Origin: a bacterium | Lineage (GTDB): Bacteria; Patescibacteriota; Minisyncoccia; Phycocordibacterales; CAIZLB01 | NCBI GenBank assembly: GCA_037127815.1 | Contig: JBAXXP010000004.1 | Location: forward strand, 4,647 to 68,646 | Direction: 5' to 3' | DNA: 64,000 bases | Part shown: positions 1 to 64,000 of the stretch, piece after piece | Layout of the letters: each line of letters begins with the position of its first letter | How positions within the stretch are numbered: the stretch's first letter is position 1 | Program-made: the position numbers and the translations under genes | The notes under the pieces: model-generated | The model's database searches: none | What the model saw: the letters and a program-made list of their open reading frames with translations, nothing else | Told to the model about the DNA's origin: nothing

Positions 1-1
1 A

Positions 2-373
2 ATGATGCTCCCACTTGGTTATACGATCGGAACGATTTTTAATGTTGCAATGCTCTGGATAATATTTGAAAGGGACTTTAGGGGGTTCACGAAGCGTACT
101 GCAATGGTTTTGGTTCACTCGCTGGGCGCTGGTGTTATAGGTGCATTCTTTGCATATATTGGTTTGAATATATTTGCATTAGTATTCAATTTAACAACTT
201 CAATGGGGGTATTTCTACAAGGATTCTTTGCTGGAATAATAGGTATTGCGGTTACAATACTAATTTATAAACTACTAGGTACCAGAGAGCTTGATGAAGT
301 CTGGGAGGCTGTAATCTCAAAGGTGAATAAAAATAAATTGATTGTTTCTGAACCGGATAACATTGAGTTCTAG
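2..373 (+). CDS. C-terminal part of a polytopic membrane protein (partial at window edge)
   Basis: ORF is open to the window start. Translation is strongly hydrophobic with several predicted TM helices. No recognisable family. Confidence 0.35.
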   Translation: MMLPLGYTIGTIFNVAMLWIIFERDFRGFTKRTAMVLVHSLGAGVIGAFFAYIGLNIFALVFNLTTSMGVFLQGFFAGIIGIAVTILIYKLLGTRELDEVWEAVISKVNKNKLIVSEPDNIEF

Positions 374-436
374 TATTTTTCTCATGTTTTTCTTTAGGAT
401 TTCTTGATCATAATCGTGGTTCCTGCATAGTAAAAT

Positions 437-1105
437 GTGTTGATGAAAACTTATATATTTATCGATGCCTCAAACCTCTTCTACGGATTCGATATAGAAT
501 ATGGCTGGAAAATCGACTATGAATTATTGAAGAAGTATTTAGAGAAAAAATACAATGCTATTTCTGTACTATATTTTGGAGGAATTGACATCACAATAGG
601 AATTCAGAAAAATGAGGAATATTTTTATGATTATTCTAAAAATGACACGGTAAACCTAGAGGTATTTACTCGTCACTTAAGGTGTATTTTAGAGGAGGAT
701 AAAAGACTTTCTTACGAGCAAAATAATTTCATTAAAAAGCTTATTCAGAGGGCGAAATTTTATAGCAAACTTGAGTTTTTTGGATACAAAGTTTTCTTGA
801 AACCAGTTAAACACTTTGGCGGTACTGGCCTCTCGCAAAGTAAGGCAAACTGCGATGTGGATTTAACAATAGAAGTCATGAAGAACATCAAATTATTTGA
901 TAGAGCTATCGTGATGTCAGGAGATGGGGATTTCTTGCCTTTATATAAGTACATGGAACAGCAAGGAAAAGAGGTGTTTATAATTTCTCGTACATCAAGA
1001 ACAGCAAAGGAAGTCAGACTTCACCTAGCTTCTATTAGGTTTATTGAAATCGGGACACTTAGAAAACAAATAGAATTTATTGTAATTAAAAGCAAAAATC
1101 TCTAG
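437..1105 (+). CDS. NYN/LabA-like domain protein (PIN-like predicted RNase), paralog 1 of 3
   Basis: N-terminal IFIDASNLFYG motif. Also ANCDVDLTIEVM and SGDGDF motifs typical of NYN/LabA (DUF88) domains. Close paralog of 53722..54348. Confidence 0.7.
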   Translation: MLMKTYIFIDASNLFYGFDIEYGWKIDYELLKKYLEKKYNAISVLYFGGIDITIGIQKNEEYFYDYSKNDTVNLEVFTRHLRCILEEDKRLSYEQNNFIKKLIQRAKFYSKLEFFGYKVFLKPVKHFGGTGLSQSKANCDVDLTIEVMKNIKLFDRAIVMSGDGDFLPLYKYMEQQGKEVFIISRTSRTAKEVRLHLASIRFIEIGTLRKQIEFIVIKSKNL

Positions 1106-1120
1106 CTATGCTAGAGATTT
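1096..1120 (+). terminator. 11-bp perfect palindrome AAATCTCTAGC-TAT-GCTAGAGATTT overlapping the stop codon of the NYN gene
   Basis: Perfect inverted repeat read directly from the sequence. There is an A-run upstream but only a weak T-tract downstream. Confidence 0.4.
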
Positions 1121-1189
1121 CCACTAGAAAGGACAAATTAATAGGCCTTTCTGCGGTGTAGTGATATAAGTATATCAAAGCCCATTTCG

Positions 1190-3058
1190 TTGTCAAATAT
1201 CAGCTTTTACGATATAGTACAAGCACAAATGAATCTCTCAAATATCAGAAACTTTAGTATTATTGCTCACATTGATCATGGTAAATCCACGCTGGCTGAT
1301 CGTATGCTTGAAATTACAAACACTATTGAGAAGCGTAAGATGATGAATCAGGTGCTGGATAGCATGGAACTTGAGCGTGAAAAGGGAATTACAATTAAGA
1401 TGCGTCCAGTTAGAATGGCATATAAAAATCTCGCCGAGGTGGGCGATGGACAATCTAAAGGGGGTAAACAATACGAATTAAACCTAATTGACACACCAGG
1501 TCACATTGACTTCTCATACGAGGTTTCTCGTGCACTTAAGGCTGTAGAAGGATGTATCTTGCTTGTAGATGCAACACAAGGCGTACAAGCGCAAACTTTG
1601 ACAACACTTAGGCTTGCAAGAGAAATTGGTTTAACTATTATTCCAGTCTTGAGTAAAATTGATTCACCACTTGCGCGTCCTGTTGAGATAAAAGATGAAA
1701 TGTGTAAGTTGTTGGGTTGTAAGCCGGAAGATATCTTGGGAACTTCAGGAAAAACTGGAGAGGGTGTTGAGGAGTTGTTGCAGGAAATCGTTAAAAAAAT
1801 TCCACATCCTGTTGAGGAAATAGAGAATTCACAAAGTTGTCGCGCATTAGTTTTTGACTTTCAATATTCAAATCATAAGGGTGTAATTGTTTACATTAGA
1901 GTAATGGAAGGAAGTATTAAGAAGGGTGATGAATTAGTTTTCAAAATTGCTAATGAAAAATTTACAGCACTTGATGTTGGAATTTTTACACCAGATGAAG
2001 AGTCAATAGATATATTAAATGCTGGTGAAATTGGATATATCACAACTGGTATAAAACGTCCTGGTATCGCATCGGTTGGGGACACAATTACACTTTTTAG
2101 AAAACAACTTCCTGAACTTCATGGATACATGAATCCAGCTCCTGTTGTTTGGGCTTCAGTTTATCCAGAAGACGCAGATGATTTTGAAGTTCTAAAGCAA
2201 GCACTTGGAAGACTTAAGCTTTCTGATTCCGCTTTTTCCTTTGAAGAAGAATCATCAGGCTCATTAGGACGTGGATTTAGATGTGGATTTCTTGGACTAC
2301 TTCACCTTGAAATTATTACAGAGCGTCTTAAGCGCGAGTTTAGGCTAGATCTAATCATCGCAACACCTAGCATTACCTATGAAGTTACTATGGCAAATGA
2401 AAAAGTTGTCATGGTTTATTCGCCATCATTATTTCCAGAGCATGGGCAATATAAATCTGTACGTGAACCTTGGGTTATAACAAATATTATTACCCCAGAA
2501 GCTTATGTTGGTTCAATTTATCAATTGCTTTATGATCATGAGGCAGAATTGGGGGATTCAGAAACTTTTGGAGACGGAAGGACAAAACTTGTAATTAGAA
2601 TGCCACTACGTGAGCTTATGCGTAACTTTTTTGATGAACTAAAATCTGTTTCATCGGGCTATGCTTCACTTTCATATGAATTTGAGGGAATGCGCTCTGC
2701 TGAGGTTACTAGAATGGATATTTTGGTTGCAAATGAACCTGTTGAGGCATTTACCAAAGTTATTGCTGAAAGAAGAGCTGATGAAGAGGCAAATAAGACT
2801 GTAGATAGGCTTTTTAATGTGCTACCTAAGCAAATGTTCGTTGCAAAAATCCAAGCAAAAATTAACGGAAGAATTATTGCCTCACGTACATTATCTGCCA
2901 TGACAAAAGATGTTACAGGCTATTTATATGGAGGAGATATTACTAGAAAGATGAAATTGCGCGAGAAACAAAAGAAAGGAAAGAAGAAAATGAAGGCCCG
3001 TGGAGTTGTAAATATTCCTCACGATGTATTTTTGAAGATGATGAAGACGGGGGAGTAG
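1190..3058 (+). CDS. lepA: Translation elongation factor 4 (LepA)
   Basis: FSIIAHIDHGKSTLADR G1 motif and LIDTPGHIDF G3 motif. Length about 600 aa and the LepA C-terminal domain is present. The true start may be the internal Met at 1229 (MNLSNIRNFSII...). Confidence 0.9.
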   Translation: MSNISFYDIVQAQMNLSNIRNFSIIAHIDHGKSTLADRMLEITNTIEKRKMMNQVLDSMELEREKGITIKMRPVRMAYKNLAEVGDGQSKGGKQYELNLIDTPGHIDFSYEVSRALKAVEGCILLVDATQGVQAQTLTTLRLAREIGLTIIPVLSKIDSPLARPVEIKDEMCKLLGCKPEDILGTSGKTGEGVEELLQEIVKKIPHPVEEIENSQSCRALVFDFQYSNHKGVIVYIRVMEGSIKKGDELVFKIANEKFTALDVGIFTPDEESIDILNAGEIGYITTGIKRPGIASVGDTITLFRKQLPELHGYMNPAPVVWASVYPEDADDFEVLKQALGRLKLSDSAFSFEEESSGSLGRGFRCGFLGLLHLEIITERLKREFRLDLIIATPSITYEVTMANEKVVMVYSPSLFPEHGQYKSVREPWVITNIITPEAYVGSIYQLLYDHEAELGDSETFGDGRTKLVIRMPLRELMRNFFDELKSVSSGYASLSYEFEGMRSAEVTRMDILVANEPVEAFTKVIAERRADEEANKTVDRLFNVLPKQMFVAKIQAKINGRIIASRTLSAMTKDVTGYLYGGDITRKMKLREKQKKGKKKMKARGVVNIPHDVFLKMMKTGE

Positions 3059-3087
3059 TTTGTGATGGAATGTTAATTGTAGGTGAT

Positions 3088-3158
3088 TTAATCGTATCAA
3101 AAGCTGTACTTAATCGTATCAAAATGATACGATTAAGCTACTAAAATGATACGATTAA
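3088..3158. promoter_or_regulatory. Operator-like palindrome array upstream of the Fic gene
   Basis: TTAATCGTATCAAAATGATACGATTAA is a perfect 11-bp-arm inverted repeat at 3110-3136. An extra left half-site TTAATCGTATCAAAA lies at 3088-3102 and an extra right half-site AAAATGATACGATTAA at 3143-3158. The array is 30 bp upstream of the Fic start. Confidence 0.55.
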
Positions 3159-3189
3159 TTAATAATGGATTAAAATCAAATAAAACAAT

Positions 3190-4221
3190 ATGACAAACGA
3201 AATTCTTGAATTTTTGATCAAAGGTGGTGTTTTTTCAGTATCAGAGATATACGAATACATAATAACTAAAGAGGTGACGTCAGCCGTTTCTGTAAAGAGA
3301 CTTCTTTCAAAGTTGGTGGTGCAGGGTTTTTTAATCAAATCTGGAAAAGGTAGGTCTGTTAAATATCAAATATCAACTCTTGGACGCCTAAATTTGGAAA
3401 TTGATATTGAAAAATATTGTAGTATTGAGGTGGACAAAAGAGTTGGTCTTCGCGATTATAATTTTGAACTGTTTGATTCGCTACCAGAAAGTTTTTTTTC
3501 TAAGGAGGAAATTAAGGAACTAGATTCTGCAAGTAAAAAATATCATAAAAAAATTCTAAATGTTTCTGAAGTAATTCATAAAAAAGAATTAGAACGTTTC
3601 GTTATTGAACTTTCTTGGAAGTCATCCAAAATAGAAGGAAATACCTATACACTTTTGGATACAGAGAAATTACTTAAGGACGGTATCGAGGCTAAGGGAA
3701 AAACGAAAGACGAGGCTGTTATGATTATCAACCATAAAAATGCCTTTGATTTCATATATAAAAATAAAAATATGTTTAAGGAGGTTTCTGTATCAAAAAT
3801 AGAAGATGTACATAAGATTTTGATAAAGGATCTGGGTGTTACAAACAACCTAAGGTCAAACCCCGTTGGAGTTTTGGGTTCAAAGTATAAACCCTTGGAT
3901 AATAAATTTCAAATTGAGGAATCGGCAGAAAAATTATGTAAAGCTATATCTAAAATGGCTGATGTCTATAGTAAGGCGCTTTTCTTGATTATTGGGATAA
4001 GTTATATACAACCTTTTGAAGACGGCAATAAAAGAACCTCTAGGCTCATGGGGAATGCTATATTACTTACATATGGTTTGGCTCCACTATCATATAGGAT
4101 TGTTGATGAAGAAACATACAGGGAGTCGGTAATGGTTTTTTATGAGCTAAATTCCATAGCATCATTCAAGAAAATATTTTTTGAGCAATATATTTTCTCA
4201 ACAGAAAATTACTTGATTTAA
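3190..4221 (+). CDS. Fic/DOC family protein with N-terminal winged-helix-like region; class II inhibitory motif present, catalytic motif degenerate
   Basis: SKIEGNT matches the [ST]xxxE[GN] Fic inhibitory helix motif. The Fic core motif position reads QPFEDGNKRTSR instead of HPFx[DE]GNGRxxR, so His is replaced by Gln and the second Gly by Lys. Confidence 0.75.
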   Translation: MTNEILEFLIKGGVFSVSEIYEYIITKEVTSAVSVKRLLSKLVVQGFLIKSGKGRSVKYQISTLGRLNLEIDIEKYCSIEVDKRVGLRDYNFELFDSLPESFFSKEEIKELDSASKKYHKKILNVSEVIHKKELERFVIELSWKSSKIEGNTYTLLDTEKLLKDGIEAKGKTKDEAVMIINHKNAFDFIYKNKNMFKEVSVSKIEDVHKILIKDLGVTNNLRSNPVGVLGSKYKPLDNKFQIEESAEKLCKAISKMADVYSKALFLIIGISYIQPFEDGNKRTSRLMGNAILLTYGLAPLSYRIVDEETYRESVMVFYELNSIASFKKIFFEQYIFSTENYLI

Positions 4222-4601
4222 GATAATAGTTATACATCACTATTCATAGTCCTTTCCTGCCTCCCATGTTAAAATATATAGTAAATATACATTGAAAGCA
4301 GGAGCACTTACTTTGGATGTTAAGGCAATAAATGCTAGTGGTTCTTCCATTGATAAAAAAATAAACACAGTAACAGAAAAGGATCAAACAAGTAAAAATA
4401 CAGAAAAAGTACCTCTTTTTCAAAGAGTGTGGAATTGGTTCATGAAATAACTTATAATCAAATTATAGACCTCTAGACAATACAGGTATATAAAGAAGAA
4501 TCATTGAGATTATGATTAGGACACAAATAATACCCCATATAATCTTTACTGTTTTTTGGTGTTTTGGATTAAGAAACATATAGTCTATAATATACCAGTA
4601 A

Positions 4602-4985
4602 ATGAAAGAATTTCAACAAGAAAACGATAGAAAAGACAAAATATACTCTAAATGGGCTTTACTTGTACTTTTGATAATGATTATCCTTGTAATAAAGGGT
4701 CTTATTAGCATGTCTATTAAACAACGAGAAAGTGGGGAAGAGAAAAAACTGGTCGATATTAAAAGAGCTGAACTTCAGGAAAGGTATGATGTTTTGTCGG
4801 AAAAGGTTAATGAATTAAAAACTGATCAAGGGATGGAAAGGGAGATAAGGTCCAAATTTGATGTAGTTAAGCCTGGTGAGAGTGTAATTATGGTTGTGGA
4901 CAAGGAGGTTTCAGCACCAATCCCTGTAGAAACTAGCATTATCAAAAAACTGTGGAATGGTGTTGTTGGGGTCTTCAAGAAATAG
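4602..4985 (+). CDS. Septum formation initiator family protein (FtsB/DivIC-like)
   Basis: Single N-terminal TM helix followed by a coiled-coil. C-terminal MEREIRSKFDVVKPGESVIMVV resembles the FtsB EERARxELxMxRPGETxxRLV motif. Confidence 0.6.
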   Translation: MKEFQQENDRKDKIYSKWALLVLLIMIILVIKGLISMSIKQRESGEEKKLVDIKRAELQERYDVLSEKVNELKTDQGMEREIRSKFDVVKPGESVIMVVDKEVSAPIPVETSIIKKLWNGVVGVFKK

Positions 4986-5009
4986 ACTCAGTGGTATATA
5001 ATATCTATT

Positions 5010-5246
5010 ATGAAAATAATGATTTACAGCACGCCATCATGTACATTTTGTGTAATGGCCAAGGATTTTTTAAAAGCAAACAATATCCCATTTGAAGAAT
5101 TTAATGTTGCAGCTGATTTGGAAAAGCGCAAAGAGATGATTGAGAAGACTGGCCAGATGGGAGTTCCAGTTATAGATATTGATGGATCAGTTTTGATTGG
5201 TTTCGATAAGCAATTGATTGCACAGAAGGTTGGTATTAAAATTTAA
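5010..5246 (+). CDS. Glutaredoxin-like small redox protein (YruB/NrdH-like)
   Basis: 78 aa with a CTFC CxxC motif near the N-terminus (YSTPSCTFCVMAKDFL) and a thioredoxin-fold-like spacing. Confidence 0.65.
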   Translation: MKIMIYSTPSCTFCVMAKDFLKANNIPFEEFNVAADLEKRKEMIEKTGQMGVPVIDIDGSVLIGFDKQLIAQKVGIKI

Positions 5247-5272
5247 TCGTTATAAAATAATAAAAGTAAAAT

Positions 5273-5800
5273 ATGAAAAAAATATTATACGCAGTTATCA
5301 TAATCGCAATAATTTTATTAGCGGTATACATAGTTAAATATAGATCAGATAAAGATGATGTGGTGGGAACGCCAATAACTTCTAATCTAGAGGTTAATTT
5401 GGCTACAACATCAGATGTTTCAGTTAAAGACACTACGGTGACTGCACCAAGTACAGATATTAAAAATAATTCTACAAAAAATATGGATACAGAAAAAGTT
5501 TCAAAAGCCGGAGATACATTAACAGTTAACTATGTTGGTACACTTGAGAATGGAACAAAATTTGATAGTTCAATTGATAGAGGTACACCATTTAAGTTTG
5601 TTGTTGGTATTGGGCAAGTTATAAAAGGATGGGATGAAGGAATGGTTGGAATGAAGGTTGGGGAGAAGAAGCGTCTTGTTATCCCTGGAGAGAAGGCTTA
5701 TGGATCAAGAGGTATTCCTGATGGTAATGGGGGATACATGATTCCACCAAATGCAACTTTGATTTTTGAAGTTGAGATGTTGGGAATAGAGAGTAAATAA
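5273..5800 (+). CDS. FKBP-type peptidyl-prolyl cis-trans isomerase, membrane-anchored
   Basis: N-terminal TM anchor followed by a Thr/Ser-rich linker. C-terminal FKBP domain: [58 protein letters not shown]. Confidence 0.85.
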
Positions 5801-5885
5801 AGTAGGAGAATAGGAAAGTAGTGGAATGGTGATGATACGATTTTAGCTTGAATAAATTATAAATCTACCTTCACTGTTCTACGCC

Positions 5886-5957
5886 GCCGCCATAGTTCAA
5901 TGGATAGAACAGTCCCGTCCTAAGGGATTGATGTGGGTTCGATTCCTGCTGGTGGCA
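5886..5957 (+). tRNA. tRNA-Arg (anticodon CCT)
   Basis: Cloverleaf built by hand. Acceptor GCCGCCA/TGGTGGC. D-arm TAGTTCAATGGATAGAAC resembles E. coli tRNA-Arg(CCU). Anticodon loop GTCCTAA. T-loop TTCGATT with a T-stem carrying two wobble pairs. No encoded CCA. Confidence 0.65.
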
Positions 5958-6094
5958 CAGAATTAACGAAGTGAATTTTGGGACGACAAGCAAGCCGATA
6001 CTTCGGCTTGCGGGCAGGAATCGAAAAGGTTCTCCCGTATTTTCGAGAAGCGAGCTTTGAGAAAATGGGAAACCTGTACTGGTCTCGTAGAGAC

Positions 6095-6117
6095 CGATTC
6101 CTGCTGGTGGCACAGAA
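6095..6117 (+). repeat. 23-bp perfect direct repeat of the tRNA-Arg 3' end (copy of 5940-5962)
   Basis: CGATTCCTGCTGGTGGCACAGAA occurs at 5940-5962 (the tRNA T-loop/acceptor 3' half plus 5 nt) and again at 6095-6117. The copies are 155 bp apart. Confidence 0.8.
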
Positions 6118-6260
6118 CTCAATAAAGGTATATCTGAGGATACGCCAATTCTCTGCTAAGAATTGGCTCTGCTTACTGCCGTTCGCAAGTTCCTCAGATA
6201 CACCTTTGTTTCATTGGAGATTATACAAATGCATGGTTTTGGGTTAGTATTATCAACAAC

Positions 6261-7343
6261 ATGTTTAAATGTAAACCACAAAAAGAATACGCACTGATTG
6301 ATGCTGGAAATAGCTTCAAATTAGAAAGATATGGAGAATATCTAATTGCAAGACCAGATCCTCAAGCACTGTGGCCTAAGGCTGTTTATAGCGCCCTGTC
6401 TGCCGTTGTAAAGATAAATAATGATAACATCAACCTTTGGCCTAACATTGATGCTGTGTTTGCTAAGGGAGGGTTTGGAGGCTCAAGTGGGCGTGGTTCT
6501 TCGTCTTCATCTTCTGCTCAAACGGATGATGATAATGACATTGGTAATTGGATTAAGACAAGAGCTATCCCTGAAAAATGGCCTATTAAGTTTGAGATGG
6601 GAGATGGCCTTCCTGCATTAAACATATATGCAAGATTGACTCCATTTAAGCATACTGGAATTTTTCCAGAACAGTTTACAAACTGGAAGTGGTCAATGGA
6701 ATTGATTAATAAAGCAATGGAAAATGACACTGCAGGTGCTGAGGCAAAATTCACAAAAGAAAACCCACCAAAAATATTAAATCTTTTTGGATATTCTGGT
6801 GCTGCAACTGTGGCTTGTCTTTTGGCAGGAGCTCATGTTACTCACGTTGATTCATCAAAGGGGGCTGTAACTTGGGCAAATGAGAATGCAGAACTAGCCG
6901 GAGTATTGGACAAACCAGTTAGATGGATTTTGGAAGATGCTGTTTCATTTATTAAGAAAGAAATTAGAAGAGGAAATAAGTATGATGGAATAATCCTAGA
7001 TCCTCCAGCTTTTGGGCGAGGTGCACAGGGTGAGGTTTGGAAAATCGAAAGAGATTTTTTACCATTCCTAGAATTGATTTTTGAATTACTTTCAGATAAA
7101 GCGTTGTTTGTTATTCTTAACGGTTATGCTGCTGGATATTCATCTATTGCGTATTCACAGAACTTTAGAAATCTTATTGCAAAAAGAGGTGGGGAAGTTG
7201 AACATGGTGAATTGTGTATTGAGCAAGATTTGAACGATTTTAAGAAGATGATGGATGGTGCTACTGTGGGCATGGATACATCGTCAAAACTTGACCCAAT
7301 AGTACTTCCATGTGGAATTGTAGCTCGCTGGAAAAGTCTCTAG
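6261..7343 (+). CDS. Class I SAM-dependent methyltransferase, RlmI/RlmK-like rRNA methyltransferase family, with low-complexity Gly/Ser insertion
   Basis: Methyltransferase fold motifs LNLFGYSGAATVA and GIILDPPAFGRG. The N-terminal region is PUA/RlmI-like. An inserted GGFGGSSGRGSSSSSSAQTDDDND tract is present. Confidence 0.6.
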   Translation: MFKCKPQKEYALIDAGNSFKLERYGEYLIARPDPQALWPKAVYSALSAVVKINNDNINLWPNIDAVFAKGGFGGSSGRGSSSSSSAQTDDDNDIGNWIKTRAIPEKWPIKFEMGDGLPALNIYARLTPFKHTGIFPEQFTNWKWSMELINKAMENDTAGAEAKFTKENPPKILNLFGYSGAATVACLLAGAHVTHVDSSKGAVTWANENAELAGVLDKPVRWILEDAVSFIKKEIRRGNKYDGIILDPPAFGRGAQGEVWKIERDFLPFLELIFELLSDKALFVILNGYAAGYSSIAYSQNFRNLIAKRGGEVEHGELCIEQDLNDFKKMMDGATVGMDTSSKLDPIVLPCGIVARWKSL

Positions 7344-7393
7344 TCTTATGATATAGTTGTACCTGGCTGTGTAATAGTATTAAAATTCAAAAT

Positions 7394-7690
7394 ATGGATG
7401 AATACATTGAAGAAGAAATTAAAGAAATAAGCGAAAGATTAGAGAAGCTTGAGAACATGTCTAAAGATAATAGTGTAATGCTAAAATATCTTTATCGTGC
7501 GTATCGTTTATCTTATGCTATTTCTATAATTAAATGGGTAGTAATAATAGGGTTCACTTTGGGTGCCTTTTATTTTCTTCAACCATATCTTGAAAGTGTT
7601 ATGAAGTTATATGGTAGTGTAAATTCTTTGACGGGAGGGGTTGAAAATAATGGAGGAATTGATATCCTTAAGGCGTTGAAGAATATATAG
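7394..7690 (+). CDS. Hypothetical small protein with N-terminal coiled-coil and one TM helix
   Basis: ORF only; no family recognised. Confidence 0.3.
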   Translation: MDEYIEEEIKEISERLEKLENMSKDNSVMLKYLYRAYRLSYAISIIKWVVIIGFTLGAFYFLQPYLESVMKLYGSVNSLTGGVENNGGIDILKALKNI

Positions 7691-7713
7691 TAAGTTGAAG
7701 GTTTGATAGTTAT

Positions 7714-7789
7714 GCCGAGATAGCTCAGTTGGTAGAGCATTTCCCTGAAGAGGAAGGGGTCGCCGGTTCGAATCCGGCTCTCGGCACCA
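7714..7789 (+). tRNA. tRNA-Phe (anticodon GAA), CCA encoded
   Basis: GCCGAGATAGCTCAGTTGGTAGAGC ... anticodon loop CTGAAGA ... GGTTCGAATCC ... TCTCGGCACCA. The cloverleaf is canonical. Confidence 0.9.
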
Positions 7790-7805
7790 AATGTAAGGCA
7801 AGAAA

Positions 7806-7849
7806 AAATCGCCCGTCCCCAAGTGGGGCCGGGCGATTTGAGTTGTTTT
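7806..7849 (+). terminator. Rho-independent terminator after tRNA-Phe
   Basis: Stem AAATCGCCCG ... CGGGCGATTT with inner GTCCCC/GGGGC, followed by GAGTTGTTTT. Confidence 0.6.
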
Positions 7850-7871
7850 GGGGATTGAACCCGGGTGGTTG

Positions 7872-8600
7872 TTACCACCCGTGCCGTTGTTGGCGATACC
7901 CATATGGAGGGCATCCGCCATATTGTTGCGGATATGGCTGGACGACAATTACTTGCCTCCGTTGTTGCTGATAGTAGTTGCCACCCCAGGAATGCTGTGG
8001 ATACTGCTGTTGATAGCAGTTTCCACCCCAAGGTTGAAGACCACGAGGGTCTCGGTATGGGGGAGTGAAGCCGATGTTAATCAGCGACCCATTAATTTGC
8101 CAACCACCTGAACGGCGTTGTGGTGCTTCTTGCACCACCTCCTCTTGCTGTGGCGCTTGCACTTCTGCAAGCATCAGCCTGTTACCACAGTTTTCCTTCC
8201 ATGCCTGCTGAGTTTGACGATCGTACATGATCACCAACCCTACTGGCACGTTTTGAACCATGGCACGATTACCGCCCATATCATTGACCATTGGTCCGCG
8301 TGGACCAAAGACTTCCGACCATAAGATCCTAACGGATCCAGGAGTCGGTGATTTGGGTTGGTTGCCGAAGCAACTGGCGCTGACATATTGACCCACAGCA
8401 TATTGCTGGGGAGCAGGCTGTCTGCGTTGTTGTTGAGCATAACCACCTTGCGGTGGCGCCATGACGCAGGAGGTGAGTCCTGATGCCACAGCAAGACTTA
8501 CGATAGCTGCGAACATTAGCTTTGCAGCCAATGCCCTGCTGATTGGATTCATGACATTCCACACGGTGGTGGAGACGAGTATTGTGTTCATCTTTTTCAT
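7872..8600 (-). CDS. Gln/Tyr/Pro/Gly-rich putative lipoprotein in a visibly GC-rich segment
   Basis: Signal peptide with a lipobox-like LTSC. The remainder is low-complexity and Q/Y/G/P-rich (QQQYPQ, GGNYYQQQRRQ repeats). G+C is visibly higher than the flanks, which is why many overlapping alternative-frame ORFs appear here. Confidence 0.45.
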   Translation of the reverse strand: MKKMNTILVSTTVWNVMNPISRALAAKLMFAAIVSLAVASGLTSCVMAPPQGGYAQQQRRQPAPQQYAVGQYVSASCFGNQPKSPTPGSVRILWSEVFGPRGPMVNDMGGNRAMVQNVPVGLVIMYDRQTQQAWKENCGNRLMLAEVQAPQQEEVVQEAPQRRSGGWQINGSLINIGFTPPYRDPRGLQPWGGNCYQQQYPQHSWGGNYYQQQRRQVIVVQPYPQQYGGCPPYGYRQQRHGW

Positions 8601-8841
8601 CTGGTTTTGGTGTTGAGCAGATATTATCTAGCTAACCTCTGTTAACTAAGTAATATCTGCCCAAAAGCCATAAAAATGTAGAGATGAATGACAATACTTC
8701 CTATCAGGAATCCGACGAAACTAATCAAAGAACTGTATATATTATAGTACTATTACACTGTTTTGTCAAGCATGCAAGGCGAGCTTGGTTTGGTGTTCTT
8801 GTTGGGCTGTAAGATAGAGCCTAAAATGGGTTGATATGATA

Positions 8842-8872
8842 ATGCGGCGCAAGGCAAAGCCTTGCGCCGCAT
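8842..8872 (-). terminator. 13-bp perfect hairpin ATGCGGCGCAAGG-CAAAG-CCTTGCGCCGCAT downstream of the 8908..9381 gene
   Basis: Perfect inverted repeat read from the sequence. Confidence 0.55.
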
Positions 8873-8907
8873 CGAAACTCGTCAAAATCAGGGTTTATAT
8901 ACACAAA

Positions 8908-9381
8908 TTACCTGACCTCAGAATTTGTCTTCATAATGGATTCAAAAGCCTCCAGAACGTATTGTGACAAATTAGTATCTCTTAGGTGAGGCTCATAGAT
9001 TGCAAAATCAGCCGTTATCATCTTCAGACAATTTTCTGCAGTAGAATCCCAGACTATCTGAAACAGGATGTTGCCTAAGTTCATTCCATGTTCAGTAAAG
9101 ACAGGTCTCTTTGTTGCAGCCTTTATCCTGTAGGTGTACGTTGTGGGTAACTTTTTCCCGCTAGAATTTTGAATATTGATATCAATCCAGCTCTCCCAAA
9201 GCAAAAACCATATGCCAAATTTTCCTTCAATAATCTCGATAGTAATTGTTGCTTTATTTATATCGAGCCCCAATTCTTTTTCTAATTCGTCTCCGCAGTC
9301 TTCTGACCCAATAATTTGCCATTCTGCATCAGGTGCAGTAAATGGCTTCACCATAGACTTTAATGTACTTTCAGTTGTCAT
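8908..9381 (-). CDS. Hypothetical protein (157 aa), possibly SRPBCC-like fold
   Basis: ORF with moderately elevated GC and no confident family match. Confidence 0.4.
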   Translation of the reverse strand: MTTESTLKSMVKPFTAPDAEWQIIGSEDCGDELEKELGLDINKATITIEIIEGKFGIWFLLWESWIDINIQNSSGKKLPTTYTYRIKAATKRPVFTEHGMNLGNILFQIVWDSTAENCLKMITADFAIYEPHLRDTNLSQYVLEAFESIMKTNSEVR

Positions 9382-9442
9382 TGTTTGTTGTTCTTTCTCG
9401 GTGAGAGATTAACATGCTTATATTTAAATAACAACAAAAAAA

Positions 9443-9494
9443 GAATGAAAAATTTGGGGTCAGGCACTGTGGTGCCTGACCCCAAATTTCATTC
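9443..9494. repeat. Palindromic repeat element copy 1 (core GGGGTCAGGCAC-TGTG-GTGCCTGACCCC, arms extend with AAATTT); also serves as terminator of Hsp20 gene
   Basis: 28-bp core with a perfect 12-bp stem at 9456-9483. Near-identical copies occur at 44291-44318 and 55506-55533. Confidence 0.8.
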
Positions 9495-9515
9495 TTCAAT
9501 CTTTTACTGTTTGTG

Positions 9516-10049
9516 TTAAATACTTTTAACCCTAACCTTCATTTGTCTGTCCTTATCAACTCTTGGAAGTTTTAAAGTTAGAATACCTTGTGACTCTATG
9601 GCTTCTGCGTGCTCGATATCAATTTCATGAGGAAGTTGAATAGTTCTTGAGAATGAACCCCAGTATAATTCTCTGTGAAAGTAATCATCATCGGAAACAA
9701 TTTTCTCTTCCTTCCTTATTCCCTTAAGTGTAATGGAGTCTCTAGTTAAATTAATTTCCAAATCTTCCTTTCTAACACCTGGAATCATAGCTTTCACAAT
9801 AACATCATCTTGTGTTTGATACACATCTACAGAAAGCTCACTATCAGCTGATGAATCATCTACCCACGATGAACTATTTTTATCATCAAACTTTGGATAA
9901 ATTTGTGCACTCTTTTTAGAAACTGCTGTAATAGAAGGTCTTACGTTTCTGGCTGCTGTAAAATCAAAATCTTCAGCCTCTTCTAATTGCTCATCTTCAT
10001 CGATGTTTACCGCGCCTGTTAGTCTTTCAAAAAAGGATCTTTTTTTCAT
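9516..10049 (-). CDS. Hsp20/alpha-crystallin family small heat-shock protein
   Basis: Alpha-crystallin domain: VDVYQTQDDVIVKAMIPGVRKEDLEINLTRDSITLKG ... FSRTIQLPHEIDIEHAEAIESQGILTLKLPR. Confidence 0.85.
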   Translation of the reverse strand: MKKRSFFERLTGAVNIDEDEQLEEAEDFDFTAARNVRPSITAVSKKSAQIYPKFDDKNSSSWVDDSSADSELSVDVYQTQDDVIVKAMIPGVRKEDLEINLTRDSITLKGIRKEEKIVSDDDYFHRELYWGSFSRTIQLPHEIDIEHAEAIESQGILTLKLPRVDKDRQMKVRVKSI

Positions 10050-10129
10050 ATGTGTAAATTTTTTATGTTCTAATTATAAATCATATAAAAGAAAAATGCT
10101 ACATTAATTTGGAATATAGATAAATAAAG

Positions 10130-10156
10130 AGCGCCGTTCCCTGTGGGAACGGCGCT
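10130..10156 (-). terminator. 12-bp perfect hairpin AGCGCCGTTCCC-TGT-GGGAACGGCGCT downstream of the 10202..10537 gene
   Basis: Perfect inverted repeat read from the sequence. Confidence 0.55.
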
Positions 10157-10201
10157 TACAAAATCGTTTCTCGCTAACTGAATCAACTTCTCGGCTGAAA
10201 C

Positions 10202-10537
10202 TTAAAACCCATTCTGTTCCAACCAGTAAATATACTTCAAATGATCAGGGTTGTTGATGTCAGGCTTTGCCCCTGACTCTCCGCTTTCAAACTTGAGAAT
10301 GTCGAGATATTCTGGTTTACCACCGAACAGTTGCACCAGTCCCTGGATTGGGATGCAAAGATTCTCACGAATTCTCTTTGCTTTCACTCGATCAAATCTT
10401 CCGGCAACAGGTTCTATGTTGATAGAAATAGCGCTAATGCGCTCCATAATCATGTTCTGTTCAACTTCAGGAAGGTATGGGAATTGACGCATGAGATCAA
10501 TACAAATGGCGTTAAAGGCCGTAATAGTTGCATTCAT
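10202..10537 (-). CDS. Hypothetical protein (111 aa)
   Basis: ORF only. Confidence 0.35.
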   Translation of the reverse strand: MNATITAFNAICIDLMRQFPYLPEVEQNMIMERISAISINIEPVAGRFDRVKAKRIRENLCIPIQGLVQLFGGKPEYLDILKFESGESGAKPDINNPDHLKYIYWLEQNGF

Positions 10538-10688
10538 ATTTAGTTCGTTTCTAGTTTGGTGTTTATGGTTTCAATCAGTACGTTAAGGAACAACAATAGA
10601 AGACTATACTATTTGAGCGTATAGTCAATAAATTAATTTACACCTGGGCTTGGCTGATCGAAATGATAGTTTAAGGAGTAGGCAAAGA

Positions 10689-11426
10689 CTAGAACTGCTT
10701 TATCTGCTTAACTTTCTCCAGTGACAAAATCAACAATATAATAGATATCCAAACAAATGAAAATGCAATAAACATATTCTGCTCATCGCTTATTACAATT
10801 ATGTAATTAAAAATAGTATGTATAACTCCCGCAACAAGTAGCCCAAGAAAGGCTAGTGAGAATTTACCAAATTTTCCCCTATAAAAACCATATCCAATAA
10901 AAATAGAGAATACCCCGGATGCTGCAACATGAAGGAGACTAGCTCCCATAAAACGAGCGGCTCCTGTCATTATGCTTGCAACCAGGTCTCCTCTAAATAA
11001 TGGAGTTAATAAAAATAAAGTATTCTCCATGGCCGCAAAACCAAGTGATACACTCATTAAGTATATAAAACTATCAATAGGGTGATTAAAAATTGTCTTA
11101 CTTCGTAATGCAATAAACCAAGCCCCGCCAAACTTAACAGCTTCCTCAATTAATGCCCAAATATAAATGGCATGTAAGTCACTGTCTTTCAAATTAAAAA
11201 GTCCAACAGATATTTTTTGAAGCGGATACACAACAAAAACTCCACACATTCCTACAACAAAGGACAAAAAGATAATATCCTTAGGTTCTTTGTGATCATT
11301 TGCTTCATGCATCCAAAACCATAACCAAAACATAGCAGGTAAAACACCTCCCACTAAGGCATAGGCAAAAACCTCTATTGCAAACAGAGGAGCTCCTTGT
11401 AATTGGTTTATTAAGTAGTTGGCCAT
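10689..11426 (-). CDS. PrsW-family intramembrane metalloprotease-like membrane protein
   Basis: Polytopic membrane protein with ALIEEAVKF (EExxK), GFAAMEN (FxxxE) and two conserved His in TM helices (LLHVAASG, VIHTIFNY), as in the PrsW/CAAX protease family. Confidence 0.55.
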   Translation of the reverse strand: MANYLINQLQGAPLFAIEVFAYALVGGVLPAMFWLWFWMHEANDHKEPKDIIFLSFVVGMCGVFVVYPLQKISVGLFNLKDSDLHAIYIWALIEEAVKFGGAWFIALRSKTIFNHPIDSFIYLMSVSLGFAAMENTLFLLTPLFRGDLVASIMTGAARFMGASLLHVAASGVFSIFIGYGFYRGKFGKFSLAFLGLLVAGVIHTIFNYIIVISDEQNMFIAFSFVWISIILLILSLEKVKQIKQF

Positions 11427-13816
11427 TTTTCGGTCATTATCAATTCTCGAGTTTTAAGCTCTTTTGGAAGAAGTGACCAAAGTTCTTGAGTTACATGAGG
11501 CATAAATGGATGTAGTGTCTTTACAATCATCGCAAGTGTTTCAAGTAAGAATTTTGCGCGAGATTTTTTCATCGCAACAGCTTCTATATTTGATTCATCG
11601 TTATTTGCAAAAATTTCTTTACTACTTTCTAAAATGACATCAGCAAACTCCTTCCATGTATAATTATACAGGTCTTCTGCAACAATGTGAATCTTTAAAT
11701 TGTCCATATTTGTTGATATCGATTTAAAAACTTCATTTCTCTTTTCAATTAACGCTAAATCAGCTTCAGTGAAAGATATATTTGTCTTATCTTCGTCCAC
11801 ACCGTTACTTGCAACATCATGCATTCCTTCGGTTGAAGTTAAAATAAATCTAGTAACATTCCAAATTTTGTTTGCAAAGTGTTTGTATCCCTTAATTTTA
11901 TTTTCATCGATTTTACTATCAGTTCCTGGTGCTGTTCCAAAAACAAGTGACATTCTACCGGCATCCATTCCAAATTTTTGAGCAATTTCTATTGGATCGA
12001 TTCCATTACCTAATGTCTTTGAAAACTTTCTTCCTTTCATATCACGAACCATTCCAGTGAATAGAACTTTACTGAAGGGTATTGTTCCAAGGACATAACC
12101 TGTCATTAAAATCATACGTGCTACCCAGAAGAAAATAATGTCATGTCCAGTAACAAGAAGGTTTGTTGGATGATATATTGCAAAATCACTTTGTGGATCA
12201 TTTGCTTTTGCAGGCCATCCCATTGTTGAGAAACTCCAAAGACCAGAAGAGAACCATGTGTCTAGCGTGTCTTCATCTTGAATCCATTGATCTGCGTCAT
12301 CGCCAGTTGGAGCTTCTAGTCCGCAATAAATATCAGATTTAGATGCCTCAGAATCTGCCTCCTGATTTATATTAGAACCTTTCTTATACCAAACGGGAAT
12401 TCTGTGTCCGTACCAGATTTGGCGAGAAATACACCAATCGTTCAAATTATCTATCCAATTAAAATATGTTTTAAGGAAGTGCTCAGGCATCATCTCAATT
12501 TGGCCACCCAGAACTGCCTTTTGCATAATTTCCTTTAATGTAGTTTCTGATCCAGATTCTATTCCATCAATATCAGAATGGGGGAGTTTGAATTTTTTAT
12601 TAACAGCAACAAACCATTGAAGCTTAGGAAGTGGCTCAATAATTCCACCAGTACGCTCGGCAGTAGATACTCTTTGATCAATTTCAGTTTCATCAATAAG
12701 TAAATCATTTTCTTTAAGCCAAGCAACAACAAGCTCTCGCGCTTCAGCAACTTTTTTACCAACAATCTCAGGAGAACCAATCATCATGCGAGCTTTTTCA
12801 TCAATAACCTGAACCATAGGTAAACCATGACGCATTGCAATTTGATAGTCAGTCATGCTGTGTGCTGGGGTAATACCAACAGCACCTGTTCCAAAATCCA
12901 TTTCAGCCTCATGGTCTGCAACAATTTTTATTTTAATTGGAGCACCACAAAAATCCATTGAATATTCTTTTCCAACAAACTCCTTATAACGAGGGTCCTC
13001 CGGGTTTACTGCAACAGCAACATCTCCCAGTTTTGTTTCAGGACGAGTTGTTGAAATAGCGATAGGGAAGTCTTTACTATATTTGAAAGTATAAAACTTT
13101 GCCTTTCTGTCTTCATAAACTATTTCATCATCTGAAATTGTTGTTTGACCTTTTGGGTCCCAGTTAATAACTCTATTTTTTTTGAAAATTAGACCATCGT
13201 CATACATTTTTTTGAAAACAGTTCTAACTGCAAAGTTTCTTTCCTCATCTAATGTGAAGGCTTCTCTTGACCAATCAACAGAAGCCCCAATTGTCTGAAG
13301 TTGAGAAACAATTGTATCGTGACTTTGCTTTGCAAAAGTATCAACTCGCTTAAGTAACTCCTCTCTACCTAAATCATGTCTATTCAAACCTTCCGCCTTT
13401 TGAATATTTTTCTCAACCATTGATTGTGTTGCAATTGAGGCATGGTCCGTTCCAGGAATCCAAAGTACTCTATTTCCTTTCATTCGTTTGTATCTAATTA
13501 CGATGTCTTGCGTAGTGAACCCAAGAGCGTGTCCCATATGAAGTGTTCCAGTTACGTTTGGAGGAGGGAGAATAATACTATAAACAGGAGCATCAGCTTT
13601 AGTGATTCCTTCTTTAATACAAACATCTGGATTGTAAAATCCACTTTCACGTTCTTCTTTTTGAACTCGAGGTTCCACCTCAGTTGGATCATAAGGCTTT
13701 AGAAGTTGAGCTGGGATATTTGGGGCATAATGAGTTTTTTGCTCTGATGTGTCCGTTTTCTTATTATTTTCAGTATTTGCATCTGTGTTTGATGCGATGT
13801 TTGTATCTTGGCTCAT
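11411..13816 (-). CDS. valS: Valyl-tRNA synthetase
   Basis: PPNVTGTLHMGHAL HIGH motif. GTDHASIATQ is a ValRS signature. KFSKTLGN is the KMSKS motif. At 801 aa the C-terminal coiled-coil domain seems to be missing. Confidence 0.85.
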   Translation of the reverse strand: MSQDTNIASNTDANTENNKKTDTSEQKTHYAPNIPAQLLKPYDPTEVEPRVQKEERESGFYNPDVCIKEGITKADAPVYSIILPPPNVTGTLHMGHALGFTTQDIVIRYKRMKGNRVLWIPGTDHASIATQSMVEKNIQKAEGLNRHDLGREELLKRVDTFAKQSHDTIVSQLQTIGASVDWSREAFTLDEERNFAVRTVFKKMYDDGLIFKKNRVINWDPKGQTTISDDEIVYEDRKAKFYTFKYSKDFPIAISTTRPETKLGDVAVAVNPEDPRYKEFVGKEYSMDFCGAPIKIKIVADHEAEMDFGTGAVGITPAHSMTDYQIAMRHGLPMVQVIDEKARMMIGSPEIVGKKVAEARELVVAWLKENDLLIDETEIDQRVSTAERTGGIIEPLPKLQWFVAVNKKFKLPHSDIDGIESGSETTLKEIMQKAVLGGQIEMMPEHFLKTYFNWIDNLNDWCISRQIWYGHRIPVWYKKGSNINQEADSEASKSDIYCGLEAPTGDDADQWIQDEDTLDTWFSSGLWSFSTMGWPAKANDPQSDFAIYHPTNLLVTGHDIIFFWVARMILMTGYVLGTIPFSKVLFTGMVRDMKGRKFSKTLGNGIDPIEIAQKFGMDAGRMSLVFGTAPGTDSKIDENKIKGYKHFANKIWNVTRFILTSTEGMHDVASNGVDEDKTNISFTEADLALIEKRNEVFKSISTNMDNLKIHIVAEDLYNYTWKEFADVILESSKEIFANNDESNIEAVAMKKSRAKFLLETLAMIVKTLHPFMPHVTQELWSLLPKELKTRELIMTEKWPTT

Positions 13817-14012
13817 ATTTTTATTATTTATATATTTATATTATCACAAAGTAGGGGATTATAAAGGTATAAAGTTGGTATTTAATAGGCTTAAAATCTA
13901 CCCAAAAATAATTGACGTACTATGATTAATATTGTATTGTCTTTGGTGGAAGTGGAACCCGATGTTCCATTATGACCAGATCATTTTAGAACTTAATTGA
14001 TAGAAGTATTTT

Positions 14013-14324
14013 ATGGATATTGTAGTTGGTCAAAGGGCTGTTGTTAACACAGATATGAAACATGCCTATGCTTTATTCGAGCAGTGCTGTTTTCTACCGG
14101 GGCAGAGAATTACCAAGCTGGCGATAAGCTATCTTGGCTCTTGCCCGGTTTGTGGGGCTTCATGCGATCTAATACTTTCTGAGGAGCTTGAAACGGGAGT
14201 GATACGTGCAAAAGAGGACGATTTTTGTAGGCAGTGTGGAAACAGGCTTACAACAGTTGCTCCACAAAAACCTATTAAGCTTTTAGATCAAGAGACAATT
14301 TTTCGTCTCTTTGGTCCGTATTGA
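14013..14324 (+). CDS. Small zinc-ribbon protein (CxxC...CxxC), hypothetical
   Basis: CPVCG...CRQCG motif pair. GC is visibly higher than the genome background. Confidence 0.4.
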   Translation: MDIVVGQRAVVNTDMKHAYALFEQCCFLPGQRITKLAISYLGSCPVCGASCDLILSEELETGVIRAKEDDFCRQCGNRLTTVAPQKPIKLLDQETIFRLFGPY

Positions 14325-14359
14325 TTCAATCAAATCCCAAACAAAGAAAAAATAATTAA

Positions 14360-14680
14360 ATGAGCCCAGAAGAAATTCTAGCGTTTTTTGAAAAGCAAAT
14401 CGTTGACGAAAGGGAGGTGTTGGTTGCAACAAAGCCGATGACCTCTGAACAAGCACGTGAGATTTATCCCTACCGACCATTTTCAAAATATTCCGAGTCT
14501 GGTTGGAGTGGAAATAATCAAATGGACGATTCCGCATTGCTGATGAATGAGTTGGCGGTTCTTTGCAAAATCTGCCGAGCTGCAACTGGGAAGAAATTTG
14601 TTCTGTCGGGCGTCTGTCCTGACTGTAACGGTCGTTCTGAACGACACGCTAACAATCCCCGTAAGTCAGTGAAAAAATAG
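14360..14680 (+). CDS. Small zinc-ribbon protein (CxxC...CxxC), hypothetical
   Basis: CKIC...CPDC motif pair. Sits directly downstream of 14013..14324. Confidence 0.4.
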   Translation: MSPEEILAFFEKQIVDEREVLVATKPMTSEQAREIYPYRPFSKYSESGWSGNNQMDDSALLMNELAVLCKICRAATGKKFVLSGVCPDCNGRSERHANNPRKSVKK

Positions 14681-14738
14681 TAGTATTCTCTACTCGGTAT
14701 AGTTACCGTTATCAAGGTTCAATTCCTTGTACTAAATT

Positions 14739-14770
14739 AGCGTCGTCTTCGGACGGCGCTTTTTCTTTTA
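14739..14770 (+). terminator. Rho-independent terminator AGCGTCGTC-TTCG-GACGGCGCT + TTTTTCTTTT
   Basis: Hairpin followed by a T-run, 60 bp after the 14680 stop. Confidence 0.65.
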
Positions 14771-14779
14771 TTTAGATAT

Positions 14780-16165
14780 CTAAAGTCCCAAATTCCCATT
14801 AGCCCTAAGCCCCGGATATTCTGTTTGATTCCAAGCTAGATCGCTCTTATTTAATTTTGAAATAAAATGACCATTTGAATATTGTAAAAATCCAGCAATA
14901 CCAATCATTAGTGAATTGTCGGTTGAGAGATTTTTTTCAGGAACAAGTAATGTGACATTTTGCTCTGGATTGGCGTATGTAAATTCATCAGCAATCATTT
15001 TTACAAAAGATTCTTTGATGTATGTGTTTGCAGAAACTCCGCCACCAATAATTAATGTCTTAGCTGAGCTTATCTCTAGCGCTCGTTTTGTTTTAGAAAT
15101 TAAAACGTCAGTTACAGCTTGTTCAAATTCTGCACAAAGCGATGCTTTGTCTGATTCTGTTAATTCTTCCAGCTCACCAGCAACTTTGTTTTTTGTATTA
15201 TCACGAACAGCGTATAGAACAGAAGTCTTTAAACCAGAGAAAGAAAAATCGCAATCTTTTTTTGTAATCATTGGACGAGGTAAGTTCCAAGCAATACCTA
15301 TAGATGCAATGCCAGTAGGATTGTTTTGCAATGGAAACTCTCCATCTCTAAATTTCTTTGCAAGAGCTGAAATTTTTGGCCCACCGGGATATTTTAATCC
15401 AATAATTCTTGCAACCTTATCAAAAGCTTCACCAACTGCATCATCTCTAGTTTGTCCTAGTAGTTTGTAATCACCCCAACCGTTAACCTGTACTAGCTCT
15501 GTGTGACCTCCTGAGATAAGAAGGGCGACAGCGGGGAATAGTATATCTTTTGCAATCACATCTTCTTTGTCAGATGTATTTGCATTTGAATCCAAAAGAA
15601 CAGATGTAATATGCCCCTCCATGTGATTTACTGGAATAATTGGAAGTTGCCAAATATACGCCAGGGCTTTTGCGCCACTTATTCCAACCCATAGTGCTGG
15701 CTCAAGACCAGGGCCTACTGTCACCGCAATAGCATCTATTTCTGGAGCTTCATATTTTGCAAAGAAGTCTAGAAGATCATCGTGCATTATTTGTTCTCTT
15801 TCACCTAGGAATGATAATGAGTCAGTTATATTATTAACCTCAACTACACTAGGAGTTTTTTCAATAAGCATTCCAGCATCAAGAAGTGCAGAAATTAAAA
15901 TAGGTGTGAAATTTTTTATGTGCTCACGCTTTGCAAGAGTAGGAAAGACTCCACCAAAATCTGCATGAGTTTCAGCTTGTGAATATAATGCATTTCCAAG
16001 TACTTTAAAAATTAGCTTTTTATTTGAGGCCTGATTTATTGCACCGAGCGTGTTGTTTATTGTATCAGATTTGTCAGTCACATCTACGGCGTTGGTACCA
16101 AAACTAGCCTCAATTATAGATATTGCGGTTTCGTCACAACTTGTTTCAACTGATAGTATTCTCAT
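14780..16165 (-). CDS. tsaD: tRNA N6-adenosine threonylcarbamoyltransferase TsaD (Kae1/YgjD family), with large insertions
   Basis: MRILSVETSCDETAISI N-terminus with a conserved His pair (NHMEGH). At 461 aa it is longer than the usual length of about 340 aa because of insertions and a C-terminal extension. Confidence 0.8.
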   Translation of the reverse strand: MRILSVETSCDETAISIIEASFGTNAVDVTDKSDTINNTLGAINQASNKKLIFKVLGNALYSQAETHADFGGVFPTLAKREHIKNFTPILISALLDAGMLIEKTPSVVEVNNITDSLSFLGEREQIMHDDLLDFFAKYEAPEIDAIAVTVGPGLEPALWVGISGAKALAYIWQLPIIPVNHMEGHITSVLLDSNANTSDKEDVIAKDILFPAVALLISGGHTELVQVNGWGDYKLLGQTRDDAVGEAFDKVARIIGLKYPGGPKISALAKKFRDGEFPLQNNPTGIASIGIAWNLPRPMITKKDCDFSFSGLKTSVLYAVRDNTKNKVAGELEELTESDKASLCAEFEQAVTDVLISKTKRALEISSAKTLIIGGGVSANTYIKESFVKMIADEFTYANPEQNVTLLVPEKNLSTDNSLMIGIAGFLQYSNGHFISKLNKSDLAWNQTEYPGLRANGNLGL

Positions 16166-16336
16166 GTTCCTATTTAACTATATTTTGCTAGATTAGTATA
16201 GTGTTGGCAATTAATAGGCCGAGTTTTAATAAACCAAGTTTACGAAAAGTTTTATCACTATTTACAAGTATAAAAAAAGAGTATAATAGTAATGTAAATT
16301 AATCAGAAATAATTATTAAGCTAATTAAATAAATAT

Positions 16337-16462
16337 ATGAGTAATGGAAGAGGAGGAAGCAGAGGTTGTAATGGAAGACCACAAGCAGCAAGACTAGAGG
16401 CTAAGACTAAAAAGGCTGGAAATAGAGCTGTAAAGAAGCCAAAGAAAATAGTCATAGTTTAA
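16337..16462 (+). CDS. Possible small basic Gly/Arg/Lys-rich peptide (41 aa)
   Basis: ATG-initiated ORF MSNGRGGSRGCNGRPQAARLEAKTKKAGNRAVKKPKKIVIV, absent from the supplied track because it is under 60 aa. It lies in the intergenic region ahead of the DUF2207 gene. Confidence 0.2.
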   Translation: MSNGRGGSRGCNGRPQAARLEAKTKKAGNRAVKKPKKIVIV

Positions 16463-16496
16463 TATATTATTGTCTTTTGTGTTAAAATAATTAGTA

Positions 16497-18419
16497 ATGA
16501 AAAAAACATTATATTTTGTTTTCCTGTTTCTATTTTTATTATCGTCACACTCCGTTAAGGCCCAGGAAAATAAGGTCTATTTTTATAAAAATTTTGATGT
16601 AAACATATCGGTTCAAAAGGATGCAACATTTACAGTAGAGGAAAAACAACTTTACTCATATAAGGGTAATTTTAATAAAGGTTACAGAGATATCCCACTT
16701 GATAAGTTAAGTGATATAAAAGATATTAGTGTAATCGATGGACAAACAGGTCAGGCACTTATTTATTCATCGTCAATATTAGATAAGACAGACCCATCAA
16801 GTTGGGGAAAATATACATATTATAAAAAAGATGGAGAGATGATTATAGAATGGTATTATAATCTTGCTGATACAGACTATCTTTGGATTTTAAATTACAA
16901 GGTTTATGGGGGCTTGGGATTTTACAATGATCATGACGAGGTATACTGGAATGTATTTACAAATTATGATGTTCCAATTGCATCATCTACTGTTTATGTT
17001 AATTTACCTCCGAATAGTTTTGTATCGACTGACTTTACAACGGCTGCTTATACAAATAGTTCTGCAAATAATCCCCGTAAGTTGTATCGTGACTCTGATC
17101 ATATGTTCGAGTATTTCACCGCTGGACCTTTTTCATCTAAAGAAAATTTTACAATTGCACTTGGTTGGCCAAAGGGACTAATTGATGAGTCTAGTTTTTG
17201 GAAATATTGGTTTTCTGCAAATTGGTCTTATCTTGCATCGGGCTTAATCGTACTTCTTACAATAATTGGACTATTTATATATTGGCTATTTAAGGAAAAA
17301 TTAAAGAAAGGTAGGGGAACAATAATCGCGGAATATGAACCTCCACACAGTCTACCTCCCGCAATGGCAGAGTTAATTGTTACAGAGAGAAATACCCCTC
17401 GTGCTTGGTCTGCAACAATTGTTGATCTAGCTGTTAGGGGGTATGTAAAGATTGAGGAAGAAACTGTATCTTATTCAGGAAAGATTATTAAATTAATATT
17501 TTCATCTCTTTTGATTTTATTTATGGCATTGATATTTATTGCTGATGCTAAGTCATTTTCTGGTGGTGTGTTTGTCGCGGTTATTTTTATTATTATTGTT
17601 GTAAGTACTCTTTTTAAAAAAGATAAAGATTACAAGGTCTTAAAATTAAAAAACTTTGAGTCAGATGAAATATTACATGATTATGAAAAAGGCTTTCTAC
17701 GAGTTCTTTTTGCAGGAAGAGAGAGTTTTTCTACATCGGAAATGAAGGCTGCTTCAAATTCTGAAAAGGTATTGATGCACCGAGATATGGTTGAGCTATC
17801 AAAAAGTCTTTTAGAGGAACTTAGTATTGATGAAACGGCTGAATACGATGTTTCAATAAAGGAGCAGTCTAGGTTTAATTTTATATATGTATTACCATTT
17901 ATTTGTGCCACCGTTGTTTTTGTAATTGTAGCTAATTTTCAAGACGAAGCTTCTACTCCTTATTTGGTGTTAACGGCCGTTATTCTTTGGGCGTTGGCTA
18001 CAATAAGATTTTTTATTAAATATAACCCAAGGCTTTCAAAGGAAGGGATAGTTTTAAGGGAAGAATGGCTAGGTTTTAAATTATATTTAGAAACAGCTGA
18101 GAAATATAGAATGCAAAATCTTACACCAGAAATATTTGAAAAATATCTGCCTTACGCAATTATTTTTAAGGTAGAAAAACAGTGGGCGAAAAATTTTGAT
18201 TCAATTGTTAAAGGTGAGCCTTCTTGGTATGGAAGTGCAAGTCATGGTGTATACGTTGGGAGTATGGCTTCTGGTACGGCGGGGGTTGGTAATTTTTCTG
18301 CGTCTGCATTCTCAACATCATTTAGTTCTAGCTTATCTTCAGCTTTTGCTTCATCTGGTGCCTCAGGCGGTGGAGGGTCAGGTGGTGGGGGTGGAGGAGG
18401 TGGGGGTGGTGCGAGTTGA
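16497..18419 (+). CDS. DUF2207 family membrane protein with C-terminal poly-Gly tail
   Basis: Signal peptide, then a large N-terminal extracellular domain, then TM helices. The tail ends ...SGASGGGGSGGGGGGGGGGAS, as in DUF2207 proteins. Confidence 0.65.
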   Translation: MKKTLYFVFLFLFLLSSHSVKAQENKVYFYKNFDVNISVQKDATFTVEEKQLYSYKGNFNKGYRDIPLDKLSDIKDISVIDGQTGQALIYSSSILDKTDPSSWGKYTYYKKDGEMIIEWYYNLADTDYLWILNYKVYGGLGFYNDHDEVYWNVFTNYDVPIASSTVYVNLPPNSFVSTDFTTAAYTNSSANNPRKLYRDSDHMFEYFTAGPFSSKENFTIALGWPKGLIDESSFWKYWFSANWSYLASGLIVLLTIIGLFIYWLFKEKLKKGRGTIIAEYEPPHSLPPAMAELIVTERNTPRAWSATIVDLAVRGYVKIEEETVSYSGKIIKLIFSSLLILFMALIFIADAKSFSGGVFVAVIFIIIVVSTLFKKDKDYKVLKLKNFESDEILHDYEKGFLRVLFAGRESFSTSEMKAASNSEKVLMHRDMVELSKSLLEELSIDETAEYDVSIKEQSRFNFIYVLPFICATVVFVIVANFQDEASTPYLVLTAVILWALATIRFFIKYNPRLSKEGIVLREEWLGFKLYLETAEKYRMQNLTPEIFEKYLPYAIIFKVEKQWAKNFDSIVKGEPSWYGSASHGVYVGSMASGTAGVGNFSASAFSTSFSSSLSSAFASSGASGGGGSGGGGGGGGGGAS

Positions 18420-18555
18420 TATTGTTATCATAGTCAATTACTAATAACTGACTATGATAACAATAATAAAATAACTACCAACTTCTCGAAGGTTGATAAG
18501 ATATGTGATATGCAATATGTGATATAATATTTCTACTTACTATAATTTAATATAA

Positions 18556-20031
18556 ATGAATAAAAAAATATTTCTGTCACTCTTATTGTTGATTGTAATT
18601 CCACTAGTAGGATTTGCTCAACAGGCGGATGTTGATCCACAAGGAGATTCATTGTGCGTGTCTATTTTTAATAATTTGAGATATAGAGCAACGGATGCAA
18701 ATACTAATGCTGAAGTGTCTGTTTTGCAGGATTTCCTGCAAGCTGGGGGATATCTTAAATCAAACCCAGTTGGTTTTTTTGGTATTATGACCACAGCTGC
18801 TGTTAAGAAATTTCAAAAAGAAAATAATATTAGCCCAACAGGATACGTCGGTCCAATAACAAGACAAAAAATTAAAGATCAGTCATGTTCTACAAGCAGC
18901 GATGTGGTTTTTCCGGTAGCTCCAAAAATTCCAACATCGACAACACCTATAGTTAATCGCACGCCAACACAAACCCCCGTTACACCACCTGTAACTAGTA
19001 CTACTATATCGTTACTTTCTCCAAATGGTGGCGAAAAGTTAGTTTCAGGTAGTGCAATTCCAATTACCTGGTCTTTATTGCCTGCTAAAAATGAAGGACT
19101 TTCTATTTATTATATTACCGAAGAAAACTATCAAAAAAGTATAATTGGAAGTCAAAAAACTATTCCATCTTCAGCTGTTTATCTTGGAAAATCAACCTCA
19201 GGCTACTATTGGCAAATACCTACAAATTTATCTGGAGCTTATAGAATTTTGTTGGCATACACCCCTTCAGTTCAAGGAAATTCGAGTATAGCATCGTACA
19301 TTGATTACAGTGACAGTTATTTTAAAATTGCGCCACCTCCTGTAGCAAATACTCCAACTACATCGTTTATAAATGTAATTTCACCAAATGGTGGAGAGGT
19401 GATAAAGCAAGGTTCTGTTGTCAGAATAAAATGGAATGCACCGGGTATTGATAGTGTATATATAAAACTAAGGAAGGGAAATGACACGTATCATAATCCA
19501 AATCCAGATTACAATTCCTATGAGGCATCAATTGCATTACGTGTAAATGCTAATGAAGGATACTTTGACTGGAAAGTGCCAACTTCTTTACCTGATGGCA
19601 AAGACTACGCTATAAGAGTTCTAGATTTAAATGGAGGAAATATTTCTGATGATAGTAATGGTTATTTCACGATTTCATCTGGTACTTCAATAGGAGATTT
19701 TGGATTGCTTTCCGTAAAGTCAGATAAGGCTATTGTTAATTCAGGTGATAAGGTTACTTTAAGTTTTGCTATTAATGACGAGGTTGGAATATTTTCAAAA
19801 ATGCTTATGTATTGTCCATCTGGAGTCACGTCTTCTTTTGGCACTAGTGGTAAGGATTTGTGTAATGTTTGGCGGGATTTCCCAATGACACCATCTACAG
19901 CGGAGGTGATTTTTAGAAATACAAATTCTACACCTCAAACTGTTGTTCCTAATTTTTACGAATATAAGATAAACGATTCTAGTTACATGCACGGTAAGGT
20001 AACGAGTATTGTGGTTAATCCAGTTATATAA
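18556..20031 (+). CDS. Secreted protein with peptidoglycan-binding (PG_binding_1-like) domain and Thr/Pro-rich linker
   Basis: Signal peptide. LQDFLQAGGYLKSNPVGFFGIMTTAAVKKFQKENNISPTGYVGPITRQKI matches the PG-binding repeat. A PTSTTPIVNRTPTQTPVTPPVTSTT linker follows. Confidence 0.6.
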   Translation: MNKKIFLSLLLLIVIPLVGFAQQADVDPQGDSLCVSIFNNLRYRATDANTNAEVSVLQDFLQAGGYLKSNPVGFFGIMTTAAVKKFQKENNISPTGYVGPITRQKIKDQSCSTSSDVVFPVAPKIPTSTTPIVNRTPTQTPVTPPVTSTTISLLSPNGGEKLVSGSAIPITWSLLPAKNEGLSIYYITEENYQKSIIGSQKTIPSSAVYLGKSTSGYYWQIPTNLSGAYRILLAYTPSVQGNSSIASYIDYSDSYFKIAPPPVANTPTTSFINVISPNGGEVIKQGSVVRIKWNAPGIDSVYIKLRKGNDTYHNPNPDYNSYEASIALRVNANEGYFDWKVPTSLPDGKDYAIRVLDLNGGNISDDSNGYFTISSGTSIGDFGLLSVKSDKAIVNSGDKVTLSFAINDEVGIFSKMLMYCPSGVTSSFGTSGKDLCNVWRDFPMTPSTAEVIFRNTNSTPQTVVPNFYEYKINDSSYMHGKVTSIVVNPVI

Positions 20032-20313
20032 ATAGCTAAAAAATAAAACAAAAAACTCATGCAAATTATTGCATGAGTTTTTTGTTTGCTGCACTTCAAT
20101 AAAATTAGCTCGTTAAAATTGTTGCGCCGCCTGCACTAAGGTTTTTGTTCGCTACGCTCCAACAAACCAAGTGCATCGGCATCACATTTTTATAGTCGTC
20201 GCACTCCTTAAAAATTGTGAACAGCCGGTACTAGAATATTTTATTCGCAAAGCTCAAAAATATAAAGTACCGCTGCATCACGAATTTATGCTCACTTCGT
20301 TCGGTAAATTCTG

Positions 20314-20385
20314 TGACCCTACCGGGAGTCGAACCCGGCTTTAAAGCTTGAAAAGCTTTCGTCCTAACCGATAGACGATAGGGCC
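20314..20385 (-). tRNA. tRNA-Glu (anticodon TTC)
   Basis: Reverse complement reads GGCCCTATCGTCTATCGGTTAGGACG-AAAGC-TTTTCAA-GCTTT-...CCGGGTTCGACTCCCGGTAGGGTCA. The D-arm CGTCTA matches tRNA-Glu. Confidence 0.8.
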
Positions 20386-20554
20386 AATAATGTGTGATTC
20401 TATGTTTCTTTGCCTTCATTTGAACCTCAAAGCAATGAAGAGAATATAACATATTTTCAGGAAAAATCAAAAATTTACTTAAAATCTAGTATTTTAGGGA
20501 GTAAAATTGCAACATTCATACCATTGATGATATGCTTGCAGAGTTAGTTACATT

Positions 20555-20641
20555 GGAGAGATGGCTGAGTGGTTGAAGGCACCGTTCTCGAAAAACGGCA
20601 TAGGGGAAACCCTATCGAGGGTTCAAATCCCTCTCTCTCCG
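20555..20641 (+). tRNA. tRNA-Ser (anticodon CGA), long variable arm
   Basis: GGAGAGATGGCTGAGTGGTTGAAGGCA-CCGTT-CTCGAAA-AACGG plus an 18-nt variable arm, then GAGGGTTCAAATCCCTC-TCTCTCCG. Confidence 0.85.
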
Positions 20642-20753
20642 CAATTATTCGCAAATGAGTTCAGATGATTTTTAGGTGAATCTTCTTTATTCCACCAGAA
20701 ATGAAACAGGGGAGAGTGTCTTTTGGACACCCTCCCCGTTTTGTCGATAGGCC

Positions 20754-21065
20754 TCAACCTACGAAACTCCGAATGATCCTCGAATCAATTAATATGGTTG
20801 CTCTGAGTCCTCCGCTGTGGAAAATCGGTCCATCCAAAAATTGAACATTGTCATGATCTTTTGATAGATCTATGCGTATGTTGTAACGATCTCCACCTTT
20901 GCCTCGGCCAAAGATTACATCATCTGTTGTGTGAAATAAATCCTTTTCATAAAAATCTCCATGCCCTTCGGCGCTCCAGGTGGTTATGAAATAGATTCTT
21001 CCGTCTTCTTTGATGATGTTTATAACAATATTTTCCAGGTTTAGTGGTATTTCTAGTATTTCCAT
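20754..21065 (-). CDS. Hypothetical protein (103 aa)
   Basis: ORF only. It is the last gene of a three-gene minus-strand block bounded by tRNA genes. Confidence 0.4.
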   Translation of the reverse strand: MEILEIPLNLENIVINIIKEDGRIYFITTWSAEGHGDFYEKDLFHTTDDVIFGRGKGGDRYNIRIDLSKDHDNVQFLDGPIFHSGGLRATILIDSRIIRSFVG

Positions 21066-21186
21066 TGTGAGTACTTCTGTTTGTTTGAGTTAAGGTTGTA
21101 TTAGAACTATTACGTGTATTTTTTCCAATTACAACTATACAACATTAATGGTAAATTTCAAAGCAAATTTGTTTCTCAAAAAAGAC

Positions 21187-21756
21187 CTATATTTGAATTA
21201 ATGGAAGAGAAAAGAATTTTAAACTTTTGTTCAGGTCATTTATTTTCTTCCTTGCATCCACCTGAATCTCCATTCCATTTTTCTCCATATATGAATTAAA
21301 ATCCAGTATAATATCGGTAAGATTTTCTAGATAAAGTTCAGCTCTTTCCTCGTCTTTAGATGAGTCACTTAATTTATTTAGTCTATTAAGTAAGTTATTT
21401 ATAAGGACAATAGAGTAGCTTATAAATTTTTCAGGTTTAAAAACTCTACAAATACTAACCATCAAATCATCGTACTTTTCTAAAATTTCTTCTTCCTTAG
21501 GATTACCTTTGAATAACTCAATACCAGCATCAAGATTTTTCCCTTCAGCTTCAAAATATTGGCGTAATGTAATGTCTGGTCTATCGAACATTTCAGCTGT
21601 TTCGTTTGGGTCAAACATATTTTCTCCTTCGTTCTTTTCGTCTATATCCATCAACTCAATTAGTAGATCAATGTTCTCTGTCAGAGTATCAATTTTCTTT
21701 GTTAATGCTTTATACATTTCTTCACCAACTTTCTTTTCTTCATGAGCTTCGTTCAT
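21187..21756 (-). CDS. Hypothetical acidic protein (189 aa)
   Basis: ORF that is highly Glu/Asp-rich; no family recognised. Confidence 0.4.
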   Translation of the reverse strand: MNEAHEEKKVGEEMYKALTKKIDTLTENIDLLIELMDIDEKNEGENMFDPNETAEMFDRPDITLRQYFEAEGKNLDAGIELFKGNPKEEEILEKYDDLMVSICRVFKPEKFISYSIVLINNLLNRLNKLSDSSKDEERAELYLENLTDIILDFNSYMEKNGMEIQVDARKKINDLNKSLKFFSLPLIQI

Positions 21757-21772
21757 TTTTATACTAAATTAA

Positions 21773-22570
21773 TTAATGGTAGTTTTGCTTGTTATCTAAA
21801 AGTTCCTGAACTATTCCAACAGCTTCTTTTGGTTCGATTTCATTTGCTCTTAATCTTCTTATGGTCTCATTTACTATTGGGTTCTCTCTATCATTTGCGC
21901 CCATAATACCCATCTGCTGCCAAAGAAAACCAATCATATCTAGGGCTGCCTTCTTATCATCTTTGTGTTCTATTTCCGGTTCATTTATTAATGTAAATCT
22001 TTTTACAGGTTTCTTGATATTTCCTTCTTCGTCTTTTTCATCACCATTGAAGGTTTTTAGACCAGTAAAATCTTCAAGTTTTCTTAGCCAAACTGGATGG
22101 TCTCCAAACTCAGGGGAATTATATTGTCCCTCATATATTACAAATTCCTCTGTTTTGTTAGAAGGATTTTTTGCGACATCTTTAATAATATAAACATCTC
22201 CTGATTTAAAATGGACGTATCTTTGTCCAATAGAAATTGCATTATTATTTTCTGAGTTCTCGACATTTGCATTCATTGAGCTCTCTGCTTGCGATGCTTG
22301 ATTTGTTGGTTCAGTATCAATCTTGTCAAAATCTTCTAGGCTTTTGAAACTTGATAGATTTTTTACCAAGCTTTGTTTTCTATTATTCTCTTCAGTCGTA
22401 TGAAGTTGCTCATATACAACAAAAAATTCACTAGGGTTAGCAGAGTCACGTGCAACACTCTTAATTTTATATTCATTACCTTCAGATGTTTTACATATTT
22501 CCCCGGTTGTAAATTTCATAGGGTGCACTTCATTTGCGATTGACATTATTGCTTCGTTTGATTGATTCAT
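21773..22570 (-). CDS. Protein with two tandem DUF1653-like domains plus C-terminal unknown region
   Basis: Internal duplication: GEICKTSEGNEYKIKSVARDSANPSEFFVVYEQLH and GQRYVHFKSGDVYIIKDVAKNPSNKTEEFVIYEGQY. This resembles the DUF1653 Y.HYKG..Y.V...A.H.ET.E..VVY pattern. Confidence 0.45.
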   Translation of the reverse strand: MNQSNEAIMSIANEVHPMKFTTGEICKTSEGNEYKIKSVARDSANPSEFFVVYEQLHTTEENNRKQSLVKNLSSFKSLEDFDKIDTEPTNQASQAESSMNANVENSENNNAISIGQRYVHFKSGDVYIIKDVAKNPSNKTEEFVIYEGQYNSPEFGDHPVWLRKLEDFTGLKTFNGDEKDEEGNIKKPVKRFTLINEPEIEHKDDKKAALDMIGFLWQQMGIMGANDRENPIVNETIRRLRANEIEPKEAVGIVQELLDNKQNYH

Positions 22571-22623
22571 ATGTTATATGATATTGTATAAAGGTAGATT
22601 TGGCAAAGGTAGAAAAACAATAA

Positions 22624-22697
22624 TGGGCGATTAGCTCAGTTGGCTAGAGCGCAGACTTGACGTGTCTGAGGCCACAGGTTCGAGCCCTGTATCGCCC
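22624..22697 (+). tRNA. tRNA-Val (anticodon GAC)
   Basis: GGGCGATTAGCTCAGTTGGCTAGAGCG-CAGAC-TTGACGT-GTCTG-AGGCC-ACAGGTTCGAGCCCTGT-ATCGCCCA. Confidence 0.85.
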
Positions 22698-22705
22698 ACA
22701 TTTAA

Positions 22706-22734
22706 AAACAGCATGAGTAATTCATGCTGTTTTT
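22706..22734 (+). terminator. Rho-independent terminator after tRNA-Val (ACAGCATGA-GTAATT-CATGCTGT + TTTTTT)
   Basis: Hairpin plus T-run read from the sequence. Confidence 0.65.
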
Positions 22735-22755
22735 TGACCAATAAAGATTAGGTGA

Positions 22756-23718
22756 TTATCTCTTGCTTAAGCTGATGTAGATGTCCTCCAGTGCCTTAAC
22801 TGCATCACCAACTGCAATATTGTTTTGATGATATAAACCGTCTGTACAGTCACCAGAAGCCCAAATACCGGTAGTTTTGGTCCTTTGAGTGATTGGATTA
22901 ACGATAACCTTATTGTATTCATTTAGCTCCACAATGTCCTTTGCAAAACCAGTGGCTGGTAGCATTCCAATCTCAACAAAAATACCATTAACAGACAGCT
23001 CTTTTTCTTCACCTGTTTCTATATTTTTGTATGTTAAACCATTTACAAATTTCTCACCTTTAACTTCTAAAACTTCAGCAGGTGTTAATACACTCACATT
23101 TGGTCTTGCAAGAACTTTCTCTACGGTAATTGGATCAGCTCTAAATGTTTTACTTCTATTTATTAAAGTTACACTTTTACAATATGCAGAAAGTTGAGCA
23201 ACAGCTTCAAGCGCTGCGTTTCCTCCGCCAACTACAGCAACATCTGTATCAGAAAATAGGGGACCATCACAAGTGGCACAATATGTTAGACCTTTATGCT
23301 CAAAAGTATCTGCGCCTTTTGCTGGAAGTTTTCTATGTGCACTACCTGTTGCAATTAGAATAGATTTAGAAATAGCCTCAATATTTTCTCCACCAATTGT
23401 ACTGCCTATTGTTGAAACAAAAAGGGGATTCTGTTCTGTGTAGTCAGAATGTTTTTTTATTGAAATAACCCTGCTGCCTGTCATTATTTCTACGATGTCT
23501 CCCGCATACGCCTTAAGATGGTTTTCAAGTGACTTTGCAAGATCTGCTCCTGAAATTTTAACAGTTCCAATCCAATTTTCTATACCTTCAGATACAATAC
23601 TTTGTCCGCCAAAGTCCTCTGTAACAAGTAGGGTTTGTAATTTTTTACGAGAAGCATAAACGCCCGCCGCAACTCCAGCTGGCCCACCGCCAATAATTAA
23701 AAGATCATATGTTTTCAT
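22756..23718 (-). CDS. trxB: Thioredoxin reductase
   Basis: MKTYDLLIIGGGPAGVAAGVYA FAD-binding motif, redox-active CATCDG, and an NADPH-binding VVGGGNAALE motif. Confidence 0.9.
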   Translation of the reverse strand: MKTYDLLIIGGGPAGVAAGVYASRKKLQTLLVTEDFGGQSIVSEGIENWIGTVKISGADLAKSLENHLKAYAGDIVEIMTGSRVISIKKHSDYTEQNPLFVSTIGSTIGGENIEAISKSILIATGSAHRKLPAKGADTFEHKGLTYCATCDGPLFSDTDVAVVGGGNAALEAVAQLSAYCKSVTLINRSKTFRADPITVEKVLARPNVSVLTPAEVLEVKGEKFVNGLTYKNIETGEEKELSVNGIFVEIGMLPATGFAKDIVELNEYNKVIVNPITQRTKTTGIWASGDCTDGLYHQNNIAVGDAVKALEDIYISLSKR

Positions 23719-23965
23719 AGGGTTGTATTATAACAAGTATTATTTTTGATATCGCTTGACAAAGTACAATACACAGTGTATATTGCTATTTGAATCCGTG
23801 ATGGTGATTTCAAAAGGGTGACCTACTGAACGCACTCACATCGAGGGACTCCTAGTATTGGAGATTAAGATGAACGGAATAAGATAGCTCAGACCTTCCA
23901 GATGCTATCCGCAAGCAAGCAAGTAGAACCCAATCTTGTGTGCTGCAAAAAAACCAAACCCAAAA

Positions 23966-23999
23966 GGCCTCCCGCGTTCGCGCGGGAGGCCAATTTTTT
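23966..23999 (+). terminator. Strong rho-independent terminator GGCCTCCCGCG-TTCG-CGCGGGAGGCC + AATTTTTT
   Basis: Perfect 11-bp GC-rich stem plus a T-run. No annotated plus-strand gene lies upstream, which suggests an unannotated transcript. Confidence 0.65.
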
Positions 24000-24006
24000 A
24001 TATTAA

Positions 24007-24032
24007 AAATGACACCTTCGCAGGTGTCATTT
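24007..24032 (-). terminator. Hairpin AAATGACACCT-TCGC-AGGTGTCATTT immediately downstream of ftsZ
   Basis: Perfect 11-bp palindrome, 24 bp beyond the ftsZ stop. Confidence 0.6.
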
Positions 24033-24055
24033 TATGTTTGTATTGTATCTATGAA

Positions 24056-25414
24056 TTATTTCTTCGCTCTTCTTAGAAATGCAGGAATTGAATTCCATTC
24101 ATCGTCGTCATCTTGAACACCTTGAAGTGGAGCGTTAGGATCCTCTTCTTTAACGTTTTCTTTTACAGCAGGAGTGCTATTCGCATTTGCTGTTGATGGA
24201 TTGTGAATTGAGTTATGAATCTTTCCTTTTGGTTCTTCATGTTTTGTTTGAACAGAAACCTCAACATTTTGAGTTGATGCACTAACCTCAACATTTTGAG
24301 ATACGGGTTTTTGAACGTTGCTGTTTGCTACAAATGCAGATGGTGAAGCTTCTTGTCTTGATGACATGCTATCAAAAATAGTTTTTCTGATTGTGCTGTT
24401 ATCTGGAAAGTTTGCTGCAATAACAGTAATTCTTAATTCATTTTTCTTTAGTCTCTCGTCCTTTACAGTACCAAAAATAATTTTTGCGTCTGGATCCACT
24501 GAGTCTGTAATAAGCTTTGCTGCTTCTTGAATTTCCCACATAGTAAGATCATCATTTCCTGCGATAGAAAATAGAACTCCTTTTGCACCATGAATTGAAA
24601 CGTCAAGAAGAGGAGAGCTAATAGCTGCTCTTGCTGCTTCCTCAGCACGCTTCTCACCTGACGCTGATCCAATACCCATAAGTGCCGGGCCTGCGTTCTC
24701 AAGAACAGCCCTGATATCAGCGAAGTCAATGTTACCAACAGTTCCAGGAGTTGTAATAAGTTCAGATATACCTTCAACGGCTTGCTTTAGAACTTCATCA
24801 CACATTGCAAAAGCATTCTTTGCTGTTGTGTCCTTTGAAACTGCAGCTAGAAGCTTATCATTAGGAATAACTACAAGTGCATCAACTGCTTTACTCAATT
24901 CTTCAAGTGCATGTTCTGCAAGACGCATACGTTGTTGTCCTTCAAATGAAAATGGTTTTGTAACTACACCAACAGTAAGTGCACCCATTTCTTTTGAAAT
25001 CTTTGCGACGATTGGAGAAGCACCTGAGCCAGTTCCTCCGCCAAGTCCTCCTGCAACAAAAACCATGTCAGAATTTTTAAGAGCTTCTTGAATTTCTTCT
25101 TTTGTCTCCTCAGCTGCTTGTCGTCCAACTTCTGGATTCATTCCAGCACCTAGTCCTTTTGTAAGGTTCTTCCCAATGTGAATTTTACGCTTTGCTAGTG
25201 AGTGATGAAGGTCTTGGGCATCAGTATTTATAGCAAGAAAATCAACACCCTTAACTTTATTGTTAATCATGTGGTTAATTGCATTTTTTCCTGAACCACC
25301 AACACCGACTACCTTTATTCTTGCAAATGTCTCTACGTCTGTTTTTACCTGTGGCATAATATTTCTGTTATTGGGATTATGGTTAACTTGTTTACTTGGG
25401 CTATATATTACCAC
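24056..25414 (-). CDS. ftsZ: Cell division protein FtsZ
   Basis: The tubulin signature GGGTGSG and flanking motifs. The N-terminal extension probably means the true start is the internal Met (MPQVKTD...). Confidence 0.9.
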   Translation of the reverse strand: MVIYSPSKQVNHNPNNRNIMPQVKTDVETFARIKVVGVGGSGKNAINHMINNKVKGVDFLAINTDAQDLHHSLAKRKIHIGKNLTKGLGAGMNPEVGRQAAEETKEEIQEALKNSDMVFVAGGLGGGTGSGASPIVAKISKEMGALTVGVVTKPFSFEGQQRMRLAEHALEELSKAVDALVVIPNDKLLAAVSKDTTAKNAFAMCDEVLKQAVEGISELITTPGTVGNIDFADIRAVLENAGPALMGIGSASGEKRAEEAARAAISSPLLDVSIHGAKGVLFSIAGNDDLTMWEIQEAAKLITDSVDPDAKIIFGTVKDERLKKNELRITVIAANFPDNSTIRKTIFDSMSSRQEASPSAFVANSNVQKPVSQNVEVSASTQNVEVSVQTKHEEPKGKIHNSIHNPSTANANSTPAVKENVKEEDPNAPLQGVQDDDDEWNSIPAFLRRAKK

Positions 25415-25480
25415 TTACGCAAAATCAAGGCAATCTTGACTTTTAGGGGGTTAGGTTTGAAATAAGGCTTATTTAAGAGT

Positions 25481-26758
25481 CTACGGCAAAAACTGCTTAA
25501 ACAAAGAGGATATTTTATTTCCAACTTTCTTTACAATATTTGATGCGTTTAGATTACCAAAACCCATTCCACCAGATTTGTCATCAGGAGAAGAAAAGGC
25601 AAGTATTGTAAGGCCATAGGCCACAGCCCATTCAAATTCTCTAGCAATACCCTTAAGATTACCCTCAAGTTTTAGACTATGTCTCTTTGATGGAAGTCTA
25701 AGTGCCTCCCGTGCTAATTCTTCAATGTTTTGCAGTCCGGAACCGCCACCTGTAAGAATTATACCTGCTGGTAATAGACCATTTCTATCAATCTTTTTAA
25801 GATGACTTTCTATTAAATCAAATATGTCAGAAAGTCTCGCTATAACTATTTCATCAAGCTTCTTTCTTGAGAATGCAGGAAGGGAGGCGTTGCTGGAGGA
25901 ATTAGCAACACCTATATTTCCCGAGACTGACATTTTTATTAAATCAGCATCCTCAATAGAAACCTTAAGGCCAAGAGCAATGTCATTTGTTATATCATTT
26001 GAGCCAACGGCAAAAACTTCCATAGAAACTGGAATATTATTTTCATATACTATTATTGAGCTTGTCTCAGCTCCAATGTTTAGCAACACACACCCAGCAA
26101 TTTTCTGAGTTTTAGTTAATGAAACCAAACTTGCTGCAATTGGTGCTGCAACAACATCTTTAATTTCTACATTTGCTTCATCAAAGGCACTTAATAAATC
26201 TGTTAAGTGATGTGAGAGACATGTAATATATAAAACTCTTGCTTCTAATTTGATGCCTTTAAGTCCTTGTGGTTTTCCTAATACTTTTCTTCCGTCAACT
26301 TTATATTCAAGTGGAATAGTGTGAATTATTTTTCTATTTAAAATGTAGGCGTTTGGCAGTTCTTTATCACTTTCTTCTATTGCACGCTTTACATCTAGAT
26401 CTGTAATCTCTGAATCAGCTTTTGTTGTGACAACAGAACCAATTGAAACGATTGCACCAAGTCCAACTCCACCTACAGAAACGTATGCCTTTTTGATAGG
26501 GATACCAGAATTTTTTTCTGCAATAGTTACAACGGATCTAATGCACTTTGCAAGCTCTGTGACATTAGTAACATATCCATGTCTAACACCTCTTGTTTCA
26601 ATTGATGCTGAAGCTAAAATTTTTGGAAGGTTTGAACCATTTGTTCTTGAGGAGTCTTTTTCTGATTGGAATTCTGCAGACTCAAGTTCAGACACCAATA
26701 CTTTTATTTGGTGTGTGCCTACATCTATTCCAACTGCTATGTTTCGACCTTTTGCCAT
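25481..26758 (-). CDS. ftsA: Cell division protein FtsA
   Basis: Actin-like ATPase: IAVGIDVGTHQIKVLV, LNIGAETSSIIVYEN, ILTGGGSGLQNIEELA. It sits directly upstream of ftsZ. Confidence 0.85.
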   Translation of the reverse strand: MAKGRNIAVGIDVGTHQIKVLVSELESAEFQSEKDSSRTNGSNLPKILASASIETRGVRHGYVTNVTELAKCIRSVVTIAEKNSGIPIKKAYVSVGGVGLGAIVSIGSVVTTKADSEITDLDVKRAIEESDKELPNAYILNRKIIHTIPLEYKVDGRKVLGKPQGLKGIKLEARVLYITCLSHHLTDLLSAFDEANVEIKDVVAAPIAASLVSLTKTQKIAGCVLLNIGAETSSIIVYENNIPVSMEVFAVGSNDITNDIALGLKVSIEDADLIKMSVSGNIGVANSSSNASLPAFSRKKLDEIVIARLSDIFDLIESHLKKIDRNGLLPAGIILTGGGSGLQNIEELAREALRLPSKRHSLKLEGNLKGIAREFEWAVAYGLTILAFSSPDDKSGGMGFGNLNASNIVKKVGNKISSLFKQFLP

Positions 26759-26827
26759 AATGTACGATTTTTATTTAGATTAATTTTTGTTGGTATCCAA
26801 CACTTACTCAAACATTATACACTATTT

Positions 26828-27247
26828 TTATATAGTAAAAAACTTTCTAACTTTTTCTTCTTCGCTTTCCATTTTATCACCATGGTCAAAGCCTTTCAAG
26901 TGCATTAGTGAGTGTACAAATAAGAACAATAAATAGTTCTTTGGAGTTCTATCGAAGTCTTTAGATTTCTTGTTTGCAACGTCTAGATTTATGAAAACTT
27001 CACCCATTTCACTTTTTATACCCAAATCATCAAGAGGGAAGCTTAGCACGTCTGTTGTGTAGTCCTTCTCTCTGTGAGTTCTGTTTAGAGTCCTCATCCT
27101 TTCTTTTCCGATGAAGTTTAGGCTGAGTTCATAGTTTGAACCCATTACTTTGTCTTTTATTTTATCAAAAAGCACCCAATCGTTTTTGGGTGTTGTTTTG
27201 AGAGTAGAGGAGATCATGAAATTATCCTTATCAAAAAGAACTTTCAT
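26828..27247 (-). CDS. ybeY: rRNA maturation endoribonuclease YbeY
   Basis: The YbeY metal-binding motif HSLMHLKGFDHGD (HxxxHxxGxDH), with DVLSFPL upstream of it. Confidence 0.8.
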   Translation of the reverse strand: MKVLFDKDNFMISSTLKTTPKNDWVLFDKIKDKVMGSNYELSLNFIGKERMRTLNRTHREKDYTTDVLSFPLDDLGIKSEMGEVFINLDVANKKSKDFDRTPKNYLLFLFVHSLMHLKGFDHGDKMESEEEKVRKFFTI

Positions 27248-27258
27248 TGTTTTTGGAA

Positions 27259-27501
27259 TTATCGTCTCTTTTTCTTTGATTCTGGAAGCTTGCCTAGTTT
27301 TGCAAGTTTTTCCATCTCTGTGCGACGGCGAAGTCTTTCTAGAGTTGATTTCTTAACCTTGTAAGGTGAAAGAGACCTATCAGAATATCTGATTGATCTT
27401 ACTTTATTTAGGATACCAGATTCTTGAACACGCTTTGTAAAGCGTCTTAAAACTGATGATCCGCTTTCATTTGCGTGTTTGTCTACTGAAACATTTGTCA
27501 T
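27259..27501 (-). CDS. rpsU: 30S ribosomal protein S21
   Basis: LRRFTKRVQESGIL...RYSDRSLSPYKVKK...RRR matches the S21 pattern, with a basic C-terminal extension. Confidence 0.75.
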   Translation of the reverse strand: MTNVSVDKHANESGSSVLRRFTKRVQESGILNKVRSIRYSDRSLSPYKVKKSTLERLRRRTEMEKLAKLGKLPESKKKRR

Positions 27502-27655
27502 ATAGGCTATAATTTAACACATACTTTGTATCCTAGCCACTTGCTATAAATGGTCTTATGTGTCATATTAACGAAGGCCCCACAGATGGGGCTATTTTTG
27601 TCACAGAAAACGTCGATGAGGCGTCAAACCGAAACAAGCAAACAAAAAAGGAAAC

Positions 27656-28144
27656 ATGGACATGAGTACATCATTTGATAACATAACTATATCTTTTGAA
27701 GAGGATGAAACCGGTGAAATGGAAATACCAACCGGTCGGGCAAGAATGGAGGGCTGGATTCAAGGAATGATTGGGGCAAAAAAAGTCGAGATTGAGGTTG
27801 GTGTTGCCAATCGCTTCAGTGGAATTGTTGAGAATGTAAGGAAAAAAACCTTCGTCATTACCAGGCTTAAAACCTGCCGTCAGGAAAGAGAAATATTTAC
27901 CTCAGACACAGAAAGACAGCATCGGAGGATTTTGATGCTGAGTGAGGTGTTGCTGATACTGAAAAGGGCTTGGCTTTTATCAGCTCTCGGTACAATCAGG
28001 TTTTGGTGCAGGGATAAGGATGGATCTATACGTTTGATGGGTATCAGAAAGGAGTTTAATAACACGGTATTTGTTTTTGAGGAGAATCCTGGTAACAGAG
28101 ATTTTATTCCAAAGACAATCATTGTGCGTTTTGAAAAGAAGTAG
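27656..28144 (+). CDS. Hypothetical protein (162 aa), GC-elevated
   Basis: ORF only. Confidence 0.35.
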   Translation: MDMSTSFDNITISFEEDETGEMEIPTGRARMEGWIQGMIGAKKVEIEVGVANRFSGIVENVRKKTFVITRLKTCRQEREIFTSDTERQHRRILMLSEVLLILKRAWLLSALGTIRFWCRDKDGSIRLMGIRKEFNNTVFVFEENPGNRDFIPKTIIVRFEKK

Positions 28145-28218
28145 ATTCCAAAACTTCATAGACTCACAGCCTCGTTTATAGTACGTTCAAATCGTGCATG
28201 AGCGGGGTCTTTTTTTGT

Positions 28219-29589
28219 CTAACTATCTAGTAGATTTTGCAAGTGATCAATAAGATCCTTAATCATCACAGTCTCTTGAACTCTAGAATTCATATGTCTA
28301 ATTGTAACAGAGTTCTCAATTGCTTCCTTTTGTCCAAGAATTAATATATAAGGAACAGCTAATTTTTCTGCAGCTGCAATTTGACTAGTAATCTTATCTC
28401 TTGAAAGTGCTTGGTGAACTGGTATCTTTGCAACTCTAAGCATTTCCAAAATAGAAAGTGATTTTAATTTAGCGTCATACCCAAGGTGTATAAAGTAAAA
28501 TTTAATATCTTCAACCGCTACAATTTTTGGAACCTTTCTTGATGGATCAGCCTCAACTAGTATATGTGCTCCAATTGCTGGAACATCTTTCTTTCCCCAG
28601 GCTTTTTTTGAAACTGAGTTGTATCTTTCTCCAATAGCTAGTACTTCTTTTTTATCTTGTTTTCCTTTTACTGTAAGGGCAGTGATCTGAAAGACGGTCC
28701 CTCCAGCATAAAGTCCGCTACCAATTAAATTATGGTCTATTATGTAAGGAAGATTTAATGATTCAATGTATTCAAGAACCTCTCTAAAATGGTCTCTTGA
28801 TGCCTCTGTTAAATAACTGATTGGCTTTGGAGCAGCATCTTGAATTGCTATACACTTTTCATGATCGCAAGATACAGCACTCATTGGGTCCTTTTTGAAA
28901 GCATTTCTACATGTTGCAGATAGCTCACCAATGTTCTTTTTAAAATAAGTTACATATTCCTTGCTGAATTTTGTAAAACAATCCTTGTCCCCAAGAGAGT
29001 TTATTTCAATTAAAAGCTCTCCTTTATCAACGTGATCTTTTAAAATAACATAAGCAGTTTCAATGATCATCGCATCAGCAATACTTCTTGAGTTACCAAG
29101 AACATGTAGTGAAAATATGTGATCTTTATGTTTATCAAAATGATGATTTCCGTGTAGTGGTCCACTGTAACAAATCATTGGGGGTTGAACTAAATCAGAC
29201 ATTCCTTTGTTTATGTAAGTTCTTGTGATAGCAATATGCTCTTCAAGAAAATTCTCAAAATTTAGTGATGTTGCCACCTCGTCCTTGTTAGCTCTCTTTG
29301 TTCCCATTTTGAAGCCTTTGGCTCTAACGATATCCTCTTTTTGAACTTCAAGTCCAGCAAAAGGAACAAAGCCATAGTGACGGGCTGAGAACTCTGCTAT
29401 TTTATGAACCTTGTCTATTGGGTCCGGTTTCTCTATTTCTGGAATCTTACTTTTTTTGCCTTTAGCTACTTTTGTCATTGGTTTATTAGAGATTTTAGTT
29501 ATATTTGTAGCCTTCTCATGTATTTTTTTAGGTGAATGACTGTTACCACTACTTTTTGACACATTTTTACTATTGTTGTTATTAGGCAT
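28219..29589 (-). CDS. hisS: Histidyl-tRNA synthetase-like class II aaRS with Lys-rich N-terminal extension and degenerate motif 2
   Basis: IEINSLGDKDCFTKFSKEYVTYF matches the HisRS LNSLG...Y...L...YL block. LGQKEAIENSVTIRHM lies in a C-terminal HGPT-type anticodon-binding domain. The motif-2 region (LHGNHHFDKHKDHIFSLHVLG) lacks the canonical RxERPQxGRxREF. Confidence 0.55.
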   Translation of the reverse strand: MPNNNNSKNVSKSSGNSHSPKKIHEKATNITKISNKPMTKVAKGKKSKIPEIEKPDPIDKVHKIAEFSARHYGFVPFAGLEVQKEDIVRAKGFKMGTKRANKDEVATSLNFENFLEEHIAITRTYINKGMSDLVQPPMICYSGPLHGNHHFDKHKDHIFSLHVLGNSRSIADAMIIETAYVILKDHVDKGELLIEINSLGDKDCFTKFSKEYVTYFKKNIGELSATCRNAFKKDPMSAVSCDHEKCIAIQDAAPKPISYLTEASRDHFREVLEYIESLNLPYIIDHNLIGSGLYAGGTVFQITALTVKGKQDKKEVLAIGERYNSVSKKAWGKKDVPAIGAHILVEADPSRKVPKIVAVEDIKFYFIHLGYDAKLKSLSILEMLRVAKIPVHQALSRDKITSQIAAAEKLAVPYILILGQKEAIENSVTIRHMNSRVQETVMIKDLIDHLQNLLDS

Positions 29590-29602
29590 ATTTTCTTATA
29601 CC

Positions 29603-30334
29603 TTACTGTTTTTTATCGAAGACATCAAGCCCTCCAGGGAAAAGACCGATTTTAGCGAATGGATAGAGTCGTAAAAAGGCTCTTCCTGTGATCTCTTTTC
29701 TTGGAAGAGCACCCCAACTTCTTGAGTCAAAACTCACGGACCTATTGTCTCCCATAACAAAATACTCTGTATCGCTAAGAGTTTCGTCTTTTGTCTTATC
29801 GCTATTGAATTTTACGTAGGGCTCATCAAGCACAAAACCTTCAGGGTGTTCTTTGTTGTACACGTGCGTCTGACCTTTTTCAATTACAATTCTTTCGCCA
29901 GGTAAACCGACAATTCTTTTTATAAAATATTTACTTGCATCAATTGGAGGTACTAATACGACAACATCACCTCTTTGGGGTTCTTGGAATTTGTAGGTTA
30001 GTTCGTCAACAATTAAATAATCATTAGTTGCAAAATTTGGATCCATTGATGCACCATCGACAAGAAATGGTTCAGCGACATAAAATCTAATACCAAGAAA
30101 AATTAAAAGCATTACAATAGTAAACTTCCAAAAACCCTCGTCTTTCTTTGGCTTATCTTTTTTAATTTCCTCCACAACTAAGTTTTTTGCTTTTTCCCTT
30201 ACTTGCTCATCAGTCTCTATAATGTCTTTTTCATGTGTATGCATAATATGGGTAAAATTATAGCATATGTTATAGTATATGCATGTATATAATTGTAGGA
30301 TTAGGAAACCCAGGCGAAGAGTATGAATCAACAA
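29603..30334 (-). CDS. lepB: Signal peptidase I
   Basis: GASMDPNF (catalytic Ser region), KRIVGLPGE, and GDNRSVSFDSRSWG. The true start is probably the internal Met near 30244, because the ORF 5' end overlaps pth on the other strand. Confidence 0.85.
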   Translation of the reverse strand: MLIHTLRLGFLILQLYTCIYYNICYNFTHIMHTHEKDIIETDEQVREKAKNLVVEEIKKDKPKKDEGFWKFTIVMLLIFLGIRFYVAEPFLVDGASMDPNFATNDYLIVDELTYKFQEPQRGDVVVLVPPIDASKYFIKRIVGLPGERIVIEKGQTHVYNKEHPEGFVLDEPYVKFNSDKTKDETLSDTEYFVMGDNRSVSFDSRSWGALPRKEITGRAFLRLYPFAKIGLFPGGLDVFDKKQ

Positions 30335-30903
30335 GACATAACGTTGGAAGATTCATTGCTACATCATTTGCAAAACAATATGAATTACCAGATTTTTCTT
30401 ATGATAAGAAGTTTTTAGGACTAGTTTCAAAAGGAGAAATTGAGGCTGGAAAAGGGAAGTCAAAGATTGTTGAAAAAGTTACCGTGATATTACCTGAAAC
30501 TTTTATGAATAAAAGTGGCAAGTCACTTGCAGATCTGATAACAAGTGAAAAGAAGGCTGAGAAGTTAATCGTAATTCAAGATGATTTAGATTTGCCATTT
30601 GGTGCAATTAAAATGGTTTTCAATAGAGGAATGGGCGGACATAGAGGTCTGGAATCCATAAGAAAGGCAATTAAGACTGACGCTTTTATAAGAGTAAAAA
30701 TCGGTGTATCTCCAACAACTCCGACAGGTAAAATTAAGAAACCAAAGGGGGAAGAGAAGGTTGTTAAATTTATTCTAGGAAAGTTTAAGGATGATGAAAT
30801 GAATGAATTAAAAAAGATTGCAAAAAGAGTTTCAGAAGGGTTGTATGTGACGGTTACAGAAGATAGATTTAAGGCGATGAATAGTCTTAATACAGCAAAC
30901 TAA
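30283..30903 (+). CDS. pth: Peptidyl-tRNA hydrolase
   Basis: MYIIVGLGNPGEEYESTRHNVGR N-terminus with the conserved His of Pth. Confidence 0.9.
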   Translation: MYIIVGLGNPGEEYESTRHNVGRFIATSFAKQYELPDFSYDKKFLGLVSKGEIEAGKGKSKIVEKVTVILPETFMNKSGKSLADLITSEKKAEKLIVIQDDLDLPFGAIKMVFNRGMGGHRGLESIRKAIKTDAFIRVKIGVSPTTPTGKIKKPKGEEKVVKFILGKFKDDEMNELKKIAKRVSEGLYVTVTEDRFKAMNSLNTAN

Positions 30904-30917
30904 GTAGACCTCTATAA

Positions 30918-30959
30918 ACAACAACAAAACCCGCATTTTCATGCGGGTTTTGTTGTTGT
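30918..30959. terminator. 19-bp-arm perfect palindrome ACAACAACAAAACCCGCAT-TTTC-ATGCGGGTTTTGTTGTTGT; bidirectional terminator between pth and rpsA
   Basis: Read from the sequence. It lies between the convergent pth (+) and rpsA (-) genes. Confidence 0.75.
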
Positions 30960-31075
30960 GCATCGTCGGCGCGCTTCACATCGTTATATGGCTAGTGCTG
31001 GAATCAAACAGCAGTTTGACTCCAACACTAGCCATACAACAAGGGAAATATGCCCTGCACCTCCTATTTTTAATC

Positions 31076-32308
31076 CTATTTCTTGTTTTTGTCAACAAAA
31101 GAAAGTGCCATCTTTTGATCCTTTGAATCAAATAGATTTATCTTGAATGTGTAACTTTTACCAAGCTCAAGTGCTTCCTTTAGCTTTGCTTCACTTCCAA
31201 ATTCAGAAACGTGTACAAGTCCAGCAATTCCTTCTTCTATACTTGCAAGAGCTCCATGCTTATTGTACTTGATTACAACTCCAGTAACGATATCGTCTCT
31301 CTTGTACTTCTTCTCTGCATCTTTCCATGGATTTGGCTTAAGAGCTTTGATAGATAGAGAAACTTTACCATCCTTGATTTCAATAACTTTAACTTTTATC
31401 TTCTCTCCAACCTTGAACATTGTTCTTGGATCTTCAACAAGAGCCCAGTCAATTTCAGAAATATGGACAAGACCTTCTAGGTTTTCTTCAAGTTTAACGA
31501 AGACTCCAAAGTCAACTGCGCCTGTTACAACGCCCTCAACTTCATCGCCAACTACATACTTGCTTGCTACCTTTTCTTTCTCACCACCATCTCCTAGATT
31601 CTTTTCTGAGAAAATTAGTTTACCTTCCTTTGGAGAAGCTGCAATAATTGTTACAGAAAGTTTTTGACCAACAAGTTTCTTAAGTTCTTCAAGGATTCTG
31701 TCCTTATTTCCTTCTTCTACTCTTGGATAGTTCTCTGCCTTCAATTGAGAAGCAGGAAGAAATCCTTGAATACCTTGCCATGACATAAGTAGACCTCCTT
31801 TGTTTGCCTCAAGAACAGGAACATCGTAAACAGTATTGTTTTTGATAGCACTTTCTGCTTCACTCCAAATAAGAGCTTGTTTAGCCTCCTTTAGAGAAAG
31901 TTCTATGTAACCATCTGCATTGTTAACTTCTACAACCTTTGCAGCAATACTGTCTCCAATATTAACCTTTCTTAGTATGTCTCTAGCACTTATGTACTCT
32001 CTACCATAGATGATTCCAGTTCCGTATGGTCTAAGATCGATGAAAACACCTTTCTTATCTATAGCGATAACCTTACCTTCTACAATATCTGTAACACTTG
32101 GTGGGGTATGAGAATCTGCAATAATTCTTCCCATCACACTTGCGTTCATTTGTGCGATTTTTGCAGCCATCTCTGCCTCAACTTCCGCTGAAATAGCTTT
32201 TTTAGGAGCCTTTGTTTTTACCTCAGAATCAGTTTTTACAACCTCTTCATTGCTAATTATATCTTTTGCCGTATCGTTTATATCTGTTGTCATGAAATAA
32301 AAAATCAA
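31076..32308 (-). CDS. rpsA: 30S ribosomal protein S1 (four S1 domains)
   Basis: Repeated S1/OB motifs: GKVIAIDKKGVFIDL, GDSIAAKVVEV, GQKLSVTIIAASPKEGKLIFS, VEGVVTGAVDFGVFVKL. Confidence 0.85.
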   Translation of the reverse strand: MIFYFMTTDINDTAKDIISNEEVVKTDSEVKTKAPKKAISAEVEAEMAAKIAQMNASVMGRIIADSHTPPSVTDIVEGKVIAIDKKGVFIDLRPYGTGIIYGREYISARDILRKVNIGDSIAAKVVEVNNADGYIELSLKEAKQALIWSEAESAIKNNTVYDVPVLEANKGGLLMSWQGIQGFLPASQLKAENYPRVEEGNKDRILEELKKLVGQKLSVTIIAASPKEGKLIFSEKNLGDGGEKEKVASKYVVGDEVEGVVTGAVDFGVFVKLEENLEGLVHISEIDWALVEDPRTMFKVGEKIKVKVIEIKDGKVSLSIKALKPNPWKDAEKKYKRDDIVTGVVIKYNKHGALASIEEGIAGLVHVSEFGSEAKLKEALELGKSYTFKINLFDSKDQKMALSFVDKNKK

Positions 32309-32417
32309 GTACTGCTCCCGCTTGAGTTTCTGAATGGCACGGCGGGGGTTACAGTCCTTGTGATTGCTAATAATCTGACTGGTATATTATGCATATTTTG
32401 GCGGAAAATACAACACC

Positions 32418-32537
32418 CCAGCCCCAAATTATCATCCTTGAGAACACGCCAGTTTTCTGCTGAAACCCTTAATTTCCTTCGCAATCACCTGCTCACTGCC
32501 ACTCGCAAGTTTCTCAAGGATGATAATTTGGGGCTGG
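32418..32537. repeat. 27-bp perfect inverted repeat (CCAGCCCCAAATTATCATCCTTGAGAA / TTCTCAAGGATGATAATTTGGGGCTGG) flanking a 66-bp loop, 110-230 bp upstream of rpsA start
   Basis: The arms are at 32418-32444 and 32511-32537, read directly. GC is elevated. The spurious ORF 32360..32548 spans this element. Confidence 0.8.
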
Positions 32538-32655
32538 AGGGCGAATAAGTCTCTCAAAATAAGCCTAATTATTGCATATGTAATTTTGATTTAAGTGGAT
32601 AAGTCTTTGAAAACTTTGGTTTTTCTTTATATTTGAGTAATAAAATCTTATTCAT

Positions 32656-33048
32656 ATGATAAAAGATTTTGATAAATGGAACAGAAGAAAAAAGGCGATT
32701 GAGGATTCTGATTGCGAGGTATTATTTAGAACAAAGGAAATTTGGTGGTGTTATGTTGGCTTGAACATTAAAATTGAGTCGTGTGGAAAGGGTGATGATT
32801 ATAAACGCCCTGTACTTGTGTTGAGAAAATTATCTGCAAAAGGTTTCATTGGGATACCTCTTTCAACGCAAGCTAAGAAGGGCTCATGGTTCGTAGATTT
32901 AGAAGTGAATGGTAAAAAAGGATGTGCCCTTATTTATCAAATTAAAATGTTTAGCTCCAGTCGTATGTATTGGAGAATCTCAGTTCTTGATGATTCAAGT
33001 TTTGAAAGTGTAAAAGAAAAGCTCAGGTTGTTACTTGAGCTTTTCTAA
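32656..33048 (+). CDS. MazF/PemK-family toxin-like protein (divergent)
   Basis: EIWWCYVG...DYKRPVLVL...IGIPLSTQAK...ALIYQIKMFSSSR aligns with the MazF DIVWVDFD...HRPAVVL...CVPCTTQSK...ALADQVKSIAWRAR blocks. Confidence 0.5.
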   Translation: MIKDFDKWNRRKKAIEDSDCEVLFRTKEIWWCYVGLNIKIESCGKGDDYKRPVLVLRKLSAKGFIGIPLSTQAKKGSWFVDLEVNGKKGCALIYQIKMFSSSRMYWRISVLDDSSFESVKEKLRLLLELF

Positions 33049-33221
33049 TTGTCACCAGAACTATTGCTCTGGATCAGTGGGTTACCCCAGAAAGATACTT
33101 GTTATTATATAAAATGATAGAAATAAGTCAATCAAAATTTGCTGCTTTACACCATATCTATTTTATGGCAAAACGGAAGGGGAGACTAAACAAGAATTGA
33201 ATAATAGGGTATAATGCCGAC

Positions 33222-33863
33222 ATGATTATTACATACCTTGGACGTGAAGCCGTGAAGATTCAATATGGTGATTTGGTTATTGCTTTTAATCCACCAGCGA
33301 AGACTTCATCCTACAAAATTAATAAATTTGGTGCAGATATTGCACTTGAAACTCTACCTCATGAGGATATGTGTGGTGGCGCTGAATTAACATATGGGGA
33401 CAAAAAGCCCTTTGTTGTGTCAGGTCCTGGGGAATATGAAGTTAATAGTATATTTATTAAAGGCTTAGCTGGTGAGTCCTCATACGATATAGATAAGGAT
33501 GATAAGAAGCTTATTAATACAATTTATGCATTAACAGTTGAGGGAATCAAGATGTTGTTTCTTGGTGCACAGGACGGTCCACTTCCAAAAGATGCTGCTG
33601 ATGCAATTGACTCTGTAGATGTGTTGTTTTTGCCAATTGGAGGAAATGGTGTGCTTGATGCAAAGTCTGCATATAAAATGGCGTTAAATCTTGAGCCTAA
33701 AATTATTATTCCAATTCATTTTGATAGTAAGAAAGACGAAGCATTGATTGCCTTTCTAAAGGAAGCCGGAGATCACAGTGAGCCTGTTGATAAATTAACA
33801 ATTAAGAAAAAAGACCTAGAAGGTAAAAATGGTGATATAATAGTGTTGTCGCCACAGCAATAA
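33222..33863 (+). CDS. Metallo-beta-lactamase-fold metal-dependent hydrolase (UPF0173/Lactamase_B_3-like)
   Basis: MIITYLGREAVKIQYGDLVIAFNP ... VLFLPIGGN ... IIIPIHFD are characteristic of this family. Confidence 0.65.
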   Translation: MIITYLGREAVKIQYGDLVIAFNPPAKTSSYKINKFGADIALETLPHEDMCGGAELTYGDKKPFVVSGPGEYEVNSIFIKGLAGESSYDIDKDDKKLINTIYALTVEGIKMLFLGAQDGPLPKDAADAIDSVDVLFLPIGGNGVLDAKSAYKMALNLEPKIIIPIHFDSKKDEALIAFLKEAGDHSEPVDKLTIKKKDLEGKNGDIIVLSPQQ

Positions 33864-33940
33864 GGGTTTTTAAAGCGCAAAAATAGCATCAGAATCAGTG
33901 GTTTCTGACGAGGATACATAAAAAATAAAAACAAAACATC

Positions 33941-34453
33941 ATGTTATCAAAACATATTGAAAACGTAAAACAAAAATCAGAAAACTATAGAACAGTTTAT
34001 GCCTTTACGGCATCGGTTCTATTCACTGGAGTAGTTGCAAGTTTTTGGGTTTTTTCATTCTTTATTCCAAACATGGGAGGTGTTGCAAACAGTGCTTCTG
34101 TGTCAGGTGCCATTGATGGATCAAAAGAAATTAGTCCAACTGGTATTGTGAAGCAAGAGATTGGCGGTATTTTTGATAGTATTAAAAATCTAACTACTGA
34201 TAATTTTCTAGGTGGAAGATATAAGGTGCAATTTGATAATGGAACACTTGGTATGTCGCAGAATTCTACTATAGAAAGTTCGTCTACGGATGCTTCATTA
34301 GAGTCTCCTATAATCACTCCACCAAGTACAATAATTTCCACGACAACAGAAAGCGGATTTACTGTAGAAGTAGATGGTGTAAGTAATGGTAATGATGTTA
34401 ACGCTAATATTGACAGTAGTAATGTTGAGAATAGTGCATTATTGGGGAATTAA
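33941..34453 (+). CDS. Hypothetical membrane-anchored Ser/Thr-rich protein
   Basis: One TM helix, then a Ser/Thr/Asn-rich low-complexity region. Confidence 0.4.
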   Translation: MLSKHIENVKQKSENYRTVYAFTASVLFTGVVASFWVFSFFIPNMGGVANSASVSGAIDGSKEISPTGIVKQEIGGIFDSIKNLTTDNFLGGRYKVQFDNGTLGMSQNSTIESSSTDASLESPIITPPSTIISTTTESGFTVEVDGVSNGNDVNANIDSSNVENSALLGN

Positions 34454-34485
34454 TTATAATATTTAAGTACAGATAAAATAAAACA

Positions 34486-36954
34486 ATGGCAAAAAAGATA
34501 GAAACAACAGTTGAAGTAGTTCCAGTAAACTCAGACAAAATTCAAGACAGAAATCTAACTGTGGAAATGAAGAAGTCATATATTGACTATGCCATGTCTG
34601 TTATTACAGACCGTGCACTTCCTGATATTAGAGATGGACTTAAGCCAGTTCACCGTCGTATTCTTTATGCTATGAGTGGTATGCGTCTTACTGCATCTGC
34701 AAAAACTGTAAAGTCAGCAAAGGTGGTTGGAGACGTTATGGGTAATTATCACCCTCATGGAGACGTTGCTATCTATATGTCTATGGTTAACATGGCTCAA
34801 ACTTTTTCAATGCGTTACCCATTGATAATTGGTCAAGGTAACTTTGGAACAGTTGATGGTGATCCACCTGCTGCTATGCGTTATACCGAGGCTAAAATGT
34901 CACGTCTTTCATCTGAGCTGTTGAGAGATATAAATAAGCAAACAGTTAACTTCGTTCCTAATTACGATGGTTCGGCAAAAGAACCTACTGTTTTACCTAC
35001 TGTTGTTCCAAACCTTTTGTTAAATGGAGTTTTGGGTATTGCTGTTGGAATGGCAACAAACTTTCCACCCCATAACTTAAGAGAGGTTGTTGATGCCACA
35101 ACTCATTTAGTTGATAATCCAGATTCCTCATCTGAAGATTTGTTAGAATTTGTGAAAGGACCAGATTTTCCGCTAGGAGGTGTTGCTTATAATGAAAAGG
35201 ATATTGCCGCAGCACTCATTCACGGAAGAGGAGGAGTTGTTGTTCGTGGTGAGGCTGAAATTGTTGAAGAGAAAGCTGGTCAATCTAAAATTATAATTAC
35301 GTCAATTCCTTATAGAGTAAATAAGTCTACTCTTATTGAAGCTATTGCTGACTTGGTTCGTGAAAAGAAACTTGAAGGTATTAAAGATCTACGCGATGAA
35401 TCAACAAAAGATATTAGAGTTGTTATTGAATTGAAGAGTGGAAGTTATCCTCAAAACATTCTTAACTTTTTGTATAAGCATACTCAACTTGAATCAACAT
35501 TTCACTACAACATGGTTGCACTTGTTGAGGGTGTTCCACAAACTCTTTCACTTAAGACTTGTCTTGAAGAGTTTATTAAACATAGAAAGGAGGTTGTAAG
35601 AAGAAGAACAGAATTTGATCTAAAAGAAGCACAAGATAGAGAGCATATATTACTTGGTCTTAAGAAAGCATTGGATCATATCGATGCAATTATTAAAACT
35701 ATTAAAGCATCAAAAGATACTCCTACAGCTCACGTTAACTTGATGAAGGAATTTAAATTCTCAGATAGACAAGCAACCGCCATCTTGGAAATGAAGCTTC
35801 AAAGACTTGCTGGTTTGGAGAGAAAGAAAATTGAGGATGAATTAAAGGCCGTTCAAGCATTTATTAAAGAGTGTGAAGATATTCTAAAAAATCCAAAAAG
35901 AGTTCTAAAAATAATCAAGGACGAGCTTGCAGATATTAGAGAAAGATTTGGTGATAATAGAAGGACAAAAATCATTAAGCATGCTGCAAAAAACTTCTGT
36001 ATTGAGGATGTTATTCCTGATGAAGAAAGTGTTCTTGTATTAACTAGTGGAGGGTATATCAAGAGAACTGATCCTGATGAATACAAGAAGCAAAGAAGAG
36101 GTGGTGTTGGTGTTGTTGACCTTGATACAAAGGAAGAAGATTTTATAACTCATCTTATAACAACCACAACTCATAGTGATTTATTATTCTTTACAGATAA
36201 GGGTAAGGCGTATCAAATTAAAATGTACGATATTCCTGAGGGAAAGCGTGCTACTCGTGGAAAATCAATAATGAACTTCTTGTCACTTTCTGATAATGAG
36301 AAAGTAACTTCAGTTCTTCCGATGCCAAAGCAAATTAAAAAAGGCGGAGGACTAAGTCTATTTTTGATTACAAAACAAGGAACTGGAAAGAAGGTTTCTA
36401 TTGAAAGTTTCCTTGATGTTAGAAGAAGTGGAATTATTGCAATTAGACTTGATCCTAATGATGAATTAGTCTCTGCATCATTTGTTGAAAAGAAGGATTC
36501 GGTAATGGTTGTTGCATCAGATGGTCAATCTATTAGATTTGATGAGGGCGATGTTAGAGAGATGGGACGCTCTGCTGGTGGGGTACGTGTTATGAAATTG
36601 GATAAGGATGTAAGCGTTGTTGGGGCTGACACAATTGCAAAAGATGTAACTGATGCATATGTAATGGTTATGTCTTCAAATGGATATGGAAAGAAAACTC
36701 CAATTAAAGAATATAAGATTCAAGGAAGAGGAGGTTCTGGAATTAAAACTGTAAAGGTTACCCCAAAGACTGGAGATTTGATTTCTGCAAGAATCCTGAC
36801 AGCAGAACTTGAAGAACTTGTTGCAATTTCAAAGAAAAGCCAGGTTATTAGATGTGATCTAAAGGAGGTACCAGCACTTGGGCGTGATACACAAGGAGTG
36901 AGAATTATGAAGTTAAGAGAAGGTGATAGTTTGGCTTCATTGATCTGTCTATAA
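34486..36954 (+). CDS. gyrA: DNA gyrase subunit A
   Basis: [24 protein letters not shown] (active-site Tyr region), and a GyrA-box-like QRRGGVG in the C-terminal beta-pinwheel. Confidence 0.88.
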
Positions 36955-36983
36955 AAAATTTGCTTCAAAATTAGGAAATCCCA

Positions 36984-37814
36984 GTGATAATACTGGGGTT
37001 TTTTATTACTTGCAAAATTAATAAAAAAAGAGCAATATTCAAAAGGATCCAAAACAACAAAGGAGGCTTTGTGGACAATGATACTAATAATAGAACAAAA
37101 ACGAACAAAGAAAGAAGGAAGGAAGAAAAGGAGGAAAGAGAGACGCTTAAGATATTTCCAGTAGTCCAATTGACTTGGAGCCGATTACCCAGAATAGTTG
37201 TCATCGATTGGAAGAATATTAGGTCTCGTGAATACAGGCTTGATCATCTAACCAACGGTGAATTGAATGCTTTCTGGCACATGGATGCAAACGCCAAGAT
37301 TGATTATTTGATTAGATGTTTCAATCGTCATCACAGGAGGCCTAGATGTCAAAAAGGCGTAACGGAGTGTCATAATTTATCGTATGTCGATATTGAGTCA
37401 CATACAAGTTACAATAAGCTGATTTTTGTCATTTCCAGATGGTTCAAAATGTCAGAGGCGGAAGTCAAAACTAAGCATATTGCTATTTTTTTGAAAAAGG
37501 TCTATCCGTCACTGGAGAGACTTATGACAAACCCTGTGACGCGAAAGATGAAGAGTCTGAAAAGTTTGCTGCATACTGGTAGTTTTAATAAGTTGAGTCC
37601 CGCTTTTATTGGGAATGTTGCAAAGTGGGCTGGTATAAAATTTGGAGCAGTTCATGCAAATGATATTCGGCGATTCATTACACAGATTTACCTAGCACTT
37701 AAAAGGATTGCATACGATCACTCCTTGGGTAGACTGAAGACTTTACCTGCGTTCATTAAGGTGCTGAATAAAATTTGGATACCGAGAGATTGCCAAATAA
37801 TTTTGAAACTCTGA
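36984..37814 (+). CDS. Hypothetical protein with highly basic N-terminal region (276 aa; true start probably internal)
   Basis: ORF only. Contains a KKRAIFKRIQNNK...KERRKEEKEERE tract. Confidence 0.35.
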   Translation: MIILGFFITCKINKKRAIFKRIQNNKGGFVDNDTNNRTKTNKERRKEEKEERETLKIFPVVQLTWSRLPRIVVIDWKNIRSREYRLDHLTNGELNAFWHMDANAKIDYLIRCFNRHHRRPRCQKGVTECHNLSYVDIESHTSYNKLIFVISRWFKMSEAEVKTKHIAIFLKKVYPSLERLMTNPVTRKMKSLKSLLHTGSFNKLSPAFIGNVAKWAGIKFGAVHANDIRRFITQIYLALKRIAYDHSLGRLKTLPAFIKVLNKIWIPRDCQIILKL

Positions 37815-37851
37815 TGGAATGCTCGTAACAACGGATCAGGGGTGAATATTC

Positions 37852-37880
37852 ATCGCGCAGGCATTCCATGCCTGCGCGAT
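37852..37880 (+). terminator. 13-bp perfect hairpin ATCGCGCAGGCAT-TCC-ATGCCTGCGCGAT + ATTTCGTTT
   Basis: Lies 38 bp after the 37814 stop, inside the annotated 5' extension of the next ORF. Confidence 0.6.
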
Positions 37881-37973
37881 ATTTCGTTTACTGATTTATC
37901 TACAGATTATGATCTATCAACAAAATTTAAAAAATACAGATATTTTGTATTTTACTTGTGCTATAATATTTAC

Positions 37974-38507
37974 ATGAGTTTTGTTAAACCTGAAAAAACA
38001 TTGCAGGACATGAATATTGCAGAAGGAATGACTGTTGCTGATTTTGATGCAGGCGCAGGGTACTACACTATGGCTCTTGCAAAAAAAGTTGGACAGTATG
38101 GTAAGGTTTTTGCAATTGATACTAGGGCGGATTTGTTGACAAGGATTGCAAATGAGTCAAAGCTTTTAAATCTTAAAAATGTTGAAGTCATAAGAGGGGA
38201 CGTAGAATCGTTAAACGGCTCAGGACTCTCCAAAGAAAGTGTGGATAGAGTTATTTTAGCAAATACATTGTTTGTGTGTGATCATCCTGAGAAAGTGGTT
38301 AAAGAGGCCATTAGGATATTGAAGAAAAAAGGTAAGATCGGTGTAATAGATTGGATAGACTCATCTAATCAAATTGGTCCACATCCAGACTGTGTTGTTT
38401 CAAAGAAACATGTAACAGCTTGGTTTGCAAAAGAGAACTTAATTTTAGAGAAAGAATTTGATGCAGGGGACTATCATTATGGACTAGTGTTTAAATTTGT
38501 AGATTAA
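37974..38507 (+). CDS. Class I SAM-dependent methyltransferase (Methyltransf_11/25-like)
   Basis: The VADFDAGAGYYTMALA glycine-rich SAM motif and the VILANTLF motif. Start placed at the internal Met (MSFVKPEK) because a terminator hairpin occupies the upstream part of ORF 37842..38507. Confidence 0.7.
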   Translation: MSFVKPEKTLQDMNIAEGMTVADFDAGAGYYTMALAKKVGQYGKVFAIDTRADLLTRIANESKLLNLKNVEVIRGDVESLNGSGLSKESVDRVILANTLFVCDHPEKVVKEAIRILKKKGKIGVIDWIDSSNQIGPHPDCVVSKKHVTAWFAKENLILEKEFDAGDYHYGLVFKFVD

Positions 38508-38523
38508 GTTATAATATTTACGT

Positions 38524-39870
38524 ATGAACAAATCATCAAGCCCATTTCAAATTATATTTATAGGAGTATTTATATTTGCAGCCATTGTTGGAGTTATAAT
38601 CTTTTCTGCGTTTACTAACTCTTCAAATAATACTGCTGTAAAAGCAACTATCTGGGGAACAGAGGCTGAGGCTGATTTCAAAAATCTCCTTGCAATAATC
38701 GATCCTCAAAAAAAAGCGATGGATGTAACTTATGTACAAAAAAGTGCTGATACATTTGAAGCAGAATTTGTTAATGCATTAGCTGAAGGAAAAGGACCAG
38801 ACATTGTTTTAATTGATGATTCAAAAATTTTCTCTTGGAAGGGCAAGCTACAGCCTATTCCGTTTAAAACATTGCCTCAAAGAACATTCTCAGACACTTT
38901 TATAGATGCTGCAAACATCTTTGTAATGGCAGATGGAATTTATGCACTACCTTTAAACGTTGATCCTTTGGTTATGTATTGGAATAAGACCATGTTTAGC
39001 GATGGTGGAATTGTGTTGCCGCCAAAAACATGGCAACAGCTCACAGCTTCAATTCCAAGTTTAACTCAAAGAACTGATAGATCAGAAATTATAAAATCTG
39101 CTGTCGCCCTAGGGGAGTCTTCCAATATTGACCACTCCAAAGAAATTTTTATTAATTTAATGCTTCAAGGCGGAAACAATTTAGTAGAGTTTGACCCTGC
39201 CGTAAGTAGATATATGTCTACCGTAGATGTACTTTCTCCAAGTGGCACAAATATTTTTGAAGCAGCCACAAATTTCTATACTTCATTTTCAAATCCTAAT
39301 AATGAGAGATATTCATGGAATAAATCTCTGGTAAGATCAAGAGATTATTTCATTTCTGGAAATCTAGGAATGTACTTTGGTTTTGCAAGTGAATATCCTG
39401 TTCTACAAAGAAAGAATCCTAATCTTAACTTTGATGTTGCTCTTATGCCACAAGATGAGTTAAGGTCTGCAAATGTACAATCTGCATCGTACGCTAAAAT
39501 AAATGCTCTAGCTCTTGTCAAACAATCAAGAAATCAAGCTGCTGCAATAAGTGTAATGACACAATTGGTTGCCTCAGTTGCTCAGGCAGAGTTTGTAAAA
39601 ATAACAAACTTGCCTTCTGCCAGAAGAGATCTGCTTCAAGTGCCAAATGGTGAGAACGTGTACATAGATATTTTTGGTAAAGCGGCTATTCAAGCTAAGA
39701 CGTGGTATGACCCAAGCTCCACTGCGACCGATTCAATTTTTAGAGAATTAATTGACACAATTACAACGGGTAAAATAACAAGTGGAGAGGCTAGAAATAT
39801 TTTGAATCAGAAGCTTCAGGCTCTTGTCTCAGGGGCAAGCCCAAGTAGTGTTAATTCTACAGGGAATTAA
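38524..39870 (+). CDS. Extracellular solute-binding protein-like (ABC-type, family 1-like), membrane-anchored
   Basis: N-terminal TM/signal anchor followed by a periplasmic-binding-protein-like domain of about 400 aa. No permease or ATPase gene is adjacent. Confidence 0.5.
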   Translation: MNKSSSPFQIIFIGVFIFAAIVGVIIFSAFTNSSNNTAVKATIWGTEAEADFKNLLAIIDPQKKAMDVTYVQKSADTFEAEFVNALAEGKGPDIVLIDDSKIFSWKGKLQPIPFKTLPQRTFSDTFIDAANIFVMADGIYALPLNVDPLVMYWNKTMFSDGGIVLPPKTWQQLTASIPSLTQRTDRSEIIKSAVALGESSNIDHSKEIFINLMLQGGNNLVEFDPAVSRYMSTVDVLSPSGTNIFEAATNFYTSFSNPNNERYSWNKSLVRSRDYFISGNLGMYFGFASEYPVLQRKNPNLNFDVALMPQDELRSANVQSASYAKINALALVKQSRNQAAAISVMTQLVASVAQAEFVKITNLPSARRDLLQVPNGENVYIDIFGKAAIQAKTWYDPSSTATDSIFRELIDTITTGKITSGEARNILNQKLQALVSGASPSSVNSTGN

Positions 39871-39916
39871 TATATAGAATATGTTACAATTTAGATAATT
39901 ATAATAATAGATAGAT

Positions 39917-40378
39917 TTGATGAAAATAATAAAAAATAAATTATTGAAAAAGGAAAACTTTGCGAAAAGCAAAAATACAGTTTGGTCTACCTTGTTGACA
40001 CTTGCGGTTGTATTATTTGGTTTTCTAAATGTTAGCAAAGTTTTTGCGCAAAGTACGGGTTCAAACCCTGTTTCAAATCTTTTACTTATCTGTACAACCC
40101 GATCAACTCCATGTGGATGGCAAGATTTAATTAATTTAATAAATGCCATGGTTCAATATGCTATTGAGTTAATAGGTATAGTCTTTGTTATAGTTCTATT
40201 GTATGCGGGTATGATGTATATAACTTCTGGTGGAGATGCATCAAAGGTTAAGAAAGCTAAGGATATGTTGTATAAAGTTGTTTGGGGAATGGTATATACC
40301 CTTTGTGCTTGGATTATTGTATACTTTATACTAACAAGCTTAGGCGTTGACCAAACTTTTTACGAAAAAATTATATAA
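39917..40378 (+). CDS. T4SS pilin-like (TrbC/VirB2-family-like) protein, paralog 1 of 6
   Basis: Cleavable signal peptide (...VSKVFAQS), then two hydrophobic helices separated by SGGDASKVKKAKDMLYKVVWGMVY, which is pilin-like two-TM topology. Confidence 0.6.
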   Translation: MMKIIKNKLLKKENFAKSKNTVWSTLLTLAVVLFGFLNVSKVFAQSTGSNPVSNLLLICTTRSTPCGWQDLINLINAMVQYAIELIGIVFVIVLLYAGMMYITSGGDASKVKKAKDMLYKVVWGMVYTLCAWIIVYFILTSLGVDQTFYEKII

Positions 40379-40387
40379 CAACATAAA

Positions 40388-40777
40388 ATGAAAAACACTA
40401 GATTAATCTTATTCATGGTTACAGGAGCTTTAATGCTTCTTGTTATCTTTGGTGTAGACTTTATAACCGCCCACTCAATTGCTTTTGCTCAAATAAATGA
40501 TGGTAAAATTCATAACCCCCTTGGTTCAACAACAACTCTCAGTCAGGTGCTTGGCATTGTTATATCTTCCGTTCAGGTTATTGCTGGAGTTTTGTCTGTT
40601 GTTTTCATTATAATCGCAGGTCTTAAGTTTGTATTGGCAAATGGTGATCCTGCAAAGATAAAGACAGCTAAATCAATGCTGCTTTATGTTGTAATAGGTA
40701 TTGCGATAATATTCGGTGCTCAGGCTATTGCCATAGTAGTTCAGACAACAATTAAGCAGGTTGGTAGCGGGCAATAA
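40388..40777 (+). CDS. T4SS pilin-like protein, paralog 2 of 6
   Basis: Signal peptide ending AFAQI; two TM helices with NGDPAKIKTAKSMLLYVVIGIAIIFG between them. Confidence 0.6.
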   Translation: MKNTRLILFMVTGALMLLVIFGVDFITAHSIAFAQINDGKIHNPLGSTTTLSQVLGIVISSVQVIAGVLSVVFIIIAGLKFVLANGDPAKIKTAKSMLLYVVIGIAIIFGAQAIAIVVQTTIKQVGSGQ

Positions 40778-40829
40778 AGTGTTTTACATCATCAGTCAAA
40801 TAAGACTATTATCAATATAATTTAAAAAA

Positions 40830-41144
40830 ATGTTAGAAAGTAAAAATTCACTCTTAGCTCAGGTTGGTAATGTAACAGACCTGAAAAGCCTTGTAGTTGG
40901 CATGATAGATATATTAGGAAGTTACGTTGTACCATTCATCGTTGCATTAGCACTTGTAGTTTTTTTGTGGGGAATATTTAGAACCATGACAGCTGCTGGC
41001 GATGGTAAGAAAAGACAGGAGGGTCTGGCATATATTACATACGGGATAATAGGCTTGGCTGTTATGATTTCAGTTTGGAGTTTGGTATATCTTCTAACCA
41101 CTACATTCTTTTCAGGCGGATTGATGATACCTCAGCTAAATTAA
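40830..41144 (+). CDS. T4SS pilin-like protein, paralog 3 of 6
   Basis: FLWGIFRTMTAAGDGKKRQEGLAYITYGIIGLAVMISVWSLVYLLTTTF is the shared core. Confidence 0.6.
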   Translation: MLESKNSLLAQVGNVTDLKSLVVGMIDILGSYVVPFIVALALVVFLWGIFRTMTAAGDGKKRQEGLAYITYGIIGLAVMISVWSLVYLLTTTFFSGGLMIPQLN

Positions 41145-41186
41145 TCTGATACATGGTAATATGATTATTATTAATTATAAAATACA

Positions 41187-41486
41187 ATGACAGGAGAAAT
41201 AGGAGCAAAGGGAGTAATAGTATTTCTAATTTCATTTATAAATGGAGTTGTAGGTTTTATAATAGGCCTAACTCTAGTTGTCTTTATATGGGGACTTTTC
41301 AAATTGATTTTTGCGAGCAGTGATTCAAAAGAGAGAGAGACGGCTAAAGGGTATATAGTTTGGGGAATTATCTCATTAGCTATCATGGTCTCTGTATGGG
41401 GGCTAGTTAATTTATTAACCTCATCTTTTGGTTTTGGTAGTGTTACTCCAATGGTGCCGGGATTCCCAAATACTTCTATATTTTAG
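41187..41486 (+). CDS. T4SS pilin-like protein, paralog 4 of 6
   Basis: FIWGLFKLIFASSDSKERETAKGYIVWGIISLAIMVSVWGLVNLLTSSF. Confidence 0.6.
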   Translation: MTGEIGAKGVIVFLISFINGVVGFIIGLTLVVFIWGLFKLIFASSDSKERETAKGYIVWGIISLAIMVSVWGLVNLLTSSFGFGSVTPMVPGFPNTSIF

Positions 41487-41605
41487 AATCCACAGTTTTT
41501 CTTTAATTGTGTATATAACTTTTAAATAATAGGGTATAATAGTATTAAGTGACGTTTATGTTGCTTAGTAAAAGATAACTTAGTATTTAATAAAATAATT
41601 TAATT

Positions 41606-41929
41606 ATGACAAATTCAACAACTGGAATTAGTGGACTTTACGGCCTTTTGGCCCAAGCTACTGATTTCACAAATAGACTTATTCCCTTTATCATTGGTCT
41701 TACTGTACTATTTTTCCTATGGGGTATTTTTAGATTGGTATTCTCAGCTAAGGATTCCGAAGCTAGAACAGAAGCTAGAGGCTATATAATTTGGGGGATT
41801 ATAGCTCTTGCTGTTATGGTTTCTGTATGGGGACTAGTTAACCTTTTAACAAGCACATTCAGTCTAAATCAAAATATTCCATCAGGTCCTGGTCTACCAC
41901 AAGCAGGAGGTTCAATTCAGCTTAAATAG
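41606..41929 (+). CDS. T4SS pilin-like protein, paralog 5 of 6
   Basis: FLWGIFRLVFSAKDSEARTEARGYIIWGIIALAVMVSVWGLVNLLTSTF. Confidence 0.6.
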   Translation: MTNSTTGISGLYGLLAQATDFTNRLIPFIIGLTVLFFLWGIFRLVFSAKDSEARTEARGYIIWGIIALAVMVSVWGLVNLLTSTFSLNQNIPSGPGLPQAGGSIQLK

Positions 41930-41945
41930 TAATTTATAACTAATT

Positions 41946-42239
41946 ATGTCAGGAACTGTACCACCAGCATTGATGACCCTTATAACCTCAATTAGTAGGT
42001 ATATTCTTAATCCACTTATTGTACTTGCTTTCGCGGTAGCTATGGTTGTTTTCACATGGGGAGTTTTTGATTATATAAAAGGAGCTTCAGATCCAAAAGC
42101 TAGAGAAACAGGCAGGAGTCACATTTTATGGGGTATTATTGGTATCGCTATTATGTTTTCTGTTTTTGGAATAATGAGAGTTATTTCAAACACAGTTGGA
42201 GGTCCGACAAGTCAGATTCAGAATATACAGAAGCTCTAG
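41946..42239 (+). CDS. T4SS pilin-like protein, paralog 6 of 6
   Basis: FTWGVFDYIKGASDPKARETGRSHILWGIIGIAIMFSVFGIMRVISNTV. Confidence 0.6.
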   Translation: MSGTVPPALMTLITSISRYILNPLIVLAFAVAMVVFTWGVFDYIKGASDPKARETGRSHILWGIIGIAIMFSVFGIMRVISNTVGGPTSQIQNIQKL

Positions 42240-42372
42240 AGACTCAAATAAAACAGCACGTACAAATTGTATATGCTGTTTTGTTTTTGATGGGCGAGGA
42301 AATATAGTCTTGAAAAGTGCTCTACTTTTAACAAAATAAAAATACACAGACTTGCGTCTGTGTATTTTTTCT

Positions 42373-42391
42373 GTGGGCGAGGAAGGACTCG
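42373..42391 (-). repeat. 19-nt near-identical copy (18/19) of the tRNA-Leu 3' end, preceded by its own hairpin terminator
   Basis: GTGGGCGAGGAAGGACTCG here versus GTGGGCGAGGAGGGACTCG in the tRNA. A shorter copy TGGGCGAGGA lies at 42291-42300, also directly after a hairpin plus T-run. Confidence 0.65.
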
Positions 42392-42554
42392 GTGCATACT
42401 GCCCCAGTACACCTTTGCAATTTTATCGAATCTTTCAGGTTCTCAAAATATAGCAAAGCTTTTCTCGTCCCTCACGTATGTGCCTCAAAGCACACCCTCT
42501 CTCCCTTCATATTAAACAAAACAACATACACGGGTGTGTATGTTGTTTTGTTTA

Positions 42555-42639
42555 TGGTGGGCGAGGAGGGACTCGAACCCTCAATCCTTACGGAACTAGT
42601 TCCTAAGACTAGCGCGTATACCAATTCCGCCACTCGCCC
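42555..42639 (-). tRNA. tRNA-Leu (anticodon TAG), CCA encoded
   Basis: Reverse complement reads GGGCGAGTGGCGGAATTGGTATACGCG-CTAGT-CTTAGGA-ACTAG plus a long variable arm, then GAGGGTTCGAGTCCCTC-CTCGCCCACCA. Confidence 0.85.
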
Positions 42640-42735
42640 ATATTTATGATTCTTCTGAATTTAAGAATTCAATATTTATATAATACCAGAAGATGTTTTA
42701 AGATCCTATAGTATTATAGAGTTATTGAACTCTTG

Positions 42736-42808
42736 TCCGCCCGGTAGGATTCGAACCTACGACCGTTCACTTAAGAGGCGACTGCTCTACCAACTGAGCT
42801 ACGGGCGG
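42736..42808 (-). tRNA. tRNA-Lys (anticodon CTT)
   Basis: Reverse complement reads CCGCCCGTAGCTCAGTTGGTAGAGCA-GTCGC-CTCTTAA-GTGAA-CGGTC-GTAGGTTCGAATCCTAC-CGGGCGGA. The D-arm matches tRNA-Lys. There is one G.A mismatch at the top of the anticodon stem. Confidence 0.7.
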
Positions 42809-42907
42809 ATATGTTCACAATAGTACCAAGAAAGTGCACAAAATACAACCTCCCTTATCCTAATCATTGTTATCTCCTTGTGCTACCACTCCTTATTACC
42901 CTTACTA

Positions 42908-44239
42908 TTATCGCCTTAGCCCTTTAGCAGAAGCCTCGCCGGCAACAAAACCTGTTGTCCAGCATAACTGAAGGCTAAAGCCTCCAGAAGGCCTGTCAAC
43001 GTTCAGTATATCGCCAACAAGGTATAGGTTGGGGAATAGGCGAGAGGACATGGTTTTAAAATCGACCTCATCAAGAGAAACTCCTCCGCTTGTAATTATT
43101 GCCTTGTCCACTCCCAGCAGTTTTTCAACATGAAGTGGTACATCCTTTAGTAGATTTATAAGTCTGATTCTCTCTTCTCTGGTAATGCTATTGCAGGCCT
43201 TTTCTGGATCAATTAATGATAGATCTACAATGATGGGTGCGACAGCAGAAGGTACGATATTTACAAGAGCATTTCTAAATTTCTTTTTATCATGTTCTTT
43301 AAATAGCTCTTGAAGTTTAGTATTTAAAACTCCATAGTCTTCTGATGGTAATAGGTCTAAGGAGACAGTAACTTCTCCATACTTCAGAAGATCTCCAATA
43401 TCTCTACTCATATTTAGTATTGTTGGTCCACTTACGCCCACGTGTGTGAAAAGAATTTTTCCCTTCTTAAAGAAATGTTTTTTACCATTTTGAAAAATGG
43501 AAATCTTTATATCTGTCATGCTAATACCAGCTAATTTTGGAACCCACTCGTCTTTTATTGCTAGTGGAACAAGTGAGGGAATAGGGTCAATTACAGTATG
43601 TCCTATACTTTTTAGCCACACAAAGCCATCGCCGGTTGAGCCGGTAAGAGGAGCGGAAGCACCACCGGTTGCAATGACTACACTTTTTCCATATATCACT
43701 TTTTTGCCCTTTAGTGTTATTCCAACTATTTTTCTAGTTGCAACTTCATCATTCTCTACAGCAATACCCATAACTGGGGAGTTGGATAAAACTTCAACTT
43801 TATTTTCTCTCATGTAATTCACTAGTACGTCCAAGACGGATTGTGATTTATTCGAAACAGGGAAGGTTCGTAATTCATTTTCTACCTTTGTCTCCATTCC
43901 GTATTTGTGAAAGAAATCCAGCGAGTCTTTTACACTATGTTGCGAGAAAGCAGAGAATAAAAATTTACCATCGTCTTTAAATCTTTCTAGAAACTTTCTA
44001 ATATCAAATTCCGAGTTTGTAACATTGCATCTTCCTCCTCCTGTAATTAAAAGTTTTCTACCTAGTGTTTCATTTTTTTCAATAAGAAGAACCTTAGCGC
44101 CACATTCTGCTGCTCTTCCTGCCGATATCATGCCAGCAGGTCCACCACCTACTACTATTACGTCCCATGGGGTATTAGTTTCCATTGAGGTTATATTAGC
44201 ATTTTTTGCTCGTTGACCCAAATAGATAGTAAAATACAT
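42908..44239 (-). CDS. HI0933/BaiN-family NAD(P)/FAD-dependent oxidoreductase
   Basis: WDVIVVGGGPAGMISAGRAAECGAKVLLIEKNETLGRKLLITGGGRCNVTN matches the N-terminus of this family. The true start is probably the internal Met near 44185. Confidence 0.8.
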   Translation of the reverse strand: MYFTIYLGQRAKNANITSMETNTPWDVIVVGGGPAGMISAGRAAECGAKVLLIEKNETLGRKLLITGGGRCNVTNSEFDIRKFLERFKDDGKFLFSAFSQHSVKDSLDFFHKYGMETKVENELRTFPVSNKSQSVLDVLVNYMRENKVEVLSNSPVMGIAVENDEVATRKIVGITLKGKKVIYGKSVVIATGGASAPLTGSTGDGFVWLKSIGHTVIDPIPSLVPLAIKDEWVPKLAGISMTDIKISIFQNGKKHFFKKGKILFTHVGVSGPTILNMSRDIGDLLKYGEVTVSLDLLPSEDYGVLNTKLQELFKEHDKKKFRNALVNIVPSAVAPIIVDLSLIDPEKACNSITREERIRLINLLKDVPLHVEKLLGVDKAIITSGGVSLDEVDFKTMSSRLFPNLYLVGDILNVDRPSGGFSLQLCWTTGFVAGEASAKGLRR

Positions 44240-44290
44240 CTCATTGACTATTGATTACAATTAGCATAACCTGTCAGGTAGATAATATTT

Positions 44291-44318
44291 GGGGTCAGGC
44301 ACCATGGTGCCTGACCCC
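44291..44318. repeat. Palindromic repeat element copy 2 (GGGGTCAGGCAC-CATG-GTGCCTGACCCC)
   Basis: Perfect 12-bp stem flanked by ATTT/AAATT, in the divergent intergenic region between 42908..44239(-) and 44329..44814(+). Confidence 0.8.
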
Positions 44319-44328
44319 AAATTAAACA

Positions 44329-44814
44329 ATGAAGTACCAAACAATAGATAATAGTATGAACATTATTCAAATCGTATCAGATATTTTAGCTCAAACAGTA
44401 GAAATTCACGGCTTACCTGAGTCACGCCTAGTGGCGTACTCACCGGGTTGGGGCACAGTAGTCGTTCCTAAATTTGATGTCTTAGCGGAGGATTTGCTTA
44501 AAATCGTTCGTCTTCAAACTCTTCTCAAAATAGTTGAAAGTAATACAGGTCTTCAGTCACAAGAAAGTGTTCTTGAGGACATTGGTAATGGGGTTCATGA
44601 TGACAATCCAAGTTTTAATAATTTTTTGCGGAACGATGGCGCGATTCGCCGTAGTGTTTATGTCCAAGTTATAACTTTGGAGAGATTGATTGTTGAATTG
44701 ATTCAGTCATTTATACCAGCTGAAAGCGACAGATTTGATGTTGCGTATCGTATTAGCACGGAAAAGCAAATTATGTTCCATGAAGTCTGTTTTTTTGGAG
44801 GATCGTCTGATTGA
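44329..44814 (+). CDS. Hypothetical protein (161 aa)
   Basis: ORF only. Followed by a hairpin terminator at about 44865-44900. Confidence 0.35.
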   Translation: MKYQTIDNSMNIIQIVSDILAQTVEIHGLPESRLVAYSPGWGTVVVPKFDVLAEDLLKIVRLQTLLKIVESNTGLQSQESVLEDIGNGVHDDNPSFNNFLRNDGAIRRSVYVQVITLERLIVELIQSFIPAESDRFDVAYRISTEKQIMFHEVCFFGGSSD

Positions 44815-44998
44815 GATCTTGTGGCTAATTATTATTCCTTCTAAATTTACCTCATCATCCAAACGGAAACCCCTCCGTTTCGGTATGGTGGGGTTTTTGT
44901 TTTATTTAATTTTAATATTTATCTAAGTTAAGTACGGTCTGCATGTTATAAAATATGCAAAAAAACTGCACAGCTTGGTAGCTGTGCAGACTGAAAAT

Positions 44999-46216
44999 TT
45001 AGAGCCTTCCAGTTCCGGCTTTTTTGTTGTGCCCATTTTTTGCAACCATAAGTGTCAGAATAATCATAAGCGATCCCGACATTATCCAGGCTGATGGAAT
45101 CCCAAAACGATTCGCAACGTATCCACTCGCAAATAGTCCAATCATACCACCAAGGTGGGGTGATATGGCTTCAAAGGAGCTTATCGTTGCTCTTGCGTGT
45201 GAGGGAATGTTATCTTGAAGGAACTTATCTTTCAGCGGAGCAAACATACCTCTTGGAATTTCATGGAGAATAAACACTGCGATGCCTACTGGAAATGGTA
45301 TTATCGTAATAATTAATGTCCCAAATCCAATTAACAGCTGACAAATAGTTAAGGCCTTTTTTTCATCCTTAACTAATGCTAGGAATTTATTAGCAAGTAG
45401 TGAACCTGCCGTTAGTCCAAGCATCATACCTGCCCAAATGTATCCTAAAGATTTTTTGTCATGAAGATAATCTAAGAAGTATGGTTGCCATTGCATGTTT
45501 AGAGCTTGCACGGCAAAGACTTGAATAAGACCAGCAACCAAAAGGAATCTAATCACTTTGTTGTTGATACCAAATTCAATACTTTGCTTGGTGGTTTCTT
45601 TCATCGCCGAGAGCCCCAGCTTGAAGGAAAATTCTTTTTTGACGAAGTACTCTTCCTTAAGCCAGAACATTGCGATTATTCCCGTTATAAGCGAGAAAAA
45701 CCCAAGCCATATCCATGGCAATTCAATACTGATGTCTGCAAGTTGAGATCCAATTAAAGCAGAAATAATTCCAGCGATTAAGCTAAAAATTTGTGCTCTG
45801 GAAAAGACCTTATGCAGTGATTCTGTGTATCCATGATGTTGTAGTTTATCGACAAGCCAGGCTTTAAAGGCCCCACTTGCAAAAGTTGCACCAATTGCCA
45901 AAACTGCTTCTGATGCTGCAAAGCCCCAGAATGATTTTGAATAGGCGTACATGAATCCACCGATTGTCGTGAGTAAACACGACATAACAAATGAAGATTT
46001 TCTTCCAAAAATATCTGCAAAGGCACCTGTTGGTATCTCACAAATAAATAGGGTTGAAAAATAGACTAAATTTACCAAATTCACTTCAAGTAGGTTTAAA
46101 CCATTGGAAATGAGGAATGATACGTATACCGCCGCAATTGCGCCTCTTGCGAAGCTCAGGAGTGACGTGAGTGTGACATATTGGACGATTGTCCGTTTTT
46201 GTAGGTTCATAATCAA
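44999..46216 (-). CDS. Major facilitator superfamily transporter
   Basis: Twelve predicted TM helices and an MFS signature-like GAFADIFGRKSSF loop. Confidence 0.8.
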   Translation of the reverse strand: MIMNLQKRTIVQYVTLTSLLSFARGAIAAVYVSFLISNGLNLLEVNLVNLVYFSTLFICEIPTGAFADIFGRKSSFVMSCLLTTIGGFMYAYSKSFWGFAASEAVLAIGATFASGAFKAWLVDKLQHHGYTESLHKVFSRAQIFSLIAGIISALIGSQLADISIELPWIWLGFFSLITGIIAMFWLKEEYFVKKEFSFKLGLSAMKETTKQSIEFGINNKVIRFLLVAGLIQVFAVQALNMQWQPYFLDYLHDKKSLGYIWAGMMLGLTAGSLLANKFLALVKDEKKALTICQLLIGFGTLIITIIPFPVGIAVFILHEIPRGMFAPLKDKFLQDNIPSHARATISSFEAISPHLGGMIGLFASGYVANRFGIPSAWIMSGSLMIILTLMVAKNGHNKKAGTGRL

Positions 46217-46617
46217 TTTTATTCTATTGTTGGTGTCGTTTTTTTTGGCTAGTGCTGAGTAAAAAAATACAAGAAAAAATCTCGGCTTTTACTCAGCCGA
46301 GATAGTTCTAAAATTGATTAAATATTTTGTATCTAAGAGTTTGAGTTAAAATTATCACGGCTGAATATAAGTTTTGATGTTCCTGCGTCTGTTGATAGGA
46401 ACATGGCAAAAAACGCACCAATGTTGTGAATGGGTGAATTTCCTTTATTCATTTGTTGATAACTTTGAGTCATACCAAAATGCTAACACGGAGTTGTTGG
46501 TATGTCTAGTATTTTGATTCTATAAAATTAAATGTGGAGTGATGTTGTTTATATTTTAGTTTTTTAAGATATACTATTATTGGAAGAGTGAAGACTTAAT
46601 CAAAGGAGAATAAAATC

Positions 46618-46923
46618 ATGAGACCATCAGATCAAAATGAAACTCTGCCGTCTATAGGTGATTTGGCAGACCTCGTTGTAGAAAGAGCTGAAAATCAAGG
46701 CGTACCTATTGGAAAAGTAATTCACATTGTGGCAAATGAATACGGAGTCACAGCATCAGAAATTGGAAGGGAACTAGGTTTGCGGGCTCAGGCCGCAAAG
46801 TTGCGTGAAAGGCGGGAAATCTTAGAGTTTCTCTATTCAGAAAAAATAGAGTGTGGCGCAAGACAAAATCAAGAAGCACTCGTCGAGGGCTTCAGAATTA
46901 CTGGACATGAGGACGATCTTTAG
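46618..46923 (+). CDS. Hypothetical small protein with possible helix-turn-helix (101 aa), GC-elevated
   Basis: ORF preceded by an AAAGGAG RBS-like sequence. The GVTASEIGRELGL segment is HTH-like. A strong terminator follows. Confidence 0.4.
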   Translation: MRPSDQNETLPSIGDLADLVVERAENQGVPIGKVIHIVANEYGVTASEIGRELGLRAQAAKLRERREILEFLYSEKIECGARQNQEALVEGFRITGHEDDL

Positions 46924-46925
46924 TG

Positions 46926-46960
46926 GTGGCGGCGAGGGAAACCCTCGCCGCCACATTTTT
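46926..46960 (+). terminator. Rho-independent terminator GTGGCGGCGAGGG-AAA-CCCTCGCCGCCAC + ATTTTT
   Basis: Perfect 13-bp GC stem plus a T-run immediately after the 46923 stop. Confidence 0.75.
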
Positions 46961-47122
46961 ATTAGCAAAAACTTTCTGACTTCGATGTTATTTTACTAGT
47001 TATGCTGAAAATCTTTTGTTTTTCTCTAGAATTTATTTATAGGAACTTCATGTCTGTTTGGTATTCTTCATAGGCATTGAATATCTTTTTATTATAACCA
47101 CTAGATTGACAATGTATATAAT

Positions 47123-47485
47123 ATGTATATACCTGAACAAGGAAATATTATCAAACTAAACTTCAATCCAATTAAAGGACACGAGCAAGGTGGATACAGA
47201 CCGGCTGTAGTAATAACCAAAAAGATATATAATTCTAAATCTAATACTATTTTGATTTGTCCAATCACTAGTAAAATTAAGAATTATCCGTATGAAGTGA
47301 CCATCGAGATGGAGGGGTTCACTGATAACGATAATCTGGGATTGGTGAGCGACATTTCCGGAGTAGTATTAACAGACCATATTAAGTCTGCAGACTATAA
47401 AGCAAGAAAAGTTAATTTTTCAGGTAGATTGAAAGAGATTGTTGTGTGGAATATTTTAGCTAAAATTAAAACTTTGATAGATTAA
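47123..47485 (+). CDS. MazF/PemK-family endoribonuclease toxin
   Basis: GNIIKLNFNPIKGHEQGGYRPAVVITKK...ILICPITSK matches the MazF GDIVWVDFDPTKGSEQAGHRPAVVLS...CVPCTTQ blocks. Confidence 0.75.
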   Translation: MYIPEQGNIIKLNFNPIKGHEQGGYRPAVVITKKIYNSKSNTILICPITSKIKNYPYEVTIEMEGFTDNDNLGLVSDISGVVLTDHIKSADYKARKVNFSGRLKEIVVWNILAKIKTLID

Positions 47486-47647
47486 ATAGATTGCTACATA
47501 ACTTCAATAAGTACTTTGGTGTGGCGGAGGCTTATTTAGGTGAATAAAAAACCGCCCTCATTCGAGGGGCGGCGGTTTGAAGTATTGCATTTGCAAAACT
47601 CCGATGACAATTTTGTTCCAAGAAGTCATCCTTCTTTGATGATTTGG

Positions 47648-48109
47648 CTATTTTGTTGGAGCCTCCACCAATGACAGTAGGTGGTTGTAACTCACCTCCA
47701 GCTTACGAAGAAGGAAACTCTCTTTTGGAGACCGCTCCTTTTGACCATAGTAGGTAACCCAGTCGTTAAAGAACGCAAGTCTAAAGCTAATGTACTTGCG
47801 TAAATTAACTCCTTCTTCTTGTTCTGCCATTTCCAGTTCCTGTTTCAGTGCGTATAAGCACTCTCCGTCATCGTGGTCTCTAGTGGGTTCAATGATTTCA
47901 TGGATTAACCCGAGTTCCCGATATTCCTTCGGATAAGCATCGCTAATCGCAAGTACTCCATCTTTGAAAATGACGAAGTTTGCGGGTGCATATTTTCCTG
48001 TTGAAAACTCTGCGCTGATTATGGCATAGGTGTAAATCTCTCCGGCGTAAGTGAGATTTGCCTGTCCGATAACGTATGGGGTAAGCCATAATGGAATCTG
48101 TTTGATCAT
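47648..48109 (-). CDS. Hypothetical protein (153 aa), GC-elevated
   Basis: ORF only. Confidence 0.35.
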   Translation of the reverse strand: MIKQIPLWLTPYVIGQANLTYAGEIYTYAIISAEFSTGKYAPANFVIFKDGVLAISDAYPKEYRELGLIHEIIEPTRDHDDGECLYALKQELEMAEQEEGVNLRKYISFRLAFFNDWVTYYGQKERSPKESFLLRKLEVSYNHLLSLVEAPTK

Positions 48110-48313
48110 TTTTTTGTGTTTCTCTTGTTTGAATTTAAAGGAGGAAAGCGGTGTGCTTTCCTGATCTGTTTCGTTAATGACAATAACATGTTTTAGGTAA
48201 ATGTCAAACTGTTCGCCAGTAGATTTAAATAGTTTTATCGATCTATGTCTAAATAAAAAACTCGCTGCAAGAAATGCTAGCGAGTTTTTTGTTTTGTGAT
48301 TTTTAAAAATCGA

Positions 48314-48958
48314 TTATTTTTCAATGACTATTTCCTCCTTTGAGAATCTAACTTTCTTGTCATTTGCACTTGTATCAGCTTCTGATCTGTATCCAACTGG
48401 ACACATTACAACTGATTCAAGACCAAGCTCAGCTAGTCCAAGAAGTTCATCAACTTTCTTGCTATCAAATCCTTCCATTGGACATGAATCAATTTTCTCT
48501 ACAGCACATGCTGTTAGTAGTGTTCCAAGGGCAACATAAGCTTGTCTGGCAGCCCAATCTTTTACAGCCTGTACTCCACCTTGTTCTGTCTTTGATTTGA
48601 TTGCTCCCTTAATCATTTGACTATATCCATCTAGATTTGCTACATCAACTCCGCGAGTTGTAGAAACAGTACCTATGAACTTATCAACAAAGGCGTCATT
48701 CAAATCCGTAGGTATAGCAAAAACAACAAGATGTGAAGCATCTGTTACTTGTGTCTGACCCCATGAATTATTTTTAATCTCAGTTCTTGTTTCTGGATTT
48801 TTTACAACAATGATTTTCCAAGGTTGTAGTCCATATGATGAAGCTGATAATCTTGTAACTTCGAGTAGGTTATTAAATTGCTCATCTGAAAGCTTCTTTT
48901 CTGTATCAAAAGCTTTTGTGGCGTATCTCCAGTTCATTGCATCTAAAGTTTGTGTCAT
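48314..48958 (-). CDS. Nitroreductase-family NAD(P)H oxidoreductase
   Basis: MNWRYATKAFD N-terminus, SSYGLQPWKIIVV, and the overall length fit NfsB-like nitroreductases. Confidence 0.8.
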   Translation of the reverse strand: MTQTLDAMNWRYATKAFDTEKKLSDEQFNNLLEVTRLSASSYGLQPWKIIVVKNPETRTEIKNNSWGQTQVTDASHLVVFAIPTDLNDAFVDKFIGTVSTTRGVDVANLDGYSQMIKGAIKSKTEQGGVQAVKDWAARQAYVALGTLLTACAVEKIDSCPMEGFDSKKVDELLGLAELGLESVVMCPVGYRSEADTSANDKKVRFSKEEIVIEK

Positions 48959-49078
48959 AAATATTTTAAATTATTAATTGATAATGGATAGTTATTATAT
49001 ATCCTATGATATAAAAGGTAAACGAAATATGCTGAATAAATTAGTATTTACTACAGAAAAATGTGTTAGAATGTTTAC

Positions 49079-49249
49079 ATGAGCAGAAAAACCTTAATTT
49101 ATATATTCATGGTGGTGGGGTCAACGGCTGGTGGATATTTGCCATTATTGTGGGGTGATAGTTTTTTCTCAATGACCTCTGTTGTTCTGACTGCCGTAGG
49201 TGGTTTTCTTGGAATATATCTAGCGTATAAACTTGGTCGGAATTTCTAG
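49079..49249 (+). CDS. Possible small hydrophobic protein (56 aa, two TM helices)
   Basis: ATG ORF MSRKTLIYIFMVVGSTAGGYLPLLWGDSFFSMTSVVLTAVGGFLGIYLAYKLGRNF, absent from the supplied track because it is under 60 aa. Confidence 0.3.
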   Translation: MSRKTLIYIFMVVGSTAGGYLPLLWGDSFFSMTSVVLTAVGGFLGIYLAYKLGRNF

Positions 49250-49340
49250 GTGTAACGTTAAAAAACGCTATTTTGTTTCAATTGACACAAAATCGATTGA
49301 TGGGTGTATAATATAGTTGTTATTAGATAACAGAAAAAAT

Positions 49341-49691
49341 ATGAAAATCATCATAAAAGGTACAAACATTAATATTTCAGAACCAATCGAAGACTATCTT
49401 TATAAGAAGATGTCCTCTGTGGAGAAGTTTATTAATGATACCACTAAGGTTGAAGTTGAATTGAAAAAGACAACTAACCATCATAAGACAGGTGATATAT
49501 TTATGGCAGAAGTTAATGTTTGGAGTAAGGGAAAACTAAATAGGGTAGAGAGAACTTCTGAAGATATATATTCTGCAATTGATTTGATGCAAAATGAATT
49601 ATTTGATCTTTTGTCTACTGAAAAGGATAAAAGCCACACCCTATTTAAAAGAGGGGCACAGAAGATTAAGAATATGTTTAGAAGAGGATAA
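49341..49691 (+). CDS. hpf: Ribosome hibernation promoting factor / RaiA family
   Basis: MKIIIKGTNINISEPIEDYLYKK...AEVNV...ER...DIYSAIDLM matches the S30EA/HPF pattern. Start placed at the internal MKIII. Confidence 0.7.
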   Translation: MKIIIKGTNINISEPIEDYLYKKMSSVEKFINDTTKVEVELKKTTNHHKTGDIFMAEVNVWSKGKLNRVERTSEDIYSAIDLMQNELFDLLSTEKDKSHTLFKRGAQKIKNMFRRG

Positions 49692-49788
49692 ATAAAGATG
49701 GGGCGATGGCAATATAAAATGCATTCGAAATAATTAGAAACAATAAGATAAAAAATAACCCTCTAGTATGAGGGCTATTTTTTTTGCT

Positions 49789-50751
49789 TTAGTTTTTACC
49801 AGTACCCTCCATACTTTGAAGAAAAGATTTCCAGGTCATTTCTTTTCCACCTTCAGGTACCACTTTGGTTATATGTAGTTTGCGGCCATCTTCTGCATAA
49901 TCTATCCATTCAGCATCCTTTATAATTACACGCAGTTTTTTAGTTTCTCCTTTAATTAACTTATCAATGAAAAAATATGCTCCAGGCCACTCCTCAAAGG
50001 CTCTAATTTTCAAAATATTTTGTCTTTGTTCTGATTCGTCTGTTGTCCATGGGTCAATTTGTCCGTCTTCTTTTGTTATTTTCTTTGTGAATGTCGCAAG
50101 GCTATGGTTCTGTTCTATTAGTTTTAATTCACTATTTATATATGCATCTATATTTTCAGAAATAAGCTCCGCTCCAATGTTTGCTGTGATTGATTCAAAC
50201 TCAGAATATTTTACTGGCCAATCTGCAATGCTTGCAATATCTACTTCTTTTTGGGCAAAAATTGGGCCATGGTCCATTTCCTTATCCATTTTAATAACAG
50301 TAACCGCTGTTTTGTTTTTGTCTGCTAGTATTGTTGATTGTAATGGGGAAGCGCCTCTGAATTCTGGAAGCTTAGATGGATGAACATTCAGAGCTCCAAA
50401 ATCTGGGATTTCTAAAAATCTTTCTGGAATAATTTTTCCGTATGATGCTACAATAAACAGTTTTGGTTTTTCTGGTGAACCTGAAGAATTTGTAAAATTA
50501 TTTAGCTTATCAAAGGCTTCGTCATTTAATTTTGCAAATTCTAAATGGGGGATATTATGTTCAATAGCCCACAACTTTGTTGGATTAGCTGTGAGTACTA
50601 ATTTTCTACCTTGTGGCTTATCTGGAACGGTTACAATTGCATCAACCTGCATACCAAAACTCTGCATTGCATTTAGTACTTTGACGGACATTACAGATGA
50701 GCCAAAGAAAATTAATGGAGAATAGTTTTGTTTTTGATTTGAGTTAGTCAT
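49789..50751 (-). CDS. fmt: Methionyl-tRNA formyltransferase
   Basis: Formyltransferase core (NVHPSKLPEFRGASPLQSTI) plus the C-terminal Fmt domain. Confidence 0.88.
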   Translation of the reverse strand: MTNSNQKQNYSPLIFFGSSVMSVKVLNAMQSFGMQVDAIVTVPDKPQGRKLVLTANPTKLWAIEHNIPHLEFAKLNDEAFDKLNNFTNSSGSPEKPKLFIVASYGKIIPERFLEIPDFGALNVHPSKLPEFRGASPLQSTILADKNKTAVTVIKMDKEMDHGPIFAQKEVDIASIADWPVKYSEFESITANIGAELISENIDAYINSELKLIEQNHSLATFTKKITKEDGQIDPWTTDESEQRQNILKIRAFEEWPGAYFFIDKLIKGETKKLRVIIKDAEWIDYAEDGRKLHITKVVPEGGKEMTWKSFLQSMEGTGKN

Positions 50752-50829
50752 TTCGATTTTGTAAATGTTAGGCTATTTTGACAATTTTTTTAGAGTGTCT
50801 GTAGTATACCGTAATTATTCTTTCTCTAA

Positions 50830-51414
50830 TTATAGTATGTCTTCAGGATCGTACTCTTTGACCTCTTTTGCTTTATCGATGAATAAAACACCATTCAAAT
50901 GGTCAATCTCATGTTGGAAAATATGAGACAATAATCCGCTTGCACCTCTTGTAAATAATTTACCCTCAGCATCATATGCTTTTAGCGTGACTCTCAGTGC
51001 TCTTTGAACTTTTCCATATAACCATCTAACAGAAAGACAACCCTCACCGTCCATCCATTTTTTGTCTTTTGACGTTTTAATTATTTCAGGATTTATACAA
51101 ACAAGATTTGCTGGAATTATTATTCTATGTTTCTTTTTTGCTTTTTCAGCATCCATAACTTTTTCTCTATCATCTGCTGTAAGGAAAATCTTACCAGATA
51201 CCATGAATAGCTGAAGAGGAACGCCTACCTGAGGTGCTGCAAGACCCACACCGTCAATTTGAGCTGATAGCATTTTATCCATATGAGCGATTAGACTTTG
51301 AATATACTCGCCCTTGATCTCTTCTACTGGTATAGCAATAGAAACCTGTCTTAAGGCAGGGTGTTCTTCTGTAACAATCTTATTTTCAGGCTTAAAATGA
51401 CTAAACTTTTGCAT
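50830..51414 (-). CDS. def: Peptide deformylase
   Basis: GVGLAAPQVG, EGCLSV and HEIDHLNG metal-binding motifs. Start placed at the internal Met because the annotated ORF abuts the priA stop. Confidence 0.88.
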   Translation of the reverse strand: MQKFSHFKPENKIVTEEHPALRQVSIAIPVEEIKGEYIQSLIAHMDKMLSAQIDGVGLAAPQVGVPLQLFMVSGKIFLTADDREKVMDAEKAKKKHRIIIPANLVCINPEIIKTSKDKKWMDGEGCLSVRWLYGKVQRALRVTLKAYDAEGKLFTRGASGLLSHIFQHEIDHLNGVLFIDKAKEVKEYDPEDIL

Positions 51415-51492
51415 GTTGCTATTGTAGCATATTAAGAAATTATTAAAATTCCATAGATTGGGTAGGGATAAAGATGTGTAAATTGGTCCCAT

Positions 51493-53634
51493 CTATAACA
51501 AACTCTCCGGATGCACACTAACCGTAAACTCAGGAGGAAGACTAACTAGAATGTCACGTAATTCATCATCGGGCCATGCTTTTGGATTCATGGAGATTAG
51601 CATATGAAGAATTGACTTACCTGCAACGGAGGGAATAAAGGCAGGGAATATTGTCGGGTTCCATTTCTCAAGCCATATTTGAAGCTTACCCATTTCTTTT
51701 GCTGCAATAGTTTTTTCAGCTTCAATTGTGATTTTTATAAACATTGCAAATGGGGGATACATCAAAGCTTTTCTGTCTGCAATTTCTGACTTGTAAAAAT
51801 CGTTCAAATTTCCACTTTGAATATAACCAAGAAGTGGGCGCGTAGCATTTCTTGTTTGAATAAGTAAATATTCTTCAGCTAAAGTTTGAGCCTGTAAAAG
51901 AATGTGGCAAATCCTTTCATTGATTCTGAAATCAGGAAGCGAAAATAAACTATCAAGCGATGCAATAGCAACATGCTTAACAGGTTTCAAATAATTTAAA
52001 GAAAATTCTGTGCCAATTAAAATTCCACTTGAACTATCATTAAATCTTTTTGCGATGTCTCTTGCTTGCTTGTCCGTTTTTGCTGTATCTCTATCTAGTC
52101 TAAAAATCTGTCTATCAGGGAATCTCTTTAGAGTTTCTTCATGTATTGTGTCTGATCCAATTCCAAGCGTGATAAGTTTCCAGCTTGTACAATTTTTACA
52201 CCCTTCAAGGGCTGTTCTTTCTCGTCCGCAATGATGACATAAGAAATATCTTTTACTTTCAACTTTAGAATTATGTAAAACAACTGGCGCTTCACAAACA
52301 GAGCATGTGACAGTTGTTCCACAGTCTCCGCAAACAGTTTGAGGGGCAAGACCGCGGCGGGCAGTGAAAATTATCATTTTCTCTTTCTTCTTACCGGCAT
52401 ACTCCACCTGGGATTCTAGTTCTTCAGAATAAATTAAATTATTTTTTGAATTTATTTTATCCTTTTCTTTCTTTGATTTTTCCTTTCTGATTGGCTCGGC
52501 CATATCGACAATAATAGTATTTGGACGCTTCTCTATGCGCATTGAAATAGGGAAGAAATCAAAGACTTCTCCGCGTTCTCTTCTATATAAAGTTTCAACT
52601 CTAAGTAGTACATCACCATAAATAAGGCGTGCGCGTAATTCCTTTGACCATTTCTGAAAAAGAAATCTATAATCAAAAAGAGGTTTGAACATTGTAATGT
52701 AACTTCTTGAAGATTCTTTCTCTACGATTATTGTTGCGATGTCAGTTCTCGGTAGTCCAACAAAAGAAGGTGTTGTTATGAAGGCAATTGAATGCGTTTC
52801 GTTTAATGCTTTACCCCATGTTTCAACTTGTTTTTTTCTGTTAATTCCACCATGTAATATGTATGCGTAATCGCTGATTCCACGAGACAGTTCTTCATAA
52901 ATCTCTTCCGCAGAATTAACGGTTGGAGCAATAATTATAACTGATTTCTTTTTTGCAAATTCTTCTCTAATAATACTTTTGTACGTACCATATCTGTCTG
53001 TTGTGTTTGTTTGAAAAACATAAATATCGCGAGAGCTTATTTCTGTATTAACCCAGTCATTACCTTCTGATTTTGTTTCGATCAATTCACTTTCTACAGA
53101 GTGACTTGTGTTTGCGATTGTTTTTGTAGCTGATGTTGGTGTTGTGATAGCAGCTGCGTTTGTTGTGATCTTGTTCTTCTTGTTTATAGCCTCCTCTGCG
53201 TATGTAAGTGCACATTCAGGAATTATAGTTTTTATAATTGCTCCAATTGGATATGCAAATTCTTTTGAAACAGATTGGCAGGCTTTAATAAGGGAAGGTG
53301 ATACAGCTGTTATTGTTTTTTTGGATTCAATTTTTCTTGTAACAAAATCTGCGTTTTTGATATCAGCTTTGGATTCCTGTGCACTTACACAACTTTCAAC
53401 AAGTGCTAAAATATTTTTATTTCTGAAGGGAACATAAATGACTGATCCTGCTGGAAAATTATGAGCACCCCAATAGGTTAGGGTTTCTCTGAATGAAGAC
53501 TTGGAAATAGGATGGACAGTTAGTATATACACCCCTGAATCATCGCAGAAAATGGAGTTTTTTTCAATAGGCGAGTAAATTATCATATTTTTATAAAAAA
53601 AGCTTGCTTGCCACCATTTTTTGAATAAATACAT
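51493..53634 (-). CDS. priA: Primosomal protein N' (PriA helicase)
   Basis: Cys-rich zinc-binding insert CGDCGTTVTCSVCEAPVVLH...CHHCGRE...CKNC within a helicase core. The priA-def-fmt gene order is conserved. Confidence 0.85.
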   Translation of the reverse strand: MYLFKKWWQASFFYKNMIIYSPIEKNSIFCDDSGVYILTVHPISKSSFRETLTYWGAHNFPAGSVIYVPFRNKNILALVESCVSAQESKADIKNADFVTRKIESKKTITAVSPSLIKACQSVSKEFAYPIGAIIKTIIPECALTYAEEAINKKNKITTNAAAITTPTSATKTIANTSHSVESELIETKSEGNDWVNTEISSRDIYVFQTNTTDRYGTYKSIIREEFAKKKSVIIIAPTVNSAEEIYEELSRGISDYAYILHGGINRKKQVETWGKALNETHSIAFITTPSFVGLPRTDIATIIVEKESSRSYITMFKPLFDYRFLFQKWSKELRARLIYGDVLLRVETLYRRERGEVFDFFPISMRIEKRPNTIIVDMAEPIRKEKSKKEKDKINSKNNLIYSEELESQVEYAGKKKEKMIIFTARRGLAPQTVCGDCGTTVTCSVCEAPVVLHNSKVESKRYFLCHHCGRERTALEGCKNCTSWKLITLGIGSDTIHEETLKRFPDRQIFRLDRDTAKTDKQARDIAKRFNDSSSGILIGTEFSLNYLKPVKHVAIASLDSLFSLPDFRINERICHILLQAQTLAEEYLLIQTRNATRPLLGYIQSGNLNDFYKSEIADRKALMYPPFAMFIKITIEAEKTIAAKEMGKLQIWLEKWNPTIFPAFIPSVAGKSILHMLISMNPKAWPDDELRDILVSLPPEFTVSVHPESLL

Positions 53635-53721
53635 CTATTTATATAGGGCGTATATAATAATTTCAGATTTTCTTTATCTTTTCTTTATAGAAAACTCATA
53701 TCGATTAGATATGGTTGTTGT

Positions 53722-54348
53722 ATGCGAACATATGTATTTATTGATGCCTCAAATTTATTTTATGGTGGTAGAAAATCTCTCGGGTGGAGTATTGATCATG
53801 AAAAATTAGCATTGTATTTTAAGTCTAAGTATGAAGCGAATAAGGTCTATTATTTTGGAGGTGTTGAAATACATGATTTTCCATTTGATTATATAAAGAA
53901 TGAAACTGTACCAATAAATGACGTTTCAATTTATTTGGTAGATTTCATTGAAAAAAATAAGTATAACTTATCTGATGTAATTATAACTCTTATAAATAGA
54001 TATTTAAAAAGAATCAGATTCTACATGAAATTGGAGAAATTTGGATATATTCTTGTTCTTAAGCCAGTAAAGACTCATGTGGATGGAAAAGGCATAAGTC
54101 AGAAAAAGGCGAATTGTGATGTGGATATGACCCTTTATTTGATACGTTACAAAGATGATTATGATAGAGCTTTGGTTCTTACGGGGGATGGAGACTTTTT
54201 ATCAGCGCTCAAATATTTACGAGACAATAATAAAGAAGTTCTAGTGTTAGCAAGATCTCCACGCACAGCAAAAGAAATAAAAAAGTTTGCTGGAGATAAG
54301 TTTTTGGACTTTGAGTTCCTAAGGGAAATAATCAGGATGGATGAATAG
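53722..54348 (+). CDS. NYN/LabA-like domain protein, paralog 2 of 3
   Basis: MRTYVFIDASNLFYGG, ANCDVDMTLYLI, and VLTGDGDFLSALKYLRDNNKEVLVLARSPRTAKEI. Close paralog of 437..1105. Confidence 0.7.
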   Translation: MRTYVFIDASNLFYGGRKSLGWSIDHEKLALYFKSKYEANKVYYFGGVEIHDFPFDYIKNETVPINDVSIYLVDFIEKNKYNLSDVIITLINRYLKRIRFYMKLEKFGYILVLKPVKTHVDGKGISQKKANCDVDMTLYLIRYKDDYDRALVLTGDGDFLSALKYLRDNNKEVLVLARSPRTAKEIKKFAGDKFLDFEFLREIIRMDE

Positions 54349-54485
54349 CTTGTCATTAAAGGGTACTTAATACAAAAGGCACCCATATAGGATGCCTTTT
54401 AGGTCTGGTAATGTAATTGTATCAGGGTACATGATGGTGTCAAGTTCAAGTTGTAAAAAATGCCTTCAGGCCTTATTATGTAGGC

Positions 54486-55499
54486 ATGGCATTATTTTCT
54501 AAAAAGCTCGGAATTGACCTTGGAACATCTAATACTCTTGTTTTTCTTCCTGGGCGTGGAATTGTTCTAAACGAGCCTTCAGTTGTTGCAGTTTCTGAGC
54601 AAGATAATCAGATTCTGGCTGTTGGAATAGACGCAAAGGATATGATTGGAAAGACACCAGACAATATTATTGCATATAGACCAATGCGCGATGGTGTTAT
54701 CGCTGACTATAGAGTTACTGAGGCTATGCTTAGATATTTCATAAACAAGGCTCTTGGCAGATGGAATATTTGGAAGCCAGACGTGATGGTCTCAGTTCCT
54801 GCTGGTGTTACTTCAACTGAAAGACGTGCTGTAGTTGAGGCTGCAATTAAGGCAGGTGCTAAAAATGCATATGTTGTTAAGGAACCTATTCTTGCTGCAA
54901 TTGGCGCTGGTATTTCTATTCAAGAGCCAAATGGACACATGATTGTAGACATTGGTGGTGGAACAACAGACGTTGCCGTTATTTCCTTGGGAGGAATTGT
55001 GACATGTAATTCTGTTAAATGTGCAGGAAATAGAATTGATCTTGCAATTGCGGATTACATTAAGAAAACCTATAACCTAGCGATCGGGGATAAGACAGCA
55101 GAGGAGATGAAAATAAACGTAGGGTCCGCCGTTACAATGGACGATGAACTTTCAATGACAATTAAGGGTCGCGATTTTCTAACCGGCCTTCCTCGATCTG
55201 TTGAAATTAAAACAAATGAAGTTGTTAAGGCAATTGCAAAAGAATTAAGAGATATGATCAAGGCAATCAAGGATGTTCTTCAAGAGACTCCACCTGAGCT
55301 TGCGTCTGATATTATTGATAACGGGATAATAATGACTGGGGGATCTTCACAGTTACGTAATCTTCCAGAGCTTGTTTATAGAAGAACTGGAGTTAAAGCA
55401 AAGCTTGCTGATGATCCACTTTACTGTGTTGCTAAAGGAACAGGTATCGCCCTGGAGCACTTGAATACATATAAGAGAACAATTATTTCCAAGCGATAA
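54486..55499 (+). CDS. mreB: Rod shape-determining protein MreB
   Basis: LGIDLGTSNTLVF, VIAVGIDAKDMIGKTP and MIVDIGGGTTDVAVISLGG actin-fold motifs. Confidence 0.9.
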   Translation: MALFSKKLGIDLGTSNTLVFLPGRGIVLNEPSVVAVSEQDNQILAVGIDAKDMIGKTPDNIIAYRPMRDGVIADYRVTEAMLRYFINKALGRWNIWKPDVMVSVPAGVTSTERRAVVEAAIKAGAKNAYVVKEPILAAIGAGISIQEPNGHMIVDIGGGTTDVAVISLGGIVTCNSVKCAGNRIDLAIADYIKKTYNLAIGDKTAEEMKINVGSAVTMDDELSMTIKGRDFLTGLPRSVEIKTNEVVKAIAKELRDMIKAIKDVLQETPPELASDIIDNGIIMTGGSSQLRNLPELVYRRTGVKAKLADDPLYCVAKGTGIALEHLNTYKRTIISKR

Positions 55500-55505
55500 A
55501 GATTT

Positions 55506-55533
55506 GGGGTCAGGCACCATGGTGCCTGACCCC
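55506..55533. repeat. Palindromic repeat element copy 3 (GGGGTCAGGCAC-CATG-GTGCCTGACCCC) between mreB and holB
   Basis: Perfect 12-bp stem flanked by GATTT/AAAAC. It probably acts as a terminator after mreB. Confidence 0.8.
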
Positions 55534-55544
55534 AAAACATACAA

Positions 55545-56339
55545 ATGAAATTAAATCATCACGCATATATAATCGAAAAAGTTTCCAGTGATGGTATTTC
55601 CCCTTTGCTAAAATTTATCTCAAATACCCTAGAGCTTGAATCAGGTAAGGACCCTCATGTGTCTCCAAATTTTTTACATATAAAAAGTAACCAATTAAAT
55701 GTGGATGAGGCAGGGAAGGTGGTGGCTTTTAATTCGCAAAAATCATTTGGACAAAACGGCGGAGGAAACAAAGTTGCTTTGATTGAGATAAACGGTGCGG
55801 GGCATCAAGCTCAAAACGCATTGCTTAAAACTTTGGAGGAGCCATTTCCAAATACATATTTTTTTATAACAATATCCTCAGGCTCACTCTTACTCCCAAC
55901 AATTCAGTCTAGAGTTGAGACGCACGCAATGGCGGATTTTTTAGATAATTTTGAAAATGGGGGAAACATGGCCAGTAAAAAGAATGAAGGGAACGCGGAG
56001 TTGAAATCAGAACTGAAGCCAGAGCTGAGGTTGATAGTTTCAGACTCAGTTTCAAGATTCTTTGGATCAAGTATGGCTGAGAGAATTGAAATGGTTAAGA
56101 AGATGGTTGATGATGCTGGAAAGGAGGGCGAAGATGACTCATCTAAGCTATTTCAGTTTCTACATGATATAGAAATTACATTGAAAGATTTGGAAAAGTC
56201 TAAGCTAAACAGGAGAATGAGTAAGGATGAGCTGGAGACCTTGATTACCGTTAGAGAGTACTTCGCGGACGCTGGGGCCTCAAAAAAGATGCTTTTGGAG
56301 TATTTATCGCTAAAATTGCCTATTATAAAAAACCTATAG
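55545..56339 (+). CDS. holB: DNA polymerase III delta-prime subunit-like (clamp loader), degenerate P-loop
   Basis: NALLKTLEEP and TIQSRV clamp-loader motifs. No Walker A motif is present. Confidence 0.6.
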   Translation: MKLNHHAYIIEKVSSDGISPLLKFISNTLELESGKDPHVSPNFLHIKSNQLNVDEAGKVVAFNSQKSFGQNGGGNKVALIEINGAGHQAQNALLKTLEEPFPNTYFFITISSGSLLLPTIQSRVETHAMADFLDNFENGGNMASKKNEGNAELKSELKPELRLIVSDSVSRFFGSSMAERIEMVKKMVDDAGKEGEDDSSKLFQFLHDIEITLKDLEKSKLNRRMSKDELETLITVREYFADAGASKKMLLEYLSLKLPIIKNL

Positions 56340-56546
56340 TATTCAAGCTAGAATTGCTTGGATGAGGTTCTAAAGGGCTGATTTAGGAGGGTTACGTCAT
56401 CAAACCACACATTTGCATTGTTATTGCTAATATATGTGTTATACTGAAGAAGTTCGTAGTATCTCAATTAGGCCAGCGGAGTTATCTGTGTGGTTGGCGT
56501 AAGGAGGTCGGCTATGGACGATTAAAAGTAACGCAAAACACACAAA

Positions 56547-56897
56547 ATGGAAAGAAAGTTATATATCGGAAACCTTGCTTGGACAACTACAACAGAAAGT
56601 CTTAAGCAAGCATTTTCAAAGGCTGGAGAAGTAGTAGACGCTATCGTTATGACAGAAAAGATGAGTGGACGTTCAAGAGGATTCGGATTTGTCACAATGG
56701 CAACCGATGAGGCAACAGACGCTGCTATCGCTATGTTCAACGAACAAGATCTTGAAGGAAGAAACCTTGTAGTTAACAGAGCTCGTCCTAAGACAGATAC
56801 TCCTATGGGAGCACCAAGAAGAGATTTTGGTGGAAGAGGTGGCGATGACCGCGGTGGAGACAGAGGTGGAGACCGTGGATTCAGACGCGACTACTAA
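56547..56897 (+). CDS. RRM-type RNA-binding protein with RGG/RGD-rich C-terminal tail
   Basis: RNP2 LYIGNL and RNP1 RGFGFVTM motifs, with a GGRGGDDRGGDRGGDRGFRRDY tail. Confidence 0.8.
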   Translation: MERKLYIGNLAWTTTTESLKQAFSKAGEVVDAIVMTEKMSGRSRGFGFVTMATDEATDAAIAMFNEQDLEGRNLVVNRARPKTDTPMGAPRRDFGGRGGDDRGGDRGGDRGFRRDY

Positions 56898-56980
56898 TCT
56901 TTAGCTAGATTTAGAAATAATCGTCTAATAAAAATACCCTACGTAAGTGGGGTATTTTTATTGCCTGGAAATGACTACAA

Positions 56981-57018
56981 AAAAACCGGCCGCATCAGAA
57001 TGATGCGGCCGGTTTTTT
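56981..57018. terminator. Bidirectional terminator AAAAACCGGCCGCATCA-GAA-TGATGCGGCCGGTTTTT between the RRM gene and typA
   Basis: Perfect long palindrome flanked by an A-run and a T-run. Confidence 0.8.
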
Positions 57019-57025
57019 ATTTTAC

Positions 57026-58813
57026 TTATTTAATCCCTTTCACTGACTTCTCGCGTCCTGTCTTTGTTAGAAACTTCTTTCTAAGACGAACTGAAGTTGG
57101 TGTGATTTCTAAATATTCATCTTCACACATGATTTCAAGTCCACGCTCAATTGTAACTTCAAGTGCAGGAGCTAGATATACTGTCTCGTCTGTTCCTGAA
57201 GCACGCATGTTTGTAAGTTGCTTTCCCTTGGTTGGGTTAACTTCCATTTCTTCTCCCTTTGATGTATTTCCAATAACCATTCCAGCGTAAACTTCTGTTC
57301 CTGGAGCAACATATAGAGTTCCTCTGTCTTGTAGGTTACCTAGTGCAAAGTGAAGAACCTTTCCAGCTTCCATTGAGATCATAGATCCAACAGCTCTTTT
57401 TTCAATAGTTCCAACATATGGTCTGAAATCGGTAAAACGTGAAGACATAATACCTTCTCCTCTAGTATCGATAACGAATTGACTTCTGTAGCCCAGAAGA
57501 CCACGTGTAGGAATATCGAATGTCATTCTTGTAATACCACTATGTTCCTTCATTGAAGTCATAATACCTTTTCTTCTACCAAGCTTATCGATAACAGCAC
57601 CTGCAAACTCGTTAGGAGTATCTATAACAACTTCTTCAAAAGGCTCATTTTTCTTACCATCTATTTCTTTGATAATAACCTCAGGTTGAGATACCTGCAT
57701 TTCATAACCTTCACGACGCATTTGTTCTAGAAGAACCGCAATGTGTAATTCTCCACGTCCATAAACCTTAAGAACGTCAGCTTGATCGAAATCAACATGA
57801 AGACCAACGTTAACTTCAAGTTCTTTTTCTAGTCTGTCTCTAATTTGACGACCGGTAACATATTTACCTTCACGTCCAGCAAATGGGGAATCGTTAACAA
57901 GAAATCCAAGGGAGATTGTTGGCTCATCGATTTTAATTGATGGCAATGGCTCTGTATCTTCCTTGTCAGTGATTGTCTCACCGATGAAAATATCAGGAAG
58001 TCCAGCTACCATAACTACGTCTCCAGAATATGCTTCTTGAACTTCTTTTCTAACTAGTCCGTCAAAAGTGAAAAGTTTTGTAATTCTACCTGTTCTTGTT
58101 TCTCCGGTATCTTTTTTGATAAACAGAGTTTGTCCCATTTTGATTGTACCTGTCCAAATACGAGTAACCGCCATTCTTCCTAGGAAGTTGTCATAAGCAA
58201 GGTTGAAAGGTTGAGCTTCAAGAGCCTCCTCAGGAGCACTTTTTGCTGGAGGAACTTCTTTGATAATTGTATCTAGTAGGGGATCAAGGTTTACAAACTC
58301 ATCGTCCAAACTTAACTTAGCCTTTCCTTCTCTTCCGATACAGTAAACCATAGGGAAATCTAATTGATGATCTTGAGCACCTAATTCTATGAATAATTCT
58401 AGAATCTCATCGTGAACTCTTGTTGGGTTTGCAGCTGGCTTGTCTAATTTGTTTAGAACGACAATTGGCTTAAGTCCAAGTTCTAGTGATTTCTTAAGTA
58501 CGAAACGTGTTTGTGGCATAGGACCTTCTTGTGCATCAACGATTAAAAGCACACAGTCGATAGAACGCAAAACACGCTCAACCTCTGAACCGAAGTCGGC
58601 GTGACCTGGTGTGTCAATAACGTTAACCTTTGTTCCTTTATATTGGAATGAGGCGTTTTTGGCATATATAGTAATTCCACGCTCTAATTCAATAGCGTTG
58701 GAGTCCATAGAAGAGGAGTCTTTAACTGCTCCTGTGTATTTCATAATTGCGTCAACGATGGTTGTCTTACCATGGTCAACGTGGGCGATAATCGCTATAT
58801 TTCGTATTTGCAT
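57026..58813 (-). CDS. typA: Translational GTPase TypA/BipA
   Basis: MQIRNIAIIAHVDHGKTT and DTPGHADF G motifs, plus BipA C-terminal domains. Confidence 0.9.
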   Translation of the reverse strand: MQIRNIAIIAHVDHGKTTIVDAIMKYTGAVKDSSSMDSNAIELERGITIYAKNASFQYKGTKVNVIDTPGHADFGSEVERVLRSIDCVLLIVDAQEGPMPQTRFVLKKSLELGLKPIVVLNKLDKPAANPTRVHDEILELFIELGAQDHQLDFPMVYCIGREGKAKLSLDDEFVNLDPLLDTIIKEVPPAKSAPEEALEAQPFNLAYDNFLGRMAVTRIWTGTIKMGQTLFIKKDTGETRTGRITKLFTFDGLVRKEVQEAYSGDVVMVAGLPDIFIGETITDKEDTEPLPSIKIDEPTISLGFLVNDSPFAGREGKYVTGRQIRDRLEKELEVNVGLHVDFDQADVLKVYGRGELHIAVLLEQMRREGYEMQVSQPEVIIKEIDGKKNEPFEEVVIDTPNEFAGAVIDKLGRRKGIMTSMKEHSGITRMTFDIPTRGLLGYRSQFVIDTRGEGIMSSRFTDFRPYVGTIEKRAVGSMISMEAGKVLHFALGNLQDRGTLYVAPGTEVYAGMVIGNTSKGEEMEVNPTKGKQLTNMRASGTDETVYLAPALEVTIERGLEIMCEDEYLEITPTSVRLRKKFLTKTGREKSVKGIK

Positions 58814-58882
58814 AATGAGGGTTCATTTAAACATTATTTTGGTATTTTGGCAACTAAAGTAATATAACAACACAATAGAGAG

Positions 58883-58986
58883 GCTCCCATATGCCTTGCC
58901 TCCCGAGAGCACAAGGATTTCTTGCTAGAAATCCTCTCTGCTCGCTGCAGCTCGCAAGGCTCTCAGGAGGTAAGGTATATGGGCGC
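58883..58986. repeat. Imperfect 28-bp inverted repeat (24/28) enclosing a 9-bp perfect inner hairpin, upstream of typA
   Basis: Arms GCTCCCATATGCCTTGCCTCCCGAGAGC (58883-58910) and GCTCTCAGGAGGTAAGGTATATGGGCGC (58959-58986). Inner hairpin AGGATTTCT-TGC-TAGAAATCCT at 58914-58935. Confidence 0.7.
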
Positions 58987-59170
58987 TAGTCATTTGTAGG
59001 TGGTATCAGGTTAGTTTCCTATATCCTCAATATTGGGGAATGGGCCTATATTCAAAGGTAAAACAGCGTATCTATTGACAAATATTATATATTATGCTAT
59101 TGTATAAGCAGTTAAATAAGTTCTTTGAATGATATTGAGGTAATGTTTGAGTTTGGAAGAAAGATCGTAA

Positions 59171-59587
59171 TTGACTTGCTGGCACAGCGCTAAGCGAATT
59201 ATTGTCCTTCCACTACACTCACACAACAACACCAATATTATGAAAATCAGCGAATTTGCGAACAACGGATTTCAACCCTTCGAAGGGACAATGGCTGAAC
59301 TGATTGCTCTTCGCGGTCTTGATAGCCGTTATGACATGATGTTCACCCTAACCACACGCCCGAGCGATACTTCCGGCTGGCGTTATCAGTTCAGGGCGTG
59401 GGTTGGGCCATTTGCAAACTTTTCGGCGAATCACGTCGATACAGGCAAGACTGAAAAGGTCTTCGAGATTCTCGGTAAATCTACCGATGAAATTCTCGAG
59501 GCCGTCAAACCCCTTATCGAACACAGAGCAGAATGGGCCCCCGTGGGTTCAAATTCTGTCAGGCTTTGGCTCTCCTGTGGTCGATAA
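59171..59587 (+). CDS. Hypothetical protein (true start probably internal Met MKISEF...), GC-elevated
   Basis: ORF only. Confidence 0.35.
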   Translation: MTCWHSAKRIIVLPLHSHNNTNIMKISEFANNGFQPFEGTMAELIALRGLDSRYDMMFTLTTRPSDTSGWRYQFRAWVGPFANFSANHVDTGKTEKVFEILGKSTDEILEAVKPLIEHRAEWAPVGSNSVRLWLSCGR

Positions 59588-59819
59588 ATAGTGGTAAACC
59601 CACTCGGTGAAGTAACCACGAGTTCAATCCTCGTTAAACTTTCAACAGAGCGCACGACCTATATGGTACGGCGTTCTTTTTATTTACTTATGAGATTCAT
59701 ATATATTATATATAGCGCTTGTGGATAAGATTAAACAATTTACTTGACTAATCGACACCGCTTGATACTATATAAATATACACGCCCCAGCTAGCCGAAA
59801 GGTCCGCTGGGGTTTTACG

Positions 59820-60443
59820 TTGTTTGGTGATAGAATAACTGGATACATGAATATATTTTTACTGATTGATGGTGAGAATTTGAAAGGAAAAATTAAAGCT
59901 ATTTTTAAGGAAAATGGTAAAGAAAAACCCGTCTGGCATGAGTATGATTTTAGGGGCCTGTTTGATAAAGTGCTTGGAGGTATGACTGTTGGCCGCAGTA
60001 TCTTTTATTTCGCTCGTATTAAGGAGCATAAGGAAAGTATGCATAAATCTAAGGAATTGATTGAAGAGCAACGCCAACTTAAGACACATCTTGAAAAACA
60101 AGGATTTGAAGTTATTTTGAGTGGGCAGGTTAGAGGTCATATGGAGACTAGTAGAGATGGTAAGCAGGCACTGATATTTAAGGAGAAGGGTGTAGATGTA
60201 AAATTGGCTGTTGATATGGTAAGTCTTTCTTGTGACAAGAAAGTTGATGAAATAATCCTTGGTAGCTCAGACTCTGACCTGCAACCAGCCATAAAAGAGG
60301 TTCGTGATAGAAATATAGGTTGCATATACTTAGGGTTTGAAGCAAAACCAAACAAGGGTATTTCCTACAATTCGAATAGAACAATTCTTATAAGAGACTC
60401 TGAAGTCTTTGATTTTGAAAGAATTCAACAAAAACTTGTATAG
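59820..60443 (+). CDS. NYN/LabA-like domain protein, paralog 3 of 3 (more divergent)
   Basis: IFLLIDGENLKGK N-terminus, GVDVKLAVDMV, and ILGSSDSDLQPAIKEV at the positions of the NYN Asp motifs. Confidence 0.6.
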   Translation: MFGDRITGYMNIFLLIDGENLKGKIKAIFKENGKEKPVWHEYDFRGLFDKVLGGMTVGRSIFYFARIKEHKESMHKSKELIEEQRQLKTHLEKQGFEVILSGQVRGHMETSRDGKQALIFKEKGVDVKLAVDMVSLSCDKKVDEIILGSSDSDLQPAIKEVRDRNIGCIYLGFEAKPNKGISYNSNRTILIRDSEVFDFERIQQKLV

Positions 60444-60759
60444 CCTATTTTGTTAGAGATGATCCATCTCACGTTTATAAAAATTTGCTTTTATGGAATA
60501 AGGTTGTATAGTTTGGGCAGTTTTAGCACCTTGAGAGGTTGGTGTTTTGCTACAGCACAGAGAAACCTTTCCTATTTGCCGTTGCCTTCTATTTTGTTGG
60601 AGGTTGATGGAAGTGATATAAGGTTTTTGTGTGCTGTGGCAAAAGGGTGAAAGATTCCTAAATTTGTCTTGGGGAACAATCGGTAGAAAAATCGAAGATT
60701 GAAACTCACAGCTTATAATGAATAGACAACCAAACAATAATAATTGAAAGGACAACTAT

Positions 60760-61536
60760 ATGGCTACCAAAAAACAACCTCAGCATGTTGCTGCTGGTTT
60801 TGTGAAAGAGCAGGATGGTTTTGAAGGTCTCGGAACTAGTGATGCCCAATGGGCAATTCAAAACCCTGAAATGGCCGTAGCACTTGCTGTCGAGGCAATC
60901 AGGTCGCGTCACAATACCTGCCCACCAAGAATTCTTCTTAGACAAAAGGAAATGACTTTTGTTCCTCGTGGTGTTTTTACAATCCAAACTGGAGGAAGTT
61001 CAGCTATCGAATTGCATGCGCAGGCAATGGAGAGGAAGATGAATGATGGCAATAAAGAGGCTATTGATATGATCCAAAAGATAGGCATTGTGATGGAAAG
61101 GCCTCAATTCACTACCTTTGTCGTGCTTTCTTTATCTGACTTGTCCAATGCTGATAGGGACAAGAAAAGTAAACTCAAGTTTACGATTGAGAGAAGACAT
61201 ATTTTGAAAAAATCTTTTCTTGCGGATTGGAGTAAGGAACATCTTGATGGTCAGATTTTGGAATTATGTCACAAAGCAGACGGACCTCAAATATGTCTTC
61301 AGTATCAAGCAGGGCAGGCTCTGTCAGGCCAAACCCTTGATATTGTTATGGCTCAGGAGAATCCTATTTGCTTCACGGAGGAAGGTGCTATTAATCCATC
61401 TTACATTACGTTTCGACTTTTCTATTATCTATCAGGGGGAGTTCTTCTCTGTACGAATAAATATGGGGAAGAGTCTTTATTCAGTAGCGAAGCACTCGTC
61501 ATGCTTCGCCTTCGGGAAATGACTCCTGAGGATTAG
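60760..61536 (+). CDS. Hypothetical protein (258 aa)
   Basis: ORF only. Confidence 0.35.
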   Translation: MATKKQPQHVAAGFVKEQDGFEGLGTSDAQWAIQNPEMAVALAVEAIRSRHNTCPPRILLRQKEMTFVPRGVFTIQTGGSSAIELHAQAMERKMNDGNKEAIDMIQKIGIVMERPQFTTFVVLSLSDLSNADRDKKSKLKFTIERRHILKKSFLADWSKEHLDGQILELCHKADGPQICLQYQAGQALSGQTLDIVMAQENPICFTEEGAINPSYITFRLFYYLSGGVLLCTNKYGEESLFSSEALVMLRLREMTPED

Positions 61537-61561
61537 TTTGATCTTTGATGAAGTTCATCAC

Positions 61562-61600
61562 CCCCCCCCCCGCACGCTCTAGCGCGTGCGGGGGATTTTT
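61562..61600 (+). terminator. Rho-independent terminator with a C10 homopolymer: CCCCCCCCCCGCACGC-TCTAGC-GCGTGCGGGGG + ATTTTTT
   Basis: 11-bp GC stem plus a T-run, 26 bp after the 61536 stop. The poly-C10 run lies at 61562-61571. Confidence 0.75.
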
Positions 61601-61614
61601 TGTAAATTTATATT

Positions 61615-63252
61615 TTGGAAATTTTCTCAAAAATTTGCTATAATATAAATCAAAATATGAACAAAATAATTAGTACTAACTTGAAAAGAATTTTAGATAG
61701 AACATGGCTGATTTTGAAATTAAAAAAAGTCTATGTTTCTCTATTAGTAATTATAATTGCATTTGTTGCTTATAAAGTTTTTTTTACAACAGCTACAACT
61801 GAAACTATTATTAAACTCGAGCCTAAGACCTTTGTTCAAGAGGTTTCTGTAACTGGAAAAGTTCAGGCCTCAAATAGTGTGGACATGGGTTTTGAAACAT
61901 CAGGTAGAATTTCTAAGGTTAATTCTAAGGTGGGAAGTATTGTTAAAAAGGGCGACGTTCTAGTATCTCTTGCTAACGGTGATGCATATGGAACCTTACT
62001 TCAACGTCAGGCAGATTTAGAAACTCAGCAAGCTAATTTAAGTGAATTACTGAGGGGTTCTCGTTCGGAGGATATCTCAATTGCAGAATCGGATTTGCAA
62101 TCCGCACAATCTTCATATGATCAAAATCTTCAGGCTATGGTTGATAAAATAAAAGAAGCCTATTCTGTTGCTGATGATACTGTCAGAACAAAAGTTGATC
62201 AGTTCTATAAGAATCCAAGAAGTGTGAATCCTGAGGTTATTTCCTTTAATGAAAATTATGGAGATAGTTATAATTTAAAACCTTCACTCAATGCCAAAAG
62301 ATTAAAAGTTGGAGAAAGTTTAGTTAATTTAAATTCTAGTATTTCATCTTTGAGTGTTTTAACAATGGATGCAAAATATATTAAGGAGACTAGGGACAGT
62401 CTTGCGTTAGTTAGAGGACTTCTTGATGATTTGTCTATGGTTGCTTCTGCTATTGACGTTAATGTTGGAACAACTCAAACTGTTATCGATGCTTATAAAG
62501 CTTCAGTATCTTCTGCAAGAGCATCGCTTAATGCAATTGTTGCAAGTCTGACACTTGTTGAACAAAATTATAATACAAGCAAAGCAAATCTTGATAGAGC
62601 AAGGCAACAACTCGCACTTAAAAAAGCTGGGTCAACAAATGAGCAAATTGCAGCAGGACGTGCTCGTGTGAAATCAGCCTCCGCACAAGTTGAAAGTGCT
62701 CAGGCAATTTTATCTAAGACTTTGATCGTTGCTCCATTTGATGGAATTGTTACAAAAATGGATGCAAAGGAAGGGGAGAGTACTGTTCTAAATACAACTT
62801 ATGTTTCTATGATAAGCGCTTCCAATTTTGAAGTTGAGAGTTATGTTTCAGAATCTGATATTGCAAAAGTTAAAGTTGGACAAACTGCGAGAATAACTCT
62901 TGATACTTATGGAAAGGATGTAATTTTCCCAGCTTCAGTTTATGAAGTTGATCCAGCTGAAACTGTTGTTGATGGAATAACTACTTACAAAATTAAACTA
63001 GCCTTTACTCAACCAGATGAGAGAGTTAAATCTGGAATGACTGCAAACATAACAATCGAAACATCAAATAAACCTGCGTCATTTGTAGTTCCACAGGGTG
63101 CACTATTTTTAGATGCTGGTGAAAAGATGATTACTGTTGATCAAGCTGGTGTTAGGGTAAATAAGAAAGTTGAAACTGGAGGATTGAATGCATCTGGCGA
63201 AATAGAAATTATTTCAGGCTTAATGGCAGGTGAAAGAGTTGTTGTTAAATAA
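61615..63252 (+). CDS. Efflux transporter periplasmic adaptor subunit (HlyD/MacA-like membrane fusion protein)
   Basis: N-terminal TM helix, a biotinyl-lipoyl-like GKVQASNSVDMGFETSGRISKV...GDVLVSL segment, long coiled-coil, and beta-barrel C-terminus. The true start may be the internal MNKIISTN. Confidence 0.7.
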   Translation: MEIFSKICYNINQNMNKIISTNLKRILDRTWLILKLKKVYVSLLVIIIAFVAYKVFFTTATTETIIKLEPKTFVQEVSVTGKVQASNSVDMGFETSGRISKVNSKVGSIVKKGDVLVSLANGDAYGTLLQRQADLETQQANLSELLRGSRSEDISIAESDLQSAQSSYDQNLQAMVDKIKEAYSVADDTVRTKVDQFYKNPRSVNPEVISFNENYGDSYNLKPSLNAKRLKVGESLVNLNSSISSLSVLTMDAKYIKETRDSLALVRGLLDDLSMVASAIDVNVGTTQTVIDAYKASVSSARASLNAIVASLTLVEQNYNTSKANLDRARQQLALKKAGSTNEQIAAGRARVKSASAQVESAQAILSKTLIVAPFDGIVTKMDAKEGESTVLNTTYVSMISASNFEVESYVSESDIAKVKVGQTARITLDTYGKDVIFPASVYEVDPAETVVDGITTYKIKLAFTQPDERVKSGMTANITIETSNKPASFVVPQGALFLDAGEKMITVDQAGVRVNKKVETGGLNASGEIEIISGLMAGERVVVK

Positions 63253-63255
63253 AAT

Positions 63256-64000
63256 GCTTCCAACAAAACAAAATTTAAATATTTGGCGAGTTGGTTTCTT
63301 CCTATCATATAGGCAAATTAAGCGTGCAAATATTTGGACTACTATTCTAATTGTTACTGTAATGGCTTTGACATTTTTGAACTTAGTAGTTGTCAACGGA
63401 GTTCTTGTTGGGCTTATTCAAGGTTCTGTTGAAGCGCATAGAACAAGAGGAACAGGAGATATTGCTATAACAAAACTTACTCAAAAAACTGAAATTGAAA
63501 ATACAACGGATATTCTAAATGTGTTAAGTAGTTTGCCCCAGGTAAAGGATGTGGCGACAAGATATACAGGGTCAGGCTCTATTAATGCGGACTATAGAAG
63601 AAAGTTAAGACAAGATGAAACTCCAAATAGAGTGGCTGGAACAATTGCAGGAATTGATCCGTTGAATGAGGACAAAATAAATGGACTTTCAAGATATATT
63701 GTAGAAGGATCATATCTACAAGAAAATGATACCGATGGAATAATTCTTGGTGCGACCTTGCTCTACAAATACACGCCAGTTGAATCAGCTGGTTTTCAAA
63801 CTTTAAAAAATATAAAGATTGGTGATAGGTTGAAAATTACTGTTGGTAAAAATTCTAAAGAAGTAATTTTGCGAGGAGTCATAAAGACAAAAGTTGATAC
63901 AAATGACTTTAGAATCTTCATGATTGAAAGTGAAGCCAAAAAACTTATTGGAAGAAATGACGTTAACGCAGATGAAATATTTGTAAAATTAAAAGATGGT
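63256..64000 (+). CDS. MacB/FtsX-like ABC transporter permease (N-terminal part, runs off window end)
   Basis: ORF starts 4 bp after the adaptor stop and is open to the window end. N-terminal TM helix followed by a MacB-type periplasmic domain. Confidence 0.55.

Follow-up and report, generated by a model that had tools for sequence, protein, structure and literature searches.

Six adjacent plus-strand open reading frames (ORFs) lie at 39917-42239, downstream of a solute-binding protein (SBP) gene at 38524-39870. Throughout, "the window" is the whole stretch of DNA that was analysed (64,000 nucleotides). The coordinates and lengths of the six ORFs (153, 129, 104, 99, 107, and 97 aa) were as originally predicted. 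We call them P1 to P6; the class letters below refer to position-specific classes described later.

34486-36954, plus strand: gyrA, the upstream neighbor (DNA_topoisoIV/DNA_gyraseA_C, precomputed Pfam).
37974-38507, plus strand: class-I SAM-dependent methyltransferase, 177 aa in the gene callers' version (Methyltransf_31/11/25); the maximal ORF starts at 37842.
38524-39870, plus strand: membrane-anchored family-1 (carbohydrate-type) SBP, 448 aa (PDB profile match, PF13416/PF01547).
39917-40378, plus strand: pilin P1, class A, 153 aa; PF18895, 33.3 bits; predicted signal peptide, Cys pair, two-helix hairpin.
40388-40777, plus strand: pilin P2, class B, 129 aa; PF18895, 31.4 bits; predicted signal peptide, N-P motif.
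40830-41144, plus strand: pilin P3, class M, leaderless, 104 aa; PF18895, 35.6 bits; two hydrophobic segments.
41187-41486, plus strand: pilin P4, class M, leaderless, 99 aa; PF18895, 36.0 bits.
41606-41929, plus strand: pilin P5, class M, penultimate copy, leaderless, 107 aa; PF18895, 36.5 bits.
41946-42239, plus strand: pilin P6, class Z, last copy, no signal peptide, 97 aa; PF18895, 35.9 bits.
42246-42286, plus strand: hairpin with 20-nt arms (85% complementary) followed by a T-run, directly after the P6 stop codon.
42555-42639, minus strand: tRNA-Leu(tag), the conserved downstream neighbor of the array.

Family membership and topology of the six proteins

All six genes are genuine members of the type IV secretion system (T4SS)-pilin, or VirB2-like, family. 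The original prediction had proposed this from sequence patterns, and the Pfam comparison bore it out. With membership in PF18895 (T4SS_pilin) taken to need a whole-protein HMM score no lower than the gathering cutoff of 26.6 bits, 6/6 ORFs matched at 31.4 to 36.5 bits. Against PF04956 (TrbC/VirB2; gathering cutoff, 27.9 bits), P2 came nearly to the cutoff (27.6 bits, E 3.5e-6) and P1 scored 16.8 bits, while a scan of P3 to P6 gave no match. PF18895 was matched by 56/56 tested class-A and class-B orthologs from other genomes, and PF04956 was matched at E ≤ 1e-3 by 22/28 class-B orthologs and also by 7/28 in class A. The NCBIfam model NF045849, a Mycoplasma-ICE pilin-like family, matched 6/6 proteins (E 1e-8 to 9e-6; 25.3 to 34.5 bits) in alignments spanning nearly the whole 80-position model, with none of the six at its equivalog cutoff of 40 bits; they are related to that family, not members of it. 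Sequence searches with the pilin profiles recovered no solved conjugative pilin. The paralogs share 20 to 56% identity: P3 to P6 are mutually 37 to 56% identical, and P1 and P2 are 20 to 26% identical to the rest. A near-invariant WGII..MVSVWGL core had been described for the whole series; this holds for P3 to P6 and fails for P1 and P2.

Hydropathy gave two hydrophobic helices around a K/R-rich loop (3 to 4 K/R each) in 6/6 pilins, as anticipated, and an AF2 model of P5 is a helical hairpin (H9-46/H51-85; pLDDT, 72.8). An extra N-terminal hydrophobic segment with n-, h-, and c-regions ends VFA/QS in P1 and AFA/QI in P2, with the slash at the predicted cleavage site, so the expected signal peptides on the first two paralogs are present as predicted features. 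The sequence and a class-wide conserved P-x4-A-Q motif suggest that signal peptidase would cleave both. P3 to P6 have no signal peptide of the kind usual in VirB2/TrbC, which counts against the pilus assembly proposed below.

Elsewhere, P5 orthologs retain a Sec signal peptide; in the window, stop codons fill the 119-nt gap upstream of P5. Both facts, together with the leaderless state of P3 to P6, would fit a series of decayed or unexpressed fragments, whether remnants of one gene or pseudogenes. We consider this scarcely credible. All six ORFs are intact and full length with cores conserved family-wide, and orthologs persist in dozens of species. Loss of the P5 leader is clade specific: the leaderless state is common to the related species L007 and L012, whose P5 is 80 to 82% identical. 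The orthologous array of a cultivated relative is transcribed. We rejected the pseudogene or fragment reading on this conservation across species.

A conserved chromosomal module apart from T4SS genes

Our comparison set consisted of 83 related loci, with 66 Paceibacteria-type genomes carrying complete arrays. The relatives are Paceibacteria-type metagenome-assembled genomes, in agreement with the predicted CPR host cell. Complete-array genomes share a core-genome context of GyrA, SAM-methyltransferase, SBP, pilins, and tRNA-Leu(tag). The array lies directly downstream of the SBP in 78/83 loci, which is far beyond chance for an array of the same kind; the methyltransferase is present in 68/83 and gyrA upstream in 66/83. 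Median spacing inside the unit is 8.5 nt (methyltransferase to SBP start), ~2 nt, and 18 nt, versus 235 nt from GyrA to the methyltransferase. On these spacings, methyltransferase, SBP, and pilins form one tight, operon-like unit with the methyltransferase as its first gene, and gyrA is probably a separate transcription unit. In NCBIfam the methyltransferase had only generic matches, far below their cutoffs.

The predicted solute-binding neighbor could be identified as a family-1 sugar-type SBP by PF13416 and by its PDB profile, which found the sugar SBPs 4r9f (6e-16) and 4qrz (2e-14). Precomputed PF13416/PF01547 annotations cover this protein and the majority of the homologs listed for it; scanning the single sequence against Pfam produced no match, and MalE in NCBIfam was weak. 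Hydropathy places one transmembrane segment at residues 10 to 28, and the anchor has invariant residues F8, Q9, F16, G23, and F27. Relatives of the SBP are encoded in at least 547 species genomes. No ABC permease or ATPase family was conserved within 10 kb of the module across the 83 loci, and none is adjacent to it in the window.

The hairpin directly after P6 is likely the operon terminator and is the first of three units that each combine a hairpin with a sequence like the 3' end of tRNA-Leu. The order tRNA-Leu(tag)/tRNA-Lys(ctt) downstream of the array is conserved synteny, and the same tRNA-Leu follows the array in L007, L012, L009, L010, L015, L020, L026, L033, and L036 and in "Ca. Yanofskyibacterium." This lends no support to the suggestion that the tRNA-Leu bounds the array as part of a mobile element. 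It is an integration hot spot and not the boundary of an array carried as cargo.

"Ca. Yanofskyibacterium," a cultivated relative, has GyrA, the methyltransferase, four PF18895 genes, and tRNA-Leu(tag) in a block without the SBP, the methyltransferase lying directly upstream of the pilins. All four PF18895 genes are transcribed, and the bin also holds an expressed TraC/VirB4-like ATPase gene. As had been noted, no VirB4, VirB6, or VirD4 gene occurs in the 64-kb window; nor did we find a T4SS ATPase or channel gene in the ~7 to 8 kb beyond either end. VirB4 or any other T4SS ATPase or channel gene was found within 10 kb of the module in 0/83 loci. What ties the array to such a system here is family membership and the literature; the assembly machinery is probably a T4SS encoded elsewhere in the genome.

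We considered whether the hairpin proteins together with the anchored SBP, and possibly with the methyltransferase, could form, in place of a pilus, a T4SS-independent membrane complex that captures or takes up a substrate. The close spacing of the three components in 78 loci, the SBP without a nearby ABC partner, the invariant residues of its membrane anchor, and the unlinked VirB4 of this clade all fit such a complex. However, the "Ca. Yanofskyibacterium" module is otherwise identical without an SBP, and locus L069 keeps methyltransferase and SBP with the pilins absent. Three to eight copies would suit a fixed transporter poorly, the family ties are to conjugative pilins, and a homologous series lies within the T4SS cluster of Southlakia epibionticum (PMC10633639). 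We therefore regard the uptake complex as improbable. On our preferred reading, too, adjacency of SBP and methyltransferase need not mean shared function, because the whole neighborhood is syntenic housekeeping DNA.

Position-specific pilin classes

Complete arrays (n = 66) hold 3 to 8 copies, with a mode of 6. The copies sort into four position-specific orthologous classes in the order A-B-(M)n-Z, and class HMMs trained on other genomes assigned 191/193 held-out copies correctly. In the window, the class-A HMM scored 112.7 bits on P1 (other classes, ≤57), the class-M HMM 99 bits on P3 and 98.5 bits on P4, and the class-Z HMM 117 bits on P6. The best match to P1 stood at position 1 in 56/65 genomes, that to P2 at position 2 in 56/65, and that to P6 at the last position in 61/65. 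Class A has a Cys pair (C59 and C66 in P1) that is invariant across 28 orthologs. Class B, the most TrbC/VirB2-like, has an invariant N-P motif, and the short class Z has a conserved "ILNPLI" N terminus. Class M occupies the middle of the array in variable copy number. The tails had been said to differ completely between copies. This is true between paralogs, but same-position orthologs conserve class-specific tail motifs.

It had been proposed that the paralogs form a variable surface-filament repertoire, that is, alternative pilins for antigenic variation or host-strain matching. A published survey raises the same possibility on the precedent of Bartonella and Anaplasma (PMC12102498), and the strong divergence of the paralogs (20 to 56% identity) and the species-to-species differences in middle-class copy number (3 to 8 genes per array) agree with it. 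However, each position has its own ortholog in distant genomes, even where GyrA is only ~69% identical. The pilins diverge at rates like those of neighboring genes, with median ortholog identities of 31 to 41% (SBP, 38.5%; methyltransferase, 42%). Six independent assemblies carry an array that is 100% identical and has the same copy number. We saw no silent cassettes, repeats, or homogenization among copies; the middle copies of six-copy genomes are position specific, and the nearest relative was a paralog from the same genome in only 8/77 cases. Positional orthology, neighbor-like divergence, and the six identical assemblies thus disfavor antigenic variation, which we hold to be very improbable. 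The pattern argues against a variable repertoire and for distinct subunit types in a set that is fixed and deeply conserved. P5 is the best-conserved copy, with ortholog identities of 82%, 80%, and 57 to 60% in genomes that give 78%, 68%, and 42 to 44% for the SBP, and is a candidate major subunit.

Proposed assembly and relation to known systems

The position-specific classes, their divergence no faster than that of neighbors, and the identical assemblies favor a fixed heteromeric assembly. We give a probability of roughly 60% to a core-genome VirB2-like array of distinct subunits that diverged long ago and stand in fixed order, assembled by a VirB4-type T4SS encoded elsewhere into a heteromeric structure. 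Most likely, each pilin would adopt a helical hairpin in the cytoplasmic membrane. Its K/R-rich loop would lie on the cytoplasmic side, and the N- and C-terminal tails specific to its class would point outward. P1 and P2 would be exported by Sec and cleaved by signal peptidase, whereas the leaderless P3 to P6 would insert directly as hairpins. The VirB4-type T4SS would then extract subunits from the membrane and polymerize them into a single pilus- or conduit-like surface structure, used in contact with the host cell. Labor may be divided between the classes, with some forming the shaft and others acting in priming or at the tip or base. The analysis establishes the family, the topology pattern, the order and classes, the lack of variation, and, in a cultivated relative, transcription of the orthologous array; polymerization, reliance on a T4SS, heteromeric makeup, and any part played by SBP or methyltransferase are inferred. 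Against the assembly stands that, to our knowledge, no pilus has been seen so far in Paceibacteria.

A more specific proposal, which we offer tentatively and think unlikely as a whole, is that Paceibacteria make a four-class VirB2-type filament from a core-genome operon that lies apart from the T4SS ATPase. The operon would carry a dedicated methyltransferase as well as, in one large clade, an anchored SBP that binds carbohydrate. If true, it would amount to a division of labor like that between major and minor pilins, of which no example is known among conjugative-type pili. In that case, the SBP might be a receptor for host glycans and the methyltransferase a pilin-modifying enzyme. The likeness to the Mycoplasma ICE protein would imply a native origin of VirB2-like subunits in monoderm MPF-FATA systems, not borrowing from diderms.

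For the window itself our result is mostly confirmatory. The fixed, ordered set of four classes in a large Paceibacteria clade shifts the question from immune or host evasion to the assembly of a multisubunit VirB2-type structure. Concrete targets are the Cys-pair domain of class A, the penultimate class-M copy with its strong conservation, and the linked methyltransferase.

Such arrays are not new, contrary to what the original prediction implied. Tandem arrays of 2 to 11 diverged VirB2-like pilins, with a mean identity of 25% and a maximum of 54% between members, were described in 383 Patescibacteria assemblies (Quinonero-Coronel et al. 2025, PMC12102498). That survey defined an array as at least two PF18895/PF04956 genes in tandem or one gene apart in a Patescibacteria genome, and the six adjacent PF18895 genes described here, 20 to 56% identical and with Paceibacteria-type relatives, are an array in this sense. 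It found VirB4 in 2,407/3,035 Patescibacteria assemblies and highlights Microgenomatia and Saccharimonadia; the SBP and gyrA are not mentioned (PMC12102498). In S. epibionticum, a six-pilin series within the T4SS cluster is essential (Wang et al. 2023, PMC10633639), which places T4SS pilin arrays among a small number of envelope features that a cultivated Patescibacterium has been shown to need for living as an epibiont. Our array resembles these in its tandem PF18895/PF04956 genes, its six copies, the low identity between members, and its chromosomal location. In contrast to the S. epibionticum array, those of the window and the 83 related loci are unlinked to virB4 and embedded in a core-genome block of gyrA, methyltransferase, (SBP), pilins, and tRNA-Leu. 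We found no description of four position-specific classes in the papers on Patescibacteria pilin arrays that we read. What is added here is the core-genome context, the position-specific classes, and the lack of hypervariability.

VirB2, TrbC, TraA, and TrwL of diderm T4SSs are likewise small proteins with two hydrophobic helices and a basic loop; classes A and B have a predicted signal peptide like theirs, and class B lies at or near the PF04956 threshold. A classical conjugative system has one major pilin and a VirB5 tip protein, encoded beside virB4 and virB6. The array described here differs in its four conserved classes, its longer tails, its four members without a leader, the monoderm cell that carries it, and the lack of linked machinery. 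The Mycoplasma ICE pilin-like protein Mbov_0395 (NF045849) resembles the window proteins in its near-full-length alignment, monoderm host, and MPF-FATA-type system (Patescibacteria VirB4 is said to come from this class), but its gene sits on a mobile element, whereas the window pilins form a chromosomal array. Type IV pili and type II secretion pilin sets offer an analogy only: diverged paralogs in a fixed order, conserved across species, take distinct roles in one filament. They have another fold and machinery (class III signal peptide, PilD, PilB) and no homology to the proteins described here. Bartonella and Anaplasma also carry tandem VirB2 paralogs, whose expansion is considered a means of antigenic or host-range variation. 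Compared with these, the positional orthology and lack of variation found here argue against an antigenic role.

A tandem array of VirB2-like pilin genes

The original prediction placed six consecutive small ORFs (P1 to P6) behind the gene for a solute-binding protein (SBP). This arrangement was borne out by the ORF calls, PF18895 scores, and hydropathy.

38524-39870, SBP ORF (448 aa), preceding the pilin array
39917-42239, + strand, P1 to P6 (153, 129, 104, 99, 107, and 97 aa; spacers of 9-119 nt)

All six proteins scored 31.4-36.5 bits against PF18895 (T4SS_pilin), above the Pfam gathering threshold of 26.6, so their identification as T4SS-pilin-like proteins was right. P2 scored 27.6 bits against the TrbC/VirB2 family PF04956 (Pfam cutoff, 27.9). 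By hydropathy, each protein consists of a hydrophobic helix, a loop with 3-4 K/R residues, and a second hydrophobic helix, and P1 and P2 carry an extra N-terminal hydrophobic segment that ends at VFA/QS and AFA/QI, respectively. P3 to P6 share 37-56% identity, while P1 and P2 are only 20-26% identical to one another and to the remaining copies. Thus, the near-invariant core that had been described for the whole array is limited to its last four genes.

An HMM iterated from P1 to P6 found no further member within the 64-kb window. Neither a profile of the six paralogs nor one of 28 orthologs of the second-position class (class B, below) matched a conjugative pilin among PDB sequences, and tblastn with P2 and P6 gave no match in 72,556 plasmids. 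We are confident that P1 to P6 belong to the VirB2-like pilin family and that their bacterium is of the Paceibacteria class. All six also matched NCBIfam NF045849, a Mycoplasma ICE pilin-like conjugal transfer protein (Mbov_0395), with E values of 1e-8 to 9e-6; the alignments were nearly full length yet fell below the equivalog cutoff. Judged by sequence similarity, this suggests that a monoderm relative exists. The match bears on the origin of these pilins, given the claim of a 2025 survey that MPF-FATA systems, which are monoderm, have no VirB2 homologues and that the pilin was perhaps co-opted from other T4SS classes (PMC12102498).

Positional classes and sequence divergence

The best cross-genome match of P1 lay at position 1 in 56/65 genomes, that of P2 at position 2 in 56/65, and that of P6 at the last position in 61/65, with P3 to P5 matching middle positions. 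Class HMMs for first (A), second (B), middle (M), and last (Z) pilins, trained on half of the genomes and tested on the other half, gave 191 of 193 held-out pilins their own positional class. By these HMMs the window array reads A-B-M-M-M-Z. Middle copies were position specific even in six-copy genomes (25/26, 18/25, and 23/26), and the nearest relative was a same-genome paralog for only 8 of 77 of them. Every class has its own conserved signature, which is a leader with an invariant Cys pair in class A and a leader with an invariant N-P motif in class B. Class B is strongest in TrbC similarity, with PF04956 matches in 22/28 orthologs versus 7/28 for class A. Differences in array copy number are confined to class M. 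We are confident that the pilins comprise four anciently diverged, position-fixed subunit classes.

In two related loci, long ORFs (L047:12556-13287, 243 aa, and L088:12094-13158, 354 aa) scored about double on the iterated pilin HMM, at 156 and 183 bits, and the 243-aa ORF contains two PF18895 stretches (Pfam). These are apparently natural fusions of adjacent middle pilins, though assembly errors are a less likely alternative. If natural, they would fit neighboring subunits within one assembly.

The paralogs had been read as a variable surface repertoire or a source of antigenic variation, and the survey authors likewise propose host-range or antigenic versatility for such arrays (PMC12102498). 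This explanation is disfavored by the divergence of positional orthologs. Median identity to the window was 31-41% for the pilins, close to the SBP (38.5%) and the SAM-methyltransferase (MTase) encoded upstream of it (42%), with GyrA at 69%. In nearer relatives P5 was more conserved than the SBP (82 versus 78%, 80 versus 68%, and 57-60 versus 42-44%). Six independent assemblies were identical over 3-20 kb with no variation seen, although such a sample cannot measure selection. The variable-repertoire reading was thus not sustained; what we find is position-fixed classes and no hypervariability.

P5 orthologs of more distant genomes have a canonical Sec signal peptide (e.g., L009:13150-13521 and L010:13231-13599). 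P5 of the window and of two related loci (L007 and L012) starts at about the mature N terminus, and the 119-nt spacer before it (41487-41605) is full of stop codons. The distant leaders and the stop-filled spacer indicate that the M copies of the window (P3 to P5, 40830-41929) are secondarily leaderless, as a feature of this clade (window, L007, and L012) rather than as decay.

A conserved chromosomal module

The window is a housekeeping stretch of the chromosome (LepA, LeuRS, TsaD, FtsZ/FtsA, HisRS, S1, GyrA, PriA, Def/Fmt, MreB, BipA, and seven tRNAs), and several public assemblies are 100% identical to it, including the 80,005-bp CAYQJB010000004.1 of GCA_964417855.1. Scanning the SBP alignment against one genome per GTDB species gave at least 547 with a relative, from which the best 80 loci were retrieved. 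MAG names of the homologs were Paceibacterota, Parcubacteria, Zambryski-, Taylor-, Nomura-, and Campbellbacteria, and Minisyncoccia. In 78 of 83 nonredundant loci the SBP is immediately followed, on its own strand, by pilin-like ORFs, and complete arrays (n = 66) hold 3 (1 array), 4 (3), 5 (18), 6 (27), 7 (15), or 8 (2) copies. The gene order around the array runs HisRS, signal peptidase, Pth, S1, a Lactamase_B_3 protein, GyrA, MTase, SBP, and pilins, followed by tRNA-Leu(tag), tRNA-Lys(ctt), tRNA-Leu(taa), tRNA-Cys, and RbfA/IF-2. Median gaps are 8.5 nt (MTase-SBP), about 2 nt (SBP-first pilin), and 18 nt (pilin-pilin) versus 235 nt between GyrA and MTase; therefore, MTase, SBP, and pilins look like one transcription unit. 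We are confident that the pilins are part of an operon-like unit conserved in the core genome.

Between a 276-aa hypothetical ORF and the gene-caller start of the MTase (about 37974) is a strong 13-bp hairpin (37852-37880; 8 GC pairs), possibly a terminator that defines where the unit begins. Counts from a promoter and terminator scan (36900-42950) did not differ from those of shuffled sequence.

Among PDB sequences, the family profile of the SBP matched family-1 SBPs of the carbohydrate type (4r9f, 6e-16; 4qrz, 2e-14; MalE-like proteins), and precomputed annotation assigns PF13416/PF01547; a single-sequence Pfam scan gave no match. No ABC permease or ATPase genes adjoin it. Hydropathy indicates a single N-terminal TM helix. 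In this anchor (encoded at 38524-38620), F8, Q9, F16, G23, and F27 are invariant across 19 homologs whose overall identity is just 39-78%. Such invariance is uncommon in a simple anchor and may reflect a specific intramembrane partner. The archaeal bindosome suggested by analogy that the anchor might carry a prepilin-like (class III) signal; this idea was dropped on sequence grounds, with no G/A at -1 and no E at +5.

In cultivated “Ca. Yanofskyibacterium parasiticum” the order is GyrA (00755), MTase (00754), four PF18895 genes (00753-00750), and tRNA-Leu(tag) (00749), without an SBP (PMC10936435, Table S2). Conversely, locus L069 carries MTase and SBP, then FtsH, and lacks a pilin array. The SBP as an obligatory pilin partner was rejected because of these two cases; it is a clade-specific member of the block. 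L069 (9469-13284), from a Campbellbacteria MAG of a dolphin oral sample, is the sole clear exception among informative loci, with only one pilin-like ORF about 4 kb upstream.

The interval between P6 and tRNA-Leu(tag) (42240-42640) holds three units, each a hairpin and then a copy of the tRNA 3' end, which include a 33-nt repeat (88% identical).

42246-42301, hairpin and tRNA-Leu(tag) 3' end
42338-42384, hairpin and tRNA-Leu(tag) 3' end
42513-42568, hairpin and tRNA-Leu(tag) 3' end

These look like footprints of repeated past integration and excision at the tRNA. Reading tRNA-Leu(tag) as the edge of a mobile element that carries the array was not supported, since this tRNA is itself part of the conserved synteny. 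In every relative examined, tRNA-Leu(tag) comes after the array, separated from it by 0-3 variable genes, so the variable slot is after the array and the array is not cargo. In Yanofskyibacterium this slot holds a restriction-modification/HNH island (PMC10936435, Table S2).

Three NYN-domain proteins, together with one Fic protein and two PemK-type toxins (the latter two by precomputed annotation), are dispersed in the housekeeping region of this very small genome.

437-1105, 53722-54348, and 59820-60443; also 3190-4221, 32656-33048, and 47123-47485, NYN-domain, Fic, and PemK-type genes, in that order

About 7 kb past the 3' end of the window, a giant ORF of >1,686 aa (L091:9388-14445) without a Pfam match is located downstream of the genes for a MacAB-like HlyD/FtsX/ABC exporter and may encode a surface or adhesin protein.

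Proposed role and published arrays

In our model, each pilin would enter the membrane as a hairpin whose basic loop stays on the inner side, and a T4SS encoded elsewhere would build from these subunits a single heteromeric surface filament or conduit for contact with the host. No VirB4, VirB6, or VirD4 was found in the window or about 7-8 kb past either end, and no related locus has a VirB4-like ATPase within 10 kb of the module. Several candidates were rejected: a 713-aa ORF without strong matches is PriA; upstream of the window, an 834-aa protein encoded beside MurJ proved to be a TPR protein; and in other loci the large Walker-A proteins close to the module were identified as ABC or SMC proteins, FtsH (L069), or a ClpB-type AAA protein (L095). 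VirB4 of the Patescibacteria clade occurs in 2,407/3,035 assemblies, near dnaA/dnaN in Paceibacteria (PMC12102498). A T4SS-independent membrane role together with the SBP is weakened as an alternative by the Yanofskyibacterium module, which has no SBP.

All four Yanofskyibacterium pilin genes are transcribed, with log2(RPKM+1) of 8.6-10.8 at day 14 and three of the four at 10.7-10.9 at day 31. Its TraC/VirB4-like ATPase (00739) is also expressed (10.98 and 9.37) and lies ten locus tags away, possibly on another contig (PMC10936435, Table S2). Of the secreted-protein genes of cultivated Minisyncoccaceae, those for T4SS pilins rank among the most highly expressed.

Tandem VirB2-like pilin arrays are an already published kind of feature, and the novelty implied for this one did not hold. 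In 383 Patescibacteria assemblies the survey counts 441 arrays, each made up of 2-11 VirB2-like pilin genes, with a mean member identity of 25% and a maximum of 54% (PMC12102498). A 2025 review describes six VirB2-like pilins in Southlakia epibionticum as structurally conserved and sequence divergent, and a predicted pilin series within its T4SS cluster is essential (PMC10633639). However, the S. epibionticum series sits inside the T4SS cluster, whereas in the window no VirB4, VirB6, or VirD4 accompanies the array.

Follow-up and report, generated by a model that had tools for sequence, protein, structure and literature searches.

Displaced tRNA-Leu 3' ends beside a CPR pilin locus and their probable link to a structured tRNA-trailer module of the RtT kind

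To our knowledge, the 178-bp repeats of the E. coli tyrT locus have neither an explanation nor relatives outside enterobacteria. The tyrT-tyrV region holds four of these RtT units (Rfam RF00391), each of which ends in 19 nt of tRNA-Tyr and contains an inverted 10-mer, GGGGAAGGAT, that forms a closing stem with the tRNA-Tyr end. The repeats of the tyrT operon include rttR (PMC3318445), whose mode of action has been called unknown (bioRxiv 10.1101/2024.07.17.603846).

REP/BIME sequences, MITEs and the PATEs derived from IS200/IS605 are short, non-coding, hairpin-rich and multi-copy, lie near terminators and have a patchy distribution, as do the modules described below, but they have fixed ends and lack both the tRNA-specific arms and the 19-23 nt duplication of a tRNA end. 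Direct repeats of a tRNA 3' end that start in the T loop are the mark left by tRNA-targeting integrases, which, as Williams reportedly described in 2002, are known to cross over in the T loop; the boundary of the repeats analyzed here falls in the same sublocation. Stacking of such repeats is documented in Dehalococcoides (PMC3146451), where integrase-bearing ssrA islands leave serial tmRNA-end repeats and where, as here, tRNA-like 3'-end direct repeats bracket an insert and can accumulate serially.

Here we analyze a stretch of 64,000 nt (the window) from a Paceibacteria-type (CPR) genome, in which the working 3' end of tRNA-Leu(TAG) is accompanied by two displaced copies. We consider it probable that these copies were made by a non-coding, structured tRNA-trailer module of the RtT kind.

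Three tRNA-Leu 3' ends and their hairpins

The region between the last pilin gene and the two neighbouring tRNA genes contains the following features, where R1 is a covariance model:

42246 to 42286, unstranded: hairpin 1, imperfect, with A/T runs, between the last pilin stop codon (42239) and DR3
42291 to 42300, minus strand: DR3, third copy of the tRNA-Leu 3' end, an exact 10-mer of 10 nt reading TCCTCGCCCA in tRNA sense
42301 to 42337, minus strand: spacer of 37 nt from hairpin 2 to DR3, without R1 match
42338 to 42369, unstranded: hairpin 2, with a stem of 14 bp and a T-run after it; in tRNA sense it adjoins DR2 on the 3' side
42373 to 42391, minus strand: DR2, second copy of the tRNA-Leu 3' end, 18/19 identical
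42373 to 42505, minus strand: RtT-like tRNA-trailer module, Leu copy (covariance model R1, fold)
42514 to 42553, unstranded: hairpin 3, terminator-like, an 18-bp stem with a 4-nt loop, flanked by an A-run and a T-run
42555 to 42639, minus strand: tRNA-Leu(TAG), intact, with encoded CCA (ARAGORN; Rfam tRNA model, 61.1 bits)
42557 to 42575: DR1, the last 19 nt before the CA of tRNA-Leu(TAG)
42735 to 42808, minus strand: tRNA-Lys(CTT) (ARAGORN and Rfam)

The shared 19 nt begin at C56 in the T loop, continue along the 3' strands of the T stem and of the acceptor, include the discriminator and stop at the first C of CCA; DR3 takes in the last part of the T stem, the 3' strand of the acceptor and the discriminator. 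Allowing up to three mismatches, the 19-mer GTGGGCGAGGAGGGACTCG matches the window twice, at 42557-42575 in the tRNA and at 42373-42391 (one mismatch), with none expected from 100 shuffles. The 10-mer TGGGCGAGGA occurs exactly three times in the 64 kb when both strands are searched (42291, 42374 and 42558, all on one strand), against an expected count of 0.02. The copies are separated by 184 and 83 nt of non-coding DNA. A preliminary description of this DNA had reported three tRNA-Leu 3'-end copies, each with an adjoining hairpin; motif counts and folds confirm this arrangement, and the copies are genuine duplications of the tRNA 3' end rather than chance matches.

All three hairpins fold strongly on either strand, with A and T runs alongside (z -4.7 to -8.7). 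Hairpin 3, directly 3' of tRNA-Leu(TAG), reaches -24.7 kcal/mol on both strands (z about -8), hairpin 2 -17 to -18.5 kcal/mol (z -8.7), and hairpin 1 -16 to -18 kcal/mol (z -4.7 to -5.7). The loop of the hairpin next to the tRNA, given previously as GGG, is of 4 nt (GGGT on the plus strand), on a stem of 18-19 bp. In a consensus scan of 41900-42950, hairpin 2 on the minus strand is the sole terminator-like call; hairpins 1 and 3 fail the scan because their T-run forms part of the stem. Hairpin 1 probably also terminates the convergent last pilin gene. Concerning the order of events, we considered and rejected an ordering of the insertions by hairpin type. Hairpin 1 is identical at 34/45 positions to the flank of hairpin 3, and the tRNA-Leu terminators of related species are mutually identical at 28-36/45 (19-26 for an unrelated control). 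As these terminator hairpins are all similar A/T-rich sequences, the order is not reconstructable.

A structured module behind several tRNA genes

In tRNA sense, the Leu module between DR1 and DR2 consists of GGGAGAG (42499-42505), an acceptor-5'-like strand; the hairpin P2; GAGGGAC, the reverse complement of the tRNA T-stem 3' strand plus two T-loop nt; the long hairpin P4; the short hairpin P5; and DR2, which provides the 3' strand of helices P3 and P1 and whose lone C-to-U change retains a G.U pair in P3. The module folds into P1-P5 at -42.5 kcal/mol, scores 84.3 bits with R1 (E 2e-21, at 42379-42476) and matches no Rfam family at E<=1. It is 77% identical over ~165 nt to positions 4985-5147 of L220, a locus from a related species. 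Positions 42395-42516 likewise keep 77% identity to their L220 equivalent, although the L220 SBP is only 76% identical, and the L220 stretch is flanked by a perfect 19-mer with CCA and by a hairpin.

We found a second module in the same window, behind a different tRNA:

5886 to 5958, plus strand: tRNA-Arg(CCT) (ARAGORN; Rfam tRNA model, 58.3 bits)
5963 to 6117, plus strand: RtT-like tRNA-trailer module, Arg copy (R1, fold and inverted-repeat analysis), the best preserved in the window

The direct repeat measures 23 nt in this case. Its first copy (5940-5962) comprises the 3' part of tRNA-Arg(CCT) and four trailer nt, and the module terminates in the second, CGATTCCTGCTGGTGGCACAGAA, at 6095-6117. 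Between them lie P2 (GCAAGCCGA/UCGGCUUGC), then GCAGGAATCG, which is the perfect reverse complement of tRNA positions 56-65, and then P4 and P5 (GGTCTC-GTA-GAGACC). The Arg module scores 89.9 bits with R1 (E 5e-23, at 6012-6107) and folds at -61.3 kcal/mol (z -5.95); it and the Leu module are the only two R1 members in the window. The orthologous tRNA-Arg site in L232 carries no module. Since the Arg repeat includes the genomic trailer CAGAA and not CCA, the duplication occurred at the DNA level, and an origin from cDNA of the mature tRNA was rejected. Moreover, the inverted strand reads GCAGG and the tRNA's own T-stem 5' strand reads GTGGG, so that the former was not copied from the tRNA 5' half.

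Modules of this type measure ~110-135 nt, or 155-185 nt including their hairpin and repeat. Each immediately follows a tRNA gene, on the strand of that gene, and ends in the last 19-23 nt of its own tRNA, starting from C56 of the T loop. Further upstream, each contains the reverse complement of its own tRNA-end segment, which pairs with the terminal copy as the closing stem P3, which is usually extended by an acceptor-like P1 and encloses the long hairpin P4 and the short P5. The 184-nt unit of the window is a member of this conserved structured family, which also trails other tRNAs.

We scanned all fetched loci, comprising 560 tRNAs, with the exact 3' 14-mer of each tRNA. A second exact copy lies on the same strand 129-243 nt downstream in eight independent cases: tRNA-Arg of the window, tRNA-Leu in L220, L101, L117 and L164, tRNA-Lys and tRNA-Cys in L125, and tRNA-Gln in L018. 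One further repeat, in L136, lies 1,564 nt downstream, and for none of the 560 tRNAs does a second copy lie upstream or on the opposite strand. R1 members are also present behind tRNA-Leu in L106, L120 and L206. The module-bearing contigs L101, L106, L117, L120, L125, L164 and L206 came from a metagenome scan with the tRNA-Leu(TAG) anticodon arm, which among the matches listed returned mostly unrelated tRNAs and none identical to that of the window.

The structure is supported by covariation. In an alignment of nine sequences, 84% of cells are paired versus 64% in shuffles, compensatory change on both sides affects 22/30 base pairs, and the covariation score is 0.528 versus 0.164 or less for slid controls; the P1-P5 architecture is recovered in folds of single sequences (z -5.5 to -6.4). 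The Arg module of the window, the L125 module behind tRNA-Lys and the L106 module each match the reverse complement of tRNA positions 56-65 without error (10/10), and most others come within one or two edits of it.

Concerning distribution, empty sites exist for Arg (L232) and for Leu (L219, L217), and L215 has a 3'-truncated copy. Stacked and progressively truncated copies like those of the window are likewise seen in L106, L120 and L164, and L106 and L120 contain perfect palindromes with ~28-nt arms that include the tRNA end. The module core was not found in IMG/VR or in the phage and plasmid collections searched, and literature searches turned up nothing relevant on a described tRNA-like or T-loop element of the CPR.

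The closest counterpart in architecture is RtT. RtT and the Leu and Arg modules of the window alike follow immediately behind a tRNA gene, on its strand, with a unit length of 155-185 nt here and a period of 178 nt in E. coli. In both, the unit ends in the last nucleotides of the upstream tRNA (19 nt in E. coli), identical from the T loop onward. The T-stem 3'/acceptor segment is also present in inverted form (GGGGAAGGAT in E. coli), which pairs with the repeat and closes a multi-branch structure in both, a match that rests on inverted-repeat analysis, folds and the Rfam RtT consensus structure. Ahead of the repeat, both carry a short hairpin with a loop of 3 nt (AGCGC-GCA-GCGCU in E. coli, GGUCUC-GUA-GAGACC here) and then GAGU. 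Tandem units are seen in both, as are units placed between tRNA genes. Unlike RtT, which is found in Enterobacteriaceae, the modules belong to Paceibacteria-type (CPR) genomes, trail several tRNAs (Leu, Arg, Lys, Cys and probably Gln) with arms matched to each, usually have the extra acceptor-like helix P1 and hairpin P2, and lack a tpr-like small ORF. A search of the modules with RF00391 gives no hit up to E<=10, and in the reverse test R1 gives the E. coli RtT units only 4.7-5.8 bits (E about 1 for about 5.8 bits). No similarity of sequence or profile is detectable, and the link is architectural, with homology not demonstrated.

The pilin locus and alternative origins of the repeats

The order of the locus is Lactamase_B_3, a hypothetical protein, GyrA, a methyltransferase, SBP, six T4SS_pilin genes, tRNA-Leu(TAG) and tRNA-Lys(CTT). 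L215/L216, L219 and L220-222 share this order, as does L217 up to a contig end inside tRNA-Leu, with tRNA-Lys beyond the contig. Across these four related species the SBP is 67-78% identical, and tRNA-Leu(TAG) is 100% identical in L215, L217, L219 and L220. The spacer from the last pilin gene to tRNA-Leu measures 65, 245, about 300, 316 or 540 nt among relatives, and the 65 nt of L219 hold one hairpin and no repeat. Being syntenic in four related species, one of them without any repeat, the pilin block is ancestral and was not delivered. On the other side, the flavoprotein gene (42908-44239) used as an anchor gave 80 loci, none with a tRNA downstream, and synteny therefore breaks on the flavoprotein side.

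These data bear directly on the suggestion, made in the preliminary description, that an integrative element had brought the pilin/SBP block and left its footprints at the tRNA. The comparison with related genomes, where the block stands in the same order beside the same tRNAs, gave the outcome which that description had itself named as speaking against delivery. Further 10-mer or 19-mer copies that could mark a distal att site are absent from the 64-kb window, and the two intervals separating the copies (184 and 83 nt) are non-coding. We could not find any integrase, excisionase or transposase in the window, only housekeeping families, from Pfam lists for the called genes at ~1-17 kb and ~33-54 kb and from ORFs of at least 140 aa in the remainder. 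What stands of the footprint idea is that tRNA-end copies with a boundary in the T loop flank DNA that only some of the relatives possess; the delivery of the pilins, the integrase and the distal att site do not.

An integrase-based explanation would have serial tyrosine-integrase elements at tRNA-Leu(TAG) leave att footprints, one of them having delivered or targeted the pilin/SBP block, with bodies and integrase since lost. Repeats of a tRNA end that start in the T loop are typical of tRNA-targeting integrases, the Dehalococcoides islands mentioned above offer a precedent for stacking, and the pilin-to-tRNA-Leu spacer does vary in length among relatives. However, the pilin block and both tRNAs are syntenic in relatives (to the contig end in L217), which largely refutes this explanation for the block, and the window holds neither integrase nor distal repeat. 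The inserts of 83-184 nt, unlike those of tRNA/tmRNA integrative elements, are non-coding; no coding element lies between the copies in any instance examined, leaving aside L136 with its 1,564 nt. They also contain the target in inverted form and a structure of several hairpins that covaries, features for which an att arm has no need. A search of IMG/VR with the 19-mer, as a test for a phage attP, matched only phage-encoded tRNA-Leu genes. We judge this origin very improbable. Still harder to credit is that the copies are plain decayed tandem duplicates of tRNA-Leu, that is, 5'-truncated pseudogenes with no specific module. Tandem tRNA duplication is common, and some members keep more of the tRNA, such as L101 with its anticodon-stem 3' strand, variable arm and T-stem 5' strand; identity nevertheless ends sharply at C56 with no fading, the second copy always lies downstream of an intact tRNA and never upstream, and the sequence beside it is homologous to that behind tRNA-Arg, Lys and Cys genes. 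Rather than copying the 5' half of the tRNA, the 5' arms are reverse complements of its 3' end, extending in L106 and L120 to the trailer or CCA, and the likeness of P2, P4 and P5 between loci exceeds chance (R1 scores of 40-90 bits).

Concerning mobile DNA, a non-autonomous element without any RNA role, MITE- or PATE-like or a miniature integrative element, could insert at the TTCGA core of the T loop with its enzyme supplied in trans. This is a possible origin, albeit one that we doubt. It would account for the patchy presence among close relatives with clean empty sites, for P2, P4 and P5 being homologous across tRNAs and across genomes, and for a boundary that always falls at C56 (T^CGA). 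The stacked, truncated copies of L106, L120 and L164, the perfect palindromes of L106 and L120, and the about equal numbers of G.U and A.C cells in the stems also fit. Against it, arms that are specific to each tRNA are impossible for a fixed transposon end, direct repeats ranging from 19 to 23 nt do not resemble a target-site duplication of fixed length, the neighbourhood lacks a transposase or recombinase, and the core is absent from the IMG/VR, phage and plasmid collections searched. A link to IS200/IS605 was rejected: the IS200-type Y1_Tnp element of L220 (6347-6793) is bounded by unrelated hairpins, and no homologue of its gene is present in the window.

A proposed origin in tRNA-trailer modules

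Under the preferred reading, that of an RtT-kind trailer module, units would be gained and lost by recombination between the short tRNA-end direct repeats, the route being unequal crossing-over, slippage or the action of a recombinase in trans. Several such rounds, together with erosion, could then stack the copies, leaving a unit of 184 nt followed by one of 83 nt that retains only 10 nt of the tRNA end. The 37-nt spacer (42301-42337) is possibly the eroded remains of an older unit, in which nothing recognisable is left, and for that reason the assignment of the 83-nt unit to the same process is one that we infer. The homology of P2, P4 and P5 across modules whose arms exactly match each different tRNA counts against this reading.

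If the stacked tRNA ends were taken for integration scars, as such repeats routinely are when the borders of genomic islands are drawn, a conserved chromosomal pilin locus would be mislabelled here as an island. An architecture equivalent to RtT is now seen behind several tRNAs in streamlined CPR genomes, and the empty and filled sites, together with direct and inverted arms matched to the tRNA, offer a comparative handle on the origin of the units and on whether they act as RNAs. It is conceivable, although we hold it unlikely, that RtT-type units are widespread colonisers of tRNA 3' ends from Enterobacteria to the CPR, spreading between tRNAs by re-matching their arms, with the inverted copy serving in a guide-like manner and a mechanism acting at T^CGA.

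The module may act as RNA, or it may be merely a self-propagating DNA repeat. In the former case, it would be co-transcribed with the tRNA or read through from it, and, by analogy with E. coli rtT RNA, its tRNA-like 3' end could be recognised by tRNA-processing enzymes, which would trim the module. In the paired columns of the alignment we counted 23 G.U and 18 A.C cells; as G.U is no commoner than A.C, the structure could be selected at the DNA level or on both strands. One module of L125 lies between tRNA-Cys and tRNA-Leu with no strong terminator around it, which places it inside a tRNA operon.

Repeated tRNA-Leu ends and the pilin block

The repeated sequence in the window is the 3' end of the first of two neighbouring tRNA genes:

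42555-42639, minus strand, tRNA-Leu(TAG)
42735-42808, minus strand, tRNA-Lys(CTT)

The 19-mer at the tRNA-Leu 3' end recurs once in the window, at 42373-42391 with one mismatch, where chance predicts no recurrence, and its inner 10-mer, TGGGCGAGGA, has three sites in the whole window (42291, 42374 and 42558), which share one strand, against 0.02 expected. On the plus strand, each copy comes after a hairpin that has runs of A and T and a fold energy (-16 to -25 kcal/mol) far better than that of shuffled sequences. In tRNA numbering, the identity extends from C56 in the T loop through the 3' strand of the T stem and that of the acceptor stem to the discriminator. These counts and energies bear out the three tRNA-Leu 3'-end copies with adjoining hairpins reported in the preliminary description, which read them as tyrosine-integrase footprints and proposed that an integrative element had delivered or targeted the pilin block. 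Neither the 19-mer nor the 10-mer search found a further copy elsewhere in the 64-kb window, and hence there is no distal att copy within it.

The block itself comprises the following genes, downstream of gyrA:

38524-39870, gene for a solute-binding protein (SBP)
39917-42239, plus strand, six tandem small T4SS_pilin (PF18895) paralogues behind the SBP gene

SBP orthologues at 67-79% identity occur in the contigs that we compared with the window (loci designated by L numbers). L215/L216, L219 and L220-222 share the order Lactamase_B_3, hypothetical protein, GyrA, a short variable stretch, methyltransferase, SBP and six T4SS_pilin, after which come tRNA-Leu(TAG) and tRNA-Lys(CTT) on the opposite strand; L217 has the same order up to its contig end inside tRNA-Leu, which leaves tRNA-Lys out of view. 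All of these loci keep the six-pilin/SBP arrangement gene for gene and have identical tRNA-Leu sequences, and in L225 four pilin-type genes precede the contig end. As the order is shared, the tRNA pair is an ancestral neighbour of the pilin block, and delivery of the block by an integrative element is refuted by the very kind of synteny that the preliminary description had named as evidence against it. An integrase or excisionase gene was likewise not found in the window, nor any transposase (Pfam lists for ~33-54 kb and ~1-17 kb, ORFs of at least 140 aa in the remainder). With an ancestral block, no distal repeat and no integrase in the window, the repeats are misread when taken for scars of an island by which the pilin genes arrived.

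The window has the gene content of a Paceibacteria-type (CPR) bacterium, and the locus was found unchanged in several lake metagenome assemblies. Synteny with the relatives breaks just past tRNA-Lys, from 42808-42908 rightwards: relatives continue with tRNA-Leu(TAA), tRNA-Cys, rbfA and infB (L215 14200-17300, L219 13764-16856, L220 5445-8385), and the window with an HI0933-like flavoprotein, which has orthologues in 80 GTDB genomes without an adjoining tRNA and relatives from MAGs of Paceibacterota, Parcubacteria or Patescibacteria. Precomputed Pfam lists also include two PemK-type toxin genes, at 32656-33048 and 47123-47485, both on the plus strand.

Variation among the relatives is confined to the short spacer that separates tRNA-Leu from the last pilin gene.

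Table. Length and content of this spacer by locus
L219: 65 nt; a single hairpin
L215: 245 nt; the module's 5' half
L220: ~300 nt; complete module
Window: 316 nt; complete module and third copy
L217: 540 nt; ORF 13511-13843 (minus strand), 110 aa, no Pfam match

L220 has the layout of the window, i.e. tRNA, hairpin, ~125 nt, a perfect 19-mer with CCA, and hairpin. Since its ~125-nt stretch is 77% identical to window 42395-42516, and L215 keeps only the 5' half of this stretch, the DNA between the first two copies is a conserved unit rather than random filler. Several relatives' assemblies (the end of L225; ERZ1426847, ERZ1426558) break in this variable spacer, no more than ~50 nt past the last pilin gene, and this suggests strain heterogeneity or repeats there.

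A family of tRNA-trailer modules

For every tRNA in the retrieved loci (560 in all), we looked for a further exact occurrence of its 3' 14-mer. Eight independent cases have one 129-243 nt downstream on the same strand, and L136 has one further copy 1,564 nt downstream; among the 560 tRNAs, none was found upstream or on the other strand.

Table. tRNAs with a second copy of their 3' end 129-243 nt downstream
tRNA-Arg(CCT): window, 23-nt repeat at 5940-5962 and 6095-6117
tRNA-Leu: L220
tRNA-Lys and tRNA-Cys: L125, one contig
tRNA-Gln: L018, a Patescibacteria MAG
tRNA-Leu: L101, L117 and L164

An obvious common core is present in five of the eight: GAAAAG, a long hairpin, GTAYACTGG, a short GTA-loop hairpin, and CCGA(G/T)T leading into the tRNA end. 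A covariance model built on this core (R1) has two and only two matches in the window, 6012-6107 at 89.9 bits and 42379-42476 at 84.3 bits (E 2e-21), and identifies more members directly behind tRNA-Leu(TAG) in L106, L120 and L206. The former belongs to a second, better preserved module of the window:

5963-6117, plus strand, module behind tRNA-Arg(CCT)

Of the repeated tRNA-Leu ends, one is the tRNA itself, one the 3' strand of a structured module and one a remnant. In a nine-member alignment, 84% of cells are paired (64% in shuffles), 22 of 30 pairs show both-sided changes, and the covariation score is 0.528 (at most 0.164 with partners slid), although these figures lean towards structure because the alignment was fitted to the model. 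Single-sequence folds, which are independent of the alignment, arrive at the same architecture (z-scores between -5.5 and -6.4).

In tRNA sense, the tRNA, whose last 19-23 nt form the first repeat, and usually a hairpin are succeeded by a strand that can pair with the 3' strand of the acceptor stem and in some cases with the trailer or CCA as well. Next come hairpin P2, the reverse complement of tRNA positions 56-65, a long hairpin P4, a short hairpin P5, and the second repeat, in many cases with one more hairpin behind it. The window Arg, L125 Lys and L106 Leu modules have a perfect reverse complement (10/10), and in L106 and L120 the post-tRNA hairpin is a perfect palindrome with ~28-nt arms that include the acceptor 3' strand. 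As the inverted strand of the Arg module reads GCAGG and the T-stem 5' strand of tRNA-Arg itself GTGGG, this arm is an inverted copy of the 3' end and not of the tRNA 5' half; moreover, the repeat contains the genomic trailer CAGAA in place of CCA, which indicates duplication from DNA rather than from mature tRNA. The window Arg module shares P2 (GCAAGCC...GGCTTGC) with the Leu modules of L106 and L206, and an identical P5 (GGTCTCGTAGAGACC) with that of L220; the inner parts are thus homologous across different tRNAs, and the arms match each tRNA.

Comparison with E. coli RtT

The E. coli MG1655 tyrT locus (178-bp repeats) contains four RtT units (Rfam RF00391): one separates tyrT from tyrV, and the other three lie behind tyrV. 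AATCCTTCCCCCACCACCA, the 19-nt 3' end of tRNA-Tyr, terminates every unit, and GGGGAAGGAT, an inverted copy of the first ten nt of that end, lies inside it; the two form the closing stem both in the Rfam consensus structure and in the fold. Like the module, RtT has a short hairpin with a 3-nt loop and GAGU ahead of the repeat. With tRNA-end repeat, inverted copy, closing stem, and short hairpin plus GAGU in both, the architecture is the same. However, profile likeness is absent, R1 giving RtT units only ~5.8 bits, and neither window module matched any Rfam family at E<=1, nor at E<=10 on short stretches. The modules are an architectural variant of the RtT kind rather than members of RF00391, and constitute an unannotated family of RtT-like trailers, tied to tRNA 3' ends, with two members in the window. 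Searches of IMG/VR, phage and plasmid collections did not find the module core. In E. coli, rttR belongs to the set of units repeated in the tyrT operon (PMC3318445), and its mode of action is unknown (2024 preprint, 10.1101/2024.07.17.603846).

Gain, loss and stacking of modules

A related species, L232 (same genome as L216), has nothing between tRNA-Arg and the sequence that follows the second repeat in the window: the two are directly joined at this orthologous site, and R1 has no match there; the FKBP-to-methyltransferase gap measures 155 and 350 nt in two more relatives versus 460 nt in the window. The module comes and goes between related species, and, the unit being bracketed by direct repeats, the empty site reflects either a module never gained or one cleanly lost. 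In L106, L120 and L164, progressively shortened units are stacked, each ending in a T-arm/acceptor fragment, which matches the arrangement of the three copies in the window. The 83-nt unit of the window, in which nothing recognisable is left, would then have arisen earlier by the same process and since eroded. The order of layers could not be read from hairpin type, since all tRNA-Leu terminators of these species are alike (28-36/45 mutual identity, versus 19-26 for an unrelated control).

It is probably through the short direct repeats that units are gained, amplified in tandem and lost. The module is probably transcribed together with its tRNA (in L125, one lies between two tRNA genes without a strong terminator), and its tRNA-like end would let tRNA-processing enzymes fix the 3' terminus, as has been reported of rtT RNA. 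The main alternative sees the module as non-autonomous mobile DNA for which the T^CGA core of the T loop is the site of action; this would fit the patchy distribution and the palindromes, but has no candidate enzyme and leaves the tRNA-specific arms unexplained. Paired columns contain G.U and A.C about equally often (23 and 18 cells), so that stems kept for RNA and DNA hairpins are indistinguishable on this measure.

Small ORFs fill tRNA-downstream spacers of L217 and L232 that hold modules in the window; that of L232 (2318-2839, plus strand) encodes 173 aa without a precomputed Pfam match. L220 carries an IS200-type Y1_Tnp gene (6347-6793, plus strand), flanked by hairpins of its own, in the interval from tRNA-Lys to tRNA-Leu(TAA); a link to the module was rejected, as its sequence is unrelated and it has no homologue in the window. 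Downstream of tRNA-Glu (window ~20110-20312, minus strand), the trailer has no tRNA-end repeat, its hairpin loops GAGCTTTGCGAA and GGAGCGTAGCGAAC resemble the P4 apical motif UGAGCGAAGCGAAG, and its start, AGAATTTACCGAACGAAGTGAG, resembles that of the tRNA-Arg trailer.

Another repeated structured element is a long imperfect hairpin with the core ACGCCA(A/G)TT(T/C)TCTGCT...CTGCT(C/T)(A/G)(C/T)TGC..TCGCAAG. Its first copy has no Rfam match at E<=1, and at least three are present in the window:

~6120-6215, plus strand, ACGCCA-core hairpin
~32415-32560, plus strand, ACGCCA-core hairpin
~58865-59000, plus strand, ACGCCA-core hairpin

Relatives carry it as well, in L215 (~13720-13835), L219 (~4460-4600), L232 (~1985-2095 and ~6390-6520) and L225.
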